A stretch of 64,000 bases of DNA from Azolla caroliniana (Eukaryota; Plantae; Polypodiophyta): the NCBI GenBank assembly GCA_043228905.1, contig JBHGNT010000015.1, positions 6,572,001 to 6,636,000 of the forward strand, read 5' to 3'. This document shows, piece after piece, positions 1 to 64,000 of the stretch (positions within the stretch are counted from its first letter, which is position 1; every line of letters begins with the position of its first letter). The position numbers were made by a program, and so were the translations under genes. Below the pieces are notes generated by a model, which saw only the letters and a program-made list of their open reading frames with translations, was not told the DNA's origin and did no database searches.

Positions 1-128
1 TATAGCTTATTGGAACTTATATACATATTATTTTGTTTTTGGAAAATGTGATTTTAAAGAAGCTTTCTGAATATTTTTTTACTTGATATCAATGCCCTTA
101 GTGACTCTCTGGATTTGCATTCTTGTAG

Positions 129-203
129 GCAGGTGCTGCAAGAAGTGCATGCTATTGTGATCGCACATCATCAATGCCACAAGACATTTTCACTCCTTGG
201 ATT
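129..203 (+). CDS. INTS8: Internal coding exon of Integrator complex subunit 8-like gene (gene begins upstream of window)
   Basis: ttgtag| acceptor and |gtgagt donor. The 75-nt phase-0 exon encodes AGAARSACYCDRTSSMPQDIFTPWI and splices in frame to 11245. It resembles metazoan INTS8 AGAVCSDFF..VPPDVYTDQV (recalled). Confidence 0.75.
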
Positions 204-382
204 GTGAGTCTCAAAATGTATTTTTGCACTTGTGTATAAAAGGATTCTCAATTTACGAATCAATGAGGTAAAGATAAAGCAAATATGTTTTAGGATGTTT
301 AATGTATCTTGTAAAAATATTATGAACTCACCTCTAAATGAAACAAAGCATAGTAATAGGCTAGCTACATCTGTTTGTGTAC

Positions 383-690
383 AAAATGATGTTTTCCTTG
401 AAAAGTTTCCTTATAAAGACTTTTGAAGATCTCAATTCCTTTTCATTTTCTGCTCTTCATCACTCCAGCCTTTGAAATCTCAGAGCAACTACCTTGCCAT
501 CCTCCTCAGCATCTCTTTTGAAAATGTCCATCCTATGCTCACATTCATGCAACCTTTGAAAATGATGTTTTTCTTGACAAGTCTACTCATAGAGACTTTT
601 GAAAATCTCAATTCCTTTTCCTGTTCTGCTCTTCCTTACTATAATCTTTGAAATCTTTGCGCAATTGCCTTGCCATCCTCCTAAGCATCA
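383..690. repeat. Degenerate direct duplication (~130 bp unit, ~176 bp offset) in intron
   Basis: aaaatgatgtttt...gacttttgaa.atctcaattcctttt...ccttgccatcctcct occurs at ~383 and ~559. Confidence 0.7.
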
Positions 691-1466
691 TGTTTCTATG
701 CCAGTCCTACACATTGTCTTTCCTTCTTCCTTTTCTTTCCTTCTTTTACTCATTTGAGTGCCTGATTAACTTTGGTCATTTTATCATTCTTGTTTCACTT
801 CTTCATGGACTCCCTTATCGTTTTGTTTTTTCTTAATCTCCCTTGCATTGACATTATCTCCAACAAGAATTTGTTTTTACTCTTTGCTTGACCATTTGTG
901 ATTTCATCCTCTTCCTTGTGTACTAGTTTTAGTTTGCATAGTTTCTATATGTCTCCAAGGTGGTATCCGCTGGCCATGTTAGAAAACCTGAACAGGAGGT
1001 TTGGTGCTAATTTGTGTTAATTACATCTCTAGAGAGGCTTATTAGATGTGAAAAACTTGCAATCATAAAGTCATGTCATATCTCATACATTCCCCAAGTC
1101 AGGCTGGGAGAAAAGAGAGATGTATTAACACCTAAAAGACTGAAATTGTTGGGGTAAAGGCCCTAAATTACCCCCTTATAGTGTGTACATGTATATAGGC
1201 TTATTTATAAAGGCCAAAAGTCACTTATCACTTTTTTGTTATTTTTGGGCCAAGTTCAGTGTGAACTTGGCCAACCCTAATTGGGTCATATAAAATATAA
1301 GTTAAAAACTTTTGGATCTCACTTCGAAAGGTGACCTCCTCCAACTATCTCTCTCTATGTTTTCAGCCATCGCTCTACTTCTACACCTACTGCTACTGTT
1401 AGGGATTCTATACTCAATGAAGAGATCAGGAGAAAAGCAAGTGGAGAAGGTGGCAGCTCAGCCAAC

Positions 1467-2192
1467 ATGGTTAGAGGTAGGACAGATAAGAGAAGTAACT
1501 ATGTACACAGGAACAAAAGTAGAGCCAAGGAAAGGGGAAATAGCACCATAGGTAAAAGCAATGATGTAACATGCTATGAGTGTGGCAGGAAAGGCCACAA
1601 GAAGCCCGATTGCCGCTATTACAAAGCAAAACTTGAAAGAAAGAAGAATTCTATAGATAAGAAAAAGGACAAGATTGATGCACATGACAACCAAAAGGAC
1701 AAAGAGAAGGCCAATTTGGCCTCCAATGTAATCATAGAGGAGTTGTTAGATGTTGAGGACATTTTATGTGCTACTTTTTCAACTGATGATACTTATGAAT
1801 GTGATGCCTCGCTAAATGTTCATTCGCAGGACATGTGCATCACTAAGAATGATCTTATTGATGCTTTGCTGACGATCAATGATGCATTGGCCCAAACATG
1901 GATAGTTGACTCTAGTGCGTCATATCATGTGACTCCCATCAAGGGGTGTTTTTCAACTTTTATTGTAGGCAGCCATGGCCATGTATACATTGGAAACAAT
2001 CATGCATGTTCCATTGAGGGTATTGGCATTGTGCATTTTTTTACAAATAGCACTAATGAGCTGGTTTTACATAATGTGCGTTATGTACCAGGGATCAAGA
2101 AGAGCTTGCCTTTTGTGGGTCAAATGGATATGCATGGTTATAGCATTCTCTTTGAGAGAGGATATGGAAAATCACAAAAGGTTCAAGGCTGA
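1467..2192 (+). pseudogene. Copia A gag C-terminus/zinc knuckle and aspartic protease
   Basis: CX2CX4HX4C knuckle, WIVDSSASYH, VLHNVRYVP. Confidence 0.85.
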
Positions 2193-2284
2193 TTATGAAA
2201 GGCACAAAGAAGGGAACTCTTTATTGTTAACAAGGAAATGCTATATCAGGCAAGTTTATTGTTTCGGCTGAAGTTCACTCCCAT

Positions 2285-3202
2285 ATGGAGTTGTGGCATA
2301 AGAAACTTGGCCATATGAACCAAAAGGGTCTCACCAGGCTTTGTAATCTAAAGAAGCTTGATGTTAAAGGTACAAAGCTTGACTTTTGCAATGAATGCCA
2401 ATATGGAAAGCAAGTGAAGCGTTCCTTTTACTCTAGTGTGTCTCGTAAGGCTTGTGTACTTGATCTTGTTCATTCTGATGTGTGTAGCATGCCCACCAAA
2501 TCTATGGGGGATAGTATGTATTTTATTTCATTTGTTGATGATTTCTCTAGAAAAATATGGGTTCAATTGCTTAAATCTAAGCATGAAGCCTTCACTGCGT
2601 TTAAGCGTTTTCATGCATTTGTGACCACCCAAACAGGCAGAAAACTGAAATGTTTGCGTACGGACAATGGTGGTGAGTTTACAAGTGTTGGATTCAAGAA
2701 ATTTTGTGAAATTTTAGGTATTAAGAGGGAGCTTATTGTTCCATACAGCCCCTCTTCTAATTGTGTGGTTGAACGATATAATAGGACACTTTGTGAGAGA
2801 GTGCGATGCATGTTGTCCACCGCTGATCTCCCACATGGATTTTGGGGAGAGGCACTCAAAACTGCGGTACATGTATGCAATAGATCCCTCCACGTGTCTT
2901 TAAAAGGTGACATCCCTGAAGAGGTTTGGTTTGGCAAACCTGCTTCGTATGATCACTTGTGTGTTTTTGGTTGTGAGGCTTTTGTACATATAAGGCCTGA
3001 GTTGAGAAACAAACTTGATGCCAAGTCCATTAAAGGCCTCTTCATGGGATATGGTGAAGAAGGTGAAATGGGCTACAAGATTTGGATACCCCAGCTCAAG
3101 AAGGTTATACGCAACCGAGATGTTGTTTTCAATGAGGCAAGGCTGCTTCAAAAAAATTGTGCCTCAAAAGATGACTATAAAAGGGTTAGATTTTCAGCAT
3201 GA
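2285..3202 (+). pseudogene. Copia A GAG-pre-integrase/integrase
   Basis: LWHKKLGH, VHSDVC, LRTDNGGEF, ERYNRTL, VFGC. Confidence 0.9.
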
Positions 3203-3499
3203 CCAGCCACCTGTTAGACCTAGTTTTGACCATCAAAATGCACCACAAAGGACTAAAAATATTGATGATCCAATGATTTTGGAGCCAGAAGATGATGGAC
3301 AGCAAGATGAGGATCCTGAGGGGAATCTGCAGCCAAGTAATAATGCTGAAAATGGTGCTGAAAATAATGGACAGCAGCCTAATAATGATGATTTAGACAT
3401 ACCACCTGATGCTGACCCATTGCTTGACAATGTGGATCATTGGGTGAGACATTCTACTCGTATTAGACGAAATGTGCGTAGATTTGACCCCTCGTTGCT

Positions 3500-4232
3500 C
3501 TACATAATGTTGACTGATGAGGAAGAACCTCTTATATATAAAGAGGCAAAGGCATGTGAGCACAACAATAAGTGGGAGCTTGCTATGCAGGAAGAGATTA
3601 AGGCTTTGCATTCAAATAATACTTGGGACTTGGTTAAATTGCCCAAAGGAAGGAAAGCTATTCCTAACAAATGGATATATAAAATCAAGATTGTTGATGA
3701 CAAACCTAAGTATAAAGCAAGGCAGGTTGCAAAAGGATATGCTCAAACTAAGGGCATAGATTTCCAAGAAGTGTTTTCTCCTGTGGTAAAAATTACCATT
3801 TTGCGAGTGCTATTTGCTATTGTGGCTGCACTTGATTTGGAATTAGACCAAATGGATGTACTTACAACTTTTTTTCATTGTGACATTGATGAAGAGCTTT
3901 ACATGCAACAGCCCAAGGGCTTTGTTATTCTTGGAAAGGAACATTTGGTATGTAAGCTCAATAGAAGCTTGTATGGGCTGAAACAAACTTCTAGACAATG
4001 GTACAAAAAGTATGATGCTCTTATGCTCAAACATGGGTATAAAAGAAGCCATGCTGATCACTGTTTGTACACTAAAAGAGATGAAACTGGCAGCCCAATC
4101 ATTCTTGTACTATATGTAGATGATATGCTCATTGTTGCCAAGAAAAGGAGCATTGTTGATGTCCTTAAAAAGCAGCTGAAATCTGCATTTTCAATGAAAG
4201 ACCTTGGGGAACTGAACATGTACTTGGAGTAA
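3500..4232 (+). pseudogene. Copia A reverse transcriptase (continues 4696-5120 and RNase H 10436-10799)
   Basis: YKARQVAKGY, QMDV, SLYGLKQ, LYVDDML. The frame resumes after each nested insertion (TRPDIAY, DSDMAGD, KHIDVRYHFIRE). Confidence 0.9.
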
Positions 4233-4252
4233 GAATTAGGAGACAAAGGGAG

Positions 4253-4690
4253 TGTTGAGATATCAAGCTCAACTTAGTTTAGTTATTTATTCAACCATGT
4301 AACTTCGTAGTTATCTAGATAGAATCTAGTTATGAGTGTTGACTATAACGCCTTAAATAGGACCTTGTACTTAAGTGGGATATTCTAGATCCTCCACTCC
4401 TAAGTACATTTAATATAGGACTTACACCTTAGTACCTATATTCTACTCACACATGTGCACCTTTGCACATGAGATATATATATACCTCATTGTGGGTATT
4501 TTTGTATTTGATGATGATGATAATGCTAATTTAATATAGAGTTAATCATCCCCCATCTTGTGTTACTCATAAGTGTACTTCTCTCTCTCTTCCTCTCACA
4601 CATACACACACATATCACTTAATCTTCCGCTTAACTTAATCACATAATTAGGTACTAATTAACCCATAGTTAATCACCTAATTCTTAACA
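4253..4690 (+). mobile_element. Solo LTR (438 bp, Copia family also seen at 44335-44781)
   Basis: TGTTGAGA...CTTAACA termini with 5-bp TSD GGGAG (4248-4252, 4691-4695). Closely similar to the PPT-preceded LTR at 44335. Confidence 0.93.
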
Positions 4691-5120
4691 GGGAGCAGCA
4701 CACATTGTATTTATTTTAAGAAAAATACATTGATAGGGTGCTGGACAGATTTTGTATGGCTTATGCAAAGCCTCTTGGAGTGCCATTACAGCCATATGAT
4801 AAAATCTCTACGGAAGATTGTCCTAAGACATAAGAAGCAATCAATGACATGCAAGGTGTACCTTATGCTTCAGCTTGTGGTTCACTTATGTATGCTATGG
4901 TTGCTACTAGACCTGATATTGCCTATCCAATGGGGGTTGTAACCTGATTTCATGGCCAGTTCATTATGAGGTACTTAAAAGGGACTAAAAATTAATGCCT
5001 ATGTTATGGAAAAGACCCATTAGAGCTGAAGGGTTTCTGTGACTCTGACATGGCAGGTGACGTGGATACACGGAAATCCACAAGTGGCTTTGTATTCACA
5101 CTTGCAGATGGTGTTGTATC

Positions 5121-5589
5121 TGTTGGAGGGTGGCAGCTCCAGCCCTGCACTCTCTTTCATCTTTATTATCTTTGTACTATATTCTCTCCCTTCCCAAATT
5201 CTTCCCTCTCTAGAATCTGCAACTCCTTTAATGCTTCTCTCTCTAGAATTTGTAATGCTTTAAATGCCTTCTTTTTTTCTCTTCTACTTTTTCCAAGATA
5301 TTCCATTTTATTCCTAGTTTTTTGTACCTGTTTGGTAGTACAAGAGCCACTTTACTACCAAACAACCATTTCACCCACTTTCCCCAATTTTGTATAAATA
5401 GGCTATACTAGCCTCTTTTGTAAAGACTTTTTTACTTTGGTTGCTACTTAAAAACAAGCTCTATTCCTTGGCTGTGTCTTTGCTCTTTGCAACCATTTTT
5501 TCTATTACTGTCTAACAGCCTTCTCACAGCTTGGTTGTGCCTATTTTGTTTTAAGTCTTCCGCTGCTGCTATTAACAGCTTTTCTCACA
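5121..5589 (+). repeat. 5' LTR of Copia B
   Basis: Direct repeat of 9964-10430, followed by the PBS. Confidence 0.96.
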
Positions 5590-5821
5590 TGGTATCAGAG
5601 CAGTGAGGTCTCCATATCCTCAGCCTGATTTTTTTTTTGCCAAAGAGCACACAGACCTATCTTCTTTTATCCCTCCCTCCCAACCCTACAGAGGAGGCTC
5701 TTCTGTTTTCTTTTCCCCTTATTTGAGCCTCACCTAGCATCTAGGGAGAAGTAGAAAGACCCTGAGTATCTACTTACAACTGCTGTAAATTGTCCAGCTG
5801 TAGCTCAAGAGGAGGATATCC

Positions 5822-8800
5822 ATGGCCTCACATGCCACCATTGTTTCATCAACCATTCCCCAACTCCCCAAAGAATCCATCTTGGATGGGAACAATTACT
5901 TGGATTGGGAGCTACAAATAAAGACCTTGCTACAATACCATCGTTTATGGAATGTAGTCAATGGTAGTGACAAGAAACCACCAGTAACTTCATCCTCTTC
6001 AACCAAATCAGTTGCTGGCTCATCTAACGCTGAGATTGAAGCTTGGCTAGATAAGGATTCTCGTGCTCATGCTTTCCTCATGTTTAATATTAAACCGAGC
6101 ATCACTTGTCAATTTCAAGATAAAGATGACGAGACAGCCAATGAACTATGGACAGCCATCAAAAGGAGGTATCATCGAGCTAATCATGCTCAAATGATAG
6201 CTATTGAAAGCCAACTTGCAAATCTCAAGATTCATGACACTCCCAACATCATGGATCAAATAACGGAATTTGTCACTCTCCAAAAGGAACTAGTTTCTTT
6301 GGGAAGCAAGTCCACTGAAGTTGAGTTTGTGCATCGTCTAATGATAAAGTTGCCTGAGTCATTCTCAGCCTTTTGTGACACCATTTCTCTTCTTCCCAAC
6401 ACACCTGACATGAATACATTTCTTGGTATGCTACAAGATAGGGCAATAAGGAAGAAAAGTGCTCAAACTTCCAATGAGACGCTTCTACATGCGACAAGTA
6501 AAGGCAAGTGGAAGCAAAATGGTAACTCCTACAACAAACCCAATCCAAGACCGCCAAACAACCCAGCTTACAAGGAGCTCACTTGTCATTATTGTGGCTA
6601 CAAAGGTCACATTCAGCCAGATTGTCGGAAAAAGAAAAGGGACAATGCTAAGAACTCTTCTTCTACCAGAAATCAACCTACACTGAAATCCAACTCGGCC
6701 CACTCAGCCAAAGAAACAGTTTTCCTTGGCATTGAGGAACATACTTCACATTTGGCTGGACCAACTCCTTCAACCATCGATGAGTGGTTAGTAGATAGTG
6801 GTGCCACTTCACACATGACCTATGACAAATCCATTTTGCATGATGTGAAGCCTAGCTCTTCCCAAATTTCTATAGGAGATGCCTCAAGCATTGAGGCTTC
6901 ATGTGTGGGTAATGTGTTTCTTGACAATTCTTCAAGTGAAGAACCTATCGTTCTTCAAGATGTGCTACATGTGCCTCGCATCTCTACCAACCTTCTTTCG
7001 GTTTACAAAATCACCAAGCAAGGTTATGGAGTCTACTTTGATAGCTCAGTTTTGGAAGTGATTGACACCAACAGCCTACAAATTGTAGCTAGTGGCACAC
7101 AAGAAGGGGGTTTATATCGCCTAAAAAGCTCCCATAGCCCCTTGGAAAACTCCAAATCTCATCATCTTCATCTTCTTCAAGGCTCTCATGCCTTGGTGGC
7201 ACAAGAAGATCCCACGTTGTGGCATGCTAGGTTTGGTCATCTCAACCTGTGATTCTCTTCAAAAGCTCTCCTCCTCCCAACTAGTTGAGGGTCTTCCTAT
7301 TTTCAAATCTCCCAATACCCCATGTGTTGCTTGTCTTCATGGCAAGCAACATCGAGAGCCTTTCCCTCATGAAGCCACTCATCGAGCAACATCTATCTTG
7401 GAGTTAGTGCACATGGATCTTTGTGGTCCCATGAAAACCACTACTCTTGGTGGTGCACGCTACTTCATGCTTATAATTGATGACTTCTCCTGCAAGGTTT
7501 GGGTTTATTTTCTTGTAGAAAAATCCCAAGCCTTCGCAAAATTTCAAGAATGGGTAGCTCTCGTGGAGAACGAGACATTAAAGAAAGTTCGAAAGATCAG
7601 GTCGGACAATGGTGGAGAGTTTATCTCCAAAGCTTTCCACCATTTCTGCTCTCAACGAGGCATTGCTCGCCAATTTTCTACACCCAATACTCCTCAACAA
7701 AATGGAGTCGTGGAAAGGAAGAACCGGACAGTCCAAGAGATGGCTCGTATGATACTATCTCAATCTGATCTTCCTCTCTCGTTTTGGGGTGAAGCTGTCA
7801 ACACAGCAGTCTACATCATCAACTGCTGCCCAACAAAAGCAGTTGCTAGAATGACGCCTGAAGAAGCATTTACAGGTGTAAAGCCCTCAGTATCTCATTT
7901 TAAAGTCTTTGGTTGTGATGCTTATGTTCACATTTCAGATCATAAAAGGACGAAATTTGAGTCCAAAACTAAGAAATGCAAATTTCTTGGTTATAGCACA
8001 CAATCTAAAGCATACAGGTTATGGGATTTAGAGTCAAAGTCCCTAGTCATATCTAGGGATGTTCATTTTGTGGAGTCTCAGCCGGATGACTCTAGGATTT
8101 TACCTGAGTTCATGGTTGAAATCCAAGCTCCTCTGGAATCTCCTATTTTAGATGAAGATGTCTCATCTTCAAGCCCACCATCTCCTCCTACTCAATCTCT
8201 AACTTCGCCAACAATTCAAACCTCTCCCTCAACTCCACTTGTTTCCACTCCCTCTACAAACCAGCTTCCACCACTTCCCAAGTGGCTTCAAGCCACCATT
8301 CGTGATTCTCATCTCTCCGATGCTGAACTTCATGAGTATACATCTGGTTCTCGAACACGTAAGTCACAACGGCCTCTTCACTCATGCAACTTTGCCTTAT
8401 TGTGCACTGTTGTGCAATCAAAAGAACCCACAACAGCAAAAGAGGCCCTTGTTCTTCCAAAGTGGAAAGCAGCAATGGAAGTTGAATTTGATTCCATTGA
8501 GCGGAATCATACATGGGAGCTGGTCCCACGGCCTCCACATTGACAAGTCATTGGATTGAAATGGATTTTCAAGACCAAATACCATGCTGATGGTACTTTG
8601 GATAAGCACAAGGCACGTTTAGTGGCAAAAGGCTACTCACAAGTTGAAGGAGTGGATTATGAGGAAACTTTTGCTCCAACAGCAAGGTACACATCTATCC
8701 GATGTGCGCTTGCACTTGCTGCTCACAACAAATGGGCCATTTTTCAAATGGATGTCAAGTCAGCCTTCCTTAACGGTGACTTGAAAGAGGAGGTTTATGT

Positions 8801-9956
8801 TGAACAGCCTCCAGGTTTCGAGATTTTAGAGCAGAAAAACATGATCTACAGGTTACACAAAGCCTTGTATGGCTTAAAGCAAGCTCCCAAAGCTTGGCAT
8901 GACAAAATTGATAGCTTCTTTCTTTCTCTTGGGTTTCAAAACTGTAATGCTGACAGCAATCTCTATGTTTTTTCCCAAGATAATTTGCTTTGCTTGATCA
9001 TATTATATGTTGACGACCTTCTAATTACAGGGTCCCTTGCATCTAAAATCGAGGAGGTCCGCGCTGACCTCAAAACAACCTTTGAAATGACTGATCTAGG
9101 ACTTCTCCATTATTTCATAGGTATGGAGGTCTATCAATCACATGGTGGTATCTTTCTCAGCCAACATAGGTATCTCAGGCAGCTCCTTGAGACCTATAGC
9201 ATGACAAATTGCAAGCCACTCTCCTGTCCAATGGATCCAAACTCAAAGCTATCTCGTGAAGACGATTCTCCCATATTTGAGGATATCACAAAATATAGGA
9301 GATTAATCGGGTCCCTTCTTCACTTAACTTATACCAGGCCTGATTTGTCCTATAGCGTGAGTATTCTCAGCCAATTCTCAACTGCTCCAAGACAAAGTCA
9401 TTGGCAAGCAGCTATTCGAGTTCTTCGGTATTTGGCCAACACACTCGACTATGGTCTATCTTTTAGAGGCGGCATTGAGCTTGTTGGCTACTCAGATGCT
9501 GATTGGGCAGGTGATATTGATTCTAGAAGGTCCACATCTGGCTATTGTTTTATGTTAGGTTCAGGCTTGATTTCTTGGAAATCGAAGAAGCAAAACTCAG
9601 TTTCTACTTCATCGACGGAAGCTGAATATCGCGCCTACTTGGATACTTGCTGTGAGTTGCTATGGTTGATGCAATTGTTTTCTCACATTGGTGTTTTGCA
9701 AGCCTCTCCTATTGCAGTTTTCACCGACAGCCAAAGTGCACGTGCCTTGGCACATAGCTCAGCATTTCATGGTAGAACAAAACACATCGAAGTGCACTAC
9801 CATTTTGTTCGTGACTTAGTGAAATCACAAGTCATCAACTTGGCATATTGCCCTACTCAAGAAAATGTGGCTGATTTATTTACTAAGCCACTTCCAAGGC
9901 AAACCATTGATCAGCTCCTTGATCGACTCAATGTTGGACCGCCGTTCTGGAGCTGA
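5822..9956 (+). pseudogene. Copia B gag-pol polyprotein (one frameshift near 7248, one TGA at 8541)
   Basis: Gag LDGNNYLDW, CHYCGYKGHIQPDC, WLVDSGAT, integrase IRSDNGGEF, RT LYVDDLL, RNase [19 protein letters not shown]. Split over ORFs 5822-7252, 7188-8543 and 8556-9956. Confidence 0.95.
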
Positions 9957-9963
9957 GAGGAGG

Positions 9964-10430
9964 TGTTGGAGGGTGGCAGCTCCAGCCCTGCACTCTCTTT
10001 CATCTTTATTATCTTTGTACTATATTCTCTCCCTTCCCAAATTCTTCCCTCTCTAGAATCTGCAACTCCTTTAATGCTTCTCTCTCTAGAATTTGTAATG
10101 CTTTAAATGCCGTCTTTTTTTCTCTTCTACTTTTTCCAAGATATTCCCTTTTATTCCTAGTTTTTTGTACCTGTTTGGTAGTACAAGAGCCACTTTACTA
10201 CCAAACAACCATTTCACCCACTTTCCCCAATTTTGTATAAATAGGCTATACCAGCCTCTTTTGTAAAGACTTTTTTACTTTGGTTGCTACTTAAAAACAA
10301 GCTCTATTCCTTGGCTGTCTTTGCTCTTTGCAACCATTTTTTCTACTGCTGTCTAACAGCCTTCTCACAGCTTGGCTGTGCCTATTTTGTTTTAAGTCTT
10401 CCGCTGCTGCTATTAACAGCTTTTCTCACA
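9964..10430 (+). repeat. 3' LTR of Copia B
   Basis: Direct repeat of 5121-5589, preceded by the PPT and followed by TSD GTATC. Confidence 0.96.
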
Positions 10431-11244
10431 GTATCATGGTGTAGTAGGCTGCAAAAAGTTTTTGCTTTGTCCACTACCGACACTGAATATATTTCAGTCA
10501 CTGAGGCTTCCAAGGAAGCGATATGGTTAGCATGTCTTTGCAATGATTTTAGTTTGCTTGAAAAGGCACCTATGCTTGGTTGTGATAGCCAGAGTGCCAT
10601 CTGTTTGGCAAATAATGTTATGTTTCATGCACGCACAAAACATATTGATGTGCGATATCACTTCATTCGAGAAGTGCTTGAGGATGGCCTTATCACATTG
10701 ATAAAGGTCCACACATCACAGAACCCTGCAGATGTACTCAGCAAGTGCTTACCCAAAGCACAACATCAGATATGTATACAGATGGTGGGAGTTACTTAGC
10801 TTAAAGGTGTCATTTATGCCTTTAAGTGGGAGGTTGGCATCAGAGCGAATTTAGGGTTTCAGAACTGCTGCGCAGGTTGCTGTACAGCATAGATAAGGTA
10901 TTCTACCGCGATAATCTTCAGTTTCATCGCGAAGATAAGGTATTCTATTGACAATTTCTGACCCTTTCAGAAATGGCCCACGGCCCACGAGACTCAACAA
11001 GATCATATAACTAAAAATATTTGTTTTTTCTTTGAGCACAGTGAAAGAATGTTATGAGTGAGCTAGAGAGAGAAATTATTAAGGTTCACGGGAAACCAAT
11101 ATTATCTATGGGATGGGGTTCAGCCATTGATGAAGATGATATGGTGTAAACCACCAAGCCAACAGCCATAAATACGGAGAGTGCAAAATGGAGAGGTAAA
11201 GAATGGTTCAACACTTTTTAACAATGGAATTTTTCATGAATCAG

Positions 11245-11412
11245 ATATCAAGGATGATAGAGTCGTGCAGAGCTATTGGGGCGGGATTCCAAGCAGTTAT
11301 ACTATGTCAATGTCTCCCTGTTCCAAATCTGGATTTGGCATTCCAAATATTGCAAGAGAGTGCAGCAACTACAGAGAAAGATGTTGATTTATATGCAGAA
11401 TGTATATGGGAG
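11245..11412 (+). CDS. INTS8: Penultimate coding exon of INTS8-like gene
   Basis: tcag| acceptor, |gtctgc donor, 168 nt, phase 0. It encodes ISRMIESCRAIGAGFQAVILCQCLPVPNLDLAFQILQE...YAECIWE, matching recalled INTS8 IKRMIKCC....QVAILCQFL....AFKSLQE...YIWD. Confidence 0.82.
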
Positions 11413-11496
11413 GTCTGCCAAAAAACATAAAAAACTAAATGTACAATATGGGTTTCTCTCGTCTTTGTATTTATAATGCGGTTTTTTCTGATTCAG

Positions 11497-11682
11497 GTGC
11501 CAATTTTGGAGCTTCTTATACACCTTTATTCTAAATCTGGTGATGGGATCCGTGTTGGTTGGTTGATTTCAGTGCTTCAGCAGCCTGCGTTGAACATCCA
11601 CAATCCCTTGAGTGTACGAAAATGCCATATCCAAGTGATGCAACAACGCTTTTTACAACAGTTTTATGATGAGATTTTATGA
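11497..11682 (+). CDS. INTS8: Terminal coding exon of INTS8-like gene
   Basis: Follows an 84-nt GT-AG intron with a T-rich acceptor. It encodes VPILELLIHLYSKSGD...QQPALNIHNPLSV...QQRFLQQFYDEIL*, matching the recalled INTS8 C-terminus VTILEYLTYLHHKRGE...QTELNASNPEEV...KKKFLQAM. Confidence 0.82.
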   Translation: MPILELLIHLYSKSGDGIRVGWLISVLQQPALNIHNPLSVRKCHIQVMQQRFLQQFYDEIL

Positions 11683-13019
11683 TGGATTTGAAGAAGCAAC
11701 AGGGTGATGTGGCAAACATAATGATTCATTGAAAAATGCTTTTTACGGCAATTTACTGTGATGAGATTTTGTGATGGATTAAAAAATAAAGTGTGTAGTC
11801 ACAGAATATAACATTTCAAGAAGTCATGCTGATGCTACAATGACAACGCTCACTTTTGGGGATGATATGTTTGGATTTGTGAAAAACACAATTTCATCTT
11901 TATTTCCTGACGTTGTGAGGTTTTACTGGTGGTTCTGTGATTCAGAAGGATTGATGCGTAACATATATAATGATTCGAAATGAAGTCTCAAGGAACAATA
12001 TCATTGTCTACTGATGGAAGGGTTTCTTACCACAAATCTGTGGAGCTGCCATCAAGGTTGTGTTATGGTGTAGAAAGACAATTTATGGCCATTTGACACT
12101 GCACTGTGCAGAAGTGTAATTTATTGATGCACAAATGTAGTTTGTGCTTGGGAAATTAACTGTCTTCATCTCATGTGTTCTTTACTGGAAGATACCTGAA
12201 GCTGATCTCAAGATAAAATTATTTGTTGGTTCTGCCTAAGTAAAGAGGCTATCCTATTGTTGTGAGAAACTACTTTTCACAATGGTTTTTGTAAAATAGT
12301 GAGCTTTTTACAAGAGCATGCAGTGCATATGCACTAAAAACCTTGTGTATATATAATTATTTGTATGATGTCTGTTATATATAATAATTATTTATGATGG
12401 CTTGTGTATTTTGATTATAAATGAAATAGTGCCAAAAGGTTCTTGTTGCTATATTGGCATCATGGAGTGAAAGAATTAGCATACATGGTAAATGATAACC
12501 CAAAATGTCAATTGGGAAGTGAAGTGGAAGTATAATTTTTTCTTCATCTTGTTTATCCTTTTTGACAGATTCTTGGTTAGATGACCAGGCATAATCCAAA
12601 TTTCTGATGAGCTTTTTCAAATATCATTAACATAATCACCCTATCCCTGGTGCAGATGTACTTCGAATGTGCCTTAACAGAACTATATTATAGATTATTA
12701 TTTTTTATCATTTAAACCAAACATCAGACCACATTTGGGTTATAAATTTGAAAAGAATTTTTTTTACAACAGAGCAGTTAGTGCATTATTTGAATCTGTC
12801 GTTGAAGTCTGTAGCTTTTTTCATAACCGTTGTCTATTAACTTCAAACTTAATCAAATTTGAAAATCATGTAACCCCAGTTTACTTGAAGGGAAATTACA
12901 TACGTTTGAGTCCAAAATATTGATAATGTTGTCCAGTGAACGAAATCAGACTCTGAATGAGTGAGATGTGGTCATTTTCATATCCTTCAACCTGAAATAA
13001 GCACAAACCCTGGAAAGAG

Positions 13020-13138
13020 GGTGTAGCAAAGTCAGAGTTTTTGAAGTTTACTCTTATATCAGGACAGTTCATGTGGAAAGAAGGTGTAGCAAAGTCAGAG
13101 TTTTTGAAGTTTACTCTTATATCAGGACAGTTCATGTG
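13020..13138. repeat. 63-bp tandem duplication downstream of PPR gene
   Basis: ggtgtagcaaagtcagagtttttgaagtttactcttatatcaggacagttcatgtg occurs twice. Confidence 0.9.
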
Positions 13139-13255
13139 ATCTCATTTGGTGTCTGGCTTCAGTGAAGAAGGGTGCTGAAATGAACTACGGAAGTTGATGC
13201 ACTGTGCTCATGCGTATATCTCATGTATAGCTGAAAATTTCAAAACTGTAAGAAA

Positions 13256-16033
13256 CTAAAACCTCAGACAGAAATCATGAAGATGAAATTCGTCAACAAT
13301 GCTGGCTACCTCACCTCCATCAACGACCCTATCAACCGAAGAATATATACTTAACAATACTAAATGAGAAGCATAATGCCTGGGCTCTAATTCAAACACA
13401 TAATTTGCTGCTCGTTCTGCCCTCTGTAGATCATCTCTATACCGACAAGCACCAAGCAATGCCATAAAAGACACAGCTGAAGGTTGAAGTGGCATGTTAT
13501 TAATAATGAGCTCTGCCTCTTGTAAACGTCCAATCCTCCCAAGAAGATCAATGAAACAAATGTAATGGTCTACAACAAGGAAAATCGAGTAAGTTTCCAT
13601 CATAAAATTGAAGTATTGATATGCTTCTTGCAGAATACCAGAGTGGCTACATGCACTAAAAACATTGATAAAGGTAATCTTGTTTGGTGTTACGCCCTCT
13701 GCTTGCATTTGGCTAAATATCCCAAATGCTCCCATTGCAGAACCATGTTGTGTAGAAATAGCAATCATGGTATTCCACGAAATTGTGTTCCTTTCTTGCA
13801 TCATTTCAAAAATCTTTTGCGCATCATAGAAGCAGCCCAACTTTCCATACATATTCAGAATTGACGTGTTCAAAACAACATCTGCATGATAGCCACTTTC
13901 AATTATGTATGCATGCAACATCTTGCCCTCTGCAATCGCAAAACTATGTACACATGCAGATAGAACAGTTACAAGCGTGATGTGGTCCGGCAAAACGCCA
14001 TCTTGTTGCATTAGGTCGAAGAGTTCAAGCACATCTTCTAATCTCTCGAGATTCACATAAACTGCAATCATTGCATTCCATGAAACCTCATTGCGCACGT
14101 TCATCTCCCCAAAAACAGCTTGGGCATCATGTATGCTCTTACACCTGCCATACATGCTGACAATGGCCGTCGCTACCATTACATCACATTCATATCCACT
14201 TTCTAGGATGATAGCATGGATTTTCTGACCTTTGGTTAAGGCCCCCTCATCCATACATGCTGAAAGAATGTTAACATATGTAGCTTCATCTGGTTGTACT
14301 CCACCTTGCAACATCTGATCAAAATATGCAAAGGATTTGTTGCCTTCCCCATGTTGAGTATATGCAGCAATAATGGCATTCCATGTGATAGAATCTCTCT
14401 TAGACATACCGTTAAAAATTGATGTTGCAGTATGGATTCTATTACACTTGCCATACATATCAATCAGAGCATTTTGCAAATCAATATCCAGTTGCATGGC
14501 ACATGCATGAATCTGCGCACCCCTTTTCACTGCTGATCCAGATGGGTCATTCGCACATGCATTGACAATGCTTAGAAATGTAACATTGTTGGGAAATATT
14601 GCTTCTTCATGCATCTGATCAAATAAGTGGTAAGCATCTTCATTACATCCATTCTGTGAATATGCTGAAATCATCGTGTTCCAAGAGAAAATGTTCTTAT
14701 CAGCTATGCTGTGAAAAACTGATTGTGCATGCTCCATGTTCCTACATTTCCCATAGGTGTTAACAAGAATAGTTCCTAAGAAAACATCAACCATCGGTTC
14801 TGTACACAAAATAATAGCATGCATTTGCTTGCACAAAGATATGGCCCTTGAATTGCCACATGCAGAAAGGACAGCAGAGAATAAGATGTTGTCAGGCATC
14901 ATTCCTATCTGCTGCAAATGTAAAAAATGTTGTATTGCCTCTTTGTGGTGACCGTTCTGTGAATAAGCTGAAATCATAGAAGTCCATGTAACCAAATTGT
15001 ATTCTTCCATCTTATTAAAAACTATTTTTGCATTCAATAAACATCCACATTTCCCATACATATTGACAAGGGCATTTGCCACAGCCAATTTGGCTTCCAA
15101 ACTATGATTACAAGTGATGCGAACATGTACCTGCTTTCCTAAGCCTAAACTCGAAAGATTTTCACATGCATCAAATAAGCTAATGAAACTTACTTCATTA
15201 GGCATCCATGCTTCTTGCATCATCTGATCAAATAAGCTACGAGCTTCCATAGCCTTGCCACATTGCAACAATGCAGATATCAAGGCAGTCCAAGCAATCA
15301 CGTCATGCTCCCTCATGAGATCAAAGCAATGCATTGCGATCTCTATCCTGCCAAACTTGCCATACATATTGACCAAAGCAGTGGCTATGACAACATCCAT
15401 CTCGAATGGGCAGCCAACAATCATCGAATGCATCCGTAAGCCAACGTTGATAGTTGATAGTAAAGAACACGCATCAAAAACACTCACGAATGTAACCTTT
15501 GTGGGGAAAACCCCTTGTTGTTGCATTAGTCCAACGAGGAATAAAACCTTCTCAAACTCGCCATGCCTAGCAAAGGCCCTGACAATGAAGTTCCATGAAA
15601 ATATGCTTCTTCTTTCAAGCAAGTTCTCAAATACTTGGAAAGCATCATCAAGAGCACCACAAGTTCCATACATCAGCACAACATGGCTTCCTACAAAGGT
15701 ATCTGGCTCAAGGCCAATGTGTGTGATCATATGATGTGCGAATCGTCCATTTTGGAGGGATTTGGAGGTGTTCATAGAATTCAAGAGGGAGGCATAGTAT
15801 GAAAGGTCGAGTTTCTTAAAACGCATAGCGTGGCTTTCATTGGTCCCATAGCTCTTCGCCCTCTGGAGAAGATATTTTTCTGCTTTTTCTTTTTCTTCGT
15901 CGTCTTCTTCTTCTGAAGAAGAAGAAGACGATGGTGGAGGTGTGCCTTTGCTTGAGAAGATGGTAGAGAAAGATGTCCATCTCTGCTTTGTTCTTGGAAG
16001 GACTCTGAGCTCGATCCTTGCATAGAAATACAT
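13256..16033 (-). CDS. PLS-class pentatricopeptide repeat protein with C-terminal E domains (putative organellar RNA-editing factor), 925 aa, no DYW domain
   Basis: Long ORF with repeated P-L-S triplets (ALVNMYGKCG, VTWTSMISAY, P.xVTFxSxLxAC) and an E-type tail (HYICFIDLLGRIG...ALLGAC...FELEP). The N-terminus is Ser/Arg-rich and transit-peptide-like. Confidence 0.93.
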   Translation of the reverse strand: MYFYARIELRVLPRTKQRWTSFSTIFSSKGTPPPSSSSSSEEEDDEEKEKAEKYLLQRAKSYGTNESHAMRFKKLDLSYYASLLNSMNTSKSLQNGRFAHHMITHIGLEPDTFVGSHVVLMYGTCGALDDAFQVFENLLERRSIFSWNFIVRAFARHGEFEKVLFLVGLMQQQGVFPTKVTFVSVFDACSLLSTINVGLRMHSMIVGCPFEMDVVIATALVNMYGKFGRIEIAMHCFDLMREHDVIAWTALISALLQCGKAMEARSLFDQMMQEAWMPNEVSFISLFDACENLSSLGLGKQVHVRITCNHSLEAKLAVANALVNMYGKCGCLLNAKIVFNKMEEYNLVTWTSMISAYSQNGHHKEAIQHFLHLQQIGMMPDNILFSAVLSACGNSRAISLCKQMHAIILCTEPMVDVFLGTILVNTYGKCRNMEHAQSVFHSIADKNIFSWNTMISAYSQNGCNEDAYHLFDQMHEEAIFPNNVTFLSIVNACANDPSGSAVKRGAQIHACAMQLDIDLQNALIDMYGKCNRIHTATSIFNGMSKRDSITWNAIIAAYTQHGEGNKSFAYFDQMLQGGVQPDEATYVNILSACMDEGALTKGQKIHAIILESGYECDVMVATAIVSMYGRCKSIHDAQAVFGEMNVRNEVSWNAMIAVYVNLERLEDVLELFDLMQQDGVLPDHITLVTVLSACVHSFAIAEGKMLHAYIIESGYHADVVLNTSILNMYGKLGCFYDAQKIFEMMQERNTISWNTMIAISTQHGSAMGAFGIFSQMQAEGVTPNKITFINVFSACSHSGILQEAYQYFNFMMETYSIFLVVDHYICFIDLLGRIGRLQEAELIINNMPLQPSAVSFMALLGACRYRDDLQRAERAANYVFELEPRHYASHLVLLSIYSSVDRVVDGGEVASIVDEFHLHDFCLRF

Positions 16034-16169
16034 GGAGAAACCATGGATTCTACAGAACTGCTCCCTCTATTTTCCATATTTACATAAAATACCCTCGCCC
16101 GTTCCGTTTTAAATCTTCGTAAAGAAAAACAAAAGGAAAAAAAAGACTTATCGAAATTTGAATTCACCT

Positions 16170-16385
16170 ATTCACCGAAATACCCCTGTCCCAAATACAT
16201 AAACAAACCAAAATTCCGAATTTACCAAAATGCCCCTGTCTCAAATACATAAACAAACCAAACTTTTTTGTTGTTACCAAAATACCATTACGTAGCTCTA
16301 TAATTCCGAATTTACCAAAATGCCCCTATCTCAAATACATAAACAAACCAAACTTTTTTGTTGTTACCAAAATACCATTACGTAG
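16170..16385. repeat. Tandem subterminal-type repeats (aaatgcccctgtctcaaatacataaacaaacc) in PPR promoter region
   Basis: Three copies of the core, two of them with a longer ttgttaccaaaataccattacgtag unit. The ttaccaaaatgcccct motif is typical of DNA-transposon ends. Confidence 0.75.
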
Positions 16386-16499
16386 TAATTCGGATGGACG
16401 TACACCAAATTTGATTCTCAAAATTACCCTACAAACGAGACTTAATTGACACAATATCCCTGACAATTCAATGAAAATAGTAAAGTAAGACACAACCAT

Positions 16500-17950
16500 C
16501 ATCACCTAGATAATGGATTGGAGCCTTCCACTATGTTGTTCTTTCATCTCTTCGCCTTCTTCTCTTATGTGCATGCATTTCGTTTTTGGACATTGCGGAG
16601 GTCTTCGTGCAGTTGGTAAGTGGCATGCCTCCATCAATAGTGTCTTGCCCTCAAATGATGGAGAATATTGGATCCTTGTAAGTTTCGCAATATGATTATG
16701 ATGAATACGCATCATGTGCATATAAGATTTCACACATTCTTTTCTAAACAAAATAGTTGTATCTGCATGTGCATAACATTATCTCCAATCTCACAACCTT
16801 CCACAGGTACATGTCCTTCTATCCACATGACACTCCTATGGTGTATCAAAGTATGCATCTCAAAGACAAGAGTGATAGATGGGAAATTTCAATATAGTCT
16901 TTCATGCTCACAAGATCCTCTAATGGATTACTTTGCATATCCAACCAATATAGTCTTTCATGCTCACAAGATCCTCTAATGGATTACTTTGCATATCTAA
17001 AGAAGTATCTTGGATGTCAATTGTGCAAACCTTTTCCTTAAAAAATTACATGTAGCCCAATGTGAGAGATTGCCAATGTTATTGATCCAATCAATGACAC
17101 TACATTCCGTAGCTCATATTTCTCTCATGGTGGCATTGAAATCCTAGCAATGGTTGCATTTGCAATATTTCCACAATATTCTTGACAATTGGTTTCTTTT
17201 GAAATGCGTTTTTGAAATCATCTTCTAAATGAAGTGCTTGTAATATCCATGTGCCATACCACTTCCAAACACCAACATGATGACACCATCAACTAAATCC
17301 TTTTCTCTAATTGCTAATGCATATGTATATTGAAAAAACCCCTTCAAATTTGAAGAAACCAACACCAATTGTCATCATTATATGCTATCACCCTCCAAAT
17401 GCGATAAAAAACAAAGCACCTTGTTCATCAATGCTCATATTTGTGAGAATGATGCCAAGACATCTCCCCTTCAAGGCCAATAATGCACAAAGCTCTTTAT
17501 GGGTGCATTATAACCAACAAAACCAAGATGTGAAGAATCAACCAACTTTCTTTCAATTATTTCAGCTTGAACATATGCCACACTACTATGATTAGCTTTC
17601 AATATGCTTTGACAATCATTACAAATCTTTTGATATGGCACAAAATAATGATCCCCACATATTTGAGCATGCATTCTTTCTTTTGCTTTCTAAGCTACTC
17701 TGTAAGAGATAGAGATTCACGGCACACGTCATCAATGAGCTCCTTTGGTGTGCATGTAGGATTATCTTTAAAGTTCTTCAATGATTTTTCAATCAACCAT
17801 TTCGGAGTTTGCTTCTTTGAAGTTCCCAAGTGTACTAGAGTGCCACCACAATTGTGTTATTCCCTATTCATCTTGATCCTGACATGTTGGATGACTTCAA
17901 TACAAGTTTCGTGCAAACTCCATCTACATATGGGGGAGATTGCCATTTAT
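16500..17950 (-). pseudogene. Heavily decayed Mutator (MULE/MuDR) transposase
   Basis: Minus-strand remnants in the correct order: LKGRCLGIILTNMSIDEQGALFFIAF (MULE core), REKDLVDGV...HG, RTCTCG...CYAHA (SWIM finger), PTARRPPQCPK. Many stops and frameshifts. Confidence 0.7.
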
Positions 17951-18590
17951 CAGTGAATGTAGCAAAAGCAATATAAGTCACAAATATATGAACACAAAGG
18001 AATATAACGAATAATATTTGAAAAATCTTGAAATCTCCCCAACAATACCATTAAGTCATTGTGTAATAATGTGGTAATACAAAGAGGTTAGTCTGATTTG
18101 TAAGAACATCATTAAATTTTCAATTTTATAATATTAAGCTGTGCATAACATTGAGAAGATGACTTTGCACACATTCGATCGTGAATCTTCTCAATATTCA
18201 TTTGATACATGAAGGAGTTGTTAGGGTTTGCAATGATGGTAAGCATAAACTATAACATGGCTTTGTGCATTTTAAATCCTTTGTGCACTAATCCCTGAGT
18301 GAGTCAAGAAGATGTGTGATGATGATTTAAAGCATAGCTAGCTAGAAGAATGCAAACATGTCATAAGTAAGATTGGACACCTTAGATCCTATCTAAGAGG
18401 GTGTCTAGATGCCCATGACTCCTATATAGACCTACAAAAGCTTGTAATTTTAACAATATAAATAATACATAATGAGCTAAAGCATGATGGTCAAGGCTTG
18501 CCTTTACATATCATAGTTTTTTTAAGTGATAGGAAATGCTAAGATTCAAATATTCTTGAGGACGTAATAATCTGGTTTATGTTGTAATGA

Positions 18591-18594
<4 letters not shown>

Positions 18595-18622
<28 letters not shown>
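18595..18622. repeat. (TA)14 microsatellite
   Basis: Direct reading. Confidence 0.95.
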
Positions 18623-18624
<2 letters not shown>

Positions 18625-20145
18625 TTTTTGCAAACTATTAGTTCACTCATGATAACAAATTGTTTCACAAAATCGACACAGTCATATTTTCCATACAATA
18701 AAGATTAAATGATAGCAAATTCCTTTTAATCCAAATATCATATTAAGTGCCTCTCTTTCTTTGTCTTCATTTTCTTGCTCTCCTTTGTTATATCATCCCA
18801 TTGAGGGCCGAGGGAGTTGTCCATGATACTACCCCCTTCAACACAACCGATTAATGGGATGAACCATATCTTGTGGAATAGAAAACAAAAATGAAAATAA
18901 TGGTGGTGTATTCAAAATGTAGTGGTCAACCTCATAGATTGAGGCGTGTGCCATGATTTTGGGTATGAAATTTGAATTGTCATAGACAACAATGGTGGTA
19001 GTGTATTAGTTACCATCTAATGAGTATAGAGAGAGTCGATAAATAATTAAGGGGCGATTCTCTCTCACACACCCCCTTTATATATTATCTCAAGGATATA
19101 CATCCCCTTGCTCCTATATTATGAAGGTTATCTAGACTAGCAATAATAGATTAATGTTTTTAAGGTTTAATGCGAATAACAATATGGGATTAGAAGATAG
19201 AGTAAGGAATTTGTATTATGGATAAGTTTTGAAAGAATGGAGTGAAGACTAGCATTGAACTAGAATGGTTGTGATAACACAATACCTTCTCTGTATATGG
19301 TTCATGATCGTGCCATGACAATGGTTGTCATGCATAGTCGGCAGTTTGCAGGCAACCATGTGTTAGTGAAAATGTTATCTTTATAGGAGTCCCCAAATAC
19401 TAATAAGTACATTCTCTTCATGATGGTAAGAAAATATTTGTGGGATACACAAACCAATATATATATATATATGTTGGAGGATGCCATCAAGTGTGCTCAC
19501 ATTTTCGATACACAATATCGCTTGAAAAACCTTGCGTAATTGTATTCATTCCCATGTCATGCATATCAATCACGTTCATGTGGGCAATTGGTTGCACATT
19601 ATTGTATGAGCTTGTTCTTTCATTTACTCGTAGTTACTAGAAAATACTCTAATGTGTATGCATATGTTGTTTTTATGGGGATAAAGAGGTCCATTGCAAC
19701 ATTACTATTTGAAATGGAGATATTATATTGTTAAACCATTGAATAGATAATATCTATTTGTGTGATGACTTGCTTAGTATATGTATTCAAGGTTTAGGGT
19801 ATATTTTACAAACCTAGTTACAAAAATATACATACGTATGAGACGAGGTTATCCATAATATGGGACTTTGTATAAGTTTTGGTCATATTGAGTTTTTATC
19901 TTGCTATTTGTCCTAATGCGCTATAATTATGTTTAAGTCACCGATGATTAGCGTGTTGAATTAGTTTTTGAATAAGTTAGCAATTGCTTTGGATGCTATG
20001 CTCTTATATAGCTCTAGATACCCATTTAGAGTAGTAGCAAATACGTCTTTGATTTGTCTCAAGCATGTGTTGTCTACTAGGGTTTACGTTACCCATTTTG
20101 TTGGTTAAGAAAAAAGCCAATATGATGCACTTGTGCATTGATTCT

Positions 20146-20560
20146 CAAGTTTTGATGTGATAACAATTCGAAACAAATAACCAGTGCCTCGATCCATGTT
20201 GTATGATCAACTCCAAGGTGTATAGTGTATTTGGAAGTCAACTCTTGTTCAAGATATTATCATCAAGTGAGTAAAGTAAGTGTATGAGATGGTGTCCAAA
20301 AAACAACATTCCATACACTTTCTCTGACAAATTGGTCTCATTCATAATATCCACCATGACAAGTTTTGATGTGATAACAATTCAAAACAAATAACTAGTG
20401 CCTCGATCCATGTTGTATGATCAACTCCAAGGTGCATAGTTATTCCAGATGCCGACTCTTTGTTCAAGATATTATCATTAAGTGAGGGACCGAATGAGTG
20501 AGTGTATGAGATGGTGTCCCGAAAATGGCATGCACACCATGCACTTTTTTCTAATAAAAT
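20146..20560. repeat. ~214-bp tandem duplication upstream of second PPR gene
   Basis: caagttttgatgtgataacaattc...gtgcctcgatccatgttgtatgatcaactccaaggtg...gagatggtgtcc at ~20146 and ~20360. Confidence 0.85.
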
Positions 20561-20820
20561 GGTCTTAGTGCCTTGGCCTGGCCTCATTCATGATATCTAT
20601 TGTCCATCAGAAGCCAAGGGTCCAACACAAACTCTTAGAAATCAAAATTTCAAGCCAAACAAATATGTCTACATATGGTAAGAAATACAGAAGGATTTAC
20701 ACAAATGAATTGTGTTAATTTTTAAACAAAATTGTAAAAGAATCGTTTTCACTTAAGATATATGTATACTGTATACATATAAGGATCATAGAAAACAAAC
20801 AATTTCAGCTCAACAAAGAC

Positions 20821-23025
20821 TTGGAAGGATCTGTTCATTCTGGGTGGAGGCGGCCCCAAATCTTACCATGCATGGCATCAATTCGAAGAAGATGTACACA
20901 GAACTCAGACATGTCATCGCAGGTTTGCGATTACTCCTCAGATTGTAGCCGCCAGTGTACCCAAGATTCATGTGGCGAGGATATACCTTTTGTTAGGAAG
21001 AAGAAACAGAGAAGAACAATCCATGGCGTGTTCGGTGGCATCCATGGTGCCAAGAGGAGGAAATATGGTGGGGGCCAGAATGCCCTCATGGCCGCACTGA
21101 AATCTTGTGCCAAGAAGAAGGACCTAAATGAAGGCAGAAGAATTCATGCGGATATCTTGAATTGGGGTTTGCTCGAGAACGATGTTTATTTCGGTAATGC
21201 ATTAGTCAATCTCTATGTGAAATGCGGTGCGCTTGCAAGAGCAGCGGAAGTTCTCTACGAGCTTCAATTTAGGGATACAATCACTTGGAATGCACTAATT
21301 GCAGGATATGCTCAGTGTGGATATGGTAAAGAGGCACTTAGTTGTTTTGATTGTATGCAACGTGAAGGAATCACTCCTGACGCAGTCACTTTTGTTTGCA
21401 CCTTGAAAGCTTGTAGCTGTACAGGAGCAAATAGAAAGGGCAAAGCAATACATGCTGAGATAATGAGAGACAACACTCTGGAAACTAACCTTTTCATTGG
21501 CAGCGCATTGGTAGATATGTATGGCAAATGTGGTGAACTTGCTAAAGCACAAAGAGTCTTCGATGAACTTCAATCTCGGAATATAGTCTGTTGGAATGCA
21601 CTCATCTCAGGATATGTCCAATATGGATGCAGTGAGGAAGCATTGAATTGTTTTCAGCAGATGCAACGTGAAGGTATGTCTCCGGATCCCGTAACATTTG
21701 TTTGCATCTTGAAGGCCTGTGGCAATATAAATGCTGCTGATAAAGGCAGAGAGATTCACGATGAGATAGTTAGACTAAGGCTATTTTGTAAAGATACTTT
21801 CCTTGGCACTGCATTATTAGACATGTATGCCAAATGTGGTCAATTTTCAAAGGCAATGGAAGTGCTGGACCAGCTTCCATCGAGAAATGTGGTCTCTTGG
21901 AATTCCCTAATTGCAGGATATGTAAAACACAATCAATGTGAGGAGGCAGTGAAACATTATGATCAGATGCATAGAGAGGGATTATCACCGGATGCAGTTA
22001 CCTTTGTTTGTGTCTTGAAAGCATGTGCTGGCATACGGGCAGCTGAGAAGGGCAAAGAAATACATGATGAAATTGTGAGACTAAGGTTGCTAGAAAAGAA
22101 TACACTGATTGGCAATGCATTAGTTGATATGTATGCTAAGTGTGGTGCAGTTGCAAAAGCACAGGAGGTGTTTGATGAGCTTCAGGTCCGGGATGTTGTC
22201 TCTTGGACCGCACTAATTGCAGGCTACACCCAGCATGGGCATGCTGAAGAAGCACTCCACTGGTTTCATAACATGCAGCATGATGGCCCAAATCCAAATG
22301 CAATTACGTACGTTTGCATTTTGGGAGCTTATGCCAGCATGGGTGCAGTTGACAAGGGCAAAGAAATACATGGCGAGGTTGTTAGATCAGGGCTGTTGGA
22401 AAAGAATGTTTTACTTGGCAATGCATTGGTGGACATGTATGCAAAATGCGGTGCCCTTGATAAGGCACAAAAGGTGTTTGATCGACTCCCAATGAGAGAT
22501 ATAGTCTCCTGGAATGCACTCATTGCTGGATATGCCCAGCTTGGTAATGATAATATCACATATTTATTTGATAAAATGATGGGAGAAGGTGTAGATCCAG
22601 ATAGGGTCACCTTCACTGTTATTCTAAATGCATGCAGTGACTTGGGCATGTTAGAGAAGGGGCAAATGTGCTTTGAGAGGATGAGAGCAGACTATGGTAT
22701 GATCCCAACTTTAGAGCACTATACCTGCCTGGTTGACCTCTTTGGCCGTGCAGGCCACTTTGAGAATGCTGTTGCAGTGGTTGAAAAAATGCCAACTTCT
22801 GATTACCTTCCAGTTTGGACTTCTCTTTTAGGTGCTTGCCAGAAATGGGGAAACGTTGAGCTTGGAAGGCTAGCCTTTGAACATGCAATAAGGTTGGATG
22901 TGAAACATGTTGCAACATACGTTTGTATGAGAAATATATATATAGGTGCTGATATGCAAGATTATGCGGACAAGATTCATGCAATGAAAATGGAAATTTG
23001 CATGCACGGAGGCATCCTGGATTGA
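20821..23025 (+). CDS. PLS-class PPR protein with E domains, no DYW (start codon uncertain)
   Basis: 734-codon ORF with regular triplets (GNALVDMYAKCG, DVVSWTALIAGY, PDAVTFVCVLKAC) and an E-type tail (LEHYTCLVDLFGRAG...LLGACQKWGNVELGR). The track start is a TTG; the first in-frame ATG is near 20872, and there is a possible acceptor tttcag at 20808. Confidence 0.93.
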   Translation: MEGSVHSGWRRPQILPCMASIRRRCTQNSDMSSQVCDYSSDCSRQCTQDSCGEDIPFVRKKKQRRTIHGVFGGIHGAKRRKYGGGQNALMAALKSCAKKKDLNEGRRIHADILNWGLLENDVYFGNALVNLYVKCGALARAAEVLYELQFRDTITWNALIAGYAQCGYGKEALSCFDCMQREGITPDAVTFVCTLKACSCTGANRKGKAIHAEIMRDNTLETNLFIGSALVDMYGKCGELAKAQRVFDELQSRNIVCWNALISGYVQYGCSEEALNCFQQMQREGMSPDPVTFVCILKACGNINAADKGREIHDEIVRLRLFCKDTFLGTALLDMYAKCGQFSKAMEVLDQLPSRNVVSWNSLIAGYVKHNQCEEAVKHYDQMHREGLSPDAVTFVCVLKACAGIRAAEKGKEIHDEIVRLRLLEKNTLIGNALVDMYAKCGAVAKAQEVFDELQVRDVVSWTALIAGYTQHGHAEEALHWFHNMQHDGPNPNAITYVCILGAYASMGAVDKGKEIHGEVVRSGLLEKNVLLGNALVDMYAKCGALDKAQKVFDRLPMRDIVSWNALIAGYAQLGNDNITYLFDKMMGEGVDPDRVTFTVILNACSDLGMLEKGQMCFERMRADYGMIPTLEHYTCLVDLFGRAGHFENAVAVVEKMPTSDYLPVWTSLLGACQKWGNVELGRLAFEHAIRLDVKHVATYVCMRNIYIGADMQDYADKIHAMKMEICMHGGILD

Positions 23026-24919
23026 TGTAAGTTGAAACACTCACCCTACTTATGGATCATGAAAACAAAAAACCTATAGTGGCAAGATCGGAGGTACAGA
23101 GTGTACTACCTTCTTGACCTTCCAGCCCCACCTGCCAGCATTTCTTACCTTTTAGGAGAAAGAGAAAAAGATTTGCTTGAAGTGTGTCTCTGAAGGATCT
23201 TGCTAGAGTAATGCTGGAAGTCATTGATATGAATTACGGAAATCTGTATATGTTGCTCTAGTTATCTGTCAAAAGATAAGATGGGAAGAGCATGACAACA
23301 GAGTACCTAGATGCCTGAAATCGAAAGTACATATATTCATTGAATTTGGGAGATGAGTTCGTCTTATGTTAATTACTCTGATATCTTGATCCGTGCTAAA
23401 TTACTGAATCCTACAATTGGATTAAGAGAGCTGGTGTGATTCAGGTTCACCTAGGCTGAGTAGTAGTTCATCATATGTGACACCATAGATGGTGATTCAC
23501 ATTCCATACCCAGATGACTGTCGACTCGACCTCGTCAGCACTGGTCCCTTCACATAATGTGTGATAAGGGTATGACATATGAGTCTCAGGAAAGCAGCAA
23601 ATGGGAGGTGATCGAGGAAGGTGGGGAAGCTGTGGTCGGCGAGGAAGGTGGCACCAGACTGCTATTGACAAAGTTGAGGCCACCAATACTTACGGGTAAC
23701 TACCTTGAAAGTCTTGCAATATTGCCATGATGAGCTTCCAAGAGCCCGTCAAGCACTACATCCACCATTATATATCTACCCGCGGGTAATAACTTATCTA
23801 TCAAAAGCAGGTTTGCATCTCATATATTTCTCTAGTTGAGAGGAGACTATGTCAAGGTGATTTTCCCTCTAATTCACAATACTCTGTGGATTGCTCGATG
23901 TGAACTGTGAACCGGTTGGAGATTGCCAATTACAAATGTTAACCGGTTTCTCAATCATTTATTTAGTTTTCTGTGGGTTTACCCTAGCGGTAAGCTATTA
24001 AAATTCCAATATAACATTGTTGGTTCAAATCCTTTCACACATATTTGTTACATACCATACACCTAAACTACAAGCCACGTGGGTGGATCAAAGTAATGAC
24101 CTTAGAAACTCCCAACCAGTTGCTATAGCCATCTTAACTAATAGTCCTCATTTACTCTCTCTCATGGATGTGTAAAATCAATTGCTCATGAATGAGAACG
24201 AGAAATATATATGTGTGTGTGTATGTGTATTGATCTTTTGCTTATGAACAAATATGTTTACATGAAATTCTGAATGAATATTTGGAAAGATAAACTTGAG
24301 ATTTCTCTCTATCTCTCTAAGTCTTGCTCATTAATGAATATTTAATTTCAACATGAATCAATCAGTCATGTTTTGTTTCTATTCCCATGTGTGTTATGAA
24401 ACTTGGGGGGCCCAAAAGTAGAGCAACTATTGATGCCATAAGAGAGGTGAGTGTTGCTCAATGAAATTCAAATATAGGGGTCTCGTCATAAAAATTAATT
24501 CCGATTTAATTTCATGCATACATATTTTACTTAGTATTGTGCATTTAATTTTGCCATTCGGAGTAATATATTGCTGTCCTAATTAAATATTTGCTCATTC
24601 TAATCTAATGTATTTGCTTCATCATCATTTTAATTTCATTAGAATCTATGAATTTGATAAGATTCTTCAAATAATTTAAAATTCAACAAATTAGTTCATC
24701 CCATAGATAATTGTTATCGAGTTATTCATCCCATAAAAACTATCATTGTTATAGTTATTGTTAGAATAGGGAAACCTCAACCAATGGGAAGATTCGCGAT
24801 GGATTTACATGGTGTGAAATCATTTTTTGTTCAAAAGAAAATATTGTTGCAAGTACGTTGGATGCTAGGATGCCCAAGAATAAAGCTCAATATGAAGGAT
24901 TCAAGTATCATAACAATCA

Positions 24920-25363
24920 CCCGTGATGTGTTGGTGTAATGGTAATGGGGGGACACTCCAACCACTAGGTTGGAGGTTCGAGTCTCCCCGCACCAACATA
25001 CATGTGGTACCTAAAAAGGGCGGTTTGTGCCGGTAAGTGACGACGACGCAGATGGTGACGGTGAAGGGTGGTTTGTGCTCGTAAGTGACGACGACGAAGA
25101 TGGTGACGGTGACAACAATGACGATTTTGACGATGAAGAAGGTAAAATGTAGCCTGTCTACAAGTTACATGATGGAACGTGGTGCGAGTCTCATCATATC
25201 TCCTAGAGGTCATCCTGTGCATGTACCTCACTTGTACCGAATGGTACATCCCTTGATGAACTATGTACTGCTAATAAAACATGACTTCGTGTGAGTTGTA
25301 CCCTTCGGGCGAGCCAAAGATAAAAAAATACTAAAGTAGTACAAAATTACAAGAAAAAAAAAG
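24920..25363 (+). mobile_element. tRNA-derived SINE with A-tail; 3' end tandemly duplicated to 25480
   Basis: A-box tggtgtaatgg (24932-24942), B-box ggttcgagtct (24975-24985) and an A-rich tail. 15-bp TSD gtatcataacaatca at 24905-24919 and 25364-25378, with a third copy at 25466-25480. Confidence 0.88.
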
Positions 25364-27635
25364 GTATCATAACAATCAAAGACATGACTTCGTGTGAGTT
25401 GTACCCTTCGGGCGAGCCAAAGATAAAAAAATACTAAAGTAGTACAAAATTACAAGAAAAAAAAAGTATCATAACAATCAAAGAAGGAAGGAATTTGAAT
25501 AGATAAAGTTAGAGGCGTTTTTCAAAAAAGTGAAAAAAAGCGGGGCGTGGATACGAAGATTTAGATAGATAAAATAACTCATAACTTCATTTGATATCCA
25601 AATTTTAAAAGAAAAGATTCATAAAAAAGATGACAATGAGAGCTTTCCAAAAATATTTTATATAAAAATTTTGGGATTACAGAGGAAAAATAGTGATATA
25701 AAAAAACGTCTCACATAGACTCCAGTATATTTTAAAAAAACAAGAATAACGCACCAAAAAACCTATAAATAGGAGGGTATTCTTAGCCATAAGGAGGAGG
25801 AAGGAATAATGTAAGGTTAAAAGAAGGGAGAAGAGGCATAGTAGAAGAAATAAGGAGATAAAGGGAGGACTTTTATGAGTTTTTTTTCCCTTGAAAGATT
25901 TTAATCAATAGTATTAAAAACGTCTAAAGACTAAAAGTTGAAGTTATCTGCCCATAGGCTTACAACGTAGAATAAAAGACAATGTATGTACACCAAAACC
26001 TGTACATACAAAAACAACTTATATAGGGGTGTTGAACCTTGATACGGTACATTAACATGATGTGTTTATATTCAAGAAAGGGTCCATGGAAGTTAATAGT
26101 TCCATTGAGGTCTTTGATTTGACACTACAAAGAGGGGCACCTTCCTCCATAAGTGAAGAAGCTTCATCCTTCTCTTATGAATATTTTTTGGAGAACCATA
26201 CATATTATCATACTGCCCACAGACTACTGTCAGCAATGTTTCCCATATCTCAAGCAGTACATCTGAAAGACCAAGCTTTATTGCATCATAAAGTTGATTG
26301 CATCTACATTTCCATAATACCCATAATGCTACCGTAGTCACAGTTTTGCAGCCTGAACAGATCTCACATGCTTTCAAGGTTGTTGAAATGAACTAACCGA
26401 TATCAATCTTTTGTTGTGTACTGTCATGGCCTCTTGAATATCGTCTGCCTCATACAACATCAAGTTGGAATGTAAAATTCCCCACGCCGCTTCACCCTAT
26501 GAGAACAACCAACCAACATTGATCGTTAGGAATAAAGAAAGAACTTTATTCCATACTTCCTGACCCAAGGGACAAGACCATAGGGCATGCTTAGTAGTCT
26601 CATGCGTTGCATAGCAAAATCCACATTGCCTGAGATTAGGTGGTACATTCCCTTTCAACGACTGGCCAACTGGTAATGCTGCATGCACTAATAGCCATCT
26701 AAAAATAATAAATTTAGAGGGCCCCTTGAAAGCCTAGATCCATCTCCAATAGCTTTTCAACTGCAACGTTAAAACATCCCAATTAGTCCAATGTTTTTGA
26801 GCTGCTGGCACCATTACATTCGTAGACATTAGTAATGAACTTCCAAGCTTCACTGAATACTGAAAGAAAGGAACCTTTATGATCTGTTCCCCCAAGGAAT
26901 AGAGGCTGCAATCTATTGCTATCAAGAACCTCAAAATAAGAAATGCACCCATTAGGTGAGATAACCTTGACAACAAAAAATATGTCATTTATGAAGCATC
27001 CAAACCAGAAATGTTCCTGTATGGGTTGGAAGGTCGCCGCCAATGAGGAATATGACGCTGAAATGGCAGCCATCATTATCTTGGCACCATGAACAACTTG
27101 TAAATGCACAAGACGATTTACTTGTGACATATACTGGAATTGAATCCAAGTGCTTACAGATGCAGGTGACCCATTATCCAATTTACCCCAGGCAAGGTGA
27201 GTTCTAAGACCCAACACTTTTCCTACATTATCCCGAAATAGAGAATTTGCAAGAAGAGGCTGATAAAGTAGTGCATCCCAAGTAGAAGGCTTCTCCTTAA
27301 TCAGAAATGGCTTAATCCCATCCCATGCCCTTATGATTCCTAACAAAAATCGATTAGATGCTAGATCCCGCCTTGCCGTTTGCACATCATTCAAGAACAA
27401 CCATTCAAAGAGGGAGACCAAAATCCCCCTGTCTTAAGACTTAACTTCATTAGCTGATTTATAAACATTCCTTTCCAGGCTTTTGACCATGGCAACAATC
27501 CTCGAATCACAAACTTAACCAAGAGGGCTCTTGACTTCATCAAAGGATCTATCAAACCCAACCCTCCATGGATTTTAGGTTGAATCAACACCTTCCAAGC
27601 AACTTTGGTCATTATTCGAGATTCATATTTTCCCC

Positions 27636-28840
27636 CTAGAGGAAATTACGGATCAAGCTTTGCACTTTCATTATTGCTGACCTAGAAAATAACCAAACAG
27701 ATGCTATAAGCCACATAGACGCCAAAAGTACTGAATTTGCTATAACAACCCGACCTGCAAAGGACAATTGTTGGGCATCCCAATATAGAAGTTTATGCTT
27801 TATTGATAATAGTAGTGGGGATAACATCGCTTCTGATTTTAAATCTATACAAACTAGGCATCCCAAATACCGAACAGATTCAACTTGGTGAATCCATCGG
27901 AAAGTAGAACCTGGATACCAAGTAGGATGAGGCTCTTCAACCACCCATAACCCTACCGACTTATTCCAATTAAGTGAGGCGCCTATGGCTTGTGAGAAAT
28001 TCTGCAAAGCATTTTGTACTTGCCCGAGATTACCAATCTCCCCATCAACATAGAGGGTTGTATCATCTACAAACTCAACATCCAATACAGTGGATTGTGC
28101 AATAGGTAATGCTATACCTTTTATAGCAGCCAAAGAAGATCTTAGGTTTGAGGATAGAGCTTCCCCGAAAAAGATAAAAAGAGAAGGGGCAAGATGACAT
28201 CCTTGCCTAACTGACCTAGAAATTAGAAATATTGGCCCATAACCTCCAGCAAACAAAACTGAGCTAGAGGCTTGCTTGTATAAGGCCGAAACACTAGTTA
28301 TCCATGCATTAGGAAAACCTAATCTTGACAGCACTGCCTCAAGAAAATCCCAGTCTATTTGTCATAGGCTTTTTCAAAGTCCAGTAGTAAAACTGCCATT
28401 TGTTGTTTATTTTGTTGAGCTAATGCAACCATTTCCCAGAACAAAAAGATATTATAAAAAATGCTTTTGTCTTGTATAAAACCAAAGTGTGTACCATGAA
28501 TAGATGGCAACAAAGATCATAATCTAATGGCAATTGTTTTTGCCACAATCTTATAAACATCATTAAACAATGTTATTGGCCGCCACTTAGAGACTTCATC
28601 ACATTGAACATCCGACTTAGGAATCATATACAATATCCCTTTTGCCCATTTTGCCGGCATAGTTCCCGTTGAAAAAATTAGTTTAGTCGCTCTAGTGAGG
28701 ATAGGGCCAAGAAAATCCCAATAATGTAAGTAGAAGCCAACTCCTATTCTGTCTTTTCCTAGACAAACATCCTTACCCAAGGATTTAGTTGCAAATAAAA
28801 CCTCTTGAAACGTAAATGGTTGTAGTAAATGAGATGCCAT
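27636..28840 (-). pseudogene. L1 ORF2 reverse transcriptase region (frameshifted)
   Basis: KWRPITLFNDVYKIVAK, RSVRQGCHLAPSLF, EFVDDTTL, VRYLG. Confidence 0.9.
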
Positions 28841-31451
28841 TTCATTTGTAATCTTCTACTGAACAGTTGCAAGTATATCTTATTTCTTATAAAGACTATC
28901 TGTTGTAAAAGTTGTAGTAGACAACAACTGATGATAGTAATCTGAGACTATACCTCACATTTCAGAGTCATATGATGTATATGATCCATCAGGCCATTTC
29001 AAGGAAGTAATAGAGATAGGTTTATATTTTCGTTTGAACTGATTGAAGAATTCCTTATTAACTTGATCTTGTTTTTGCGACCAACGAGCATCATTACGAT
29101 AAAAGAGGAACGTCGAACGTGCCTGTTGCTTTTCTTTTAAACTTCTTTTTACCTACTGCAAATCAGAAAGTAGCATGGATGAAGTTGGATACCTTTCCAA
29201 TAGTTTTTGTAATGCTACGAAAGCACGACACAAATTGGCAATTTCTGAATTGCAACGATACACCGAAACTGAATCTATATTCATGAAGAAATTCTTTGTA
29301 TCAAGTATGGGATCAACCATATTACGAAGCAAACAATCATCCTTCAAGTTGTATTTTGACCATATCTGAACAATTGACATCCGATGGGTATCATCAGATA
29401 GCAAGGAAGGAGGAATACACCACTACTTAGAGTATTGCTTCTTATTAAATGTAACATTTAACTTCAGAGGTTCATGGTCAGATATCATTGATCCCGGAAT
29501 AATGCCAAGGGATCTGCCCGCATCCCACAAAAAATTGTTGGCATAAAATCTATCTAGCTGAGACAAAGTAGCACTAACCACACTCCCATCTAATCTAGAA
29601 AACTACAGGGATCCTTGTATACGTGAGAATGATTGCACCTTCCATAAATCAAGTAAATCAAATGCAAAACAAAAGGAGTTCCAACACTTAGCTTCCCATC
29701 CTAAAACTGTAGTAGTTGAACATCCTATTCTATCGGAAGCATCCTCGATCATATTAAAATTGCCTCCCACTACCCAACAATCTGCTAAACCCGCATATTC
29801 CGAAAGAGACAGGCAAAAACATGCCCTCTTTGATGCGGAATTAGGAGCATAGATATTCAATAGGCCAACCTTCTAAGAACCTATTTTTATAATAAGAAAT
29901 TTTGCCCGTTTATTCATAATAGTACCTGTTGACAAGATAATAGACTGCAAGTGTTGTCTAAGAGCAATACATAAACCGGCATGGCGGCCATTTGGACCAA
30001 AGGTAGGAACCCAAAAATGAGTCCACCGTCCTAGTAAAATGGAGCCATACTTCTGAATCCTATCCCTACACAGGTGATGCTCTTGCAAAAAGAGGATATC
30101 AATAGTACCAATATTAGAAATAACTAAATCTGAACATAAGAGTCCTTAATCTGCGAAAAGTCTGACCACCCAGGCTTTGCACATCCAGGAAAGAAAATGT
30201 AGGGCATTCATATTACATAGGGTTTAGAGATGTCCTTTTCTCAAGAAGAGCATCCTGGCATCCTTTCTTGGCACCCTCCTGAGCTCTCATTTGTCTTTTC
30301 AAAAGAAAATCCTTCCTTGCATACTTATGCATCCTATGTTGCTTGACAACCTTTTCAGAATTTTGGATTGTCAAAGGGTCCTGTGTAACTATAAATTGAA
30401 ATCCAACATGAATGTGCTCTTGGTTAATTTCAATATCCACTGGTTGTCCTTTGATCATATCCAAATACACTTGTAGATTAGAGGCAACTTTTCCTTTAAG
30501 CTTATCGGAAGATTCTGAATTAGTAGACGTAATCAAAATGTGTTGATTCTCAACATTTTTTAAGGGTGGTTGTCCTACCACCAACTTTGTAAAGGATGTA
30601 TCGAACTGAGTAGAGTGTTGATCCATCTTCTACGACGAAGAATTTGACTTGAGTTTCTGTTGAGGAAGGTGGAATGATGAATGACCCCATTATTCACCTC
30701 TTGTGAACTTTCCTCTTCTATTTGGAGGGCATTATATGTATTCTGCAAGGGAGGGAATTCTTGCATATTGTTAATTGGCACTTGTGAAGGTTTATTTAGA
30801 GATACACATGGAAATGTCTTCTTATGCTCCAGTGTGGTCCAACCATCAGATATATTCTGATATGGAACTATAGTGGTGCTAGGTGTATGTTTGTTAATGT
30901 CTTCATTAAATTCCGGGCAATATTTTGCCAAATGACCAAACCCAAAACAACAGAAGCACTTATTCGGCAAACCCCTATACAAGATTTTCTGAGAATAAGG
31001 GGCTTGTAGATAGTCAAGTAAATTAGGAAACAAAATGTTTGAGGGCAAACTTGTAGACTTAGAAATCACAAGCTTTGCAGATGCAACTCCTAGATACTTA
31101 TCTTCGACCTGGCATGGTTTATCATAAATTTCTAAAACCGTACCAATAGTGCTAGCAATCACATGTATTGAAGGCAACCATTCTTTTTGCAAATTAGGAG
31201 AAACAACCACACATGTTTGATACTAATCAAAATCATGATGCACCTGATTTGCGGAGAAATTGTGACTCCCCTTGTGAAAACAGATCCAACCTTCCTTGAT
31301 TTTTGTTGCTTTCTTCTCCAAAAAAATTGGTACCGTACGTTCTAACTCGAACTCTAGTTGGTAGTAACTTCTGCCAAGTATTTGTACATCTGTAATGTTA
31401 TCAAGATCCTGTTTCAAAGCGGCTTGAAGCAACAAATGGAGATCAACGCGT

Positions 31452-33567
31452 TGTGGAGGTGGTCCTCGCGGATGCGTGGAATGAGGCGGGACCTCGGGGG
31501 TCTTGTACCGAAGAGCAAGAGAGAAAGGAGAAGGGAACCCACTACGTGCGAGCGTAGATTCACAGGGACACGGCCCTTCGACACAAAGACACGAGTGGGA
31601 CAGCGACCCAGATAGACACGAATGTATGTATGTATTAGCAAAGACAAACAACAAGAACACGAAGTCGGTTACAACCGAACAGGCCGGCGAACAGATGCCG
31701 ATGCCTATAACGAGTGAGGAAACTTTGAGATTAACTGTTTTGTTATTGATACAGGTTTTTTCGTGGACATTGGTCATGACGATAATTGGCTAGACGGTTG
31801 ATGTGGATTGAACGAAGAAATTTTCTGTGTGAAAGTGATAAGGTTGAGTGAAGATGGTGGGGAGGGTGAAGCCGACTATAACGAGTGGGTGAGAAAATGT
31901 TTACACTAATTTTGTGTTGATCAATACAGGATATGCGTGGACATTGCCACCGTGTTAATTGGTGAGATGGCTGATGTCGACTGTATGAAGAATTTCTGTG
32001 TTAAGGATGAGTGAAGATGGTGGGGAGGGTGAAGCCGACTATAACGAGTGGGTGAGGAAATGTTTACATTAATTTTGTGTTGATCAATACAGGATATGCG
32101 TGGACATTGCCACCGTGGTATTTGGTGAGATGGCTGATGGCGACTGAATGAAGAATTATTGTGTTAAGGATGAGTGAAGATGGTGGGGAGGGTCGAAGCC
32201 AATGTGCAGGAGTGGGTGAGGACATGTTTTAACCTAAGTTTTTGTTGATTATACAGGATATGCGTGGACATTGGAACCAGGTTAATCGGTGAGATGGCTG
32301 ATGTCGACTAAAGGAAGAAATATTTGTGGTGAGGATGAGTGAAGATGGTGGGGAGGGTCGAAGCCAATCATCAGGAGTGGGTGAGGAATTTTTAGACGGA
32401 TTTTATTCTTATCACAGATTTTTGGGGTTTTTGGGCAATGACGTTAATCGGAGACATGACTGATGTGGGTTAAATGAAGAATGGTTGTGATGAGATTATG
32501 GTCTAATCAATGTATGGCTGTTCTGAGTTGGTAGAGATTATCATGGTTGCTTCAAAGTGACAGGTGCTGCAGGGACTGTTTTGGTGTTGTGTTTTCAACG
32601 GCAACAGCCGAGGAAGGTTCAATCTTGCATGGGAAAAGACAGACAAAGATACAAGAGGTTGGACAGATTTATGAGCTTGGAAAGTCAGCTTGAAGAAGAC
32701 TACGGCCAAGAAGTAGCAGATTACCTCAATGGCTTGATTGGAGAGAGCAATTTTGTATTACCTAAGTGGTACAAAAGGACATTCACAAGGGAAAATTAAC
32801 GGCCAAGGAACGGGAACAACTATTGGACAACCAGGTGATGGTGAACAACTTAAGTACATGCGGAACCAAATGCAAACATGGAGTTTTTAGACTACTACCC
32901 ATGATTCCCACCAACATATGTAGTCACTTGGACCGCAGGAATTTGTTTATAGGTTGAATATGGGTATACTAAAGAGCTTTAGTATATGTGGAATCACATT
33001 CAGCCAATGTTGGCTGCAACATGATGTTTTTAGAGGCCATAACAAATGCCATCATTATTTGGTCCCTTTTTTTACGATATATAATTATGGAGTGGAAACT
33101 ATTATGTACAATTTGTAGATTGCCTTTGGCATTGTTAAATTTAATACCAATGGAGCATATTTTTATGGAAACAGATGCCGATGCCTGTTCATAAACGCAC
33201 AGAAAGAAAGGGGTAGGTTGGAGGTGCTGCCGGAAGCACTCGGGCATTCCTCAGAGCAGCGCGAGCCTCCCGAAACCTGCGCAGAAGGAAGCTATGGAGT
33301 TTGGAAGAGAGAGAAGCCTTCGGCCCACAATCCGACAACACTTCGTCCTCTCTTCCTTCGTGATCCCTTCCTCCTCCTCGTCTCCCTCCTTTTATAGGCA
33401 AGAAGGGAGCCGTTTCCTATTAACTTCCTACCTACCGAATCTACCTACCTAGGATCTCCCATGTCCCTAATTCTCTCCTATGTACAACACAAGGCGTACG
33501 TGCATGAAGAGCTGGTTCCTATGCTCCGGCGCACCGATTCCGCTTGTGGACGGTTTTCTTCACGACA
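31452..33567 (-). mobile_element. Solo LTR (Gypsy-type, related to LTR at 55809) inserted in L1 ORF1, itself interrupted
   Basis: TGTGG...CGACA termini with 4-bp TSD GCGT (31448-31451, 33568-33571). Removing it restores the L1 ORF1 frame (RPTRVDL). It shares ggaa.ga.g.gggacc...gggtcttg.accga with the 55809 LTR. Confidence 0.85.
31707..32490. repeat. Tandem array of ~163-bp units (~5 diverged copies)
   Basis: gagtgaagatggtggggagggt recurs at ~31846, ~32010, ~32172 and ~32337, each unit containing caggatatgcgtggacattg. Confidence 0.9.
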
Positions 33568-35044
33568 GCGTGTAGGACGAAGGCCCAAGACATCCGCAAT
33601 GATATTCTTCTTCTCCAAACGTTGAATCTCTTGCACAATCCGTGTTCGATCCTGTTATGACAACATGAGCTCAACTGTGTTGTCCGAAATGGGTGGGATA
33701 TCTGGGTTAGTTGCACGGGAGCCCCAGTTAAAATGTTTGCGACGGCCTGGCAATTGCACCTGATTTGCGGATGTCACGATGAAGGTTGAGGCAATGGAAG
33801 ATTCAGAGGGATTGGGCACACCGATTTGCTCGCAACTACAGTGCTAGGCGTAGCAACATAGGCTGAACAACAAACAAACATGTGGCCAACAGTTGAGCCA
33901 TACACGATAGGAGATGATCCGGTTGCGGCGGCAAGCTAGGCAGTAGAAGGCAAGGCGGTGACATGCTGCACAGCTTTCTTCATCACGTCCAAAGGATCTG
34001 GTTGTTGTTGTATGACTTTTATGTGTTTCCTCATATTTATACCTTTTCCTAGGCCCCTTGAATAGATGCGCCTTTCTAAAAAGCTCTCCATTCATTGGTT
34101 GTCCAAATCATGATAGTGCATGCACCTATCATTCCTTCTATCCAATCACATTAGTCCCCTTTTTAACATTAGTGAGCGTACCCTTCACTAATGTAAATAT
34201 TAGTGACCTACCCTCACCAATGTTGTCGTAAAGGGATACGACCGATTGGTGCCACCATGATTCCACACTTGCCTCAACTACAACCACGCATCTCGACTTG
34301 GTTCAGTGACCCAACACTCCTTGGAGATCCACCTGATTTGACTCATTGGAGTTGATTTACATTCTAAACTCAAAGTTCTTTAGTATTATTGTTCTTAGGG
34401 ATTATTTGCATTATTTTGGAACAAATGTTGTGTAGTCAAAACCATGTAATGTATTTCATGTGCACCACATAACGCACATGCAAAGTTTCTCTACATGTGT
34501 GCCACATGGCCCACATGCTTTATATCGCGCACATGCACAAGCTTCTCTAGGTGTGTGCCACGTGGCCTACATATAATGACATAAATTTAGTATAAGAGGG
34601 GAGGATTATTGCCATGGAGGGGGGGGGGGGGGGAACAATCAAAGAGTCCTATTTTGTAAAGGGTTTTTCTCTCGAAGAAATAGTGAATTTCCTATTTTGG
34701 CATTTCTTCTTCTTCTGCGTTTGAGGAGTAGCGTTGTACGGTATTTTCTTCATAACTCTCAATTCTGGCATCTTTTTTCGACGTTATATAGCTCCTTTGA
34801 AAGCTCTTGCAGAGGGTTTTCCAATCTGTGTTTGCACACTTAATTTGGTTACGTAGGTGGAACTATATAAGGTTTTTGTCTTCACGGGTAGGGCTGCAAA
34901 CCATTCGTGACTATTGAGATACTTCTGACTTGACTTCCCACTCTTCTCTTTCATCTTCTTATTTCCACTCTCCTGGATCAAAACTCCAACGGTTTCTCCT
35001 GGACACACCAGGCTCTTATACGCGACGTGCTTCGACACGACATG

Positions 35045-35062
35045 TGGTGAACCCGACGTGAA
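35045..35062 (+). promoter_or_regulatory. Primer binding site complementary to tRNA-Trp 3' end
   Basis: TGGTGAACCCGACGTGAA lies 2 nt after the LTR end. It is the reverse complement of the recalled plant cytosolic tRNA-Trp 3' end TTCACGTCGGGTTCACCA. Confidence 0.82.
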
Positions 35063-35179
35063 AACGGGCGGCAAGGAGATTGAGTTCTGTGGGATTTTAC
35101 CTCTTCGAACATGGATGCAACACAACTTCAATCAATTCTTGAAGCTGTTCTCATAGGGAGGGAGAGGAGTCCGAACCTA

Positions 35180-37122
35180 GATCGAGTTGTGGATGGGGTA
35201 TTAGAGAAGTTAGGTCCATTCACTAGAAAGGATGTGACCCGATTTTTGTAGGTGTTCGATGCGGAGATGTTACATCGCAATATTCCCGTTGATTTGAAGA
35301 AATCCAACTTCCATCATGTGGTAGCTGACAATGTTCTTCCTATCAAAGAAGAGCTTCAAACGCAAGATGTTGAATGGGAGGCATTCCGTCGTGATTTGCT
35401 CAGTGTTTTTAATTATGTTGATTCCACCAAGATGACTCGGCGGGCATTTGAAGCTTGGGTGGAGTTGGACCAGAAGCATGGGTCAGTTCTAGAGATCCTT
35501 ACTGATTTTGAAGCAAAGTTCCGACAACTCTCAGTTCGGGAGAAAACTTTGCTTGAACTAGAGAAGGTGGTTCTCTTCCTTTGCTTGGTTCCCTATGCGG
35601 ATAGGGTAGAGATAGGAAAACTTATGGAATCAGGTGAAACTGAAACAGGTTTAGAGGAGGACTGGAGCCGAATTCGGTCCATCTGCCTTCGATGTGAGAA
35701 AAGAAGAACATGGCTAGGCTCGAAGGGACCTGGAAATGCTACTCCAACCTCCTCTTTGAAGACAGGAACAAGGATTGAGGCATCTATGGAGAAACCACAA
35801 CCAAGTGACGTAGATGACCTAGTGAAGTAATTCCTGGAGTGGAAGATTTCTTCCATGTCGAAGGTGCAACATCAACCACAAGTGCAACGAACTCTTCCGA
35901 CTAGGGATTTTCGATGCTTATGGTGTGACAGTTTGGAGCATCGAAGATCGGAGTGTGCGGAGCATCAGGAGGCGATGTAGAAGAACATCATATTCTACAA
36001 GGATCGGTTGATCCACTCATTTGTGACTCGTCAACTACTAAAGACAAATTTTGGGCGAGGAGGAATGAAAAAGATCTTGGAGGAAGAAGAGCTTCCACAT
36101 GCACAAGCTATTTTCCATTCTACTTCGGCTGCTATTCGACTAATTGAATTGCCCAAGCAAGATCCAACTATTCAAACTATTCTTATTGAAGATGGTTGTC
36201 AAAGGACTGGTTGGAGTGATCCAACTTTTCCCACAACTTATGATGTGATGGTAGAGGAGAAGAGGAGAAGAGAGGAATAGTTGGATTGTGAACGAGTTCT
36301 AAAGAGGGCTGATTTTCGTTCTCCATTCGAAAAGCAAAATTTGGACATGCAAAAGGCTGAACCAAACCCTGCACAAGTATCCAAGAAGTCATCTCCAACA
36401 TTCCGGATGCGGACTGAATTGGAACAAGAGGTAGATGCTTTCTCTTTCATTGAAAATTATGTTCTAAAGAAACATGTCTCGGTTCCATTAGGAGACTTGT
36501 TGGCAGTCTCCAAAAAGGAAGTTCAGGATGATTTACTGGAGAAGATGCGAAGAAAGCGAATTCTGATACAAGAATGACTGCAAAGGAGGCTGGATGGAAA
36601 GAAGGATCTACACAAGTGTTGAAGCATGAAGATAATATTCTGAGGAGCCACTTTACTCGGAATCACTGGGCTCGGGCAACTATAGAAATGAAAGTACGAC
36701 TTAGTGGTTTATCGGAGGCAGTCATGGCTCTAATTGATAGTGGCTCGGAGATAAACCTCATTTCCTTGGAGGTTTACAAGCAAGGAGGGTGGCCGATGAC
36801 TTCTGATCACCATTGGAGGATTCGAGAAACAACACAATCATCAGAGGAGTTATCTGGAGCTTGCCCATATGTGGAGGTGTCAATCAGTGGTGTTACTATG
36901 CTTCAATATTTCTTTATTTAGGATTCAACCACATATCCAGTTATATTGGGGCAACCCTTTATGGTTGTTGTCCGCATGGAGACCAAGGTATTGGATGATG
37001 GATCGGCCTATGCCCGGATCAAAGATATGGAAGGTGGAAGGATAGTACCATTTCAGATAGTTTGACCTAATCATGAAAGAAACAAGGATAGTTTACATGT
37101 ATCCTCTAATCGGGATTTTTAG
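35180..37122 (+). pseudogene. Gypsy gag-protease ORF (several stops)
   Basis: FTRKDVTRFL, CLWCDSLEHRRSEC knuckle, ALIDSGSEINL, VILGQPF. Ends ...RDF*. Confidence 0.85.
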
Positions 37123-40100
37123 ATAGGACTATTGTAAAACAGGGCTATAATAGTCTGGGACAACAAACATCCCTATATGAGAATAATTGTTCCGGAAATA
37201 ATAAAGTTTATGTTTCTTATACCGGAGCAATCTCATTTTCTTCTATTGATGATTTAAATCGTAAAAGCCAGGTAAATGTGGAAGACATTCAGGTGATGCT
37301 TCTTAAACATCGGATTCTAGAACTAGATGATCAGGTGTCAAGAATTATTGGAGGAACTTTCCTTTGTGGATACCATTCAAATGAAGGTTAGTCATTTTTT
37401 ATTCCGGCCAATTCAGTGGATATGTATGCTGAAATTGCAACATTTCAAAATCGGATGGATATGGTTGCTCACGTCCATACTAAATATAAGACAGTGGATC
37501 AGAAAGTTCGACCTGTAGCGGAACCATTGCCGACTGATAACATAGATAAACTAAAAAGGGTGAAGGAAGAACCAATGTTACGGGATCCGAGGATGATTGG
37601 TCATGTGTTTACGGAGTCTTCTCAAGGGAAGCTTCAGATAGGAGGGGGTGATTTCCTTAATTAAGCTGAAGAAAGCCAATTTCGAAAGATGTTATCTCAA
37701 CATGGTAAGGCTTTTGCTTTTTCACCTTCAGAGATAGGTTGTGTGGACCCACAACTGGTAGAGCCAATGATTATCTTTATTGTCCCTCATATGCCTTGGA
37801 ACTTGAAACCAATTCCTGTTCCAAGAGCTCATATTCCGAAACTCATTGAGTTGCTAAAAGAGAAGGTGAAGATGGGTATCTTGGAGCCTTCGAATGCTCC
37901 ATATTCTAACCGATGGTTTACATTGCCAAAAAAGAACGGATCTCTTAGGTTCATTCAAGATCTCCAACCAGTTAACAAAGTAATGATTCGGAATTTAGGA
38001 GTTGGTCCCGTTGTGGATTCCTTCGCATAATCTTTTGCAGGTAGAGCTATCTACTCCATGGCTGATTTGTATTCCGGATATGATCAATTTCAGCTTGCTT
38101 TGGATAGTAGGGATATTACTACAATGCATACACCTATTGGGCTGGTTTGAATGTGTATTTTACCACAAGGCAAAACTAATTCTGTTGCTCATATGATGAA
38201 CGCAATGAATAAGGTGCTCAGGGATCACATTCCTCATCGAACAATGTCTTTCTTGGATGACATTCCGATTAAAGGATGTCTAGAAGAGGAGAAGGATGAA
38301 GAAGTTGGGTCGGATGGATGTTGGAAATTTGTCTCAGATCATATAGTAGACTGTGAAGACATATTGAAGAATTTAGAGGAGGCACATTTGATAATTTCTG
38401 GAGAAAAATCAAGTTTTGGTAGATTTGAAGTATGGATTGTGGGACATTTGTGTGGCCCCTATGGTTGGAAACCTGATCTAGCCAAGGTGGACGACATCAA
38501 TGCAATGGAGGATATCTGCAAGTCAACATCAGAAGTAAGACAATTTTTAGGTGCATGTGTTTTTTATCATATTTGGATTCCACATTTGCACATATTGTTG
38601 ATCCCTTATATAAGTTATTACGGAAAAGAAAAAGGTTTATATGGGAGGAGGAGCATACATTGGCCATGAAGAAGATTAAGATACTTTTGTCATCTGCACC
38701 AGCCTTGCGACGACCTATATATGAGCAAGGTCGACCTATCTTTGTGACTGTAGATGCAAGTCCGACTGGAATTGGATGGGTTATTAATCAAGAGGATGAA
38801 ATTGGAGATCGATATGCTATTCGGTTTGGAGCAAAGATTTTACATGATCAACAAAGAAGGTATGCTCAAATAAAGAAAGAGCTGTGGGCCATAGTTTCTG
38901 CGATTAAAATAGACAAGGATTATTTGATTGGATCAGAGACGGATTGTCTGCCGATCCTTGGAATGATTTCAGGATGCTCTTCTACAGATATATCCATGTT
39001 GAGCTGGATTGCCTATATTAAAACATTTAACCCAAACATCCGACACATTACAGGGAAAACCAATGTTATGGTTGATATGTTGTCCCAAGCACAAATTATT
39101 CTAGAGCCATCTTCTCTGGAGGAAGAGGATGATTTTGATAATGGATTCTTGTGTAATGAGATTTGTTTGCAGATGCCTAAATTTAGAGAGGAGGAATATG
39201 AAGGAGAGCTATTGCAAATCGGGAAATTCCTACAAGCACAAGAAGGAAGCCCTGATTGGACACCAAAGGATTTTTGGCTATTCAGGAAGAAGGCTTATAG
39301 GTTTCTCTTGAAAGATGGATATCTTTGGAGACTTGCAAAGAAAGTTAAGGATCCTCCAACTCGAGCTATCGGTTTACAGGTTCAGAAAGATAAGATTATT
39401 TCCGATTTTCATGATAGTCATTGGGCTGGACATAAAGGAGTGGTCAACACATTTTCGAAGATTAAGATCGGTATTGGTGGAAGGGAATGTATGCGGATAT
39501 CCAAAGGTATGTGGAATCATGCATTGAATGTCAAATGTATTCTGAATATAGGGTGAGAGATGAGCTACATTTGACGTACTCACCCGTGTTGCATTATAAG
39601 TGGATGGTGGATATAGTTCATATGCTCGCTAGTCGAAATCAAATGAAATACTTGGTTCTTGCTCGAGAGAATTTGTCCAACCAAGTGGAAGGAAAACCTC
39701 TCCGAAACAAGTCTGCATCAGCCATTCTAAAGTTTTTATTAGAGGATGTGCATCGGTCGTTCTAAAGTTTTTATTAGAGGATGTAATTTGTAGATATGGT
39801 AATGTTGGGCAGATTGTAACAGATCGAGGGGAGCTTGATTAAGATGAGGCTCGAATGTTCTTCCAAAGATTCGGGATCCGATTAACTTTGACTATTGCAT
39901 ATAATCCGGAGGGAAATGATAGAGTGGAAAGGGGTCATGGTACAATTGTGAAAGCTTTGGTCAAAGCATGTGATGACCGAATTTCTATGTGGCCTGACAT
40001 GCTTCCTTATGCTCTCTGGGTTGATAGATGCACTCACAACTCTGTTACGGGATTTATGCCATTGGAACTACTTTTTGGTCAGAAGCCTATTATGCCTACG

Positions 40101-40730
40101 GAGTGGATGATTCCCACTTGGGGAGTTTTACCTTGGGAAGATAAGATGGAACGTGAAGATTTGTTGGCTATTGGAATTCGGCAATTAGAGAATAGGCCGG
40201 AGGATATAGCTGAAGCTGCCAGGAAACAACAAGAAGTTCGATTGAAGAATAAGGATCGATTTGACAAGAGACATCGAGTTCGGAGTATTCCCATTGAAAA
40301 AGGAGATTGGGTTTTGGTGTTTGATAGTAGCCTTGAGCATCAACACAAATCTATTCGAAAATTCTCTCATCGATGGTTTGGGCCGTATCGAGTGGTAGAA
40401 GTACAGCAAAATGGAACATATATATTGTCAGAATTTGATGGAACTCTTCTTCAAATTTCGATTTCTGGTAAACGAATTAAACCCTTTAAACAAAGAGCCT
40501 CTCTTGTTCCTGACATTTTGCAGGATGAACGATCTATGGAAGCTAATTCGAATTGGGAAGAAGATGTTGAAGAAGAGGTGGTCCATGACGTGGCAACTAC
40601 AAGTCTCCAATTAGAAGCGGTAATGACAATTTCATCACATGATACTTTTCTAGAAGAGAAAGTAAACGAGAAGTTTGAAGGGGAGAACATGTCTCTCATG
40701 TCGATTCCGGAATTGAATGAAGATGATTAG
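37113..40730 (+). pseudogene. Gypsy pol (RT-RNase H-integrase), disrupted
   Basis: YKTVDQKVRPV, PWNLKPIPVP, KKNGSLRFIQDL, FLDD, TVDASPTGIG, H..H/C..C, YNPEGN, RWFGPYRV. Confidence 0.9.
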
Positions 40731-41600
40731 CATGCATCAAATGTTCAAATACAAAGAAAGAAAACTTTGGTTGAATTTTCTCCACTTGGCACATACCGGA
40801 GGATGTGCAAGTTAGGAGGGGGTGCATGTCGTAAAGGGATACGACCAATTGGTGCCACCACGATTCCACACTTGCCTCAACTACAACCGTGCATCTCGAC
40901 TTGGTTCGGTGACCCAACACTCCTTGGAGATCCACCTGATTCGACTCATTGGAGTTGATTTACATTCTAGACTCAAAGTTCTTTAGTATTATTGTTCTTA
41001 GGGATTATTTGCATTATTTTGGAACAAATGTTGTGTAGTCAAAACCAAGCAATGTATTTCATGTGCACCACGCACATGCAAAGTTTCTCTACATGTGTGT
41101 CACATGGCCCACATGCTTTATATCGCGCACATGCACAAGCTTCTCTAGGTGTGTGCCATGTGGCCTACATGTAATGACATCAATTTAGTATAAGAGGGGA
41201 GGATTATTGCCATGGAGGGGGGGGGGACAATCAAAGAGTCCTATTTTGTAAAGGGTTTTTCTCTCGAAGAAATAGTGAATTTCCTATTTTGGCATTTCTT
41301 CTTCTTCTGCGTTTGAGGAGTAGCGTTGTACGATATTTTCTTCCTAACTCTCAATTCTGTTGTTTGTTTTCGACGTTCTATAGCTCCTTGGAAAGCTCTT
41401 CCAAAGGGTTTTCCAATCTATGTTTGCACACTTAATTTGGTTACGTAGGTGGAACAATATAAGGTTTTTGTCTTCACGGGTAGGGCTGCAAACGACTCGT
41501 GACTATTGAGATACTTCCGGCTCGACTTCCCACTCTTCTCTTTCATCTTCTTATTTCCACTCTCCTGGTTTAGAACACTAGCGGTTCCACCCAGACACGA

Positions 41601-42246
41601 TGTCGTGACGATTTTCGGCTACGGTGTGAAACCGAGTGAGACGAATAAACCAAGGATATGCAACATTGCACATACACTTAGCAAATAAGTCTCCTAAGGC
41701 CTAGTGGCACTTGAGTTCATACATAGGGGTGCAAGCAAGGTTTGAACCTTACACCTCTAAGATACAAGATAATTGCCTTACCACTAGGACAACTATCATA
41801 TAGTGTAGATTTTAGGTATTTACTTTTCATATATGAATTATGGATGAAACAACCATTAGAAAACCATGTGCACAAAACCATGGTTCTAAACCCATGGTTT
41901 GTGCATGACATAAGCAAAACCGTGTGCACAAAACCATGGTTTTAGCCCATGGTTTTGTGCATGTCACAAGCATGGAAAGACCTATAAAAGCCTCTAGTTG
42001 GGCTTGTGTAAGGGGGGCTCAATATGTGATATCACCAACACCATTATAATCAATATAATTATATTTGTCTTTATCTTCTTCATATTTTCTACTTCTCAAG
42101 TGTACAATATTTCTTCTTCTCAAGTAAACCAATTTCATCTAATCTTACATTGATCGTCATCTCTTCGATAATTTTGCAAACATCCTCCCAATCCAAGACC
42201 CCGGTGGTCACTCGAGTAGCACACGCAAGCGCGAATCTTCGCGACA
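41601..42246. mobile_element. Solo-LTR-like insertion (646 bp) in the 3' LTR of the Gypsy element
   Basis: TGTCGTGA...TCGCGACA termini with flanks ACGA/ACGC. The sequence is absent from the 5' LTR. Confidence 0.75.
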
Positions 42247-43059
42247 ACGCCAAGCTCTTATACGCGACGTGCTTCGACACGACAATGTTATGTGTACATA
42301 ACATACTCCCCTACTTTAAAAGATTGCACTCTTGCAATATGAAGTGAGGAAATTGTGCCTTAAGAGTACAAGTTGATACAAAGGTGGTGGTGTTGTGCGC
42401 AAAGATGTAGTACTCAAATTTATGAGTAAAACATCAATAGGGGAATTCATGTGCCCTCATGTGGTTTTACTCGAGTTCTAAGGCTCGATAATTTGAGTTC
42501 AACCTAGATGAGTCGTTGGAAAAAATCATTCAAAAAATGGCATGATGCCCACTCAATCGAAAAATTAGTCTACACGGAAGCGTTACATCATAGGTAAACG
42601 CACATAAAGACTTTAAACATGAAAAGGAAGGGAAAAATGAGAGTTAATTGTGGGTGGGTACTAAATGACAATTATTAGAAAATCATACAAAAGTGAAACG
42701 AAAATTTGTGTAATTAGAAATTAATTAGAATAATAACCAATTAGGTGTATGGAACATTAAGCATACCTTAAGGTAAGAAACCCTAGGGTAATTGACATGT
42801 ACCTCCAGAAGACCACCACATCCCATAGAATCGGCCAAGTGATAGCTCAATAGAGAGTAGAGTGGCATAGGTAGACGACATACACCTCGTTAAGACCACA
42901 ACATCCCATAGAATCGGCCAAGTGATGGCTCAATAAAGGGAAGGTGCCATACTCAACATCATATGCAAAAGGGTCATGAGGTGAGCATGTGCGATTAGGG
43001 CAAACACGCTCGACCCGATGCATGTATAAGGACCGGCTCAAACGCTGACGATCGACAGA

Positions 43060-44781
43060 TGTTGATTCTACGTCACCTTCATCGACGACTACCTACACTA
43101 CACTTCGATCTTGCTGATGAAGAAGAGCAACAAAGTGCTCTCCCACTTCCAAAAACTCAAGGGCCAAGTCGAAAAAGAAACCGGTCGGCACATTTGATGC
43201 CTACGATCTGACGGAGGAAAGGAGTACTTCTCCGATGAATTCAACTCCTATCTCTAAAGTGAAGGCATTCGGAGAGAATTCTCATGCCAACACACACCCC
43301 AACAAAATGCAGTCGCCGAAAGGAAAAATCGGCAAATACTCGAGGTAGTACGGGCCATGTTGCATGAGAAGCACATGTCAAACTTTTATTGGGCCATCGC
43401 GGCATCCACGACCGTCTATCTCATGAACCGGTGCACCACCAATGGAGTCCATGAGCTAACTCCCTACGAACTCCTCGTCGGAAGGAAGTCGATCCTGTCA
43501 CACCTCAAGGTGTTCGGAAGCATTGCGAATGTACACATCCCGAATGAACAACAATAGAAGCCTGATGCGAAGTTAGAGGAATGTATCCTCATAGGATACT
43601 CGTCTGTGAAGAAGGCATACAAGTGCTACAACCCCTCTACCTAAGCGGTTCGGGTAAGTCGAGACGTAGTCTTCGACGAGTCTGCATCTTGGTACGCACC
43701 AGAGACAACTTCGACTCCGACTCCGCTTGACCCGGAATCCGCTGAACAAGAGGTAGAAGAAGGAGATCGCTTTGAACACATGTTCAAAGAAAGTTCGATT
43801 ACGACAAGGCCTAGTGGGCCACTAGAGCCCCCACACAACCCAAGCACGTCGCGGCCAAGTACGGACTTGGACAAAGGCAAAGATAAGATGCCCGAATACG
43901 AAGTCAATCACCCCGATGATAGTGATTCGGATGTGTCGGCTCCCTCACTAGACAGTGAGTTTGGTGTACCCATCATGCAAACAACCGGAGCAAAGAAGGC
44001 GCTCACATCGGCGAGCGAAAAACTTTGATGCTCATCTAGAGCTAAGAACCCCGTCACTCGGCTCGACAACAACGAGTATATGGCCCATCGATATGCCTTC
44101 GCGATGAAGGGAGTGACCGAACAAGAACGCAAGAGCTCCACCGAAGCGGCTTGTAACCCATGATGGGTGGAAGTAGTCAACCTTCGCCCATACACTACAA
44201 GCCTTCATCACTGGTTTGAGGGGGAGGAACCGAGATTGCCATGACGAAGAAAGCCGAAGGCTGGATGGAAGCACACAAAGTCGATAAAAGCCAAAGCGAA
44301 TTTCAGACGCCTCACACTTGAGCTTGAGGGGGCGTGTTGAGAGACCAAGCTCAACTTAGTTTAGTTAGTTAGTCAACCATGTAACTTTGTAGTTACCTAG
44401 AGAGAATCTAGTTAAAAGTGTTGTTGACTATAACGCCTTAAATAGGACCTTGTACTTAAGTGGGATATTCTAGATCCACCACTCCTAAGTACATTTAATA
44501 TAGGACTTACACCTGAGTACCTATATTCTACTCACACATGTGCACCTTTGCACATGAGATGTATATATACCTCATTGTGGGTATTTTTGTATTTGATGAT
44601 GATAATTCTAATTTAATATAGAGTTAATCATCCCCCATCTTGTGTTGCTCATAAAGTGTACTTCTCTCTCTCTTCCCCTCACACACATACACACACATAT
44701 CACTTAATCTTCCGCTTATCAACTAATCACATAATTAGGTACTAATTAACCCTTGCTTAATTAATTACCTAATTATTAACA
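43060..44781 (+). mobile_element. Truncated, internally deleted Copia remnant with 3' LTR (44335-44781)
   Basis: Integrase FIDDY, LRSDGGKEY, ERKNR, HLKVFGS, SRDVVFDE. RT and RNase H are missing. PPT gaggggg precedes an LTR of the same family as 4253-4690. Confidence 0.88.
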
Positions 44782-44892
44782 AGTGCCTTACGACCAACAA
44801 GGAGTGTGGGTTAGTACACCGCTCAAATACAGAGCACGTCCACTCTCGATAGCAATGCCCCCACCAAAACCATTACTATCATGGATGTATCA

Positions 44893-44950
44893 AGGACTTC
44901 CCGAGAGGTCACCCATCCTAGTACTGTTTTGGCTCAAGCATGCTTAACTT
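44893..44950 (-). other. 5S rRNA-derived segment (internal Pol III control region), Cassandra-like
   Basis: The minus strand reads aagttaagcatgcttgagccaaaacagtactaggatgggtgacctctcgggaagtcct, about 50/58 matches to the recalled plant 5S 3' half. The 5S 5' portion is absent. Confidence 0.8.
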
Positions 44951-45269
44951 GCAATGCTTGAAGCATCCAAACAACCACAAAACTCATGGCATGTGAGTTG
45001 CCAAGATTTAGTGTCTATTACTAATTAATAGACCAAAGTAAAGTAAAAGAAGGAAAATAGATTGGATAGAAGAACCCGTTCCACCTGACCACCCTCGAGC
45101 TATAATCTAGACATAGCCAACCTACCATGGACGTCCCATACTGCCGGATATTAGGATGACTAATACCTTGGAAGAGATAAACACGATCGTCGAGATGAAA
45201 GCCTAGCCCGCACCATCGGTGTCTAAGAAAGTAGCCTTCCGATGTAATGTCCCTATGAGGGTAGCTAAG

Positions 45270-45481
45270 CCTCATATTTATACCTTTTCTTAGGCCCCTT
45301 GAATAGATGTGCCTTTCTAAAAGACTCCATAATTTCATTGGTTGTCCAAATCATGATAGTGCATGCACTTATCATTCCTTCTATCCAATCACATTAGTCC
45401 CCTTTTTAACATTAGTGAACGTACCCTTCATTAATGTAAATATTAATGACCTACCCTCAACAATGTTATGTGTACAAAACA
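45270..45481 (-). repeat. LTR-like repeat; second copy 34029-34223 + 42289-42302 is split by the Gypsy insertion
   Basis: cctcatatttatacc...ccctca.caATGTtatgtgtaca.aaca. This intact copy shows the empty site with a single ATGT. A reverse PPT tactcccct follows 42302. Confidence 0.8.
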
Positions 45482-46767
45482 AATATTGTATCATTCATTC
45501 CTTTCTCTTCCTCTTTTGTTCTTTATCTTTTCTTTATATCTCTTCATCACATAATAAGTTCTTAAATTACATGTAAATTATATGTCAAATATTATGAAGT
45601 ATATTATAATGATTTGATGTTAATCTCCTAATATATCCGCTCTTTTACGATGATTTTCCGAACTTCTTTTATTCAAAATAATCAAGAATATATGTCTATG
45701 CATAGTTTCCACAATATATTAAGTGTTATGTTCATTGGATGTACCTCAAAAAACAATACATTTTGGGAGTTGTTGGTACGAACAAGTGACAGTACATGCT
45801 TGAGTGTCAACACAAAGAGAGATGCATTTAATGTGGTAGACGGGTTTTTTGTTGGGATTAACAATGTATTGCATTATAGGTAGCTTAGAGAGGGTTTGAA
45901 GGTAAATTATTAATTTTACCAATGAATTGTATTTGTATCGACTTAGGATAGCATTGTTGGAATTTGGGCAACACAATGTTTGACCTACTCACAAAAGACA
46001 AGGAAAGAATGAAAAACCATCAACAAATCTTTAGTAGATTAACACAATAGTCAAATATAAAAGACAGAATAGAACCAATGCACAACTCTAGAGATGGCAA
46101 CTTCACTATATGTAATTGTAGGTGCCATATGGCATGCAAGAGTTGTCTCTCTAACTCTTAAAGAAAGATCTCCAAAAATCCACACTGATGTGGAGTTGTC
46201 ATCAAACGGAGTAGTCCTTAGAAGGACTTCAAGGGTATTCAATGACTCCATGTATTCCTCAACCAAATAGTCGTCGAAAATAAATTCAAATTGTCAAGTC
46301 CCCATAGTTCCTTGACATTGATTATGATTGGGGTGAAAGAAGACCCATTGAAGGGAAGTATTGATCCGAATCTTTTTCAACAATGTATAGGAGACTATAT
46401 TGCTAATGCATGTGTTCTAACTTCATTAATGGTTGCAGGGTTTTTGTAAGAAGGGGTATCAAAAGCAACACCTTAAGAAAATTGGAGGCTAAAAACAACA
46501 TGGAGGCACCAAAGGTAGAGACTAATGAGGATGCTGACTTCGATATTGGTTCATGAGTGCAATAAACTTGGTGAGCCAACAGAAACAACCGATGTTGATG
46601 ATCATCCAATAGGTAATTTTGTGTCCATCCTTGTATTCCAGTTGTAGGTAGATATATATTGCTTTATTCTAATGCATAATAGTCATTACCAAAACCATCA
46701 AAGTTGGATTACTACAAATGGCAAAAGATCACAAACACGTCGTTGTATTTTATTTTGTTAGTTCCAC

Positions 46768-47245
46768 TAGCAATGGGCGTGGTTCAGTTTCTTGGCCTTG
46801 AAACCAAACCAAACCAAACCAAACCATTTATTTATATTAAAAACGAAACCAAACTATTTAAATTTTATGAAGCCATTTAAACCAAACAATTTATGAAAAT
46901 TTTAGAACCAAACCAAATCGGTTTATCATAAATCAAAACCAAAGCAAACCTCTAAACCTCTAAACCTTTAAACCTTCAAAACTTTTAAACTTTTAAACCA
47001 AACCACATAAGCCGAAACGGCTAAACTGTGAAATTCAAAACCAAACCGAACTGAAACCGATAAACCAATAAGCCAATAAACCGCTAAACCATGAAATTCA
47101 AAACCAAACTGAACCGAAACCAACTTGGATCATAATATTTGAAACCAAACCAAATGGTTTATTTATCTTTGAACCAATAAATTGTTAAACCATGGCTTAA
47201 CGGTTCGGTTCGGTTCGGTTCGAGCCAAAATCGTCCCCATTGCTA
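46768..47245. mobile_element. hAT-family MITE (478 bp)
   Basis: TIR TAGCAATGGG/CCCATTGCTA with an 8-bp TSD AGTTCCAC (46760-46767, 47246-47253) and many internal aaacc/ggtt motifs. Confidence 0.92.
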
Positions 47246-48189
47246 AGTTCCACGCTAAAAAAGCATTGTTTGACAACTTGTTTTGCCAAAGAAGTGATGT
47301 CGAAAGAAACCGCCTCTATCATATAGACGTGCCAATGTCTGTGTTGCATTATGGAATCTTCCTTCAATGCTATATGTTAGGAGGTAATGCAAGAATACTC
47401 GAACAAACCCGGTGTCGTGGAGGATTCGGATAAAAGGGAGAAAAGCTCATCGACCGTATGGGAACGGGGGTTTGCACGGATGCACATAAATTTTTTTGTA
47501 TAAAAACAAATGTAAATAAGTAGAGTATAATAAGGACGAGACATTGTGACTTAAATGAGTACTTTTAAGATCCCATAAAAAGGGGGGAATGAAGTGTGTG
47601 ATGGAAGGAAAAGGGGGGGGGGGGAGAGAGAAAGAAAGATATATTAACGTCTTCTAAGGTCAATTTTGGCCCATGAGACAAATGGTTTACAAAAAATGGG
47701 ATATTTACCCATTCATCGAAAGTAAAAAATTCAAAATAAGATAAAAAATAGTTCTAAAAAAACATGTTCTACAATGAAAAGATGTTATACTAAGCCTAAT
47801 TTCATTTCCATCCAAGTCTCTCGAAGAGAAGCGGGAGGTCAAAGGGTTGCGATGTGGATGTGGCCCGTGGTCCCAATGTAAAAGGTACCCCAACCATAGC
47901 TTCTAGTCGACGTAGCTCACGTTCCCTTATCTTCTTAATCTTTTCTACTCCACGACGTCGACTTGTTTTGAAGCCCAACATCCGAGGGTGTTTGGTTGTT
48001 CTTTGTATTTCTGCTCCCTCAAGGGAGAGGCCGAGCGGCATAAGTGTATCCACAATCATCGTCTCCCCTTGTTCCTGAAAAATTACACTAGTTACATGTT
48101 GATGAATAGTAAAAGGGTTATGATTAACAGTTTGTAATTTATTCTCCCTATGTTGTTTTGTCTCTAAGATATACCTACCTAGTCTTTTT

Positions 48190-48499
48190 ACACTCGGGGT
48201 ATCTAATAGTTTGGAGAGGGTGGGAGAGGGTCCTAATATGTCTTGGTATTCCAGCCGTATCTCGGCATAAGTTGGGCACTTGCATGTGAAGTGATACTCA
48301 TCCTCTATCTCTATGTGGCATAACCTACATAGCTTTTCCTCTCTAGGTACTCTATTAGCTCAACCATTCTCAATCTCAAGTTGGTGAGATGATATCCTAA
48401 GTTGTCCAATGGCCACCCTTAGTGCATTTGATAAGAATGTATCTAGATATCTTGGTCGTGTAATGAAACCTAACTTAGAGAAGTGCAAAAAGTGTTCCT

Positions 48500-48500
<1 letters not shown>
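48190..48500 (-). mobile_element. 3' fragment of non-L1 LINE (RTEX/L2-like ORF2 C-terminus)
   Basis: QLRISSHQLEIENG*ANRVPREEKLCRLCHIEIEDEYHFTCKCPTY. Confidence 0.75.

Positions 48501-48502
<2 letters not shown>

Positions 48503-48580
<78 letters not shown>
48503..48580. repeat. (AG)39 microsatellite
   Basis: Direct reading. Confidence 0.97.
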
Positions 48581-48583
<3 letters not shown>

Positions 48584-49141
48584 CGTTGACAGAAGTGGTT
48601 GTCATGAATGTTGATGTAACTGGCCCTCCTTGGACTATAAAAGGAGGGGAGGAAGTCCGTTACAAGGATCCATTGTTTGGGAAGGGAAGACATTGTCGGT
48701 TTGAGCTCTAGAGCGTCTATTTCATGTTCTGAGTATCCGGTTAAGTGTTGGTGAGGTCTCTGCTCGCGTAGGAAGCCCGTGTGCTCTGGACTAGAGGCTC
48801 ATCGGTGTGCATGTTGTTCGTAGAGCTTCGAGCTTTATATCCGGCCCGAGGCTAGTCCTGTATCTTATTTCTCTATTTATTGATTATTGGGTTTACCGTA
48901 TCTGCTCTCCCTCTATGTGTATTGTTTCACTCTCTATGTGTTGTATCATCATTTGTATCTTGCCTATGGTGTCTAGAGGTGTCAGTCTTCCCTCTATTGT
49001 GGATGATGTTCGATGCGTATGCAGAAGTATGTAGAGAACTGTCGGTTATGTGCTCAGCAAACTACAAGTAAAGTATGGCAGGAGAACAGACAGAAGCATA
49101 GACACAATTTTGGGCTTTAATGGAAGCTTTCATTATTTCTC

Positions 49142-49144
<3 letters not shown>

Positions 49145-49198
<54 letters not shown>
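49145..49198. repeat. (TC)27 microsatellite
   Basis: Direct reading. Confidence 0.97.
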
Positions 49199-49200
<2 letters not shown>

Positions 49201-49639
49201 AGACTTAAGATACAAGAATGATCAACAAGCACATTTTACAACGTTAGGTTATTGCTTATATATTAAGCCCTAACTCTTTAGACGAGTTCACACTAGGATA
49301 CAAAGTGGAAGGAGTCGGCCTTTTATGGCAACAAACTCCCCCGTAAAAGGACTACTCTTTCCTACATGTACAAGTGATTGGGATTATCTCCCCATAAACC
49401 TAGATTACAAAATTAATCTAAATTTTTATTACAAGTTAGTCGGCATGTAGCCGAGTTGGCAAAGCTAAAGTTGATGTCTAGCCTGATTCTGTTGGTCTAA
49501 AGGTTCGGATAGTTTGAGTCGGTCGAATCGATTTGTTCAAATAGTTCTTCTTTCAAATCAGTTCGATTGTCACAATCAGCTTGTAGCAGATTCTCGATTT
49601 CGGCCTTGTATCGATTGTTCATAGCTCTCTTGTTTCAGC

Positions 49640-50310
49640 TCCTATGCTCCTTGCTTGGCTTTTGTGTTCCGGTTGGATGCAAGATATAGAAAAATGGTTT
49701 GGTAGATGGGATGTGAGACACTTGCTTCATGATGCATCACTAGATTCCTCTGTAAATGAGGTCTTTTTGCAATGCCAATGTATCATGTCATGGGACAAAT
49801 GTGGAGGCTCACGCTTCACACATTATACTACACATGTCGCACCTAACTACAAAACCATCTTCTTTGCAGAATAGGGAAATCATACACATTGATACATGTT
49901 AGAGCCCATACCATTACCTGCCATTCGAACCATTGCTTCCATGTGATTTAGCTCACATGCATTGCAATGTGAGACATGGTGTTGGTGCACAAGTGATGAG
50001 AGTGGTCGGCTATGCACACTTTGCCTTACACAAGTTCGCGAGTCTGAGTATCACACTTTGATACAATGCTCTGCCTTTGATCATATTCGACCATGCTTTC
50101 CACATCTCTTCGACCGAGCCCAATCCTTACATGAATTCCTCTCACAACCACAATGTGCACTCTCGATTGCAACATTCATTGGTAAAGTTCTTGAACATCG
50201 AGAGTCACTACTCACTTTCACATGTATCACATGAAATGTAATATTTTTTGTCTCATAGGTCATATTTGACCTCCGAAGGCGATAATATAATCTATCTATC
50301 TATCTATCTC
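49640..50310 (+). mobile_element. 5'-truncated non-L1 LINE (RTEX/L2-like) with (TCTA)n tail
   Basis: LSSHALQCET...RLCTLC...ESEYHTLIQCSAFDHIR, then a short 3' UTR and tctatctatctatctatc. Confidence 0.75.
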
Positions 50311-52526
50311 TTTGCGTCTATACAACAATAATGATAACAACTCCTAACATCTTCACACGTTATCATCATTCTCTCTCTCTCTCTCTCTCTCTCACTCTTT
50401 CCTTCTCCTGAGAGTTCTACACCTCCCTTAGTACTAATCCTCATCTTTTAGTACTAATTCCTTCTTTGTCTTAGTATTGTTCCTGACAATACTTCTCTGT
50501 CTTAGTATTGTTCTTGACAATTTGAACCGATTTCTAGTCTCCTTCCTTCTCTTCCTTTTATCTTCTTACTTCTCCCTCCCTTTATACTAATCTCTTATTC
50601 CTCTTTTCTCTCATACTATGGCCACTATTAGCGCTCAAGAATATTAATCTGTTTTCTCGGAGTTGCAATGCTTCAAAGAGAAGTTTCTCACATCGGAACA
50701 AGAAAATCAATGACTATTGGGGGAGCTTCAACAAATCTCCTTAGAGAAGCAGCATATGCAACAACAACAAGGGGAACTAGCGTTACGCGTGCAATAGCTC
50801 AAAGTGACCATTGTAGCATTGCAACAACAAGGACCACGTATGCAAGGGATTCATAAAGAACCCAAGATCGGCCTTCCTATCAAATTCAATGGAACGCGAT
50901 CACAGTTTAGAGAATTCCTTAATCAGGTACGATTACTCATTCAAATGCATCCTTCCCGATATCCCATTGATGCATCATGAGTGGGTCTAGTAGGCACGTT
51001 GTTAAATGACTTAGTTTTGGCATGGTTTGTTCCATTGTTAGAAAATGAATCTCCATTACTAAACAATTTTGAAGAGTTTATAAGTCAGTTTAACACCTGT
51101 TTTGGAGATACTGATAGCATAAGGACAACAATCAACAAAATCCGACGATCACGTCAAGGTGATCGTCCAGCCTCTGCATACGCCGTAGATTTCTGTCTAC
51201 TTGTCTCCGTTATCCCCTGGGATGACCAAGCATTAATGGAGCAATTTTGTTATGGCCTACGTAACGATGTCAAGGATTTACTCTTGACCTTCCACGAAGA
51301 ACTAAAGTCATTGACAGAAGCAATCAGTCACACAGTACGATGCGATAACTGTCCCTTCGAATGACGTTCGGAACGTCAGTTTCAAATGCCGAGGGCAAGA
51401 TCGGAGCCCACATACGCTTCAGTTGTAGCAAAGCCTTTCCCAAGGGAGTCATTTAATACGTCTCCAACAAATACTCTGACTCCAATGGAAATCGACACCA
51501 CACATTGTCGTAGACCACTATCGGAAGAAGAAAAGCAGCGACGCTGGGAAAATCGATTATGTCTTTATTGCGGTGGACTGGAGCATAATGCAGTGAATTG
51601 TCCCCATTGGCCAAGAAGGTAGGTAAATCAAATAACAGCTAGTACCAATAGTACTAAACCTGAGTCTATTTCTCTAGGTGTGTCCGGTAGTCCTAATAGG
51701 CCAAGCCTTTCAAACAAATTTGAAATCCTTAGTCAACTAGAAGAAGAATTAAACGATTATGTCTAGCCAAAATAGGAGTCGTTTGGTTGGACAACCCTAG
51801 ATCTGTGCAACCCATTAGTGGTTCCATTTCCTCTAAGCAAGTTAGCAATGTGTTCTTAGCTCAAGTAATGGTTAGTAATAAAAGTACTCCTCCAGTACAT
51901 GTCTTAGCACTCTTAGATTCCGGAGCCAACTCTTACTTCATGGATAGGAATTTTGCCCAAGCTCATAAGATATCCCTAAGAAAACTCTCTTGCCCAGCAT
52001 TTGTAGCAGTTATTGATGGTCATCCTATTGCTTCGGGAAAAATCGTAGAGGAGTCAGAGCTAATTCAAGTTGTCCTAGATAACTTGGTGTGTGTAGTACC
52101 ATTTAATATAATTAGTAGTCCAAATCATCCAATTGTCTTGGGGTTACCGTGGTTCGAATTACATAACCCAAACATAGATTGGAGAACAAGAGAAATCCGG
52201 TATCGACAAATCCGAGGATCTACTCATAAGATTGCAACCATTTCGCTACATCAATTGTGTGAGGAAGGATGCAAGGAAGCAATGTTTGTCTTCGTGGTAT
52301 CAGTAAAACCTTCCAACACTACTAAAGAGGAAACCACAATTCAACTTCTGGAGAAGTATCATCAGTATGCCGATGTGTTCGATAAGGTACAAGCCAATAC
52401 GCTTCCTCACCACCAACCATATGATTGCCCCATCGATTTACAACTGAGAAAAGAGCCACCATGGGGATCAATCTACAATTTTCACCAACCGAGCTTGAAG
52501 TCTTTTGAGCCTATATAGCGGAGAAT

Positions 52527-53160
52527 TTGGCAAACGGTTTCATTCGACATTCGAAATCTCCAACCAGCGCACCCATTTTCTTCGTCAAGAAAAAGGATGG
52601 ATCACTTCGTCTCGTCGTAGACTATCGCGGCTTGAATAAGGTCACCATCAGGAATAGGTATGCACTTCCCCTTATCTCAAGTCTTATAGAACAGATCAAT
52701 GGTGCAAGGTTCTTCACAAAGATCAACTTACGAGGAGCATATAACCTCGTACGGATCCGACTAGGAGATGAATGGAAGACCGCGTTCCGCACTAGATATG
52801 GGCACTTCGAATATACGATCATGTCATTCGGTCTCACTAATGCACCAACAGTCTTCCAACACATGACAAATGATATATTCCGAGATCTCTTGGATGTTTG
52901 TTTGATCATCTATTTGGATGATTTACTGGTTTATTTGAAGACCCAAGAAGAGCATGATTCTCATGTACTGTTAGTACTAAAACGGCTTCGAGAACATGGT
53001 CTTTATGGAAAACTAGAAAAATGTAGCTTCGAGTGCAACCAGGTGGAATTTTTGGGCTATGTCATCTCCTTGGAAGGCATCTCCATGGATCCAGCTAAGG
53101 TCAAAACGGTGGTAGAATGGCAGACTCTACGTTCGTTGCGAGATGTGCAATGCTTTTTAG
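52527..53160 (+). pseudogene. Chromovirus reverse transcriptase (resumes at 55145 into RNase H)
   Basis: [25 protein letters not shown]|GFANFYRKFI is restored on removing the insertion. Confidence 0.9.
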
Positions 53161-55139
53161 TGTCACGGACACACCAAGTGCGGACTAATAAGATGGAGCA
53201 CGGATGATGAGGCTACGACGAAGCGATGACGGAATGACACATGAGCATAAAGATAGAGATGAAGATTAAGGAGAGACGATGGGCGAAACGAGAATACTAG
53301 ATTGATATGTCCATGACTGGCGTTGTTCACCTTGAATTCCTTCAAGGTGAACTCAACTATTTATACTAAGTGGCATGCATACCTGTTGCACGCATGTGAT
53401 ACAATAGAGCATGTAGGCAGTAGGTACACATGCATGTGCCAAGTGTAAATAATACAAGGGAGAAATTATGCACATGATCCTAGCTAAAACCTACAATGAG
53501 GAAGTATATACATGATTATATGCTAGATGTGTGGTTAACACATAACACTCGATTACAACATGGTTATGTCAAGAGTTCAAATCTTGACATTATCCCCCCT
53601 CCAACGATGCCTTCCCAAATCGTTTGTCGACTTTAGGGGATATTGTTGATGAAAATCTTAGATAACCTCAAAAGTATTTTGTAAATCCTAGACAAGGACT
53701 AACCCTTCCACAAGACGAGGTATTTAACACCAACGGACATGAGCGACCATGTGTGGTCCTTGCGTAGAACTGGAACACAAATATCAACGGGTGTGAGCGA
53801 CCATGTGCAGTCCTCACGGGGAGCATGAACACCAAGGGGCATGAGTAACCATGTGGGGTCCTTGTCGGGAACTGGAACGGTCCTTGCTGAGAGTTGGAAC
53901 ACGAACACCAACGGGCGTGAGCAACCATGTTGTCCTCACCGAGAAATGGAACACGAACGAGTGAGCGACCATGTGGCCCTCACCAGGAACAAGAACACGA
54001 ACAGGAGTAATTGACCATGTGTGGTCCTCACCAAGAACTAGAACATGAACAACAACGGGCATGAGGAACCATGTCGGTCCTCACCAGGATCTGGAACACA
54101 AACAATAGTTGGAGTGAGTGACCATGTGTGGTCCTCACCGGAGACTGGAACACGAACACCAACGGGCATGAGAGACCATGTTGGTCCTCGCCGAGAGTTG
54201 GAACACGAACACCAACGGGCGTGAGCGACCATGTGTGGTCCTCACCGAGAACTGGAACATGAGCCACAATGGGCATGAGCGACCATGTTGGTCCTTGCCG
54301 GGATGTGGACCATGAAAAATAACTGGAGTGAGCGACCATGTGCGGTCCTCACCGGAGACTGGAACACGAACGGGAGTGAGCGACCATGCGGCCCTCACCA
54401 GGCACAAGAACACGAATGGGTGTGAGCGACCATGCGGCCCTCACCGGGAACTCGAACACGAACGGGCATGAGCGACCATGCGGCCCTCACCAGGAACTAG
54501 AACATGAACAAGAATGGGAAAGAAACTAAAAAATAGAGACAATGATGAGGAGAACTAAAAGCCAATGAAAATTATGAGAAGAAACTAGGGGATAGAAACG
54601 GCAAGGAAGATAGGAAATGAATTGATGTTGATGATGGTACGGTGACGATGGTAACTCTAGAAGCAAAGGCAATGACGGAGACGGGTGATGCTTCTAGTTG
54701 GAAGGTGAACAAACGGTCATGGACACACCAAGCATGGACTAAGACAGAGCACGGATGATGAGGCTATGACAGAGCGATGACACGAGGAACAAGAGCATAA
54801 AGATAGAGATGAAGATTAAGGAGAGAAGATGGGCGAAACGAGAATACTAGATTTATATGTCCATGACTGGCGTTGTTCACCTTGAATTCCTTCAAGGTGA
54901 ACTCAATTATTTATACTAAGTGGCATGCATACCTGTTGCACGCATGTGATACAATAGAGCATGTAGGCAGTAGGTACACATGCATGTGCCAAGTGTAAAT
55001 AATACAAGGGAGAAATTATGCACATGATCTTAGATAAAACCTACAATGAGGAAGTATATACATGATTATATGCTAGATGTGTGGTTAACACATAACACTC
55101 GATTACAACATGGTTATGTCAAGAGTTTGAATCTTGACA
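53161..55139 (-). mobile_element. Non-autonomous LTR element (TRIM/LARD-like, chromovirus-derived) with tandem-repeat interior
   Basis: LTRs 53161-53589 and 54715-55139 with 5-bp TSD TTTAG. A reverse PPT atcccccct follows 53589, and there is a chromodomain remnant (VKYLVLWKG; DFHQQYP). No gag or pol. Confidence 0.93.
53720..54515. repeat. Minisatellite array of ~55-63-bp units (~14 copies)
   Basis: Consensus-like gagcgaccatgtgtggtcctcaccgagaactggaacacgaacaccaacgggc. Confidence 0.92.
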
Positions 55140-55808
55140 TTTAGGCTTTGCCAATTTCTACCGCAAGTTTATACAGGATTACTCAAAGCTTGTTTTGCCT
55201 CTCACAGAGCTTACTAGGAAGGGACAATCGTTCGTTTGGTATGAAGAAACGGACATGGATTTTGAGAGTCTTAAGAAGGCATTTACATCAGCTCCTATAG
55301 CTCATGTTGATCCGGAAAAACCATTCATCATTGAGGCTGACGCGTCAGATTTCGCCTTGGGTAGCATTCTATCACAACAAGGCAATGATGAAAAGCTACA
55401 TCCTGTGGCTTTCCACTCACGCAAGTTTGACGCTGCCGAAATTAACTATGAAATTCATGATAAGGAGCTATTAGCAATAGTGGAATCTTTTACGCAATGG
55501 TGGCATTTTCTAGAGGCATCTTCTCATCAAGTCACCTTATTCAGTGATCACAAAAACCTTGCCTACTTTCAAAATGCTTGTGTGTTAAATCGGAATCAAG
55601 CTCGGTGGGCCCAATTCCTCACTCGCTTCGACTTCAAAATTACATATCGTCCAAGAAAGCAACAAGGGAAAACAGATGCATTATCACGGCGCTCGTATCT
55701 AGCACCGCGTCTCGACGAGCCAACTTTCGATAACCAAAAGCAAGTAATAATGGGACCGGCACGACTGCAAGCAACACAGGTCTTTGGTATGCCATTAGAT
55801 TCCCACGT

Positions 55809-58800
55809 TGTTGCGAAATTACACGTACGTGTAAGGAACGAAGGTGGGACCGCAAGGGTCTTGGACCGAGTGTGAGAAAAAGGGAAAGGTGAAACAAAGA
55901 GCACGTGTCGGGCAAGCGTTGGATGCTGGCAAGCACAGAGCTCGACCGGCTCAATCGAGATCAGATCAATGCAAGAGACAATTAGAAGAGAAAGAAAGCC
56001 TCTATTGATTAAGAATGGATTACAAACGGCTCGCCGGTAACTGAGCCACTACTCTATCGACAACACACACGCACACACCAAAGACGAGATACAATGTGGA
56101 GCCTCTATCGGGAGCACCCGAGCTTCCCTCATGAACAGAGGCGTCCAACAAAGGAAATCCTACAAAGAACACCAATACGGAATCAACGCTCTATCTCTAG
56201 TCCAACAACATTCTATTCTCCCCCCAAAACACGATACCCCCCTCAGCCCTCTCTCCCGACCCTTATAGGTCCCTGAGGGAGGAGTCATCACATCCTGTAA
56301 TGACATCATCTTTATTCTCTGTCGCTTCGGACAGAGATTTGTTTCGATTTGTTAATCTATTTAATGTGTCTATATCAAAGTCTATCTACATCATGCCGAC
56401 CTATTCTTAGACTATGTCCAAATAATTTACAACTGCATGCATCCGTGTATGCCGTGGTTCACACGCTTAGGTTTTCGTTTCCACTCGTAGCCGGTTTCCC
56501 TCACAACATTCACCCCCACTAAACCGCACATCCACTAGTATGTGTCGAGAGGGATAGAGAGATATCGAGGGAAACTGGCCCGCCCTCAATCGTCGCTCTC
56601 CGATCTGTTGGGCTCCCCGTCCTCGTATGTTCCTCCTAGGTCATTGCTTTCTTCCGTGCACCCCGGATCCGGCTCGTCCTCATGCCATCTCTTGAACGCC
56701 TTGATCCGCTTTCCCACAACTGGTATTGTTATCCGTGTCCTGTCGAGCTCCGCGAGATGGTAGGTGGCGTTGTCGTTCGCGCTGGTCACCACATAAGGCC
56801 CGAACCACCTCCTCGCAAACTTACGCATTGCCTTGTGTTGATTGTCGAGGTTGGTATCGTAAACTAGAACCCAGTCGCCTTCCTCGATCCTCTTCGGTCT
56901 CGGCCGGTGCGTCCGGTCGAATCGGTCTTTGTTCTTCTCCCTTGCCGCATACAACTTAGCCTTTGCCCGTTCCACGTCGTCCGGCTTCTACTCAAGCTGC
57001 CGAATCCGCACCGTCAATAGCTCTTCTCGGCTCATCTCGTCCGTCCAATCGATTGTCGCCCAAGAGGAAATTGTCCGCTCCATCCGCATGACCGGGTTCT
57101 TCCCATACATCAACTTTGTCGGCATGAACCCAGTCACCGAACTGTTCGTAGTTCGGTCCGCCCACAACGCGTAAGGTAGGAGCCACGGCCAATTCCCGAC
57201 TTGCCCTTCGCATGCCCGTACTAATGCCTTTACGATCAGTCCGTGTCCACATTCTATTTTTCCGTTCGCTTCCGGATTGTATGCCGTAGTGAGGGAGAGT
57301 TTTACCCCTAACTGGCCGAATAGTTCTTCGGCCTCTTGCGCGTCCAGCTCTCCCTGGTCAGCCACGATCTTCCCTATGCAACCGTACCAGTAGAGCACCT
57401 CCTCAATCAGGAACCAGCACACGGCTGCAGTCGTCTTGTTCTGCAATGCACGACCCTCCACGTGGTTCGTCAGGTCTTCTCACCCAAGCACTAGATACCC
57501 CATCTGCCCTATCCCCATCGGCATCATCACTAAGTCCACCATCCATTTGAAATGGATGATCGTCGGGTAGGTCGGGTGCAGCTCATCTCTATGCCGGATC
57601 GTGGAATGCATTTGGCAGCTCTCGCAGGTCGTCACGAACTGGTGTGCATCCCGATACATCCCCAATCACCAATATTTCTCCTTCAGCTTCTCAAATGTGA
57701 CCCACGTTCTGCGGTGTTCGGCCCAAGGACTCTCGTGATATGCCGACAACAGCGCCTCCTGGTCTTCCTTCCTCACTACTACGTGGAGTGGAACACCGTA
57801 ACGCTTCTTCGGGTGCCTCCATATACTCCCATTCCACAGGAAGAACCAATACGCCTTCTTCCGGACCTTGTTCGCCTCGTCTTTGGTCCATGCCGCGTCC
57901 AACGTTAACATTTTTAAGAACTTACCGATCCGTAGCCACTTCCCGTCATACTCGTTCTCGTTGAACTCACTGAGTGCTAGAGTGCTCCCCTCCCTTGCCG
58001 CTATGCGAGCCGACTCGAACAAGTCTATGCCGACTTCTTCATCTTCGGAAACCATGTCGTCCTCGTCATCGAACCATGCTCTCGAAAGCACGTCGGCCAT
58101 GGCATTGTCTTTCTCGGCGATGTGCCGTATCTCCGGATTCTGGGACTTCATATATGCAATCCACCTGAGCATAGCTAGGTTCGGAGTCGTGCATCCGAAA
58201 ACCATACCTAGAATAGGTAGGCAGTCCATCTTGATTATTACCTCTGTCCCAATTAGATAGTCTTTGTCAGCCTTGATTGCTGAAACGATATCCCAGAGTT
58301 CGCGCTTAACCTGGGCGTATCCTTGCTGCCGCTCACTCAATACCTTCACCCCGAACCGGATGGGGAACCTCGCACCGTCATCATCCTCTTGATTGACCAC
58401 CCATTCGATCCCGGTCAGCCTCGTGTCCACGGTCACATAAACCAGGACCCCTTTTTCGTAAACCGCTTTCCGGAGGACCAGTGCCGCGGCTAGCGCCTCT
58501 TTTAACCTCCGGACCGACTCTGTGTGCTCCTCGTTCCATTCGAAGTTACGCCCCTTTTTTAGCAACCCATAGAGCGGTATTGTGACGTGTGCGTAATGCG
58601 GAATCTAGATGTGGTAGAACACACACGCACCCAGGAACCTCCGAACCTCTGTAACCGACTTGCATTCTTCCTTCATCATGGAGATAGTCTCCACCTTTGC
58701 CGGAGACGGTTTTCGGCCGTAAGGCCCGCACAAGTGTCCAACCACCAAGATTTCGGATTGCCCGAAAGCCGACTTCTCTCCGGAGAAGGTGAGCCGCTGT

Positions 58801-59375
58801 AGCGCCTTCTCGCAACACCTTCTCGCAGTCGTCGATGTGGTCCACCACGAACCTCTGTCATCCGTCCGGTCCAACCGATTCATCCTTATCTTCCACCGGA
58901 CATCCCTTGATCGGGATGTCATCCAGGAATGGCATGGTGATGCCCAGGATGCAGTCCCTCAGTACCTTGTCCATCGCGTTCACCATGTGCGCTACTGAGT
59001 TCATCCCTCCTTGCGGCAGGGTACACATCCGTACTAAGCCAAGAGGAGTCTGCATTGTCGTAATATCCCTGCTCTCTACGGCTAGTTCGAATTGGTCGTA
59101 TCCTGAATATAGATCGCCAACCAAATAGATCGACCTTCCAACGAAGGCTTCCACGAACTCATCAATGGTCGGCCCGATTGCCCCGTTTCGGATGGTCACT
59201 TTATGGACCGGTTGTAGTTCTTGAATGAAGCACAACATGTCATTCTTCTTTGGCACCATAAACCACTGATTTGAATACGGGGCACTTGATGGCTCGAGGA
59301 CTACTTTAGTAGCTCCATCAGCTTCGAGAAATGAGCTTTGGGTACCGGAATTGGCTTGAGGTTCCACGGCATATG
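55809..59375 (-). mobile_element. 3' half of non-chromovirus Gypsy element (same lineage as 34224-42284)
   Basis: 3' LTR 55809-56508 (TGTTG...CAACA) with adjacent PPT. Integrase RWFGPYVV/YNPEANG, RNase H 57666-58565, RT PFLDDIPIKG, PWNLKPIPVP. Truncated at ~59375. Confidence 0.92.
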
Positions 59376-62300
59376 GTATTGTGGCAAGAAGGGCCACCAG
59401 GAAAGCGAGTGCTGGAAGAAGCGGGCCGATTCGGATAAATCCGGATTCGGTAAAAGCCGGACAAGGCAACCGGCAAAGCTCACACTATGCCAAAGGGTTA
59501 GAAGGATCCGAAACCAGAAGAATTGAAAAAGGTCTAGCCTTTGTGGTGAAACACAAGGCGAACTCGATGAAGAAGACCACTTTTGGATTAGTGGAAGTGT
59601 GGTAAGTTGATTCCAGAGCATCCAACCATATGACTAGCCATGAAGAGTGGTTCTAGTATCTGGAAAAACCGGAACAACCAGAAGTTGTCGAAACTTGAGG
59701 CGACACTCCTCCCTCGATAGTGCATCTCGGAGAAGTTCCCTTGAGTCATGTTAGACAACAAGGGAAGCTTATGAATGTACTTCATGTCCCGACAATCAAG
59801 AAAAACCTGGTGTCAGTTGGGTAGATTGTTGACCAGGGAATGCAAGTGTGGTTTACGACCTCGGGTGCTTCATCGAGGAAGAAGGCCAAATAATTGCGCG
59901 AGGGCACCGGGATAAGAGGATGTTCATCCTCAACACCAATGACGTCGGCACCGTTTTGTCCAGAAAGGGTCAGAAGGTCAAGTCAGATATTGACCTGTGG
60001 CACAAACGGATTGGCCACGTCAATTACCAAGGGCTTCAAGATCTGCAATCGAAACAAGTGGTTTTTGGATTGCCAAAATTTAGTGGACAGAAGGCCCGGA
60101 TATATGAAGCCTGCCCACTCGGGAAGCGACATTGGCTTCCGTTCCCCACCGAAAGAAATCGGAGCAGTAACAAGCTCAACTTAATACACTCGGATGTATG
60201 GGGATTGACACATAACGTTAGTCTTGGCGGGGGTCGATATTTCGTCTCCTTCATCGATGACTTCAGTAGGCACACTTGGATCTATCTGATTGAGAGGAAA
60301 AGTGAAATTTTTGAATGTTTCTGGAATCTACAGAGATTAATTGAATGGGAAACGAAAAGAAAGATCAAGTGTCTACTGTCGGATGGCAGAAAAGAGTACT
60401 TTTCTGGCCAATTCAATCGATATCTGCAGCGAGAAGGAATTCAGAGAGAATTTAGTTGTCGATACATGGCGGAACAAAATGGCATAGCTGAGCGGAAGAA
60501 ATGGTCGATTGTCGAGGCAGCATGGGCAATGCTAGAAGAGAAGAGCATGCCCAAGTCGTAGTGGGTCGAGACGGTCTAGATGGCCGTCTACATCCAAAAC
60601 CGGATCGGGGATAAGGTGTCAACACATGAGCTATATTTTGGGCGGACGCCGAATTTAAGGCACCTTAAGGTATTTGATAGCATTGCCTATGTGCATGTAC
60701 TAGATGAGAAGCAAAGAAAGCTAGAAGTCGGAGAAGTGTATCCTTGTCAGTTACTCACATGAGCAGAAGGGGTATAAGTGCTACAACCCCCGGACAAAGA
60801 TAGTCTGAGTAAGCCGAGATGTCGAATTTGACGAATCGGCATCCTGGTAGTCTCTACCGACTCCGACCTCATTCCAGACGATGAGGCTAGTGAGCCCGAA
60901 ACAATCCAGGTAGAAGAAGAAGAAGGATTCGGTACTCTAGATGAGAGTCTGATCCCATTCCGGCTAAGCAGGCCGAATGAGCGACTGAGTCGGAACGACC
61001 AGTCAGATGAAGAGTCGGCGAGCAGCGAAGACTTGGTTGTGCTCTCCCCGTGTAAGGAACCGAGGAGATGGTTCACACGCAAAGAGAAGGGGAAGAAGAA
61101 GATGCCCGGATACGACACCGGTAGAGATGAGTTGGATCGATGCGAATCTGACTACGGACAGAACGAAGACGGACCTTTGGGAACGAAATCCAAGTCGGCC
61201 AAGAGGGCCCTAAAATTAGCTAACGAGAGGTAACGTCGTTCCACCCGCCAGAAGAACCCTGTAAAGAGGCGCAGATATAATGATTACATGGCGCATCACT
61301 ATGCATACATGACGAAAGTGGCGGAAGTGCGTGAGTCGGAGTGATGCGCTGAAACGGCAAAAGACGCACATTAGTGTGCCGCTATGGAGGAAGAAATGCG
61401 GGCACTCAATGCCAACGACACCTGGAACCTTTTTGATCCTCCCTGACATTGCAAACCGATCGGTTGCAAGTGGGTGTACAAGGTAAAGTATAATGTTGAC
61501 GGTTTGGTCAACTGGTACAAGGCCCGGTTAGTGGCAAAGGGATATGCACAGACCCACATAATCGACAACGATGAGACCTTTTCTCCGGTAGCGAAGATGA
61601 CGACGGTTCGTGTGGTGCTAGCGGTTGTTGTGGCAAAGGGATGGCATCTTAACCAAATGGACGTGAAGAATACGTTTCTTCAAGGAGATCTTGGAGAACA
61701 TGTCTACATGATCCAGCTCCCCGGATTTCAGTCGGAGATGAACAAATCGATGGTGTGCCGACTCAAGCAGTCATTTTACGTCCTGAAGCAAGCCCCCCGT
61801 GCTTGGAATTTGAAGATCACACACCGGTTGCGTAAGATGGGGTTTGCAGCCTTGAAGTCTGACTCTTCGCTACTCATCCAGAAAGGTCTGGTATGTATTT
61901 TACTGTACATCGACGACTTGGTCGTTACCAGCCCGACCTCACCAAAATCGCTCCAGTGAAGTCCCAACAGTCGGACACATTCGAAATGAAGGACATGGGG
62001 GATCCATACCCCCGACGACATATTGTTACCTCAACCACATTATGTTCTGAATATGTTGTACAAGTTCGGCATGACAAATTGCCGACCAGTCTCCACACCC
62101 CTGAACCGGAACCTCAAGCTATGTCCCAACTTCGGACTAGCTTGCAACGAGAAATGATTCCAACAGATTTTCGGAAGCCTTTTATATTTGACAATCACCC
62201 TACCCGACATCAGCTATCCGATTAGAGTGATAAGTAAATACATGCAGAAGTCGACCATGGAGCACATTTACTGCGCACACCAAATACTGAGGTATGTTAG

Positions 62301-63760
62301 CGGCACTAAGGACCAGGGACTGTTATACCGACATGGTATAACCGAAAAGCTAATCGGATATGCGGATGTTGATTGGGCCGGTGATGCCTCAGATTGTTGG
62401 TCCACTTCTGATTACATGTTCTCTCTTGGTAGTGCGGTTGTTGCGTGGAGCAACAAAAAGCAGCTGACAGTGGCTCTTTCAAGCACTGAGGCTGAGTATT
62501 GGGGTGCTATCGTCGTCACCTATGAAGCCATCTGGCTGCGGCGGATGGTGCAAGCCCTCCGGATTGAAGTACTGACTCCAATCTGGATCTACTGCAACAA
62601 CATAAGTAGCATGCAGCTAGCCAAGAACCTCGTGTTCCATGCTCAGAAAAAGCACATAGAAGTGCACTACAATTTTGTGTGCGAGAATGTCTTGAGCGGT
62701 GAAGTCAAACTCCGATATGTTCGAATGGATTGGCAGGTTGCCGACATCTTCACCAAGGCCCTTGGAACTAACAAGTTGCATCATTTTTTGGAGATGCTTG
62801 GTCTTCAGCATCTCGATATGCCGCACTTGAGGGGGAGAACCGAAACAAAAACTGGAAAGGCAGGTAATGGCATCGGACAAGGAGCCGGAGAAAGGGAAAC
62901 CAAAACAGGGGGAGACAAGAAGAAAAAGGGAGCCGAGTCGACTAAAGAAGTCGACATATTCGAACAAGAAGGGCTATGTGCAACAACACGATGTCGATTG
63001 CGATGAGACGTTTGCGCTGGTCACAAAGATGACGACCTCTTGCGGTGGCTGCAGCAAAGGGGTGCCATTTACATCAAATGGATGTAAAGACTATGTTCCT
63101 ACGAGGTGAGCTTGAGGAACAGTTGTACATGGTACAAGCCCCCAGATTTTAGTCCAGTTTGAGCCTGTCGGCTACTTGCCGACTGAAGAAGTCCCTCTAT
63201 GGACTAAAGCAAGCCCCGCGTGCTTAGAACGTGAAGATCATGCACCGACTGTGTCGGATGTGGTTTGTCGTGTCTAAGTCCCAACTAGCGACATCATTCG
63301 ACATGAAGGATTTGGGGGACCTTCATTACTTCCTTGGGATCTAAGTGATCCTTACCACCGAAGGCATATTGATCAACCAACGACACTATGTGCTGAGTAT
63401 GCTCTTCAAGTTTGGAATGACAGAATGCAAATCCATCTCAACTCCTCTAGATAGGAATGTGAAGCTTCACCCCGACTCCGGAATGGCATGCGACCTGCAA
63501 CGGTTCCGACAAATTGTCGAAAGCATTATCTAGTTGACCATCACCCGACCTGATTTGAGTTATCTAGTCCACTTGATTAGTTAGTTCATGGCACACCCGA
63601 CTGTCAATCACCTTCAATGCGCACAACAAATATTATGACATGTCAGCAGTACTAAGGACAAGGGATTGTTGTATCAGATCGGTACTATCAGACAGTTGAT
63701 CGGCTACACGGATGCCAATTGGGCCTGCGATCGTAGGTCTACATCAGGCTTCGCCTTTCC
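59374..63760 (+). mobile_element. Decayed Copia element, 5' truncated, with a second partial RT/RNase H copy (62960-63760)
   Basis: [64 protein letters not shown]. The RRSTR.KNPV/YMAHHYAY linker is shared with the 43060 element. Confidence 0.9.
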
Positions 63761-64000
63761 GCAATTCGAACAAGCGATGATGGCGATAGAGTCAAGAAGA
63801 ACAGAGTTGAGCGGAAGGAGAAGGCCAAGACCCGAACATGGTATGATGTTGTGAAGGGCCTGAAGATTAAGGACGAATTGGAGACAGCCAATTCGGACAA
63901 GAGCTTGAACAAATCGAAGGCACCCAATTTGGAACTGGATCAACTCAAGGCCAAACTGACGAGGAGGCAACAGAAGTTGACATCGACACGGAGGAACCAA

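What the first reader, a model, noticed from the sequence alone, without database searches (positions are those of the whole stretch)
129..11682. Spliced INTS8 (Integrator phosphatase-module subunit) homolog in a land plant, hidden across an 11-kb intron
Seen: three GT-AG, phase-0 exons join into one uninterrupted peptide of about 140 aa ending in a stop; the ORF track shows only scraps of it. Recalled: the peptide aligns motif by motif with the metazoan INTS8 C-terminus (RMI..C, ILCQ.L, AF..LQE, IW.V.ILE.L, LN..NP, FLQ). In animals INTS8 helps recruit PP2A to Integrator to control Pol II pausing and termination. To my knowledge the characterised angiosperm Integrator-like (DSP1) complex has no recognised INTS8. 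Inference: this lineage may retain an Integrator-PP2A (INTAC-like) module that is little described in plants.
Basis: partly seen in the sequence, partly recalled or inferred. Interest (0 to 1): 0.8.

Follow-up and report, generated by a model that had tools for sequence, protein, structure and literature searches.

The report
Integrator subunit 8 in seed-free plants
These three spliced exons are the end of a gene for Integrator subunit 8 in a land plant, likely a fern; its full-length relatives in mosses, liverworts, a lycophyte and an alga carry a close variant of the motif that docks the phosphatase PP2A in animals, so seed-free plants likely keep a transcription-control arm that flowering plants may have lost.

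Summary
Confirmed. Exons 129-203, 11245-11412 and 11497-11682 join into a 142-aa open frame. Public contigs of three runs guessed to be RNA carry both junctions. The only Pfam match is INTS8 (PF25756) and the best PDB match is human INTS8. The gene continues upstream of the window. The 11,041-nt intron is a 1,213-nt intron plus 9.8 kb of nested copia elements; a related species shows the empty site. Orthologues occur in liverworts, mosses, lycophytes and conjugating green algae, with the same three exon boundaries in a Sphagnum-like locus. 28 of 31 long relatives carry WID[FY]LL where human INTS8 has its PP2A-recruiting WFEFLL. No named seed-plant protein was retrieved, but no named fern or animal protein either, so loss in flowering plants is suggested, not shown. 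Databases already auto-name bryophyte and lycophyte copies INTS8; ten literature searches showed no paper on them, but five Integrator papers were unavailable. PP2A binding, INTS5/INTS6 and this gene's own N-terminus were not testable. The scan earlier found INTS8 in a fungus (e1-9934027), not in a plant. Verdict: new member of a known family, with a testable evolutionary lead.

The parts
129..203 (+). INTS8 coding exon, third from last (25 aa); spliced to an upstream exon outside the window
   Evidence: AG/GT ends; covered exactly by spliced contigs in X7, X15, X18; same 75-nt exon in locus L003. Alone it gave no Pfam or PDB hit.
204..11244 (+). GT-AG intron, 11,041 nt; 1,213 nt without the outer insertion
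1147..10969 (+). Outer copia-type insertion, decayed, TG..CA ends, target duplication GAAAT; no LTR pair found
   Evidence: Pfam Pol_BBD, rve, SH3_retrovirus, RVT_2; ends; empty site in contigs of X15 and X18 (loose ends at 10982)
5121..10430 (+). Inner, younger copia LTR element inserted in the RNase H region of the outer one; LTRs 5121-5589 and 9964-10430, target duplication GTATC, primer-binding site at 5590
   Evidence: LTRs 461 of 467 aligned bases identical, 2 gap columns; gag, Pol_BBD, rve, RVT_2 in three frames
11245..11412 (+). INTS8 coding exon, second from last (56 aa)
   Evidence: PF25756 40.9 bits, cut-off 27, E 1.5e-10; human INTS8 881-934; spliced contigs
11413..11496 (+). GT-AG intron, 84 nt, with an in-frame stop
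   Evidence: skip of 84 nt in 3 of 4 runs; stop in frame
11497..11682 (+). Last INTS8 coding exon (61 aa + TGA)
   Evidence: PF25756 26.4 bits (just under the cut-off of 27), E 3.7e-6; no meaningful PDB hit alone; same 186-nt exon in L003
11683..12336 (+). Likely 3' untranslated region; true end not shown
   Evidence: contigs continue from the last exon to 12123-12158 in one piece and other pieces reach 12281-12336; contigs cannot show an RNA end

Best explanation
The three exons are the spliced 3' end of an INTS8 gene in a land plant, likely a fern, and the protein likely works as in animals: a helical-repeat scaffold predicted to sit in the Integrator shoulder with INTS5 and to dock PP2A through an N-terminal WIDF-type motif, which would let Integrator dephosphorylate RNA polymerase II while it cleaves snRNA ends and stalled transcripts. 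Shown: exon structure, splicing, family, orthologues in other seed-free plants and their motif. Inferred: fern host, full length and motif in this gene, PP2A binding, presence of INTS5/INTS6, and vertical descent from an early eukaryote with later loss or strong divergence in flowering plants. The long intron is a by-product of two nested retrotransposon insertions that splicing removes.
For: Splicing. Family: 15 of 16 representatives carry PF25756; profile of 14 plant/algal proteins vs human INTS8, E 8e-40, three collinear stretches from residue 7 to 991; the five best Foldseek matches of a moss-type model are chains of human Integrator structures, E 1.5e-12 to 2.8e-9; next 7e-5. Orthology: the spliced peptide is 67% identical to P0003 and 53-62% to named bryophyte and lycophyte proteins; window + P0003 form a group with bootstrap 100, beside lycophytes at 78; identical exon boundaries in a Sphagnum-like locus. 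Motif: WIDFLL 18 and WIDYLL 10 of 31 stored proteins over 1000 aa (isoforms and near-copies counted), aligned to human WFEFLL; WFEF-to-alanine blocks PP2A recruitment (PMC8091971, passages). Length: a 3,194-nt contig of a related species has 2,320 nt upstream of exon 129-203. Seed plants: 0 of 6 organism-labelled hits and 0 of 8; the three nearest large Atlas clusters of a moss INTS8 are oomycete, nematode and chordate, while a Streptophyta-led cluster appears only for ZIP4.
Against: This gene's own N-terminus lies outside the window and was not seen. The motif is not identical to the animal one (F to I, E to D, last F to Y in many mosses), and its sequence alignment to human is weak on its own (domain score 0.1 bits, 7.2 bits). 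No genome is held, so INTS5, INTS6 and the other subunits were not checked. The fold match has low TM-scores (0.25-0.26 by query, rmsd about 28 A) on a model of pTM 0.41. The searches that returned no seed plant also returned no named fern, hornwort or animal protein, so their reach ends near 45-50% identity; 10 of 16 and 7 of 15 hits bear no organism label; P0003 is unnamed and could be a gymnosperm; the Atlas shows 10 of 30 rows. The host clade rests on a tree to which the window gives only 142 residues, on recalled fern-like PPR motifs and on unchecked earlier notes. 'RNA' is the tool's guess for the runs.
Confidence: 0.7

Rival explanations
1. It is INTS8, but in plants it is only a structural subunit for snRNA 3' processing and no longer recruits PP2A; the conserved N-terminal motif is a folding element.
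For: The motif differs from WFEF at two or three of four positions; it starts a predicted helix (H20-26) that could be conserved for packing; plants are reported to lack NELF (PMC7244574, PMC8091971, passages), so animal-type pausing may not apply.
Against: The motif is the same in a conjugating alga, liverworts, mosses, a lycophyte and P0003 although mean column identity is only 39%; the changes are conservative; Arabidopsis dsp1/dsp4 mutants already link the plant complex to promoter-proximal termination (PMC7244574, passages).
Confidence: 0.2
2. INTS8 is present throughout land plants, flowering plants included, but seed-plant copies have diverged past the reach of these searches; this gene is then an ordinary housekeeping orthologue with no lineage contrast. 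(Compatible with the best explanation on function; it replaces only the loss clause.)
For: No named fern, gymnosperm or animal protein was retrieved either; the word-based searches with single exons missed relatives known to exist; the Arabidopsis survey of 2016 used plain homology and found partial matches of about 25% similarity (PMC5079582, passages).
Against: The exon-2 region is conserved enough to retrieve algae at 43-55% identity from 1.84 billion proteins, and flowering plants are far better sampled; no Streptophyta-led INTS8 cluster among the rows shown; 5 of 5 metagenome loci score best with moss proteins (no positive control for flowering plants).
Confidence: 0.25
3. The locus is a decaying or disrupted copy: the 9.8-kb nested insertion has inactivated this allele and the spliced contigs come from other alleles or species.
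For: The insertion is absent in organism D; spliced contigs differ from the window at a few bases, so none is shown to come from an allele with the insertion; upstream exons were not seen.
Against: All splice sites and the frame are intact; of the 7 distinct codon positions changed in the listed part of the variant tables, 5 are silent (the table was cut, 59 rows unseen); a run of the best-matching organism label (X7, organism A) is spliced at both junctions.
Confidence: 0.05

Closest known systems
Human INTS8 (PDB 7cun_H, 7pks, 7ycx, 8rc4, 9eof; Pfam PF25756 TPR_INTS8)
   Same: C-terminal helical repeats align along 830-991; N-terminal motif region and a middle block align collinearly in the plant orthologues
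   Different: Plant and algal proteins are longer (1,100-1,800 vs 995 aa) with low-confidence insertions; motif reads WIDF/WIDY instead of WFEF; binding partners untested
Auto-annotated INTS8 proteins of bryophytes and lycophytes (KAL2653025.1 Riccia fluitans, EFJ19480.1 Selaginella, CAK9883221.1 Sphagnum jensenii, KAJ7548740.1 Diphasiastrum; JGI/IMG 'integrator complex subunit 8')
   Same: 53-62% identity over the spliced peptide, same last three exon boundaries in a Sphagnum-like locus
   Different: This copy belongs to another lineage (with unnamed P0003), has no full-length protein on record in the searches made (only exon-2 fragments P0001, P0002, P0027, P0028) and has a transposon-inflated intron
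Arabidopsis DSP1 complex (DSP1-4 + CPSF73-I; PMC5079582, PMC6670113, PMC10533338, passages)
   Same: Plant Integrator-like machinery for snRNA 3' ends; the likely host complex of this protein
   Different: Described with INTS7/3/4/9-like subunits and an INTS11-like nuclease only; 'INT8', 'INT5', 'INT6' do not occur in the main text of PMC5079582 and PP2A does not occur in PMC10533338
Oomycete, nematode and arthropod INTS8 clusters (ESM Atlas) and the fungal INTS8 noted earlier in this scan (e1-9934027)
   Same: Same Pfam families; show that INTS8 is not confined to animals
   Different: Other eukaryotic lineages; not aligned here

Membership tests
INTS8 (PF25756) | C-terminal TPR_INTS8 region above the curated cut-off, best and only family | tested here: met
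   exon 2: 40.9 bits vs cut-off 27; exon 3: 26.4 bits, adjacent profile positions; no other family at E<=10
INTS8 (PF25756) | Best solved-structure match by sequence is human INTS8 | tested here: met
   exon 2 E 0.053, only hit; exons 1 and 3 alone no meaningful hit; P0003 E 7e-24; profile E 8e-40
INTS8 (PF25756) | Full-length protein of about 1,000 aa or more | tested here: inconclusive
   gene runs off the window; a related species' contig has 2,320 nt upstream, sequence not readable; orthologues are 1,112-1,800 aa
INTS8 (PF25756) | All-helical solenoid fold matching INTS8 | tested here: inconclusive
   model of moss-type orthologue P0052: all-helical, pLDDT 57, pTM 0.41; five best Foldseek hits are Integrator chains but TM 0.25-0.33; Atlas model of the Selaginella fragment matches an INTS8 cluster at TM 0.79
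Integrator-PP2A (INTAC) | N-terminal WFEF-type PP2A-recruiting motif in INTS8, in plant orthologues | tested here: met
   WID[FY]LL in 28 of 31 stored proteins over 1000 aa, aligned to human WFEFLL; a variant, not the identical motif
Integrator-PP2A (INTAC) | The same motif in this gene | not testable with these tools
   N-terminal exons lie outside the window; no genome held
Integrator-PP2A (INTAC) | INTS5 and INTS6 encoded in the same genome | not testable with these tools
Integrator-PP2A (INTAC) | Physical association with PP2A A and C subunits without a B subunit | not tested
Ty1/copia LTR retrotransposon (inner element) | TG..CA LTR pair, target duplication, primer-binding site, gag-protease-integrase-RT order | tested here: met
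Ty1/copia LTR retrotransposon (outer element) | LTR pair at both ends | tested here: not met
   copia-type pol domains and a 5-bp target duplication are present, but the two ends show no similarity

The most novel reading that the evidence does not exclude
Seed-free plants and their algal sisters keep an animal-like Integrator-PP2A arm (INTS8 with a working PP2A-docking motif, with INTS5/INTS6) that seed or flowering plants lost, so the small DSP1 complex of Arabidopsis is a reduced derivative and not the plant norm; Physcomitrium, Marchantia and Ceratopteris would allow a test of what Integrator-bound PP2A does in organisms reported to lack NELF.
Probability: 0.5. Interest if true: 0.68.

Novelty: new member of a known kind. 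Interest (0 to 1): 0.47.

Why it matters
Reviews call Integrator restricted to animals (PMC9006982, passage) or give plants a smaller version without the PP2A-docking subunits (PMC10533338, passage). An expressed INTS8 with a conserved docking-type motif across algae, bryophytes, lycophytes and a likely fern argues that the phosphatase arm is ancient and was kept in most plant lineages. That makes a direct test possible in genetically tractable moss and liverwort models and raises the question of what replaced it in flowering plants. The gene itself is an ordinary orthologue whose relatives are already named in databases; the value lies in the distribution. It also shows why such genes are missed in large plant genomes: short exons separated by transposon-filled introns.

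Tried and rejected
No whole genome is held, so upstream exons and other subunits could not be sought. The look-up of sequencing runs listed no holder on record as RNA; RNA status of X7, X15, X18, X20 is the tool's guess. X20 showed neither junction (11 of 30 bins covered). Word-based protein searches with single exons were nearly blank (1 hit of 15 candidates; 0 of 3) and missed relatives later found, so they carry no weight. Exon 1 alone: no Pfam or PDB hit; exon 3 alone: three irrelevant PDB hits at E about 1. P0015 has no PF25756 match and was dropped as spurious. The Atlas does not hold exon 3 or P0001. Exact look-up of five start variants of the two neighbouring PPR proteins found none in the collection, so the host clade was not fixed that way. 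The metagenome scan gave 5 loci of 161 pattern matches, all best matched by moss proteins; without a flowering-plant control this is weak. The tree used 19 sequences; P0010, P0007 (replaced by isoform P0025) and the single-exon fragments were left out. No complex was folded, for want of a partner sequence. Five Integrator papers were not held (PMC4406282, PMC4408249, PMC8119304, PMC7660970, PMC3969742). Rejected: chance frame (junction contigs); animal or fungal contamination (plant-type nearest relatives, PPR neighbours, intron positions shared with a moss-like locus); another TPR family (Pfam, PDB, Atlas all name INTS8); a special role for the long intron (empty site in a relative).
Full report
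Observation. The three exons are present exactly as described: 129-203, 11245-11412 and 11497-11682, each preceded by AG, the first two followed by GT, all phase 0. Joined they give 142 residues and a stop. Splicing is supported independently. On the stretch 10900-12700, contigs of 3 of 4 runs guessed to be RNA skip the 84-nt intron with GT..AG ends, and the same three carry, before position 11245, the last 30 bases of exon 129-203. On 1-1000, 3 of 3 such runs cover only 127-203 as exon and continue with the first bases of exon 11245, while a DNA-guess run covers the stretch unspliced. In X7 and X18 the contig coordinates are continuous across the 11-kb gap. The same contigs show another exon upstream, so the gene begins before the window; one contig of a related species has 2,320 nt upstream of exon 129-203.

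Identity. Pfam PF25756 (INTS8 TPR repeats) is the only family matched, by exon 2 (40.9 bits, cut-off 27) and exon 3 (26.4 bits) at adjacent profile positions; exon 1 alone matches nothing. Exon 2's only PDB hit is human INTS8 881-934 (E 0.053). A HMMER search of 1.84 billion representatives with exon 2 gave 16 proteins, 15 of them PF25756-positive. The closest long one, unnamed P0003 (1,253 aa, 67% identical to the spliced peptide), hits human INTS8 at E 7e-24; a profile of 14 long relatives does so at E 8e-40, in three collinear stretches from the N- to the C-terminus. An AlphaFold model of a moss-type orthologue is of low overall confidence (pLDDT 57, pTM 0.41), yet its five best Foldseek matches are chains of human Integrator structures (E 1.5e-12 to 2.8e-9, next hit 7e-5; TM only 0.25-0.33).

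Distribution. Organism labels among the hits are liverworts (Riccia, Marchantia, Calypogeia), mosses (Sphagnum, Ceratodon), lycophytes (Diphasiastrum, Selaginella) and conjugating green algae (Spirogloea, Closterium, and a record labelled Mesen1, which I read as Mesotaenium from memory). Of 16 hits, 6 have an organism label and none is a seed plant; of 15 hits among 1,947 candidates, 8 have one and none is a seed plant. In a tree of 19 sequences the unnamed long hits fall with mosses or liverworts, except P0003, which groups with the window (bootstrap 100) beside the lycophytes (78); P0017 served as root and is unplaced. A Sphagnum-like genomic locus has exons of the same 75, 168 and 186 nt with the same boundaries, so the exon structure is ancestral. 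In the ESM Atlas, which holds only clusters of 50 or more members, the three nearest clusters of a full-length Sphagnum INTS8 are led by oomycetes, nematodes and chordates; a Streptophyta-led cluster shows only for another TPR protein, ZIP4 (10 of 30 rows shown). This fits absence from flowering plants. Against over-reading: these sequence searches also returned no named fern, hornwort, gymnosperm or animal protein, so a fast-evolving seed-plant copy is not excluded. The host is a vascular plant by the tree and likely a fern by recalled PPR motifs and unchecked earlier notes on this genome; it was not identified by any search.

Mechanism. In animals INTS8 lies in the shoulder of Integrator, pairs with INTS5 and recruits PP2A through a WFEF motif; INTS2/5/6/8 position PP2A to dephosphorylate the Pol II tail (PMC8091971, PMC7980224, PMC11062913; passages). 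The plant orthologues carry WIDFLL (18) or WIDYLL (10) near their N-terminus in 28 of 31 stored proteins over 1,000 aa (isoforms and near-copies included; the other three appear to start further downstream), aligned with human WFEFLL. I therefore think it most likely that this protein docks PP2A on a plant Integrator. That step is inferred: this gene's own N-terminus is outside the window, the motif is a variant, no genome was available to look for INTS5 and INTS6, and binding was not modelled.

The intron. Of 11,041 nt, 9,823 nt (1147-10969) are one insertion with target duplication GAAAT, coding copia-type pol domains; inside it lies a younger copia element (5121-10430, target duplication GTATC, LTRs identical at 461 of 467 aligned bases). 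Contigs of two runs of a related organism join the flanks directly, so the intron is about 1.2 kb there. Its length has no bearing on the gene's function.

What is known. Arabidopsis has a DSP1 complex with INTS7/3/4/9-like subunits and an INTS11-like nuclease (PMC5079582, PMC6670113, passages), called a smaller version of Integrator (PMC10533338, passage), and it contributes to promoter-proximal termination (PMC7244574, passages). One review calls Integrator restricted to metazoans (PMC9006982, passage). PMC11870849 (passages) added nothing on plants. Ten full-text searches (terms combining INTS8 or Integrator with Arabidopsis, plants, Marchantia, Physcomitrella, Selaginella, bryophytes, angiosperms, fern, WFEF) listed no paper on INTS8 in seed-free plants, judged from titles and abstract starts. 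No supplements were read; five Integrator papers were not held, and one of them may, by my recall, chart subunits across eukaryotes. Databases already name several bryophyte and lycophyte proteins INTS8 automatically, and the Atlas holds oomycete INTS8 clusters. This scan earlier noted INTS8 in an early-branching fungus (e1-9934027; not checked here).

Verdict. Real, spliced, correctly identified: a new member of a known family. The gene alone is ordinary; the pattern of a conserved PP2A-docking-type motif across seed-free plants with apparent absence from flowering plants is a modest, testable lead. Interest 0.47; the most novel reading has probability about 0.5 and would deserve about 0.68.

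Noticed in passing
window 1147-10969: The outer copia-type insertion has TG..CA ends and a clean 5-bp target duplication but no LTR pair; it starts near the middle of gag, and its purine tract (10824) is followed at once by a primer-binding-site-like word (10835). It looks circularly permuted or LTR-deleted.
   Followed up: partly
window 11642-11688 and 11732-11780: The last codons of the gene are partly duplicated (82% over 49 nt) in the 3' untranslated region.
   Followed up: no
window 13256-16066 (-) and 20719-23025 (+): Two long intron-less PPR genes; the first is convergent with the INTS8 gene. Their repeat wording resembles fern PPR proteins (recalled).
   Followed up: partly
window 383-513 and 559-689: Two 131-nt copies, 84% identical, in the old part of the intron; a contig of X15 lacks about 28 bases there.
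   Followed up: no
window 26783-63006: Beyond 24 kb the window is almost all transposon remains by inspection of the ORF list (LINE-like, gypsy-like on both strands, copia-like), with repeat pairs at 34224/40827 and 53162/54716; families not scanned.
   Followed up: no
proteins P0055, P0068-P0073: Middle fragments of Sphagnum INTS8 are named 'phage gp36-like protein' in JGI/IMG, a mis-annotation.
   Followed up: yes
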